Assembly: GCF_003334255.1 (NCBI RefSeq)
Contig: NZ_QOWU01000107.1
Length of the DNA: 4,768 nucleotides
DNA from: Escherichia coli
Lineage (GTDB): Bacteria > Pseudomonadota > Gammaproteobacteria > Enterobacterales > Enterobacteriaceae
Direction: 5' to 3' (one strand)
Shown: positions 1 to 4,768 of the stretch, one piece after another
Layout: every line of letters begins with the position of its first letter
Numbering within the stretch: the first letter of the stretch is position 1
The notes under the pieces: model-generated
What the model saw: the letters and a program-made list of their open reading frames with translations, nothing else
Told to the model about the DNA's origin: nothing
Database searches by the model: none
Translations under genes and position numbers: made by a program

Positions 1-180
1 CACGCCTGAAGGGAAAGCTGCACGTTATCAGCAAGCGTTACACTCAGCGCATTGAGCGACATAATCTGAATCTGAGACAACATCTGGCAAGGCTGGGACG
101 GAAGTTACTGTCGTTCTCAAAATCGGTGGAGTTGCATGACAAGGTCATCGGGCATTATCTGAACATAAAACACTATCAGT
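1..180 (+). CDS. insB: IS1 transposase InsB, C-terminal fragment (5' end outside window)
   Basis: Open frame from nt 3 to TAA at 178-180 (59 codons), near-identical to the recalled IS1 InsB C-terminus. Two residues differ from the canonical copy as I recall it (KLL for KSL, KVIG for KIIG), suggesting an IS1 iso-form. Confidence 0.85.
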
Positions 181-197
181 AAGTTGGAGTCATTACC
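175..197. repeat. IS1 terminal inverted repeat (right end)
   Basis: 23-bp sequence atcagtaagttggagtcattacc matches the IS1 IR consensus. Confidence 0.85.
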
Positions 198-267
198 TCC
201 TCCCGAACTCAAAGCTATCATACAGATAATTACTGGTTAACCCTATATAGGGCATTTTAAAGTGTTG

Positions 268-633
268 TGATCTTACCCAGCAATAGTGGACACGCGGCTA
301 AGTGAGTAAACTCTCAGTCAGAGGTGACTCACAAGACAAAACAGTTTCAACCAGTAAAAAAACGTAAACACCATTCGCATGAATTTCGTAGTTAAGATCT
401 GAAGCTTGCAGAATGCATCGGTATTACTGCCGGAGTCCGTGAACTTAGTCTGCATGAATCACCACAGCTTTACATCTGTCGCAGTAAACAGCAAAATCAG
501 CAAACTTACTTAATTATATCGAGTGCGATTACAATCGCTGGCGATGGTACAGTTGGTGTGGCGGTCTCAGTCCGGAACAATTTGAAAATCAGAATCTCAC
601 TTAAAACGGCATCCATTTTACAAAAGATGGCCG
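268..633 (+). mobile_element. IS3-like (IS3 family, IS3 group) remnant with a large internal deletion: left IR plus degenerate orfA 5' part joined to orfB 3' end plus degenerate right IR
   Basis: Sequence from 268 (tgatcttacccagcaatagtggacacgcggctaagtgagtaaactctcagtcagaggtgactcac) matches the recalled IS3 left end. Downstream sequence is diverged orfA-like coding (..KQQNQQ). At about 505-512 it switches to sequence encoding [31 protein letters not shown] (509-604), compared with IS3 InsF C-terminus [31 protein letters not shown]. The right IR region (about 596-633) is recognisable but degenerate. Confidence 0.75.
333..604 (+). pseudogene. Degenerate IS3-like transposase remnant: orfA 5' fragment (start codon ATG replaced by AAG, frameshifts, in-frame TAA) fused by deletion to the last 32 codons of orfB
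   Basis: AAG at 333-335 sits where IS3 orfA has ATG. Translation tracks IS3 OrfA (TKTVSTSKK.., [18 protein letters not shown]) only with indels and a stop. The orfB tail frame is intact from 509 to TAA at 602-604. Confidence 0.7.
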
Positions 634-893
634 TCTGTGTATTTGTAATGAATACCTTCTACATGTTTAGAGTGCATAATCCACGACAAGGCGATATCCT
701 AAAAATTAGCTAGCAGGCAACTTTGATGGCATAGATAATGTTTTTAGTAAAAAAGAGTTGACTGAATATAATACAGCCTCTTCCTACATAAGAAGGAATG
801 TGCTCACAAAAAAAAACCATTAGTCTGCTTCCTGTTCTTACAATAATCAGTATTATGTATTTTATTTATATAGCAAAATATGCTTGTTACACC

Positions 894-902
894 TGTCATA
901 AT
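894..902 (+). promoter_or_regulatory. Candidate extended -10 promoter element (TGtCATAAT) upstream of the small ORF
   Basis: TG at 894-895 lies one base upstream of hexamer CATAAT at 897-902, about 42 bp upstream of ATG 944. No convincing -35 was found, consistent with an extended -10 promoter. A purine-rich Shine-Dalgarno GGGGGAGA lies at 933-940. Confidence 0.25.
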
Positions 903-943
903 TAGGCATGGTAAAATTATTGACTGAACCCTGGGGGAGAAAG

Positions 944-1201
944 ATGCACAGTGATTATTATAATATGGTTTTTGGTGAAAAATTGGCCAATATTTTATAT
1001 GAAGCTAACTCTCAATTTTTTTACGAGAGAAATGTCATAGAAGAGGCAGTCAACGCTTTATTCTGTGAGCGTGAAATAATAAACAACAAGAACATAATAA
1101 AGAAGCTGATGTTCTTTTTGTCAGATGTTAATCACACCAAGAAAGATGTTGTTCAGAGCGCACTTAATATTATCATTGACATTACATCAGGTGATATTTG
1201 A
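944..1201 (+). CDS. Hypothetical small acidic protein (85 aa), AT-rich, no family recognised
   Basis: The ORF runs 908-1201 in the track. I favour ATG 944 (MHSDYYNMVFGEKLANILYEANSQ...) because GGAG at 936-939 sits 4 nt upstream, whereas ATG 908 has only AGG at 1-nt spacing. The sequence is strongly AT-biased with asparagine/isoleucine/lysine-rich codon usage typical of horizontally acquired DNA. Confidence 0.45.
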   Translation: MHSDYYNMVFGEKLANILYEANSQFFYERNVIEEAVNALFCEREIINNKNIIKKLMFFLSDVNHTKKDVVQSALNIIIDITSGDI

Positions 1202-1478
1202 GATTTTACATAAAGGATAATCTCTCAAGGAGTCTTATCTGAAAACGAAATATATAGTCCCTCTCGTTTTGTAATATCGATTGGCTTTGTTGAATCGGTT
1301 ACGTACCCCGGAGCCGGTCATATTTTCAGGTAATACACACGCTTTCAGACATTTCGGCTTTCGTCATTTTGGTATCATGGGCATAGCTTCTGCTACCTGA
1401 CCATCATAATCACGCAGCTTCAGTGAAGCAGTGACCACCTGTTTAACCCGGTGTATCGTTATGATCTTATCCAGCAAT

Positions 1479-1669
1479 TGAACCGCCCCGGGTTTCCTGG
1501 AGAGTGTTTTATCTGTGAACTCAGGCTGCCAGATCATCGTTTCCGATGGAAGCATAATAAGCTTTTTCTGCTTCTGCCGGTGGGATATGGCCCTGCCTTT
1601 CCAGCAATCGTCGATTGTTATACCAGTCCACCCACGTGAGTGTGGTCAGCTCATCATACTGACACGTGC
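1479..1669 (-). mobile_element. IS629/IS1203-like (IS3 family, IS51 group) right-end remnant: terminal IR plus 3' end of orfB, truncated on the other side
   Basis: The plus strand from 1479 reads TGAACCGCCCCGGGTTTCCTGGAGAGTGTTTTATCTGTGAACTC, which matches the recalled IS629-type terminal repeat. The minus strand from 1669 to 1521 encodes ..YDELTTLTWVDWYNNRRLLERQGHIPPAEAEKAYYASIGNDDLAA*, an rve/DDE integrase-core C-terminus typical of this group. No upstream transposase sequence is recognisable beyond about 1669. Confidence 0.7.
1521..1669 (-). pseudogene. IS3-family (IS629-like) transposase OrfB, C-terminal 49-codon fragment
   Basis: Minus-strand frame is open from 1669 to TGA (complement of 1521-1523). 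It carries the WxxWYNxxRxxxxxGxxPPxExE..YY motif of IS3-family integrase cores. There is no start codon and it is truncated at the 5' side. Confidence 0.65.
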
Positions 1670-1800
1670 ATTACCCCTACCGCGATAATGCAACCGTACA
1701 ATATAGGGCGTTTCCTAAACGCAGCCCTCATCACTCCAATCCAACAAGACACAGCATTTTTGATCACGAAGAAAGACAAATAATTTCCGTAAATGTTTCC

Positions 1801-1818
1801 GTTGTTACAAATAACAAC
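1801..1818. promoter_or_regulatory. Candidate operator: inverted repeat GTTGTTA-caaa-TAACAAC upstream of the phytase-like gene
   Basis: Perfect 7-bp arms with a 4-bp spacer at 1801-1818, about 115 bp upstream of ATG 1934, preceded by direct repeats TTTCCGT at 1784-1790 and 1796-1802. No cognate regulator is encoded in the window. Confidence 0.25.
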
Positions 1819-1933
1819 AGTGTTTTACATTTCTTTGGCCTCAGGCCCGCGCATGTTGCCATTCGATGTCATTTTCCTGACTCGTTTCTTCTTTATGGTG
1901 TAGTGTGATCTTCACTTTATGGATGCTAACAAT

Positions 1934-3292
1934 ATGAAAAGAAAAATTATTCCCGTGCTAATCGGTTGTACGCTCTCTTTCTCTGCCCTGGCGGCACAAC
2001 CTACGGCTGAGCGCTATGTCGTCAGTTTTCCAGAAGGCACGCACGTGAACTACGCCGGCGCATTTGCCAGTGCATTCCCGAACGGCCTTCCGGTTGGGAT
2101 AGGTTCTGGCCTGCTGTTCACCGGTAAACAGGGCGATGCCCTGACATTCGCAACCATTACCGATCGCGGTCCGAACGCGGATTCACCGAAAGAGGGGAAA
2201 AACGAAACTAAAATTTTCGTTACGCCAGATTTCGCGCCGCTGCTGATGACGATTCGTGTACAAAACGGCAAAGCGGAGGCCATCGATCCCCGTCCTCTGC
2301 ATGACGATAAAGGCGCGATCAACGGTCTGCCGCTGGCAAGCGACGTGATTGGCTCCACCAATGAAGTGGCCTTCAGCGACACGTTACATAGACTGAAGGG
2401 GGATAATCGCGGGCTGGATACGGAAGGGATCACTCCGGATGGTAAAGGAGGTTACTGGCTGTGCGATGAGTATGGCCCGTTCCTGATTAACATCGACAGT
2501 AAAGGGAAAATCCTGGCAATCCACGGTCCGCAGGCGGCGGAAGGGGAAAAAGCGATTGCGGGCGGTTTGCCAAATATCCTCAAATGGCGTCAGGCGAACC
2601 GCGGCTTTGAAGGCCTCACCCGTATGCCGGACGGGCGTATTATTGTCGCCGTGCAAAGTACGCTGGATATCGACGCTAAGAGCAAGAAAAAGGCGCTGTT
2701 TACGCGTCTGGTGAGCTTCGATCCGGCAAGCGGAAAAACCGCGATGTACGGTTATCCTATCGACAGCGCGGCCTACAGCAAAAACAGCGACGCTAAAATC
2801 GGAGACATCGTGGCGCTCGATAACCAGCACATCCTGCTGATCGAACAGGGAAGAGATAAAAACAACAGAATGCGTAACCTGATTTACGAGGTCGATCTCA
2901 ATAAGGCGAGCGACCTGTCAGGCTTCGACAAGCCGGGTGAGTATCCGGAGTTTGATGATGAGAAAACCCTGTCACAGCGCGGCATTACCCTTGCGCAGAA
3001 AACGCAGGTTGTTGATCTGCGCTCCTTGGGCTGGCAGCAGGAGAAGGCTGAAGGGTTGGCGCTGATCGACAGCAAAACGCTGGCGGTGGCGAACGATAAC
3101 GACTTTGGCGTGAAGGTGGCGATGCAACATCCGGTCGAGGGCAAGACATTCAAGGATTATCGGGTGAACGCGGAAGGAAAGCTGACGCTTGACGACAAGC
3201 AGGTTGAAACGACCCTCAGAGTGAAGCCACTGGAGAAACCGGAGTCTGACAGTGAACTGTGGATTGTGACGCTGCCGGAAGCGTTGAAATAA
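1934..3292 (+). CDS. Secreted beta-propeller protein of the phytase-like / SdiA-regulated (YjiK-like) superfamily, often annotated 'esterase-like activity of phytase family protein'; 452 aa from ATG 1934
   Basis: Long ORF 1919-3292. I favour ATG 1934 because it gives a classic Sec signal peptide (MKRKIIPVLIGCTLSFSALA|AQPT) and has GGA 10 nt upstream; ATG 1919 is the in-frame alternative. Motifs GIGSGL...ITDRGPN, DTEGITPDGKGGYWLCDEYGP, NRGFEGL and NDNDFG match recalled signatures of Pfam phytase-like (PF13449) and SdiA-regulated beta-propellers. Codon usage is typical enterobacterial and GC is clearly higher than in the AT-rich segment upstream. Confidence 0.9.
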   Translation: MKRKIIPVLIGCTLSFSALAAQPTAERYVVSFPEGTHVNYAGAFASAFPNGLPVGIGSGLLFTGKQGDALTFATITDRGPNADSPKEGKNETKIFVTPDFAPLLMTIRVQNGKAEAIDPRPLHDDKGAINGLPLASDVIGSTNEVAFSDTLHRLKGDNRGLDTEGITPDGKGGYWLCDEYGPFLINIDSKGKILAIHGPQAAEGEKAIAGGLPNILKWRQANRGFEGLTRMPDGRIIVAVQSTLDIDAKSKKKALFTRLVSFDPASGKTAMYGYPIDSAAYSKNSDAKIGDIVALDNQHILLIEQGRDKNNRMRNLIYEVDLNKASDLSGFDKPGEYPEFDDEKTLSQRGITLAQKTQVVDLRSLGWQQEKAEGLALIDSKTLAVANDNDFGVKVAMQHPVEGKTFKDYRVNAEGKLTLDDKQVETTLRVKPLEKPESDSELWIVTLPEALK

Positions 3293-3530
3293 GTTTATAA
3301 GGTACGGACAGCAGTATCGCTTAGTTTTTCAAATTCATGTATGTGAACAATATTGGGGTTCCGGCGTAGACCCCCAATGAAAGCGTCACCACGTGAAAAC
3401 ATGCCTGCACGGTTTACACGTCATCCCATGGTGGCAGCCGGTTAACTTTCCTGCTACACCAGTGGAAAAAGGCCATAAGCAGTCCGAACAAAAGTAAGCG
3501 TACAGCGAGGGCCGTATTGACGGGGATGTG

Positions 3531-4768
3531 TTATTCAGCTGGCAGTGCTATGCGCCACGGAAGCAGTTCGCTGACCCGGTTGACCGGCCAGTCTGCTATG
3601 ACGCCAAGCACATGGCGAAGGTAGCTTTCTGGATCCACGTCATTCAGTTTGCACGTCCCGATCAGGCTGTACAGTAGCGCTCCCCGCTCACCACCATGGC
3701 CAGAGCCGAAGAACAGGGTCTTCATCTTTTCACGCAACCAGCTTTCCAGGGATTTCAACAGCGGTTTCGTTTTTCGCTGACGTTCAGCAAGCCGCTGCTA
3801 TGCCGGCATTCCCCTTATATCCGCCTCTATGGCGTACAACTGACCGATCTGCTCCAGGGCTTCTTCCGTCAGTGCTGACGGGATGCGGACGTGCATATCG
3901 TGGATCTTTCGGCGGGCATGAGCCCAGCAGGCAGCTTCCGTTATCCCACCATTGCGATACAGCTCGTTGAACCCGGCGTACGCATCCGCTTGCAGCACAC
4001 CGCTGAAGCAAGCAAGATGAGTCTGCGGATGGATGCCTTTTCTGTCCGGGCTGTAAGCGAACCTCACTGCAGGTGCCAACGCTGACCCGGCATTGCGGTC
4101 ATCACGAACATACGCCCACAACCGCCCGGTCTTCGTCTTCTTATTACCCGGCAGCAGTACCTGGACCGGGGTATCATCGGCATGGAGTTTGCCGTCAGTC
4201 ATGACATCGCCATGAAGCGCCTCTTCCAGCGGAGACAGCAGCCGGCAGCATGCATCCACCCAGCCCGACAGCAGTGAACGGCTCAGCTCCACACCTTGCC
4301 GGTCGTATATTTCTGACTGGCGATACAGCGGGGTGTGCTCTGCATACTTCGAGGTCAGCACGCGGGCCAGCAGCCCCGGTCCGGCGATACCCCGCTCGAT
4401 GGGCCGCGAAGGTGCAGGTGCCTGCACGATGGCATCGCACTGAGTACAGGCATGTTTTTCCCGTACCGTCCGGATAACCCGGAAGGCGCTACGCATCAAC
4501 TCCAGCTGTTCGGCGGTATCCTCGCCCAGATAGCTCAGTGAACCGCCGCAGTTCGGGCAGCACGGCGCCGCAGGCAACAGCCGCTTTTCGTCACGGGGTA
4601 GTGATTCAGGGAACGGCTTACGGGGGCGGGTCTGACGCAACGGACGCTGTACTGCCGGGTCATACACCCTACCAGTCAGCGTATCGCTCTCTATCGCTCT
4701 CTTTCTGAAGCCGGTTCAGATCGGCTTCCATTTGTGCGATACGGCGGGAGACTTTTTCGGAACGACTG
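3531..4768 (-). pseudogene. tnpC: IS66-family transposase (TnpC/orf3) pseudogene: N-terminal frameshift from a 10-bp tandem duplication, in-frame TAG, and a probable in-frame internal deletion
   Basis: Minus-strand ORF 4667-3798 (..[39 protein letters not shown]..) ends at TAG (complement of 3798-3800). The same frame continues [71 protein letters not shown] to 3531. Upstream of 4667 the conserved N-terminal sequence (..[25 protein letters not shown]) is in a different frame, offset by the duplication at 4682-4701. Confidence 0.85.
4682..4701. repeat. Perfect 10-bp tandem direct duplication (tatcgctctc x2) inside the IS66 transposase 5' region
   Basis: Read directly: 4682-4691 and 4692-4701 are identical. 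The unit is not a multiple of 3, so it shifts the frame. Removing one copy joins ..LQKESD to [17 protein letters not shown].. in one frame. Confidence 0.9.

Follow-up and report, generated by a model that had tools for sequence, protein, structure and literature searches.

How did the remnants of several insertion sequence (IS) elements come to lie around two intact genes on one short stretch of Escherichia coli DNA, and does such an arrangement belong to a plasmid, to a site that is still rearranging, or to an older structure? The stretch that we analyzed (4,768 bp of GCF_003334255.1, NZ_QOWU01000107.1; referred to here as the window) had been taken, in a sequence-only reading, for a recombination hotspot or a plasmid-like scaffold. 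We find that the window is chromosomal and not plasmid, and we put at roughly 0.88 the probability that it is a fossil patchwork within the chromosomal genomic island at leuX, one that was assembled once as a block and then spread.

Composition of the window

IS-derived DNA accounts for 2197 of the 4768 bp (46% of the window) and falls into six pieces of five IS types, which are listed here together with the cargo genes.

1..197, plus strand: right end of IS1F (3′ portion of insB with the terminal inverted repeat, ending at 197); 100% match to K-12 IS1F
268..621, plus strand: IS3-like element, internally deleted; blastn to K-12 IS3A and NCBIfam IS3 C-terminus match
908..1201, plus strand: cargo gene 1, an AT-rich YmgB/AriR-family open reading frame (ORF) of 97 aa; Pfam YmgB PF10798
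1282..1461, minus strand: terminal fragment of an IS903-like (IS5 family) element; blastn, tblastn and end repeat
1462..1478, plus strand: second IS3 left-terminal-repeat stub (TGATCTTATCCAGCAAT); direct allele comparison
1479..1652, minus strand: 3′ end of an IS629/IS1203-like element; identity to IS1203/IS3-family plasmid copies and NCBIfam IS3 C-terminus match
1934..3292, plus strand: cargo gene 2, a phytase-like esterase with an N-terminal signal sequence; Pfam PF13449
3377..3494, minus strand: DUF6404 gene fragment, last 25 codons and downstream DNA; 91.5% nucleotide identity to an IncFIB/IncI plasmid
3494..4768, minus strand: ISEc8-like (IS66 family) element, end repeat and most of tnpC; 98-99.6% identity to ISEc8

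All four of the IS elements named in the sequence-only reading are present, but the IS903-like end and the second IS3 terminal stub had been overlooked. Nor do the elements alternate in orientation as had been described: the four run plus, plus, minus, minus, and all six run plus (IS1F), plus (IS3-like), minus (IS903-like), plus (IS3 stub), minus (IS629-like), minus (ISEc8-like). Three of the four had been called truncated or decayed; every IS copy in the window is in fact defective, but IS1F and the ISEc8-like element are cut by the edges of the window only. The window is also a compositional mosaic, its GC content ranging from 32 to 65% (AriR-like segment 32%, phytase segment 55%, ISEc8 57-65%).

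Elements of the IS1 family are about 768 bp long, with a terminal inverted repeat and insA/insB reading frames, and give rise on simple insertion to a 9-bp target-site duplication. The 197 bp of IS1F in the window are identical (197/197) to K-12 IS1F, lie at the same site beside fecI-ykiE, and match the NCBIfam profile for the IS1 transposase C-terminus (6e-9). The element starts 574 bp to the left of the window; the copy in strain E110019 is full length (771 bp), and the genome annotation marks the transposase as a pseudogene carrying an internal stop. We found no 9-bp target duplication of IS1F, either here (flanks ggggatttc and tcctcccga) or in K-12 (right flank gaccatgtt). ISEc8, of the IS66 family, has the gene order tnpA-tnpB-tnpC and terminal repeats, is about 2.44 kb long, and produces an 8-bp target-site duplication. 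Counted in window coordinates, the copy studied here reaches position 5792; tnpB and tnpA fall outside the window. The assignment of this copy to ISEc8 is borne out by both end repeats (GTAAGCGTACAG), by intact tnpA and tnpB genes, and by a match to the NCBIfam IS66 transposase profile (1.2e-88; 297.8 bits against a cutoff of 180). It measures only 2299 bp because of a 148-bp deletion in tnpC (at about 3717, flanked by ACAGG), and compared with the allele in TUM2805 the gene has a nonsense codon (3798-3800) and a 10-bp duplication (4682-4691), so that this copy has no intact transposase. An 8-bp target duplication is likewise missing from its flanks (gaacaaaa vs cactattt). Because both IS1F and ISEc8 are without target duplications, we regard each as a rearrangement joint, which leaves the identity of IS1F as an IS1 element unaffected.

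The other IS pieces lie between these two joints. IS3-group elements have terminal repeats starting with TGA, carry orfA/orfB, and are about 1.26 kb long. In the window the left terminal repeat of such an element (TGATCTTACCCAGCAATAGTGGACACGCGGCTAAG) is read at 268 and its left end extends to 505, with 271-505 corresponding to IS3 positions 1-235 (88% by blastn to K-12 IS3A) and the following 112 bp, 510-621, corresponding to positions 1131-1242, the last part of orfB (84%). The two parts belong to one element, which has lost about 895 bp of its middle as well as the right terminal repeat; what is left is a remnant and not an element in its own right. The IS903-like piece begins at 1282 with its outer end repeat (GGCTTTGTTGAA), followed by the last ~30 transposase codons; it matches residues 277-304 of the IS903B transposase (tblastn, 2e-8), and 1306-1458 is 76.7% identical to IS903B at the nucleotide level over 153-163 bp (blastn), an identity that marks the fragment, labeled IS5/IS1182 in RefSeq, as a diverged relative and not IS903B proper. 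Next to it, the second IS3 stub is shorter in the window (17 bp) than in the alleles of TUM2805 and 24AR0357 (35 bp). The IS629-like piece comprises a terminal repeat (TGAACCGCCCCGGG) together with ~44 codons from the end of orfB; its terminal 175 bp (from 1478/1479) are 95.4-97.1% identical to IS1203/IS3-family plasmid copies, and both the piece and its tblastx similarity end at 1652, leaving one end of the element only. End repeat and transposase 3′ end are thus both in place for the IS629/IS1203 and the IS903-group assignments.

The two intact non-transposase genes reported earlier are indeed both there. The first, with a GC content of ~32%, is annotated with different starts (908, 920 or 944), matches Pfam YmgB (PF10798, 7e-6) and the YmgB structure PDB 2oxl (E = 0.0016), and is named a biofilm development regulator YmgB/AriR family protein in RefSeq. 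The second, which matches PF13449 at 7.5e-43, encodes 452 aa from an ATG at 1934 (the longest ORF begins at 1919) and has orthologues of 79-89% identity in Enterobacter, Pluralibacter, Scandinavium and Pantoea. Since orthologues in Enterobacter hormaechei and [Enterobacter] lignolyticus are chromosomal and IS-free, and the native Enterobacter context lies near yjiA-yjiX-cstA, the context of the phytase-like gene in the window is not ancestral, in agreement with the sequence-only reading; nucleotide homology (84%) is confined to 1779-3295, which approximates the imported segment. In addition, 118 bp derive from a DUF6404 gene, which elsewhere is characteristic of F-type plasmids; the remainder of this gene does not lie across ISEc8 on its other side. 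The cargo genes are probably driven by their own upstream DNA, and the arrangement as a unit is without function.

Position in the leuX island and spread as a block

The chromosome of E110019 contains the window at 100% identity, 13 kb from a tRNA-Leu gene and directly to the right of fecIRABCDE-ykiE-IS1F, and the window occupies the same place in strains S88 and ETEC1732. Because its coordinates in S88 (4834587-4839353) fall within those published for PAI-S88-leuX (Fec, Ag43; 4821000-4862061; PMC7545054), we assign it to that island; a leuX island with fec, the sialic-acid genes yjhATS and fim has also been described (PMC4374849). Adjacency to a tRNA gene, DNA that differs from that of K-12, mosaic GC content and abundant IS remnants all characterize the locus as a tRNA-associated genomic island, and the suggestion that it might be a degraded island is supported. 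The annotations of E110019, S88 and ETEC1732 show no integrase next to leuX. This kind of feature is already known, and the island itself is already catalogued.

Of 5426 complete E. coli genomes, 1435 have at least 80% of the window at a single location, 1612 have at least 80% of a 10-kb stretch from fecR to Gp2, and 2192 have the phytase segment. From ahr to the Hha fragment, E110019, S88 and ETEC1732 are 99.95-99.99% identical over 20-23.6 kb, whereas the pepA-yjgR core flank is 98.4% identical in both comparisons with ETEC1732 (a core difference of ~1.6%) and ~98.3-99% identical, by 2-kb bins, between E110019 and S88; it is from the flanks of these three strains that lineage diversity was gauged. 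That the island blocks are nearly identical despite core divergence of ~1.6% argues that the mosaic was assembled a single time, became frozen, and was then passed on whole, and the near-identity of these sequences points to horizontal spread of a frozen block rather than ancient vertical conservation. The sequence-only reading had named a syntenic occurrence in the core chromosome of distantly related strains as evidence that would tell against it; essentially such an occurrence is what we observe, but in an accessory island and not in the core.

Could the locus nevertheless be an active recombination or transposition hotspot that is still rearranging? Structural alleles do exist. In TUM2805, 18 additional bp are present and tnpC is uninterrupted, and 24AR0357 is without ~1.2 kb that includes the AriR-like gene, a difference that could reflect deletion between two IS3 ends, or an insertion, and whose joint retains a 3-bp discrepancy. 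Match patterns suggest further alleles in EC102, whose match falls into two parts spread over 5547 bp, with an IS1 gene underlying it (an apparent extra IS1), and in KL53, in which only 51% of the phytase segment matches, beside a zinc-ribbon gene (an apparent truncated phytase gene). On a Salmonella plasmid the end of the remnant is 14 bp away from an independent IS903-type insertion, and the phytase segment is more widely distributed than the window. However, many genomes of varied hosts and lineages are 100% identical over the window or differ by one base in an A-run, every IS copy inside it is defective, and the variants amount to a handful of deletions, not to reshuffling. Given this, and the number of genomes that share the arrangement, we consider the claim of an active hotspot unlikely.

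Cargo and plasmid copies

A different possibility is that the block is kept as an accessory to ferric-citrate uptake, with the secreted phytase-like esterase, imported from an Enterobacter-like donor, and the AriR-like regulator as selected cargo and IS1F as a launch pad that repeatedly exports genes to plasmids. Behind this reading stand the linkage to fec, the plasmid copies bounded by IS1, and a phytase segment that is present, its reading frame intact, in 40% of complete genomes; were it true, the cargo might, for example, free iron or phosphate from gut phytate complexes. We regard it as very improbable.

Plasmid origin, whether in a large virulence or resistance plasmid or as an integrated plasmid scaffold, seems to us highly improbable, despite several observations that lend it some color. 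Sub-segments of the window occur on IncF, IncHI1B and other plasmids, the DUF6404 stub resembles (91.5% identity) a gene beside ccdAB and traT on an IncFIB/IncI plasmid, and copies of ISEc8 and IS1203/IS629 are common on EHEC plasmids, so that the stub, ISEc8 and IS629 may originally have been plasmid-derived. Yet the 30 full-length matches listed are all on multi-megabase chromosome records, beside fec and tRNA-leuX, and the sole full-length "plasmid" records are untypable, 655 kb long, and carry the chromosomal genes nanSMC, gntP and uxuAB; they look like mislabeled pieces of chromosome. No replication, partition or transfer genes were found within 15-20 kb at the chromosomal loci of E110019, S88 and ETEC1732. 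True plasmids contain only IS1-bounded sub-segments, such as 198-1372 on an IncFIB plasmid, where it adjoins an IS1F-type copy, and 1282-4470 between IS1 copies on an IncHI1B plasmid, one end of which cuts ISEc8 tnpC at 4470; 42 plasmid records have at least 80% of 198-1320, and 76 at least 80% of 1300-1700. By this subset argument, the plasmid copies suggest export from chromosome to plasmid. Phytase-like and AriR-like fragments on plasmids are thus IS1-bounded pieces of the block, most likely derived from it, and make poor plasmid markers, and some very large PLSDB "plasmid" records with the region are apparently pieces of chromosome.

An assembly artefact, with repeats collapsed or misjoined as can happen with short-read data in IS-rich regions, we reject as having next to no likelihood, since many laboratories and platforms have yielded the same arrangement, 99.7-100% identical among the full-length matches listed (the type strain ATCC 11775 and S88 included), and it is present at 80% or more, in one place, in the 1435 complete genomes.

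Proposed history and relation to known systems

The locus arose through repeated insertion and deletion, an earlier suggestion that the nested remnants, the internal deletions and the missing target-site duplications at IS1F and ISEc8 all uphold. Foreign pieces (the AT-rich AriR-like gene, the 1.5-kb phytase segment and the DUF6404 stub) are joined end to end at IS ends or remnants, and the insertions are nested, IS3 having entered the IS903-like element and the IS629-like element then IS3; deletions afterwards took away most of each element. The order and number of these past events are read from present structure alone. We propose that a single assembly in an ancestor of the block was followed by movement of the finished block among E. 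coli lineages with the island, probably through flanking homologous recombination or island transfer. Changes since then would comprise only a few deletions between IS remnants and point lesions, and IS1 copies would have captured sub-segments and transferred them to plasmids. As the window shows, an IS-dense patchwork can be an old, frozen structure that travels as a block, and its density of IS elements need not mean that a locus is still unstable. These findings assign the window firmly to a catalogued chromosomal island and set right the guess of a plasmid; beyond annotation they have little importance.

The closest known relative is the PAI-S88-leuX/leuX island itself, which is related to KpLE2 of K-12 and occupies the same position on the chromosome, with tRNA-leuX on one side and the nan/fim genes on the other. 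The KpLE2 region has the same fecIRABCDE-ykiE-IS1F module, 99.5% identical over 10 kb, but to the right of IS1F K-12 continues with yjhU-yjhF-yjhGHI-sgc, whereas the window continues with the IS3 remnant, the AriR-like gene and the phytase-like gene; no homology between K-12 and the window was found past position 197. From the literature only, the locus may also be likened to the integrase-mobilized SRL pathogenicity island at serX of Shigella flexneri, in which a fec operon lies in an IS-rich, Ag43-bearing, tRNA-associated mobile island (PMC7545054); unlike the vicinity of the window, that island carries a resistance locus and a functional integrase. Lastly, the plasmid copies resemble IS1-bounded translocatable segments of the composite-transposon type in that sub-segments of the window likewise lie between IS1 copies, one of them joined to an IS1F-type element in just the way found in the chromosome. 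Among the IS1 copies at the flanks are hybrids and other IS1 variants (90-94% identical), which makes homologous recombination an equally good route.

Composition of the window

A reading made from sequence alone had described four IS elements (IS1, IS3-like, IS629-like and IS66-family) in alternating orientations around two intact non-transposase genes, and took them to mark a recombination hotspot or a plasmid-like scaffold. All four named elements are matched in the window and the count of two genes is correct, but an IS903-like piece and a second IS3 stub had been overlooked, and the elements do not alternate (the order is + + − + − −).

Features of the window
1–197, + strand: right end of IS1F, 100% identical to K-12 IS1F
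268–505 and 510–621, + strand: one copy of an IS3-like element, 88% and 84% identical to K-12 IS3
908–1201, + strand: AT-rich ORF of the YmgB/AriR family (Pfam, 7e-6; PDB 2oxl, E = 0.0016)
1282–1461, − strand: IS903-like terminal fragment beginning GGCTTTGTTGAA, ~77% identical to IS903B
1462–1478, + strand: second IS3 left end, a 17-bp stub (35 bp in other alleles)
1479–1652, − strand: terminal 175 bp of an IS629/IS1203-like element, 95–97% identity
1934–3292, + strand: phytase-like esterase gene (PF13449, 7.5e-43)
3377–3494, − strand: last 25 codons of a DUF6404 gene and downstream DNA, 91.5% identical to an IncF-type plasmid gene
3494–4768, running on to 5792, − strand: ISEc8-like IS66-family element in which the two terminal repeats are present and tnpA and tnpB are intact

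IS-derived DNA accounts for 2197 bp (46%) of the window, and GC content differs stepwise between its parts: the AriR-like segment has 32%, the phytase segment 55% and ISEc8 57–65%. No RNA family scored above threshold in an Rfam scan of the window, and a repeat search of it returned only short, chance-level repeats, missing the two IS3 left ends because of a mismatch near their middle. From the first IS3-like element (268–621), ~895 bp of internal sequence and the right terminal repeat have been lost. We found no IS903 or IS629 coding sequence past 1652, nor the remaining half of the DUF6404 gene beyond ISEc8. As judged from the order of the pieces, the succession of IS903-like end, IS3 left end and IS629 end reflects insertions nested one within another and afterwards cut back by deletions. 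On the Salmonella Typhimurium plasmid NZ_CP149333.1 (6290–7330 of the compared locus) an intact IS903-type element lies 14 bp to the left of the end of the IS903-like remnant (window 1267–1282); a related element has independently hit almost the same spot.

The IS1 and IS66-family elements are truncated solely by the edges of the window, although both are pseudogenised. Three lesions affect the ISEc8-like tnpC: ACAGG flanks a 148-bp deletion, positions 3798–3800 form a nonsense codon, and 4682–4691 is a 10-bp tandem duplication. Target-site duplications were sought around IS1F and ISEc8 and found at neither, and the present junctions are therefore rearrangement joints and not simple insertions. 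In 24AR0357 (5631–7016 of its locus, L021) and in a further allele (locus L004, 15549–16934), tnpC is annotated as an intact transposase of 461 aa, ~50 residues short, in the region of the 148-bp deletion, of the 512-aa ISEc8 protein.

Other structural alleles exist. That of TUM2805 is 99.0–99.4% identical to the window; its second IS3 end is 35 bp long and its 461-aa tnpC is uninterrupted. That of 24AR0357 lacks ~1.2 kb including the AriR-like gene and has a single IS3 left end at the joint. This joint (L021 3540–3600, compared with window 255–310 and 1455–1500) holds a 35-bp IS3 left end of the second-copy type. The 3 bp ahead of it (TTG) are missing as well, a loss not accounted for by a plain crossover of the two IS3 ends. 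Match tables suggest further alleles with an extra IS1 (EC102) or larger deletions (KL53).

Provenance of the cargo genes

Neither cargo protein has an NCBIfam match. Searched against PDB sequences, the phytase-like protein had no match; the top match of the AriR-like ORF, a de novo designed helical protein, was treated as spurious, YmgB (2oxl) ranking second. A run of nine A residues (808–816) lies ~95 bp upstream of the AriR-like ORF; S88 has eight, the sole difference between S88 and the window, and many further genomes are also one base off the window in total length. This length difference could reflect slippage, sequencing noise or a tuning site.

The proposal that the cargo genes are not in their ancestral context held for the phytase-like gene. 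Its orthologues (79–89% identity) occur in Enterobacter hormaechei, [Enterobacter] lignolyticus, Pluralibacter, Scandinavium and Pantoea, and in the first two the gene sits in an IS-free chromosomal neighbourhood near yjiA-yjiX-cstA. Since nucleotide homology of those loci to the window is confined to 1779–3295, that is the gene and ~140–155 bp upstream, a non-ancestral context is supported. The nucleotide identity seen there is 84%; a protein match at 94% (P0002) may lead to a nearer donor. In both species a BrnT/BrnA toxin-antitoxin pair lies a few kb from the native gene, on different sides, and in some E. hormaechei strains a glycosyltransferase and Wzy_C pair is inserted directly after it, which makes the native site variable as well.

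A chromosomal block of which plasmids carry parts

The entire 4768 bp is present at 100% identity in E. coli chromosomes, for example those of E110019 (85805–90572) and the type strain ATCC 11775, and S88 matches it at full length. Of 5426 complete E. coli genomes, 1435 have 80% or more of the window at a single place; for the 10-kb stretch from fecR to Gp2, 1612 genomes reach at least 80%.

The window is not plasmid. All full-length matches listed from the complete genomes lie on multi-megabase chromosome records, and genuine plasmids carry only subsets: an IncFIB plasmid has 198–1372, which is joined directly to an IS1F-type copy and ends at another IS1, and an IncHI1B plasmid has 1282–4470 flanked by IS1 copies, the ISEc8 tnpC being cut at 4470 by one end. 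At least 80% of 198–1320 occurs in 42 plasmid records, and at least 80% of 1300–1700 in 76. This pattern of subsets suggests that IS1 may have moved segments off the chromosome. Both records that match at full length in PLSDB (655 kb) are untypable and carry nanSMC, gntP and uxuAB. Filed there as plasmids are AP026530.1 and NZ_CP128951.1 (655 kb), CP054241.1 (834 kb) and NZ_CP141089.1 (4.9 Mb). NZ_CP128951.1 holds fec alongside those chromosomal genes, AP026530.1 has equal length and coordinates, and the other two are suspect by size alone; these records resemble parts of chromosomes, or entire ones, and inflate plasmid match counts.

Nor is the window an active hotspot; variation exists but is limited. 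ETEC1732, E110019 and S88 share 20–23.6 kb, from ahr to an Hha fragment, at 99.95–99.99% identity, whereas the neighbouring pepA-yjgR core flank is 98.4% identical in both ETEC1732 comparisons and about 98.3–99% (2-kb bins) between E110019 and S88. In these three strains the near-identity has its left edge between yjgR and ahr. Such near-identity at an accessory site points to horizontal spread of a finished block. E110019 and S88 also share a second stretch at 99.8–100%, paeA-tamAB-ytfQ (L012 1–12000 and L013 493–12500, respectively), ~50–60 kb left of the island in a region where they are otherwise 1–2% apart; this is probably another recombination tract.

The leuX island

In E110019, S88 and ETEC1732 the leuX tRNA gene lies ~13 kb from the window and fecIRABCDE-ykiE-IS1F directly to its left. 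To its right follow the remainder of the IS66-family element, two zinc-ribbon genes and an inovirus Gp2-family gene, and farther on nanSMC-fim or an Ag43/antirestriction/YeeU module. On the S1-KEN-03-A chromosome (L016 5468–9365) a capU-virK-lpxM(msbB2) module and a polysaccharide deacetylase gene lie just left of fec. This module is better known on Shigella and EAEC virulence plasmids. We considered a different chromosomal site for the block in this strain and rejected it as unproven, as the left neighbours capU, virK and lpxM/msbB2 match leuX-island variants; variants with Fec/VirK/MsbB2 are listed for ED1a and CE10 (PMC7545054).

Structures of this kind are known, and the island is a catalogued one. 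The observation made from sequence alone was mostly right; of its explanations, the degraded island was right and the plasmid wrong. The counter-evidence named against it, this arrangement intact and syntenic in the core chromosome of distantly related strains, is present in substance, although the site is an accessory island. PAI-S88-leuX (Fec, Ag43) is listed at NC_011742 4821000–4862061 (PMC7545054), and the S88 position of the window, 4834587–4839353, falls within that range. A leuX island containing fec, yjhATS and fim has also been described for K-12 and Shigella (PMC4374849). K-12 carries this IS1F at the same site, the right 197 bp of its IS1F matching window 1–197 at 100%, but shares no homology with the window past position 197.

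Follow-up and report, generated by a model that had tools for sequence, protein, structure and literature searches.

Near the left end of the stretch of Escherichia coli DNA analysed here (4,768 nucleotides, referred to below as the window) lies a short region that resembles the insertion sequence IS3, and the question that it raises is whether this region is a small mobile element derived from a diverged relative of IS3, or the remains of an element that can no longer move. A preliminary description had placed an internally deleted IS3-like element at 268–633. The internal deletion is borne out, but the right limit of the element is 621, not 633, and judging from sequence comparisons, the element at 268–621 is most probably (we would put this at about 85%) an IS3-group insertion sequence reduced to a decaying relic that no longer moves. 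It encodes no functional product, and transposition is not possible. The relic is already known and ordinary: RefSeq annotation (PGAP) labels its pieces as IS3-family pseudogene fragments, with 303–507 entered as a hypothetical pseudogene that is frameshifted and contains an internal stop, and 500–604 as an 'IS3 family transposase, incomplete, missing N-terminus'.

We took the canonical IS3 of E. coli K-12 MG1655 (IS3A; IS3 family, IS3 group; insE/insF, 1258 bp) as the reference, and employed positions 200–760 of the window as the BLAST query. The collinear nucleotide homology obtained in this way establishes that the relic is derived from IS3: positions 271–505 correspond to IS3A nt 1–235 (88% identity, E = 9e-84), and positions 510–621, which comprise the 3' end of orfB and the inner part of the right repeat, correspond to IS3 nt 1134–1245 (84% identity, E = 1e-31). 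Adding the TGA at 268–270 extends the left arm to 268–505, or IS3 nt 1–238 in the 1258-bp numbering; within it, identity to IS3 is complete over the first 65 nt and 87% over the 5' part of orfA. Between the two arms, IS3 nt 239–1133 are absent, a loss of approximately 895 bp that takes away both the frameshift site and the catalytic core. The deletion junction falls within 501–512, where the breakpoint is ambiguous, with GCA(A) microhomology on both sides. This gap confirms the early reading that the 5' end of orfA is joined to the end of orfB (its last 96 nt) with roughly 0.9 kb lost, and the left end, which had been described as close to IS3, matches it at 65 of 65 positions. The descriptive core of the first observation is thus correct, far beyond chance.

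An intact element of the IS3 family carries inverted repeats that open with 5'-TG and close with CA-3', at both ends, and is flanked by a 3-bp direct repeat of its target. The relic has neither two termini, nor a transposase, nor a target duplication, as an intact or mobilisable member of the family would. A DDE transposase produced from orfA and orfB through a programmed -1 frameshift is lacking, since IS3 nt 239–1133 are deleted, orfA is disabled, and just the last 31 codons of orfB are left. On the right side, a 39-bp repeat (IRR) would start about 10 nt upstream of position 605, inside the orfB tail, and the 17 non-coding nucleotides of the inner repeat (605–621, + strand) are strongly diverged, with 11 of 17 matching IS3. 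IS3 homology stops at 621. At 622–634, the outer 13 bp expected for this repeat (GTGGGTAGGATCA) are replaced by AAAAGATGGCCGT, which matches at 4 of 13 positions and is not derived from IS3; the terminal ...GGATCA, including the closing CA, is absent. The same 13 bp are kept in every other IS3-like copy that we aligned, and a repeat search of the window gave no inverted partner for 268–306. The proposal that both inverted repeats are retained consequently fails, with homology ending at 621 and the outer 13 bp missing, and the suggested search for a 3-bp target duplication returned none: positions 265–267 read TTG, 622–624 AAA, and 634–636 TCT.

The 39-bp left inverted repeat (IRL; 268–306, + strand) lies inside a 65-nt stretch, 268–332, that is 100% identical to IS3. 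There are 0 substitutions in these first 65 nt versus 22 in the next 173 nt (Fisher p = 0.0008). The stretch is not intrinsically invariant, since one IS3 variant (L005) differs inside the same 65 nt. The perfect left end would most likely reflect gene conversion by live IS3 copies; a recombinant source element may also be its origin, and fits equally well. We consider it very unlikely that this end, which comprises the repeat and the IS3 leader/promoter region, has been kept for a function at the locus, be it transcription or OrfA-dependent regulation of the ariR/ymgB-like gene located about 300 bp downstream, or a role as a favoured site for recombination by which the fec-adjacent island is reshuffled. 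Among the few alleles sampled, the 65-nt stretch is itself polymorphic, at position 324 in plasmid pMRSN346647_113.1 (L007) and at two SNPs in strain SCU-176, so that within this sample the left end does not stand out as specially conserved. A promoter scan of 150–1300 yielded sites no more numerous than in shuffled sequence, and a terminator scan of the same interval yielded none. Rfam gave zero matches across the whole window, and a hairpin at 606–634 is unremarkable (z = -1.74).

The decayed 5' part of orfA, defined by alignment to IS3 nt 66–238, occupies 333–505 on the + strand and is annotated within the frameshifted pseudogene with the internal stop. Over its 173 nt it carries 22 substitutions together with three indels (-1, -2 and +3). 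The start codon is gone (ATG to AAG) and the frame is broken, a GAA codon has become the nonsense codon TAA, and a tryptophan is changed to cysteine. Synonymous and nonsynonymous substitutions number 10 versus 12, GC-to-AT changes outnumber AT-to-GC changes 14:2, and all of the differences are private to the relic among the variants compared. This pattern looks largely like pseudogene decay, perhaps with some older divergence accumulated under selection, and because it reads largely as decay after inactivation, a diverged source is not needed to account for the orfA arm. In the collections searched, no full-length element exceeded 88% identity to the arm, and part of the divergence may predate inactivation. 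The preliminary description had taken the heavily substituted orfA remnant as a mark of a diverged relative of IS3; the heavy substitution is real (22 of 173 positions), but divergence of the source does not follow from changes that are private and partly disabling.

The orfB tail presents a different case. The last 31 codons of orfB and the stop codon lie at 509–604 (+ strand), according to the translation and to the PGAP call of an IS3 family transposase missing its N-terminus. The C-terminal peptides first written for this region and for the end of K-12 InsF are both exact. When searched against the NCBIfam model of IS3 family transposases (NF033516), the tail aligns to residues 346–369 of 369, a weak match (E = 0.007) that scores 15.6 bits versus a cut-off of 160 bits. 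Compared to K-12 IS3, it has 13 differences over 96 coding nucleotides, 8 of them silent, corresponding to identities of 86.5% at the nucleotide level and of 26/31 residues in the protein. By ISfinder convention, less than 90% nucleotide or 95% amino acid identity defines a new insertion sequence, a limit meant for divergence accumulated in a functional element; with differences that are private and partly disabling in the orfA arm, the relic would be at most a candidate for such a status. Ten of the 13 differences are the same bases as those found in independent IS3-like isoforms on E. coli plasmids (L003a, L003b, L004, L005 and IS3H), and the R-to-W, H-to-Y and K-to-Q replacements are among the tail changes common to other isoforms. 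Such isoforms, for example the truncated copy on p542099_1 (CP091385.1) and another that PGAP names 'IS3H', occur on E. coli/Shigella-type virulence plasmids and have tail variant states in common with the relic, ...ENQNL... among them. The closest tail is that of a truncated copy on CP091385.1 (L003a), with 93.8% identity over the last 96 coding nucleotides. Together, these comparisons support the view that the tail would descend from a diverged IS3 isoform and not from canonical IS3, and with 10 of the 13 differences recurring in isoforms and 8 of the 13 synonymous, the earlier claim of a diverged relative stands for this part of the element.

The closest isoform copies that we fetched, which carry the WRWY motif (CP091385.1), are themselves truncated. 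Plasmid p542099_1, which is of the IncFIA type, harbours two truncated IS3-like copies, at 185–316 and 2055–2626. The first type is represented by a fragment of the tail alone, which contains an in-frame stop and ends in ...NLT* as the window does; the other copy is the WRWY variant nearest to the window tail. A scan for the WRWY motif in 100,044 GTDB species-representative genomes returned solely the relic itself, on one 249-bp contig (NZ_BOQB01000710.1) assigned to 'Bacillus sanguinis' BML-BC004, which is 99.6% identical to window positions 516–764. This contig is probably not a relative, as it is the same E. coli relic tail with its right flank; its presence in a Bacillus assembly is most likely due to enterobacterial contamination.

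The neighbourhood of the relic bears on where the element first landed. Immediately to its left, 198–267 (- strand) is a 70-bp internal fragment of a gene for an outer membrane protease of the omptin family, with 95.8% identity to an intact gene on plasmid pT28R-2 and the translation QHFKMPYIGLTSNYLYDSFEFG; PGAP calls it merely a partial hypothetical protein. The fragment is bounded on its own left by the right end of an IS1F-like IS1 element (1–197, + strand), which annotation and comparison identify as the boundary of the block. Beyond the point at which the relic is inserted, the intact omptin gene continues as TTTGTAGCC... / TTTGTAGCCTATAGC, and TTTGTAGCCTATAGC is absent from the window even when up to 3 mismatches are allowed. 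The right flank of the relic is therefore not the continuation of the interrupted gene. With an omptin fragment as the left flank, the anatomy suggests that the IS3-like element inserted into this gene, and that it was the original target.

Farther to the right, a second IS3-like left-repeat tip (TGATCTTATCCAGCAAT) is found at 1462–1478 on the + strand, in direct orientation and identical to 268–284 at 16 of 17 positions; over the wider interval 1458–1478 (GTTATGATCTTATCCAGCAAT), identity to 264–284 is 90%. To the left of this tip is an IS5/IS1182 fragment (approximately 1325–1455, - strand); on the right it abuts the terminus TGAACCGCCCC of a further fragment of the IS3 family, the transposase C-terminus of which is encoded at 1521–1631 on the - strand. 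The remainder of the window includes an AT-rich stretch with a gene for a 97-residue protein of the YmgB/AriR family (biofilm/acid-response regulator; 908–1201, + strand), an intact gene of the 'esterase-like activity of phytase' family (1919–3292, + strand), a DUF6404 fragment (3413–3490, - strand) and an IS66-family tnpC pseudogene with a frameshift and an internal stop (3530–4768, - strand). Taken as a whole, the window, located beside the fec operon, is a patchwork of debris from mobile elements.

We then consider how the relic is distributed. A 501-bp query that includes flanking sequence (positions 200–700), at a coverage of at least 80%, gave 1696 records in 1686 of 5426 complete E. coli genomes (about 31%), and the orfA arm at an identity of at least 95% gave 1704 records in the same 5426 genomes. 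Since these counts are nearly the same, the relic essentially never occurs without its own flanks. The genomes show a gap in identity between the relic (at least 95%) and canonical IS3 (around 85%), with two records in the 90–95% band, and the match at 88% in this survey corresponds to the recombinant type seen in strain HN68, described below. Relic copies have a median of one per genome, and the highest number is 4. At all six chromosomal loci fetched (S88, 300709, ACN001, HN68, SCU-176 and the type represented by the window), the relic follows fecIRABCDE, ykiE and IS1F, and the same left flank is present at all eight loci fetched, window included. Of the 1735 genomes that hold the right flank with its ariR/ymgB-like gene, 1648 have it linked to the relic; two exceptions that we sampled are secondary IS insertions with their own 5-bp duplications. 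A search for an empty site found none, and a search of the literature on the fec locus and IS elements found nothing relevant.

The relic is also carried by plasmids. Approximately 46 of them, from E. coli, Shigella and Salmonella, have the whole stretch 331–640, deletion included. In the one plasmid for which flanks were checked, pMRSN346647_113.1, window positions 1–1372, the relic and the ariR-like gene included, lie between two IS1 copies; we make no claim that this IS1-bounded block is a fresh composite transposon, its outer flanks being without a direct duplication. It had been suggested that the deletion derivative might behave as a non-autonomous mobile element, and that further copies be sought. 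The right terminus is lost, a target duplication is missing, and no copy turned up away from its own flanking block; wherever we checked the flanks, they are the same. There is no evidence that the relic moves by itself, and it is carried passively inside larger segments.

Variation at the locus stems from secondary IS insertions, deletions or recombination, and not from new insertions of the relic. Two strains illustrate this. In HN68 (NZ_CP141844.1, 1538–2792), the same locus holds a chimeric full-length IS3, in which the omptin flank and the mutations of the relic (the AAG start, the -1 and -2 deletions and an A-to-T change) extend to approximately IS3 nt 98 and are followed by canonical IS3; the right-hand context differs from that of the window and contains a tyrosine recombinase gene. 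Judged from this junction, the HN68 element arose when the relic underwent homologous crossover with a live IS3. In SCU-176 (NZ_CP054345.1, 2560–2610), the segment equivalent to window 306–1475 is deleted, which removes the ariR-like gene and the greater part of the relic and leaves the left repeat fused to the terminus of a different IS3-family fragment. The left repeat of SCU-176 has lost the preceding TTG and carries the same C-to-T variant as the tip at 1462–1478. The relic is thus a passive substrate for recombination, and its sole demonstrated activity is that of a homology patch for intact IS3 copies.

Several other origins can be weighed against this evidence. If the element had started as canonical IS3 and decayed where it stands, without a contribution from any diverged relative, its first 65 nt would be expected to match IS3 perfectly, as they do, and the private changes, the 14:2 bias and the disabling mutations of orfA would also be accounted for. 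Random decay would not, however, reproduce the bases of other isoforms at 10 of 13 tail differences, of which 8 are silent, nor bring the tail closer to L003a (93.8%) than to K-12 IS3 (86.5%), and we regard decay of a canonical copy as quite unlikely. The two arms could instead come from two IS3-like insertions, a canonical-type element on the left and a diverged isoform on the right, joined by recombination or by a deletion between neighbouring copies. The arms do differ in their pattern of divergence, the left-repeat tip at 1462–1478 indicates that more than one IS3-like end exists in the region, and recombination between the relic and another IS3 is seen in HN68. A single internal deletion is nevertheless more parsimonious; we judge the origin from two insertions rather unlikely, and in both cases the result would be a dead hybrid relic.

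A non-autonomous, MITE-like miniature derivative of IS3, with both ends kept and mobilised in trans by IS3 transposase, would be short and devoid of transposase, and would arise from an insertion sequence by internal deletion, all of which applies to the relic; the left repeat is moreover perfect, and most E. coli genomes contain live copies of IS3. Elements of this kind need both terminal repeats, and are recognized by several copies and by target duplications, whereas the relic has one intact end and no duplication: the outer 13 bp of the right repeat with the terminal CA are absent, and the right flank does not continue the omptin gene. Copies with different flanks were not encountered, as reflected in the nearly equal counts with and without flanks and in the stretch 331–640 shared by 46 plasmids, and the variation at the locus results from secondary events rather than from new insertions of the relic. 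This reading is already largely refuted, and we see it as extremely improbable.

The immobile relic would then have the following history. An IS3-like element would have inserted into a plasmid-type omptin gene, after which about 895 bp would have been lost internally, bringing orfA codon ~58 next to the final 31 orfB codons. A further loss would have removed the outer 13 bp of the right repeat along with the remainder of the omptin gene, and IS1 would have cut away the left side, sparing 70 bp of omptin sequence. Since then, the orfA arm would have gathered its disabling mutations with a GC-to-AT bias. The order of these events, from the internal deletion to the truncation of the right end and the IS1 cut, is one that we infer.

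The significance of the relic in itself is very small, as islands of E. coli commonly contain such remains of insertion sequences. It retains a piece of an IS3 isoform lineage of which an intact copy was not found in the collections searched. It is, in addition, a stable marker of a mosaic block, made up of the omptin fragment, the relic and the ariR-like gene, that sits beside fec and also occurs on plasmids, and the HN68 locus shows clearly how a dead IS fragment can recombine with a live one.

Follow-up and report, generated by a model that had tools for sequence, protein, structure and literature searches.

What is a phytase-like gene doing amid the insertion sequence (IS) debris of an Escherichia coli genomic island, where did it come from, and what controls it? 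These questions are raised by a 4,768-nucleotide stretch of E. coli DNA (the window), the features of which are collected in Table 1. Some two-fifths of complete E. coli genomes carry the gene, ExPEC reference strains among them, as does the SRL island of Shigella, and the PhoB-type promoter of its relatives leads to a testable hypothesis, namely that the product is a periplasmic phosphate-scavenging hydrolase. Both the gene and its island setting had been recorded before, and a palindrome that a preliminary description pointed out upstream of the gene is probably not its operator.

Table 1. Features of the window, with coordinates, strand and the basis or detail of each assignment.
Feature	Position	Strand	Basis or detail
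IS1F 3' end, pseudogene with internal stop	1..182	+	RefSeq annotation, identical S88 region
IS5/IS1182-family transposase fragment, remnant	1325..1455	-	RefSeq annotation
IS3-family (IS1203/IS629-like) terminal remnant	1479..1652	-	Annotation; transposase C-terminal fragment 1520-1651
Filler DNA between IS remnant and Enterobacter-type segment	1653..1778		blastn boundaries
Captured Enterobacter-type segment	1779..~3297	+	155 bp promoter plus CDS, ends at stop codon; blastn
Direct repeat TTTCCGT-N5-TTTCCGT	1784..1802 (1784-1790/1796-1802)	+	Exact
Inverted repeat 7-4-7, GTTGTTA-CAAA-TAACAAC	1801..1818 (arms 1801-1807/1812-1818)		Exact
Degenerate Pho box, ATGTCATTTTCCTGACTC(G)	1866..1884	+	12/18 matches to CTGTCATAWAWCTGTCAY; 6.1 bits
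Candidate -10 hexamer, TATGGT	1894..1899	+	Starts 10 bp after Pho box; column counts in 71 orthologs
Phytase-like CDS	1934..3292	+	452 aa, intact; start ATG 1934 conserved in relatives, RefSeq-annotated
Predicted signal peptide	~1934-1993/1996	+	Mature beta-propeller from about residue 21-23
DUF6404-family gene remnant, plasmid-type DNA	3376..3493	-	Annotated fragment 3413-3490; plasmid matches span 3376-3493 only
ISEc8-type IS66-family right end	3494..4768	-	Annotation; broken tnpC

The open reading frame as listed spans 1919..3292 on the plus strand (457 aa), with an in-frame ATG at 1919 upstream of the annotated start. This codon is CTG in 10 of 11 Enterobacter/Lelliottia alignment rows, with ATG retained at the position in E. 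cloacae DSM 26481 and Pseudenterobacter, and 1919 is unlikely to be the start since most Enterobacter species carry CTG there. The predicted signal peptide, MKRKIIPVLIGCTLSFSALA, followed by AQP, combines a basic n-region and a hydrophobic core with a cleavage motif of the A-x-A type, a twin-arginine motif being absent, and the protein is predicted to be exported by a Sec-type route. Cys12 of the signal peptide is not kept among orthologs, making cleavage by signal peptidase I more likely than lipoprotein processing. The large majority of the copies sampled keep the reading frame intact, with a full signal peptide; truncated variants of the protein also occur in databases. A consensus sigma-70 scan upstream of the gene found no promoter, no convincing terminator was found after its stop codon, and an Rfam search of the window (E ≤ 0.1) returned zero matches.

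The protein matches Pfam PF13449 (‘Phytase-like’, ‘esterase-like activity of phytase’) with an E-value of 7.2e-43 over residues 55–391, covering model positions 4–284 of 284. Its AlphaFold2 model is all-beta with a mean pLDDT of 95.5, low pLDDT being confined to residues 1–20, and the body of the protein is confidently predicted to be a beta-propeller. Together with the signal sequence, these results agree with the preliminary description of a signal-peptide-bearing phytase-like beta-propeller, the broader placement of which in a phytase-like or SdiA-regulated superfamily stood for PF13449 and fell for PF06977 (SdiA-regulated, the YjiK family), which gave no HMM match. Neither the beta-propeller phytases (PF02333) nor PhoX (PF05787) provided an HMM match or the closest fold, with structure comparison placing YjiK and glutaminyl cyclases as the top neighbours and a Ca2+-activated nucleotidase also among the top folds. 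A search of the PDB with the single protein sequence returned nothing, and a family profile retrieved only generic NHL-blade similarity, Drp35 lactonase and, weakly, YjiK. There was no match in NCBIfam or PADLOC, and Foldseek against AFDB50 returned solely unannotated ‘phytase-like’ proteins. The superfamily had been called poorly characterised, and indeed no characterised relative was found in the PDB, NCBIfam, AFDB50 or the literature searched. The family conserves a series of acidic motifs (DRGPN, LDxEG, DEYGP, NRGFEG, EQG, AEG and NDNDF), and in multidomain homologs the domain is fused to 5'-nucleotidase C-terminal, metallophosphoesterase and ParB-like nuclease domains; the names on large multidomain homologs were searched for a link to PhoAaty, and none was found. 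An identity with the ShiA/SisA inflammation suppressors, as the shiA-like sisA or sisB, was dropped, with the sisA qPCR primer (PMC2978726) unmatched in the window at ≤3 mismatches; a single primer is a weak test, but no other connection to these genes emerged.

The window matches E. coli chromosomes at 100% within the leuX island adjoining fecIRABCDE, where the order in S88 is fec, IS1, further genes, the phytase-like gene, IS66, a Gp2-like gene, Hha, AlpA, a GTPase and Ag43. An earlier source, Luck et al. 2001, reportedly contains orf34 of the SRL pathogenicity island of Shigella flexneri. The phytase-like gene has already been published as orf34 of this island (PMC6980539, Table 2), where it receives an annotation mention only, and the S88 gene order corresponds to that of orf34–orf47. 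Orf34 is the same gene, followed, as in S88, by IS66 (orf35–37), an inovirus Gp2-like gene, Hha, AlpA, a GTPase and Ag43, with no substantive difference between the two, such that the window presents the E. coli version of the module. The gene is accessory, as had been proposed, with its promoter region present in 2263 of 5426 complete E. coli genomes (~42%) and the gene itself on at least 66 Escherichia plasmids as well. Of the complete E. coli genomes, 2248 contain the left junction and 2163 the right one (96–99% of the 2263 carriers), all E. coli-type copies are at least 99% identical, and the same micro-context was found on a plasmid and at a second chromosomal site. As nearly all carriers share both junctions, the module was captured once, and islands and plasmids later distributed it among E. 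coli, Shigella, E. albertii and E. fergusonii.

The gene does lie wedged between IS remnants, as first described, with annotation and junction blastn placing an IS3-family remnant on the left and an IS66-family end on the right. On its left the module is bounded by the IS1F piece, which adjoins fecI in the host island. The IS629-like piece, originally drawn as 1479–1669, keeps its identity as IS1203/IS629-like, whereas its right limit lies at ~1652, some 17 nt short of that claim; within the junction query, IS3/IS1203 copies elsewhere match window positions 1600–1652 only. Bases 1675–1731 of the adjacent filler resemble scrap on an enterotoxigenic E. coli (ETEC) contig. On the right, IS66-family homology begins exactly at 3494, and tnpC is frameshifted with an internal stop, leaving ORFs at 3531–3758 and 3798–4667. 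The proposal that the gene is mobilisable by its flanking IS elements is not supported, as the flanks are truncated or frameshifted, belong to different families, and keep the same junctions in nearly all carriers; no two intact IS of the same family bracket the gene in the window as a composite transposon would. These remnant flanks and shared junctions imply that the gene is carried along passively, as part of a larger fec/SRL-type island or plasmid segment, and it is a passenger of the fec/SRL-type genomic island. On plasmid pPSJ-14_2 the module is bracketed by intact IS1 copies, and IS1-mediated movement is possible there.

Homology of the donor type is restricted to 1779–~3297. The longest blastn alignments to the Enterobacter cloacae complex start at 1779 and end at 3292–3298, with DNA identities of 83–86.5% to the loci of this complex (L018–L029) and protein identities of 89–91% to the homologues. 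The gene is under purifying selection, with a dN/dS of ~0.09 (range 0.08–0.11). In Enterobacter the locus is chromosomal and without IS flanks, lying between yfaZ-like or yjiN and yjiA-yjiX-cstA. A seemingly closer donor (P0002, 94% identity) was rejected as an island variant with IS66 downstream, and a further candidate (P0005, 86%) is another enterobacterial chromosome with the gene between yjiN and yjiA; among the sampled species, no donor nearer than ~86.5% DNA identity was found. Separately, ETEC contigs carrying enterotoxin genes (LT-II and STb) hold an independent paralog with 71% identity and a Pho box of 14.3 bits.

Upstream of the orthologs, the better conserved regulatory signal is a candidate Pho box rather than the palindrome. 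Counting matches to the 18-position consensus CTGTCATAWAWCTGTCAY, a box with at least 13 matches lies 60–82 nt from the ATG in the orthologs of 71 of 78 species, compared with 0.5% of shuffles, with the relatives that carry it spanning about 30 genera of Enterobacterales and a few other Proteobacteria. Scored with a position weight matrix (PWM) built from 59 ChIP-seq PhoB sites (PMC9934606), the boxes of the orthologs reach a median of 15.2 bits, compared with 15.0 for the ChIP-bound sites. The -10 hexamer is fixed 10 bp after the box, with T (71), A (69) and the final T (54) conserved across the 71 orthologs. The Enterobacter box TGTCATTTTTCTGACACG scores 14.6 bits and differs at 2 of 18 positions from TGTCATCTTTCTGACACC, the proven PhoB site of ugpB (PMC9934606). 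Like ugpB and the E. coli Pho regulon, the ortholog promoters have two 11-bp-phased TGTCA-type half-sites replacing the -35 element, 10 bp before the -10. The Enterobacter-type box is near-palindromic, scoring 15.4 bits on the minus strand, and its orientation is set by the other genera only. Since the Pho box is conserved in 71 of 78 species, the phytase-like family is probably switched on by PhoB~P when cells are starved of phosphate.

The island copy of E. coli retains an unaltered first half-site, TGTCAT, and its second half-site reads CTGACTC, compared with CTGACAC or CTGTCAT in relatives. Two bases are derived, C1876 (T>C) and T1882 (A>T), the latter replacing A16, a base that all 59 bound sites and 70 of the 71 orthologs share; the E. 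coli copy thus differs from ugpB-type PhoB promoters in having T for an invariant A in the second half-site. Its score falls under those of all 59 ChIP-bound sites and is no better than that of ~10% of random 200-nt stretches, with the minus-strand reading giving 11.3 bits. The same mutant box is present in all 7 Escherichia copies aligned. No -35 element precedes TATGGT, an absence expected for a PhoB-type promoter. Taken alone, the window sequence gives no sign of PhoB control; judged against the relatives, control of the E. coli allele by PhoB has probably been weakened or lost, and this allele may be poorly or differently expressed.

The explanation we favour, and regard as fairly likely, combines a single Enterobacter-type capture, a family of PhoB-activated periplasmic phosphate-scavenging hydrolases, and a Pho box that has decayed in E. 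coli. A 1.5-kb piece of Enterobacter-like chromosome, comprising a promoter and one gene, was captured once amid IS debris and then spread on islands and plasmids to Shigella and the Escherichia species named above. The ancestral promoter would have been activated by PhoB~P during phosphate starvation, with the periplasmic enzyme hydrolysing an organic phosphoester to free its phosphate, most likely by means of a divalent metal (Ca2+, for instance), and with nucleotides, phosphodiesters or phytate as candidate substrates. The substitutions at 1876 and 1882 would then cripple the promoter-proximal half-site in the E. coli island allele. A phosphate-scavenging role for the family is probable on the evidence of its promoters and domain fusions, and independent support for the link to Pho comes from Nodularia, where a distant PF13449-annotated gene, termed an ‘atypical alkaline phosphatase’, is among those strongly induced by P limitation (log2FC 5.5; PMC9846622). 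In the literature the phytase-like gene and PF13449 otherwise appear in annotation mentions only, and no transcriptome or PhoB-binding reports on this gene were found for any organism. A wider proposal, which we put forward only tentatively, is that stand-alone periplasmic PF13449 propellers are unrecognised, widely conserved PhoB-controlled phosphate scavengers of Enterobacterales resembling PhoX, Psip1 and PhoAaty, with the E. coli/Shigella copy borne on a pathogenicity island and uncoupled by point mutation of its Pho box, and a second paralog travelling with the LT-II/STb genes of ETEC.

Three other explanations bear on parts of this account. The palindrome at 1801–1818 and the TTTCCGT repeats had been taken to suggest dedicated control by a regulator encoded elsewhere, which would be a dimeric protein with the palindrome as its operator. 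Both repeat types are present between 1784 and 1818 exactly as described, all 7 of the E. coli-type copies aligned retain the palindrome, and both repeats lie within a block (~1779–1842) that is better conserved within the Enterobacter complex than the spacer separating it from the Pho box. The repeats are not statistically unusual, however, as among 2000 dinucleotide shuffles of 1670–1933, perfect 7-nt inverted repeats with loops of ≤10 nt arose one or more times in 16%, and direct repeats of this kind in 15%. Furthermore, the homologous bases in the closest Enterobacter orthologs (e.g. GTTGTCACAGATAAAGAC) form no palindrome, and dyad symmetry is therefore not what is conserved; Enterobacter bears TTTCCAA...TTTCAG at the position of the direct repeat, and among E. 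coli copies two plasmid variants have lost one TTTCCGT, and strain 1303 has one altered. The block is also missing upstream of orthologs beyond the Enterobacter complex, where the Pho box is retained, and the palindrome is centred ~125 nt upstream of the ATG, remote from the candidate -10. A dedicated operator here is accordingly very improbable. A second Pho box inside the block was likewise rejected, with no PWM match of ≥7 bits in the E. coli copy and a single marginal match (8.2 bits, L028) among 11 Enterobacter-complex loci.

It is unlikely, though less so than a dedicated operator, that the gene is merely decaying in E. coli as a hitch-hiker that owes its spread solely to linkage with the fec iron-uptake island, its damaged Pho box leaving it essentially silent and without any contribution to fitness. 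In favour of this reading, the box scores under every bound site and has lost an invariant base, the native terminator and all DNA past the stop codon were left behind at capture, the neighbours are IS debris and pseudogenes, and truncated protein variants are on record; with copies so nearly identical, the intact reading frame is a product of recent spread and no sign of selection within E. coli. Against this, most sampled copies do keep that frame with a complete signal peptide, the intact first half-site and -10 and the minus-strand score leave some PhoB binding possible, and retention of the ETEC paralog with its strong box suggests a function useful to E. coli. It is more improbable still that the protein is a propeller with no phosphoesterase activity, acting for instance as lactonase or cyclase or serving in binding or adhesion (cf. 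NHL, SGL and YjiK), and that the Pho-box-like motif serves another regulator. YjiK and the glutaminyl cyclases are indeed the nearest folds, the profile search of the PDB yields nothing beyond NHL blades and Drp35 lactonase of note, and the Pfam name is a guess with no measured activity behind it, but the motif fits the PhoB matrix as genuine sites do, with strict PhoB-type spacing to the -10, and the fusions to nucleotidase, metallophosphoesterase and nuclease domains, the strong P-limitation response of the cyanobacterial family member and the presence of a Ca2+-activated nucleotidase among the top folds all favour a phosphoesterase.

Under the favoured explanation of a captured, PhoB-activated scavenger with a decayed box, the conserved PhoB-type promoter gives an uncharacterised Pfam family a likely physiological role, and the damaged Pho box provides a natural experiment on the control region of a regulon member after horizontal transfer. 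Among known systems, the phytase-like protein exceeds the YjiK domain (PDB 3QQZ; PF06977) by ~200 residues and lacks the PF06977 match, and it resembles the human soluble calcium-activated nucleotidase SCAN-1 (PDB 2H2N) in fold, with only 13% sequence identity. In the beta-propeller alkaline phosphatases PhoX and Psip1 and the beta-propeller phytases, acidic residues bind Ca2+, and Fe as well in PhoX and Psip1 (PMC11098088). These three are likewise exported beta-propellers, scavenging phosphate under P limitation as the phytase-like family probably does.

The phytase-like ORF is intact and encodes 452 aa from ATG 1934, a codon kept in every ortholog aligned, with the upstream ATG 1919 replaced by CTG in 10 of 11 aligned Enterobacter/Lelliottia sequences; on these alignments, ATG 1934 is the true start. 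The N-terminus, MKRKIIPVLIGCTLSFSALA ahead of AQP, carries the proposed signal peptide, of ordinary Sec type and ending in an A-x-A cleavage motif, and low model confidence in the predicted structure is confined to residues 1–20. Lipoprotein processing is unlikely, as Cys12 is not conserved among orthologs. The Pfam search returned PF13449 as its one match (E 7e-43), with the HMM search placing the protein outside PF06977, PF02333, and PF05787. Identity with sisA or shiA is unlikely: the published sisA qPCR primer (PMC2978726) finds no counterpart in the window at up to 3 mismatches, although this is a weak test. The dN/dS against Enterobacter orthologs (0.08–0.11) indicates purifying selection on the protein over the E. 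coli–Enterobacter divergence. The gene-level interpretation of the preliminary description is right, and its sequence observations are confirmed.

Coordinates of features in the window
Feature	Position	Strand	Content
Presumed canonical IS3 left end	270-335		TGATCTTACCCAGCAATAGTGGACACGCGGCTAAGTGAGTAAACTCTCAGTCAGAGGTGACTCAC
Frameshifted IS3 fragments	up to ~604
YmgB/AriR-family ORF	908-1201	+	97 aa
Left junction	1600-1830
End of IS1203/IS629-type homology	~1652
Donor-type homology	1779 (longest alignments) to 3292-3298
60-nt conserved block	~1779-1842
Palindrome	1801-1818
Overlapping PWM matches	1854-1882	-	AGTCAGGAAAATGACATC, TGACATCGAATGGCAACA
Degenerate Pho box	1867-1884	+	TGTCATTTTCCTGACTCG
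Candidate -10 hexamer	1894-1899	+	TATGGT
Phytase-like gene	1934-3292	+	452 aa
Right junction	3240-3560
Start of ISEc8 (IS66 family)	3494
tnpC of ISEc8/IS66-family element	3531-4667	-	75-aa + 289-aa ORFs

The first cross-genus alignment revealed one conserved non-coding block near the start codon, readable as a Pho box, the binding motif of PhoB. Of 80 loci collected (one genome per species), 78 were usable, and their 200-nt upstream regions were scanned. In 71 of the 78 (91%), CTGTCATAWAWCTGTCAY is matched at 13 or more of its 18 positions at 60–82 nt before the ATG, compared with only 0.5% of shuffled sequences. The aligned sites read nTGTCAT-N4-CTG(T/A)CA(Y), and exactly 10 bp past them lies a −10 hexamer, with T in 71/71, A in 69/71, and a final T in 54/71. 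PhoB-activated promoters, that of phoA among them, are built in this way. That the box stands at a strict distance from the core promoter elements has been emphasised (PMC9934606). On a PWM built from 59 E. coli PhoB sites mapped by ChIP-seq (PMC9934606 Table 1), which score 6.6–23.4 bits (median 15.0), the median for ortholog boxes is 15.2 bits, and 92% of them reach 8 bits or more when scored at the fixed position. The Enterobacter box, TGTCATTTTTCTGACACG, agrees at all but two positions with the ugpB site (TGTCATCTTTCTGACACC), which depends strongly on PhoB. This Enterobacter box is also close to a palindrome, with 14.6 bits on the plus strand and 15.4 on the minus strand. Pho boxes also occur in Wohlfahrtiimonas, Tolumonas, and a Neisseriaceae MAG. 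We infer from these promoter sequences that the gene family belongs to the Pho regulon.

The E. coli box scores 6.1 bits, lower than any of the 59 bound sites and no better than what roughly 10% of random 200-nt stretches attain. The drop is attributable to two derived bases, C1876 in the spacer and T1882, which replaces an A otherwise found in 59/59 bound sites and 70/71 orthologs; the mutant box is identical in 7/7 Escherichia-type copies aligned. The E. coli copy keeps TGTCAT as its first half-site, along with the 10-bp spacer and the −10 hexamer, and the minus-strand reading of the site reaches 11.3 bits. Weighing the score drop and derived bases together with the remaining half-site and minus-strand score, PhoB control of the E. 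coli copy has probably been weakened or lost. The two overlapping minus-strand PWM matches lie exactly 11 bp apart (11.3 and 8.0 bits respectively), giving three half-sites that are in phase but in the “wrong” orientation.

A different control site, a 7-4-7 palindrome flanked by TTTCCGT direct repeats, had been put forward as an operator candidate. As sequence features both are exact, but when the 264-nt upstream region is dinucleotide-shuffled, 16% of the shuffles contain a 7-nt perfect inverted repeat with a short loop and 15% a comparable direct repeat, which is chance level. Moreover, the homologous bases in the Enterobacter complex form no palindrome (for example GTTGTCACAGATAAAGAC), an 11-bp deletion removes one TTTCCGT copy in two Escherichia plasmid variants, and the second copy has a 1-bp deletion in strain 1303; an operator at the palindrome is thus improbable. 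The surrounding conserved block may nevertheless contain some element of the donor locus, since it is visibly better conserved among Enterobacter species than the spacer after it, although dyad symmetry is not its conserved property and it is absent outside the Enterobacter clade. This block, which holds both repeats, corresponds to ~2339–2400 of the Enterobacter loci L018–L028, with the pattern TAATAATTTCC...TGTTTC...TGTCAC...TTTACATTTCT conserved across Enterobacter-complex species, and could be an upstream site or part of the divergent yfaZ-like gene. The ~45 nt from the block to the Pho box are almost random in the Enterobacter complex, and ~18 bp directly after it in Enterobacter are missing from the E. 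coli copy.

In other genera (the Enterobacter cloacae complex, Lelliottia, Pluralibacter, Pantoea, Serratia, and others) the ortholog is an unremarkable chromosomal, monocistronic gene whose neighbours vary; in Enterobacter-like genomes it is flanked by yfaZ-like or yjiN and by yjiA-yjiX-cstA, without IS nearby. From the limits of homology to Enterobacter-type loci (83–86.5% DNA and 89–91% protein identity), with no donor-type homology past the stop codon, the E. coli piece is 1.5 kb, comprising a 155-bp promoter and the gene. The promoter region is present in 2263/5426 complete E. coli genomes, with identity of 99% or more in 2219/2273 matching records; the left and right junctions are common to 2248 and 2163 genomes respectively, and in PLSDB the gene is found on about 66 Escherichia plasmids. 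The shared junctions, and the identical micro-context on plasmid pPSJ-14_2 and at another chromosomal site in strain 1303, indicate a single capture followed by passive spread within a larger mobile segment. A 2971-bp contig of an “uncultured Ruminococcaceae” MAG (L017) matches the E. coli module at 99.6% identity, IS3-family remnant included, and almost certainly reflects contamination during binning; its −10 reads TAGGGT versus TATGGT.

The IS boundaries agree within a few bases with those first proposed, the right one exactly, and the description of the gene as IS cargo is right in outline; its mobilisability was overstated, with the flanking remnants being truncated or frameshifted and of different families, which indicates that they are unable to move the gene themselves. 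The ISEc8/IS66-family element is dead in the window, its tnpC split by a frameshift and internal stop as annotated in S88; some plasmid copies have a shorter tnpC annotated as intact. On pPSJ-14_2 (5860–10830), two intact IS1 copies bracket the module (IS5 remnant, IS3 remnant, gene, DUF6404 remnant, partial IS66) in what looks like an IS1 composite transposon, which could provide a route of chromosome–plasmid transfer.

The window is 100% identical to many E. coli chromosomes, including S88, ATCC 11775, and E110019. In S88 it forms part of the leuX-tRNA genomic island and adjoins fecIRABCDE directly (RefSeq annotation), in the order IS1F, IS3-family scraps, YmgB/AriR-family ORF, IS5 fragment, and IS3-family fragment, with Gp2-like, Hha, AlpA, GTPase, and Ag43 genes farther along. 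This order matches orf34–orf47 of the Shigella flexneri SRL pathogenicity island, and orf34 has been re-annotated as the same protein (99.78% identity; PMC6980539 Table 2), so the gene and its island context are already on record, as annotation only. The intact ORF annotated “biofilm development regulator YmgB/AriR family protein”, between IS3 and IS5 remnants, has no NCBIfam match and a weak, meaningless PADLOC match, and is absent from the plasmid version of the module. What we take, from the annotation, to be the IS3 left end opens another decayed IS3 remnant.

Four ETEC contigs (L007–L010) each carry a second PF13449 paralog, P0078 (6001–7353; 450 aa, 71% identical), acquired independently of the island copy. 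It lies ~2 kb from the STb enterotoxin gene and ~5 kb from the LT-II A/B genes, upstream of a PhoPQ-related protein gene, and its own Pho box, ATTCATATATCTGAAACA, scores 14.3 bits with TAAAAT 10 bp after.

Over 62 diverse homologs, the near-invariant residues are mostly acidic or in blade-repeating motifs (D77-R-G-x-N81, D162/E164, E179-Y, N222-x-G-x-E226, E304-Q-G, E373-G, D388-x-D390-F), a pattern that would fit a metal-binding propeller centre. In larger homologs the domain is fused to 5'-nucleotidase C-terminal, metallophosphoesterase, and ParB-like nuclease domains, and in Nodularia a PF13449-annotated “atypical alkaline phosphatase” gene is ~45-fold up under P limitation (PMC9846622). 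Taken together with the Pho box and Sec signal, these point to a periplasmic, probably Ca2+-dependent phosphoesterase for phosphate scavenging as the best reading, each step from fold to chemistry being predicted. The gene is already catalogued; what is added is a Pho-box footprint spanning some 30 genera, and the decay of that box in the island allele. The protein, a probable new member of a familiar type of system, resembles PhoX or Psip1 in predicted role; the tests run found no relatedness to either.

Follow-up and report, generated by a model that had tools for sequence, protein, structure and literature searches.

A 10-bp tandem duplication in an ISEc8 transposase pseudogene of the Escherichia coli type-strain lineage, and its occurrence on IncF plasmids

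Short tandem duplications that shift a reading frame raise a simple question: is the duplication the event that silenced the gene, or did it land in a gene that was already damaged? The question is posed here by a stretch of 4,768 nucleotides of Escherichia coli DNA, called the window, in which a transposase gene is broken by two adjacent copies of a 10-bp unit. A sequence-only reading of the window, made before any comparison with other genomes, took the duplication to be a clean inactivating lesion that removal of one copy would repair and that slipped-strand mispairing could reverse. The feature is a tandem-duplication frameshift in a transposase pseudogene, an ordinary kind of lesion, and RefSeq already annotates the gene as frameshifted. 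We propose that the 10-bp duplication arose spontaneously in tnpC and is very probably the middle one of three disabling lesions in an ISEc8 relic, at a site where units were later switched and exchanged.

Identity to E. coli ATCC 11775/DSM 30083 (NZ_CP033092.2) is 100% across the final 1469 bases of the window. Over the whole 4768 bases, the sole difference from NZ_CP033092.2 is a run of nine A residues rather than eight at 808–816. Because of that difference, the window is considered an independent assembly or stock of the type-strain lineage.

The interrupted gene had been assigned to the IS66 family from its translation, and this assignment holds: the element is ISEc8. In the RefSeq annotation of the locus, tnpA (381 nt) and tnpB (348 nt), both intact, are followed on the same strand by the tnpC pseudogene, which is labelled “IS66 family transposase; frameshifted; internal stop”. 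This gene order matches intact ISEc8 and is the three-gene arrangement of the IS66 family. Intact ISEc8 of E. coli O157:H7 (e.g., NZ_CP022050.2, 477432–479744) has the same tnpA-tnpB-tnpC organisation and encodes the same TnpB protein, WP_000612591.1. The features of the element that lie within the window are as follows.

3531–4768, minus strand: tnpC pseudogene (IS66-family DDE transposase), identified from RefSeq, translations and the Pfam domains of an intact relative; the stop codon TAA is at 3531–3533, and the first 158 nt of the gene lie beyond the end of the window
3494–3520, no strand assigned: terminal inverted repeat at the tnpC-distal end (GTAAGCGTACAGC...), with 13/13 terminal bases matching the other end

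The TnpC of intact ISEc8 from O157 has 512 aa. Pfam places a leucine zipper at residues 39–110, a zinc finger at 119–161, the DDE_Tnp_IS66 domain at 175–461 and a C-terminal element at 468–505 (PF13007, PF13005, PF03050 with an E value of 3e-106, and PF13817, respectively). The leucine-zipper domain of TnpC has been noted previously (PMC3971601). Apart from its lesions, the window’s tnpC aligns base for base with intact ISEc8, at about 99% nucleotide identity, and its domain content is that of an IS66-family transposase. Both ends of the element read GTAAGCGTACAGC and begin with GTAAGCG, the start expected of an IS66 terminal inverted repeat and the one found in ISEc8. The element extends from 3494 past the end of the window, and homology to ISEc8 copies elsewhere ends at window positions 3492–3494. 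Unlike intact ISEc8, the window’s copy is 2299 bp long and lacks an 8-bp target-site duplication, as the flanks are GAACAAAA (window 3486–3493) on one side and CACTATTT on the other. The missing target-site duplication suggests that the element was rearranged later or that IS copies recombined; this lack is a property of the history of this copy and no argument against IS66 membership.

Direct reading of the sequence finds TATCGCTCTC twice, head to tail, as claimed for positions 4682–4701. Tandem Repeats Finder reports the interval 4682–4702 with the same unit, a period of 10, 2.1 copies and 100% matches, where the fraction beyond two copies is the T that follows the second unit. The chance expectation for perfect 10+10 tandem repeats, from mononucleotide shuffles of the window, is about 0.008; hence the duplication is not a chance repeat. 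Its parts, and the stop codon to which it leads, are as follows.

4682–4691, minus strand: first 10-bp unit, TATCGCTCTC on the plus strand and AGAGAGCGAT in the coding-strand register, from Tandem Repeats Finder and the sequence; single in intact ISEc8 and in EC958
4692–4701, minus strand: second 10-bp unit; one of the two copies is extra and adds 10 nt after tnpC nt 224
4669–4671, minus strand: premature TAG met after the frameshift; product predicted at 85 aa, with 78 native and 7 aberrant residues

The duplication begins at nt 225 of the gene, and the native frame is lost after residue 78, within the leucine-zipper domain. Past the repeat, the minus-strand frame that carries the N-terminus reads RERYADW and then meets the TAG. 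Beyond the repeat, a second minus-strand frame is a long ORF that runs 289 codons; GTG at 4665–4667 opens this downstream ORF. The jump between frames that the sequence-only reading described is therefore real, and in silico removal of one unit merges the two frames. The lesion has the marks of a tandem-duplication frameshift: the copy is exact and head to tail, the unit is single in relatives, and its length is not divisible by 3. In the ancestral one-unit sequence, the site contained no repeat, and flanking microhomology there is limited to 1 bp.

The ancestral state is read from an alignment of the ATCC gene, the orthologous copy of strain EC958, which has the same flanks, and intact ISEc8 from O157. 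Against intact ISEc8, exactly one 10-bp unit is extra, and the sequence flanking it is identical on both sides; this is the comparison by which the sequence-only reading proposed to check itself. Alignments place a 10-nt gap opposite the repeat in intact ISEc8, in EC958 and in ISEc22, whose tnpC has one unit. In searches with a 100-nt probe, every copy annotated as an intact ISEc8 transposase matched at 90% identity, which corresponds to the 10-nt gap, and no two-unit transposase was found among these annotated intact copies. That is, intact IS66 copies carrying both units, which would have spoken for a normal two-unit state, are absent from the annotated intact copies, all of which have one unit.

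The duplication is not alone in the gene. Compared with intact ISEc8, the window’s copy has gained 10 bp, lost 153 bp and acquired a nonsense codon and several amino-acid substitutions.

3798–3800, minus strand: nonsense codon TAG (GAG>TAG, E373*), in frame, from the alignment to intact ISEc8
3713–3717, minus strand: junction of a 153-bp in-frame deletion; the 5-bp CCTGT is retained once, and residues 401–451 of the 512-aa protein are removed
3699–3701, minus strand: GAT>GGC (Asp>Gly) in the conserved FGSDHGGE block, also present in EC958

In intact ISEc8, CCTGT borders the deleted 153-bp segment at both ends. The deletion takes 51 residues out of the DDE domain (PF03050), including the block EIDNNIAENALR...GRKN, which is conserved in ISEc22 and in ISCro1 (58% identical overall) and which may contain the catalytic glutamate. 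A literature search for IS66 catalytic residues and for this 10-bp duplication returned nothing usable. Judged from the loss of 51 PF03050 residues, among them a conserved block, the 153-bp deletion would abolish transposase activity. With three lesions in its tnpC, the window’s ISEc8 copy is predicted to be unable to transpose. The substitutions specific to the ATCC lineage point to neutral decay: 6 of the 7 change the protein, counting the nonsense codon and five further amino-acid substitutions. Thus the word “clean” does not suit the duplication, since the 153-bp deletion and E373* lie in the same gene. The claim that removing one unit restores a continuous protein fares better in part. 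The frames do join, but the TAG at 3798–3800 and the loss of 51 DDE residues remain, and because the repaired frame retains both, removal of one unit would give no working transposase.

The order of the lesions can be read from the chromosomal locus, at which the IS66 element sits between a phytase-like gene and zinc-ribbon genes. Eight copies were sampled at this locus, and the 153-bp deletion is present in 8/8, with or without the duplication. EC958 has the deletion as its sole lesion of the three. Strains 95-3322 and 14EC001 have the deletion and the duplication without E373*, and ATCC 11775, E110019, DA33133 and Res13 have all three lesions. Since the deletion is common to every locus copy sampled, the duplication appears to be a second hit in an already truncated gene; and since two strains with the duplication, 95-3322 and 14EC001, lack E373*, the nonsense codon should be younger than the duplication. 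By parsimony, on few sampled genomes, we infer that the deletion came first, then the duplication, then the nonsense mutation.

A history of the element can be proposed on this basis. An in-frame deletion of 153 bp between the two CCTGT repeats would have come first and cost the protein 51 catalytic-domain residues. A spontaneous 10-bp tandem duplication would then have added 10 nt after codon 78, in the leucine-zipper domain. From then on, translation would leave the native frame and stop 7 codons on, yielding an 85-aa fragment without the zinc-finger and catalytic domains. The GAG>TAG nonsense mutation would have followed, the outcome being an immobile ISEc8 relic. The two-unit allele is old and widespread, and occurs also in an ISEc8-type tract of an ISEc22 relic on IncF plasmids, most likely through gene conversion between IS66-family copies. 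More than one change between the one-unit and two-unit states would have taken place at the site, through replication slippage, conversion or both.

The EC958-type orthologue bears on how such copies are annotated. It occupies the same chromosomal locus with the same flanks, and both the 153-bp deletion and Asp>Gly are present in it as in the window’s copy. It differs from the window’s copy in having one unit and no nonsense codon; its ORF is thus uninterrupted, with 51 DDE residues missing. In RefSeq, it appears as an intact 461-aa “IS66 family transposase” (WP_000998019.1), and the same is seen in other strains. The EC958-type copy is probably non-functional, going by its missing domain segment, and escapes pseudogene flagging. 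Counts of “intact” IS66 copies may therefore be inflated, given that this one-unit 461-aa orthologue lacks 51 catalytic-domain residues.

How far does the two-unit allele reach beyond the type strain? The 100-nt probe, centred on the two units, was matched at ≥99% against E. coli complete-genome records (n = 20,395) and against PLSDB. The allele was found in 623 of the 20,395 records and in 557 PLSDB plasmids. About 55–59 of the 623 records are ISEc8-type and nearly all of these are chromosomal, against some 565 records of the plasmid type, a split that is approximate, as some megablast alignments are partial and end at the duplication. The chromosomal ISEc8-type two-unit copies examined are all at the same locus as the window’s copy. 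The remaining two-unit records are on IncF plasmids, including pUTI89, pUM146 and many ST131-type plasmids.

The plasmid element is a mosaic. It is ~100% ISEc22 except in tnpC nt 126–510, where it is ISEc8-type at 57/58 informative sites, and the duplication falls within this tract. The mosaic relic (pUTI89, pECSF1, many ST131-type plasmids) has flanking sequence identical to that of the window’s copy across tnpC nt 126–510, and its two-unit versions carry the identical allele. It differs from the window’s copy in its ISEc22 backbone, in the splitting of its tnpC by IS100, in frequent truncation by IS26, and in occurring in both one- and two-unit versions. In the SCAID WND2-2021 plasmid, the ISEc8-type tract reaches back to nt −358, inside tnpB. 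This variable tract length indicates that homologous IS66-family copies exchange sequence by gene conversion, which offers a simple route for one duplication into chromosomal and plasmid contexts. Transfer between chromosome and plasmid may have run either way. Two linked SNPs were considered as markers and rejected. G336 does not mark the two-unit allele, as at least 60 one-unit records carry it, intact ISEc8 copies included, and one plasmid has the duplication together with A336. C292 does not mark a single origin, as it is present in intact one-unit copies.

Reversal of the duplication, proposed from the sequence alone, receives indirect support from populations. One-unit relics are found on pECSF1, pEC19-2, pMPNDM-5 and other plasmids, alongside the two-unit relics. 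Two plasmid haplotypes can be told apart by 7 SNPs in IS100 and by the IS26 truncation, and one-unit and two-unit alleles occur in each. The presence of both alleles on both haplotypes calls for at least two changes of state or for recombination within ~1.3 kb. A pair of collinear NDM-5 plasmids from dogs in Zurich offers a close comparison: p51008369SK1_E (99,465 bp) has two units and pMPNDM-5 (99,454 bp) has one. As near-identical plasmids differ by the unit, the site changes on short time scales. The pair differs by 23 events, namely, 16 in one IS1 copy, 5 near repA, one 1-bp indel and the 10-bp unit. The 16 IS1 events are packed in ~280 bp. Such clustering implies that conversion is active in these plasmids, and the differences between the two near-identical plasmids are dominated by conversion-like patches in repeated elements. 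Where assemblies disagree on one or two units, sequencing or assembly error may account for some of the cases, although errors of precisely one 10-bp unit are unusual.

Frameshifts that follow when a short tandem repeat gains or loses a unit are familiar from Streisinger-type slippage, for example at the lacI CTGG hotspot. The present site resembles that system in its exact head-to-tail repeat and in a unit number that sets the reading frame, and its two-unit state is expected to be prone to loss. It differs from the lacI type in a unit of 10 bp, a single ancestral copy with 1 bp of flanking homology, and only two states. Slippage, or conversion from a resident one- or two-unit ISEc8 copy, may bring about the switching, and these are equally good routes. 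Hence the reversibility proposed by the sequence-only reading stands insofar as both alleles occur on near-identical plasmid backbones; its attribution to slipped-strand mispairing is matched equally well by gene conversion. No three-unit allele was found in 5,426 genomes. Nor was the exact ATCC haplotype minus one unit, the best match being 99.2%, so that neither a revertant nor a direct ancestor of the ATCC-type allele is represented among these genomes. A bolder view is that the 10-bp site is an unstable marker that toggles fast and moves, by gene conversion, between IS66-family relics on chromosomes and plasmids. We hold this view tentatively, at a little less than an even chance. If true, the site could be used as a fine-scale marker of IncF plasmid micro-evolution and, within E. 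coli, as a natural reporter of conversion among dead IS copies.

Several other accounts of the duplication deserve consideration. It might be the primary and sufficient lesion of an otherwise intact transposase, such that loss of a unit would reactivate the element. The joining of both frames upon removal of one unit fits such an account, as do strains 95-3322 and 14EC001, in which the duplication occurs without the nonsense codon. The account is nevertheless very improbable: the repaired frame of the window would still hold the TAG at 3798–3800 and miss 153 bp of its DDE domain, and the deletion is found in all sampled locus copies, even those without the duplication. A further idea is that the two-unit state is functional, whether as a programmed frameshift site, as an alternative start or as a phase-variable transposase switch. 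Unit number does vary between one and two in natural populations, and the GTG at 4665–4667 does open the downstream ORF. Against this, the annotated intact transposases of ISEc8, ISEc22 and ISCro1 are all uninterrupted one-unit ORFs, and the two-unit copies examined are without exception damaged elsewhere, by the 153-bp deletion (in some together with the nonsense codon) or by an IS100 insertion, which leaves nothing to switch. A programmed ribosomal frameshift was rejected on the first of these grounds, the functional copies being single one-unit ORFs, and a +10 insertion is not known to act as a recoding signal. A phase-variable contingency locus was rejected on the second, as the site shows no states other than one and two units and all the two-unit copies examined are otherwise disabled. 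We give a functional role almost no credence. That the duplication is a sequencing or assembly artefact is hardly conceivable. Short indels are a common class of error in long-read assemblies, but besides the window, at least two other assemblies of the type-strain lineage (NZ_CP033092.2 and JCM 20135) contain the duplication, and the 623 two-unit records come from many laboratories and sequencing platforms.

A more serious contender concerns the number of origins. The identical duplication may have arisen several times at a hotspot, in chromosomal ISEc8 and on IncF plasmids, rather than once with subsequent transfer. Repeated origin has in its favor that the allele does not follow the flanking plasmid haplotypes, that a near-identical plasmid pair differs in unit number, and that the linked SNP G336 is not diagnostic. 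Yet the ancestral sequence is not an obvious hotspot, having 1 bp of flanking microhomology and no prior repeat, and the 5,426 genomes contain no three-unit allele. Moreover, the plasmid duplication lies inside an imported ISEc8-type tract of variable length, which means that gene conversion does occur, and mechanistically it is far easier for a two-unit site to lose a unit than for the identical unit to be gained repeatedly. Repeated origin is thus judged unlikely, and we favor the account given above, in which a duplication in an already truncated ISEc8 copy was subsequently switched and exchanged among relics.

For the biology of the E. coli type strain, the finding matters little: one ISEc8 copy is a triple-hit pseudogene that RefSeq already flags. 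A practical point is that dead IS copies continue to trade sequence and can lead plasmid typing based on SNPs or indels astray. This exchange is illustrated by the 10-bp allele, as it is common to chromosomal and IncF relics and differs between near-identical plasmids.

The surroundings of the element contain further IS debris. With coordinates transferred from RefSeq features, IS fragments lie upstream in the window at 1–255, 500–604, 1326–1456 and 1521–1652; they are the terminal part of an IS1F-like element whose CDS stops at 182, a pair of fragments from the IS3 family and one IS5/IS1182 fragment. Set among this debris are two cargo genes. At 908–1201 is an apparently intact gene for a YmgB/AriR-family biofilm regulator of 97 aa. 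The segment 1934–3292 encodes an “esterase-like activity of phytase” family protein of 452 aa as annotated, also apparently intact, for which the mechanical ORF start is at 1919. Finally, a short DUF6404-family gene remnant at 3414–3491 adjoins the IS end and is annotated in the E110019 region and in other strains.

Follow-up and report, generated by a model that had tools for sequence, protein, structure and literature searches.

The closest described relative of the element considered here is ISEc8, an insertion sequence of the IS66 family with intact copies on E. coli plasmids and O157:H7 chromosomes. Our reference was the plasmid copy in NZ_CP058876 (locus L004), a complete ISEc8 of 2442 bp with intact tnpA and tnpB and a 512-aa tnpC, which RefSeq annotates as ‘IS66-like element ISEc8 family’. 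Its inverted repeats start GTAAGCGTACAGC, and the 8-bp target duplication ATTTCTGC is found on both sides of it. Two ISEc8 matches from O157:H7 (L002 and L003) were dropped as intact references because they are partial copies. In a relative with an intact TnpC, Pfam recognizes LZ_Tnp_IS66, zf-IS66, DDE_Tnp_IS66 and DDE_Tnp_IS66_C. A second comparison is offered by a chromosomal allele that has lost 153 bp of tnpC yet is annotated as intact (WP_000998019.1 and WP_014966184.1), and a third by the IS pseudogenes of Enterobacteriaceae in general, which share with the present locus stepwise inactivation at one fixed site under relaxed constraint and differ from it in nothing of note. E. coli genomes hold many dead IS copies, which limits the importance of any single one.

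The window (the whole 4768-bp stretch of E. coli DNA that was analyzed) ends within such a copy. Positions 3494-4768, on the minus strand, are the tnpC end of a degenerate ISEc8: homology to the reference begins at the IS end, position 3494, and besides the indels the two copies are about 99% identical (98.8-99.6% over aligned blocks), differing by a dozen substitutions and three lesions. Measured in locus L013, where the full window is present at 100% identity, the whole element occupies 3494-5792 on the minus strand and runs past the window end; its 2299 bp correspond to the 2442 bp of intact ISEc8 less a 153-bp deletion and plus a 10-bp duplication. The terminal inverted repeat at the tnpC end lies at 3494-3515 and has a perfect 13-bp core, GTAAGCGTACAGC, within an imperfect match of about 22 bp when compared with the opposite element ends in L001, L004 and L013. 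The window holds only this repeat, and the same GTAAGCGTACAGC stands at both element ends in L001 and L013, as it does in the intact NZ_CP058876 copy.

The tnpC pseudogene covers 3531-4768 (minus strand), with its natural stop at 3531-3533 and its first 158 nt outside the window, up to coordinate 4926. In genomes identical to the window, intact tnpB and tnpA lie directly upstream of tnpC, preserving the tnpA-tnpB-tnpC organization; in L013 the TnpB protein is identical to that of reference ISEc8 and TnpA differs by one residue. The initial annotation had recommended looking beyond the window for exactly these parts, and tnpA, tnpB and the opposite inverted repeat all proved to be intact. Its assignment of the gene to the IS66-family transposases is borne out by the NCBIfam IS66 transposase model (NF033517.1), which scores 355.8 bits against the read-through translation of tnpC, with a cut-off of 180.

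We propose that this chromosomal ISEc8 copy is non-autonomous and decaying, its tnpC having been inactivated in three successive steps, and we put the probability of this reading at roughly 0.93. We found nothing in this analysis that contradicts a pseudogene. The pseudogene status is already part of the public record, as RefSeq describes tnpC in E110019 and S88 as ‘IS66 family transposase; frameshifted; internal stop’, and the locus is in this sense a routine, ordinary dead IS copy. The window copy has no uninterrupted tnpC with all of the conserved DDE residues (D247, D311 and E438 in ISEc8 numbering).

The largest of the three lesions is a 153-bp in-frame deletion with its junction at 3713-3717, located by alignment and junction analysis against NZ_CP058876. 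It removes 51 codons, S402 to L452 of intact TnpC, with the sequence SRHSELAKAFAYALNQWPALTYYANDGWVEIDNNIAENALRAVSLGRKNFL (51 aa; SRHS…EIDNNIAENALR…GRKNFL), and fuses KMKTL to the downstream block at the Leu codon 3714-3716. In the intact form a 5-bp direct repeat brackets the deleted segment; the short form keeps one copy, and the position of the junction is ambiguous within this microhomology (ACAGG on the plus strand, CCTGT on the coding strand). A loss of about 45 residues including an IDNN motif had been suspected after KMKTL. The alignment to intact ISEc8 upholds the in-frame loss, the motif and the junction, and corrects the size to 51.

The other two lesions are smaller. A 10-bp tandem duplication at 4682-4701 (TATCGCTCTC twice, where intact ISEc8 has one copy) shifts the frame after codon ~75, and it accounts for the N-terminal frameshift noted in the initial annotation: in the translations the N-terminal part of tnpC lies in a different frame from the remainder. 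The in-frame TAG at 3798-3800 (minus strand) arose from GAG (Glu373) by a single C>A change on the plus strand at 3800. Minus-strand translation of 4766-3531 agrees with the earlier description of this codon as a stop within a continuing frame, since past the TAG the tnpC frame runs on to the natural stop at 3531-3533. Every other copy examined, whether deletion-bearing or intact, has GAG at codon 373. Recoding of the TAG was considered and set aside on argument, given that the gene is frameshifted upstream and that the ancestral codon is a plain GAG.

What the deletion removed can be judged from conservation. Pfam places DDE_Tnp_IS66 at residues 175-461 of intact TnpC, and the deletion of residues 402-452 thus falls within the catalytic domain. 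A search of 1.84 billion representative proteins yielded 104 full-length matches, 32-51% identical to ISEc8 TnpC, which were aligned with it. Not one of these 104 full-length IS66-family transposases lacks the deleted segment, and the comparison with intact homologues called for earlier therefore finds the residues after KMKTL missing here and present in all of them. The near-invariant acidic residues of the alignment include D247 (100%), D311 (99%) and E438 (98%), and E364 is likewise conserved in 97%. E438 belongs to the deleted EIDNN-AE-R block and is accompanied there by G447, R448 and N450 (93-98% conserved); the mean frequency of the top residue is 0.63 over the deleted block and 0.55 on average over the DDE domain. 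From the D-64-D-127-E spacing together with this conservation, E438 is likely the third catalytic residue of the DDE triad. Nothing among solved structures resembles TnpC in sequence, and a search of the accessible literature gave no published assignment of the DDE residues of IS66.

The same alignment bears on the polarity of the change. If the short form were ancestral, the 153 bp would be an insertion in what we call intact ISEc8. The segment is present, ungapped and with several near-invariant residues, in 104 of 104 diverse full-length IS66-family transposases, and a 5-bp direct repeat that flanks the segment in the long form and is single in the short one is the signature of a deletion; the probability left to an insertion is negligible.

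Under the stepwise decay that we favor, the first event would have been the in-frame loss of 153 bp between the two 5-bp direct repeats, for which replication slippage or illegitimate recombination would be a fitting cause, and which would have cost the DDE domain residues 402-452, including the EIDNN-AE-R block with E438. The 10-bp tandem duplication near codon 75, presumably also a product of slippage, would have followed and shifted the frame, and the GAG>TAG nonsense mutation at codon 373 would have come last. A gene with this history would be expected to yield no active transposase, leaving the element unable to move by itself. The initial annotation had likewise called the copy immobile in cis, which fits a tnpC with three lesions and a deleted E438 block.

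The order of these steps is read from their distribution, for which short diagnostic queries were run against 5426 complete E. coli genomes. The deletion-junction query matches over its full length in 2343 records from 2302 genomes; an estimated ~65-130 of these, judged from an evenly spaced listing, are two-piece matches to intact copies, and about 2200-2300 remain. The deletion is thus present in ~40% of complete E. coli genomes. The duplication query matches 625 records from 613 genomes, including many plasmids with a different mosaic IS66 copy, so that the window-type 10-bp duplication occurs in at most 613 of the 5426 genomes. The TAG is rarer still: a 59-mer that bears it is matched exactly in only 33 records, the other ~3900 having at least one mismatch.

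Individual genomes show the same nesting. On direct inspection, the deletion stands alone in O104:H4 2011C-3493, APEC O78, S65EC and an ST131 isolate, is joined by the duplication in strain 95-3322 (whose tnpC is annotated ‘frameshifted’), and is accompanied by both the duplication and the TAG in the window, S88 and E110019. The lesions are a nested series of independent events, in which the deletion is old and the TAG recent. This supports the earlier count of at least three independent lesions, as the nested distribution means that they arose separately. The accompanying view that the copy is old holds for the deletion, found in ~40% of complete genomes, and fails for the TAG, confined to 33 records. 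Further decay of tnpC is seen in TW10690, which has a 5' deletion, and on plasmid pB27_2, where the gene is cut beside IS1.

These counts also dispose of the idea that the TAG, the indels or both arose as errors of sequencing or assembly in a single genome, to which we give practically no weight. The whole window recurs with 100% identity in at least 10 independent complete genomes, the duplication in 613 genomes and the deletion junction in ~2200. For the TAG in particular, the exact 59-mer in 33 independent records rules out the sequencing error against which the initial annotation had cautioned.

Plasmids make up most of the full-length matches to the duplication query in an evenly spread listing. 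One of them, pSK1144 (NZ_AP018785.1), carries at 7330-8275 an IS66-family tnpC that is split by IS100 and has the same 10-bp duplication as window positions 4682-4701. Its nucleotides 215G, 293C and 336G are those of the window copy, but the 153-bp segment has not been lost and the divergence elsewhere is about 85%. The gene appears to be a mosaic and points to an exchange, by recombination or gene conversion, between a plasmid IS66 element and the pseudogene lineage of the chromosome. We considered the pSK1144 copy as an example of an element mobilized in trans and rejected it, as it still has the 153 bp and combines, in mosaic fashion, ISEc8-like stretches with more distant IS66 sequence.

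Where intact ISEc8 has an 8-bp target duplication, the degenerate copy has none, its two flanks reading GAACAAAA and CACTATTT. Abutting the IS end at 3414-3491 (minus strand, RefSeq annotation) is what remains of a DUF6404 gene, its final 25 codons, which mark a point of insertion or rearrangement. The rest of this gene does not reappear beyond the other end of the IS: when the intact DUF6404 gene of pSK1144 is used as a tblastn query, residues 91-115 alone are matched. Seen at window 3414-3493 and from 8793 onward in L013, the missing target duplication and a gene remnant without a partner on the far side together imply that one flank was rearranged after ISEc8 had inserted, by an adjacent deletion or by IS-IS recombination.

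A query across the junction of this flank with the IS (window 3464-3523) matches 2183 records from 2175 genomes. Since this is close to the deletion-junction count, nearly all deleted copies occupy one site; differences of up to a few dozen records are below the resolution of the comparison. On the IncA/C-like plasmid pB27_2 (NZ_AP027426.1, 5030-10000), copies of IS1 enclose a phytase-like gene, the DUF6404 remnant and the 3' portion of the deleted tnpC. This looks like IS1-mediated capture of chromosomal DNA, the copy having moved within a larger segment, as its chromosomal neighbors were kept between the IS1 copies.

It is on these data that an active passenger has to be weighed, that is, an element still mobilized in trans by an intact ISEc8 in the same cell, as the initial annotation had allowed. 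Such movement is structurally possible, both terminal inverted repeats being intact, and many E. coli genomes hold intact ISEc8 copies. However, we see no sign of it either in the junction counts, where ~2210-2280 deletion-junction records (two-piece matches discounted) compare with 2183 records of the single flank, or on pB27_2, where the copy kept its phytase-like gene and DUF6404 remnant between IS1 copies; the absence of an 8-bp target duplication (GAACAAAA and CACTATTT) also speaks against it. We see only a very slim chance that the element still moves in this way.

The allele with the deletion only is the form that most tests our reading of stepwise decay. It has the locus, the flank and the 153-bp deletion of the window copy, and differs in being without the 10-bp duplication and the TAG and in its annotation as intact; the window copy is 13-19 substitutions away from it per 2.3 kb and is a further decayed descendant or relative of it. 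In O104:H4, APEC O78 and ST131 the deletion-only tnpC is an open ORF of 461 aa, annotated as an intact CDS, ‘IS66 family transposase’ (WP_014966184.1 or WP_000998019.1, the latter the same accession in three different strains), and in most carriers of the allele the 461-aa ORF is open and tnpA and tnpB are intact.

The deleted TnpC might accordingly be a retained functional derivative, catalytically dead with its leucine-zipper and zinc-finger parts in place, that represses or titrates ISEc8 transposition or has been domesticated; the window copy would then be a recently broken allele of it. The uninterrupted 461-aa ORF, the intact tnpA and tnpB and the normal CDS annotation in O104:H4, APEC O78 and ST131 favor this, as do the presence of the allele in ~40% of complete E. 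coli genomes and the sharing of WP_000998019.1 by three strains. Against it, the deletion-bearing tnpC haplotypes differ by ~8 non-synonymous (including nonsense) to 3 synonymous changes, in a small sample of 6 elements, and conserved positions have been struck: R199C in deletion-only alleles replaces a residue invariant in 105 of 105 sequences, and L488P falls at a position that is always hydrophobic in the homologues. The ORF has also been broken independently several times (by the duplication, the TAG, the 5' truncation in TW10690 and the truncation on pB27_2), and the locus lies within IS debris and hitch-hikes with fec. We consider a retained derivative unlikely, with a small chance of being right. 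An equally small chance attaches to its more specific form, in which the 461-aa TnpC, with coiled-coil and zinc-finger kept and ~2200 carriers, would bind DNA ends as a natural dominant-negative that damps ISEc8 transposition, a function that the window lineage would later have lost. Some slight room is thus left for a residual, non-catalytic role of the deletion-only 461-aa protein, its ORF being open and tnpA and tnpB intact. The non-synonymous excess, R199C and L488P, and the independent truncations make tnpC in the deleted lineage look like a gene in neutral decay under relaxed constraint, with the small sample of 6 elements to be kept in mind.

There is a practical consequence for annotation. 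The deletion-only allele is named an ordinary ‘IS66 family transposase’ despite having lost a conserved block with the probable catalytic E438, and since it is annotated as intact, tallies of ‘intact’ ISEc8 transposases for E. coli genomes are too high by roughly one per carrier genome.

The setting of the locus may explain its persistence. Several complete E. coli chromosomes, e.g., E110019, G6/7, ETEC1732 and LR-21-1, match all 4768 bp of the window at 100%. In E110019 the region lies directly downstream of fecABCDE-fecIR, as an island adjoining fec with the gene order IS1F, IS3 and IS5 fragments, a YmgB/AriR-family gene, an ‘esterase-like activity of phytase’ gene, the DUF6404 remnant and the IS66-family tnpC-tnpB-tnpA. 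We hypothesize that the degenerate ISEc8 persists by virtue of this widely shared island beside fecIRABCDE and not by function. The nested lesions, from deletion through duplication to TAG, are handy lineage markers for the island.

The identical window is carried by strains of differing pathotypes and hosts, among them the atypical EPEC E110019, the porcine ETEC1732, human isolates and a frigatebird isolate. The deletion-bearing ISEc8 element as such exists in at least 3 haplotypes, 9-19 substitutions apart per 2.3 kb. A window that is identical across pathotypes and hosts while the haplotypes of the element differ suggests that the fec-adjoining island passes horizontally between lineages.

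In the remainder of the window, positions 1-1660 are IS debris around an apparently intact YmgB/AriR-family gene (908/920-1201); by the RefSeq annotation of matching genomes this debris comprises the end of an IS1F (1-~183), an IS3-family fragment (~500-605), an IS5/IS1182 fragment (~1326-1456) and a second IS3 fragment (~1521-1652). Between the debris and the ISEc8 remnant, at 1934-3292, lies an intact 452-aa gene of the ‘esterase-like activity of phytase family’ with a signal-peptide-like N-terminus, whose protein, WP_000823243.1, is common to S88, APEC O78, ST131 and E110019.
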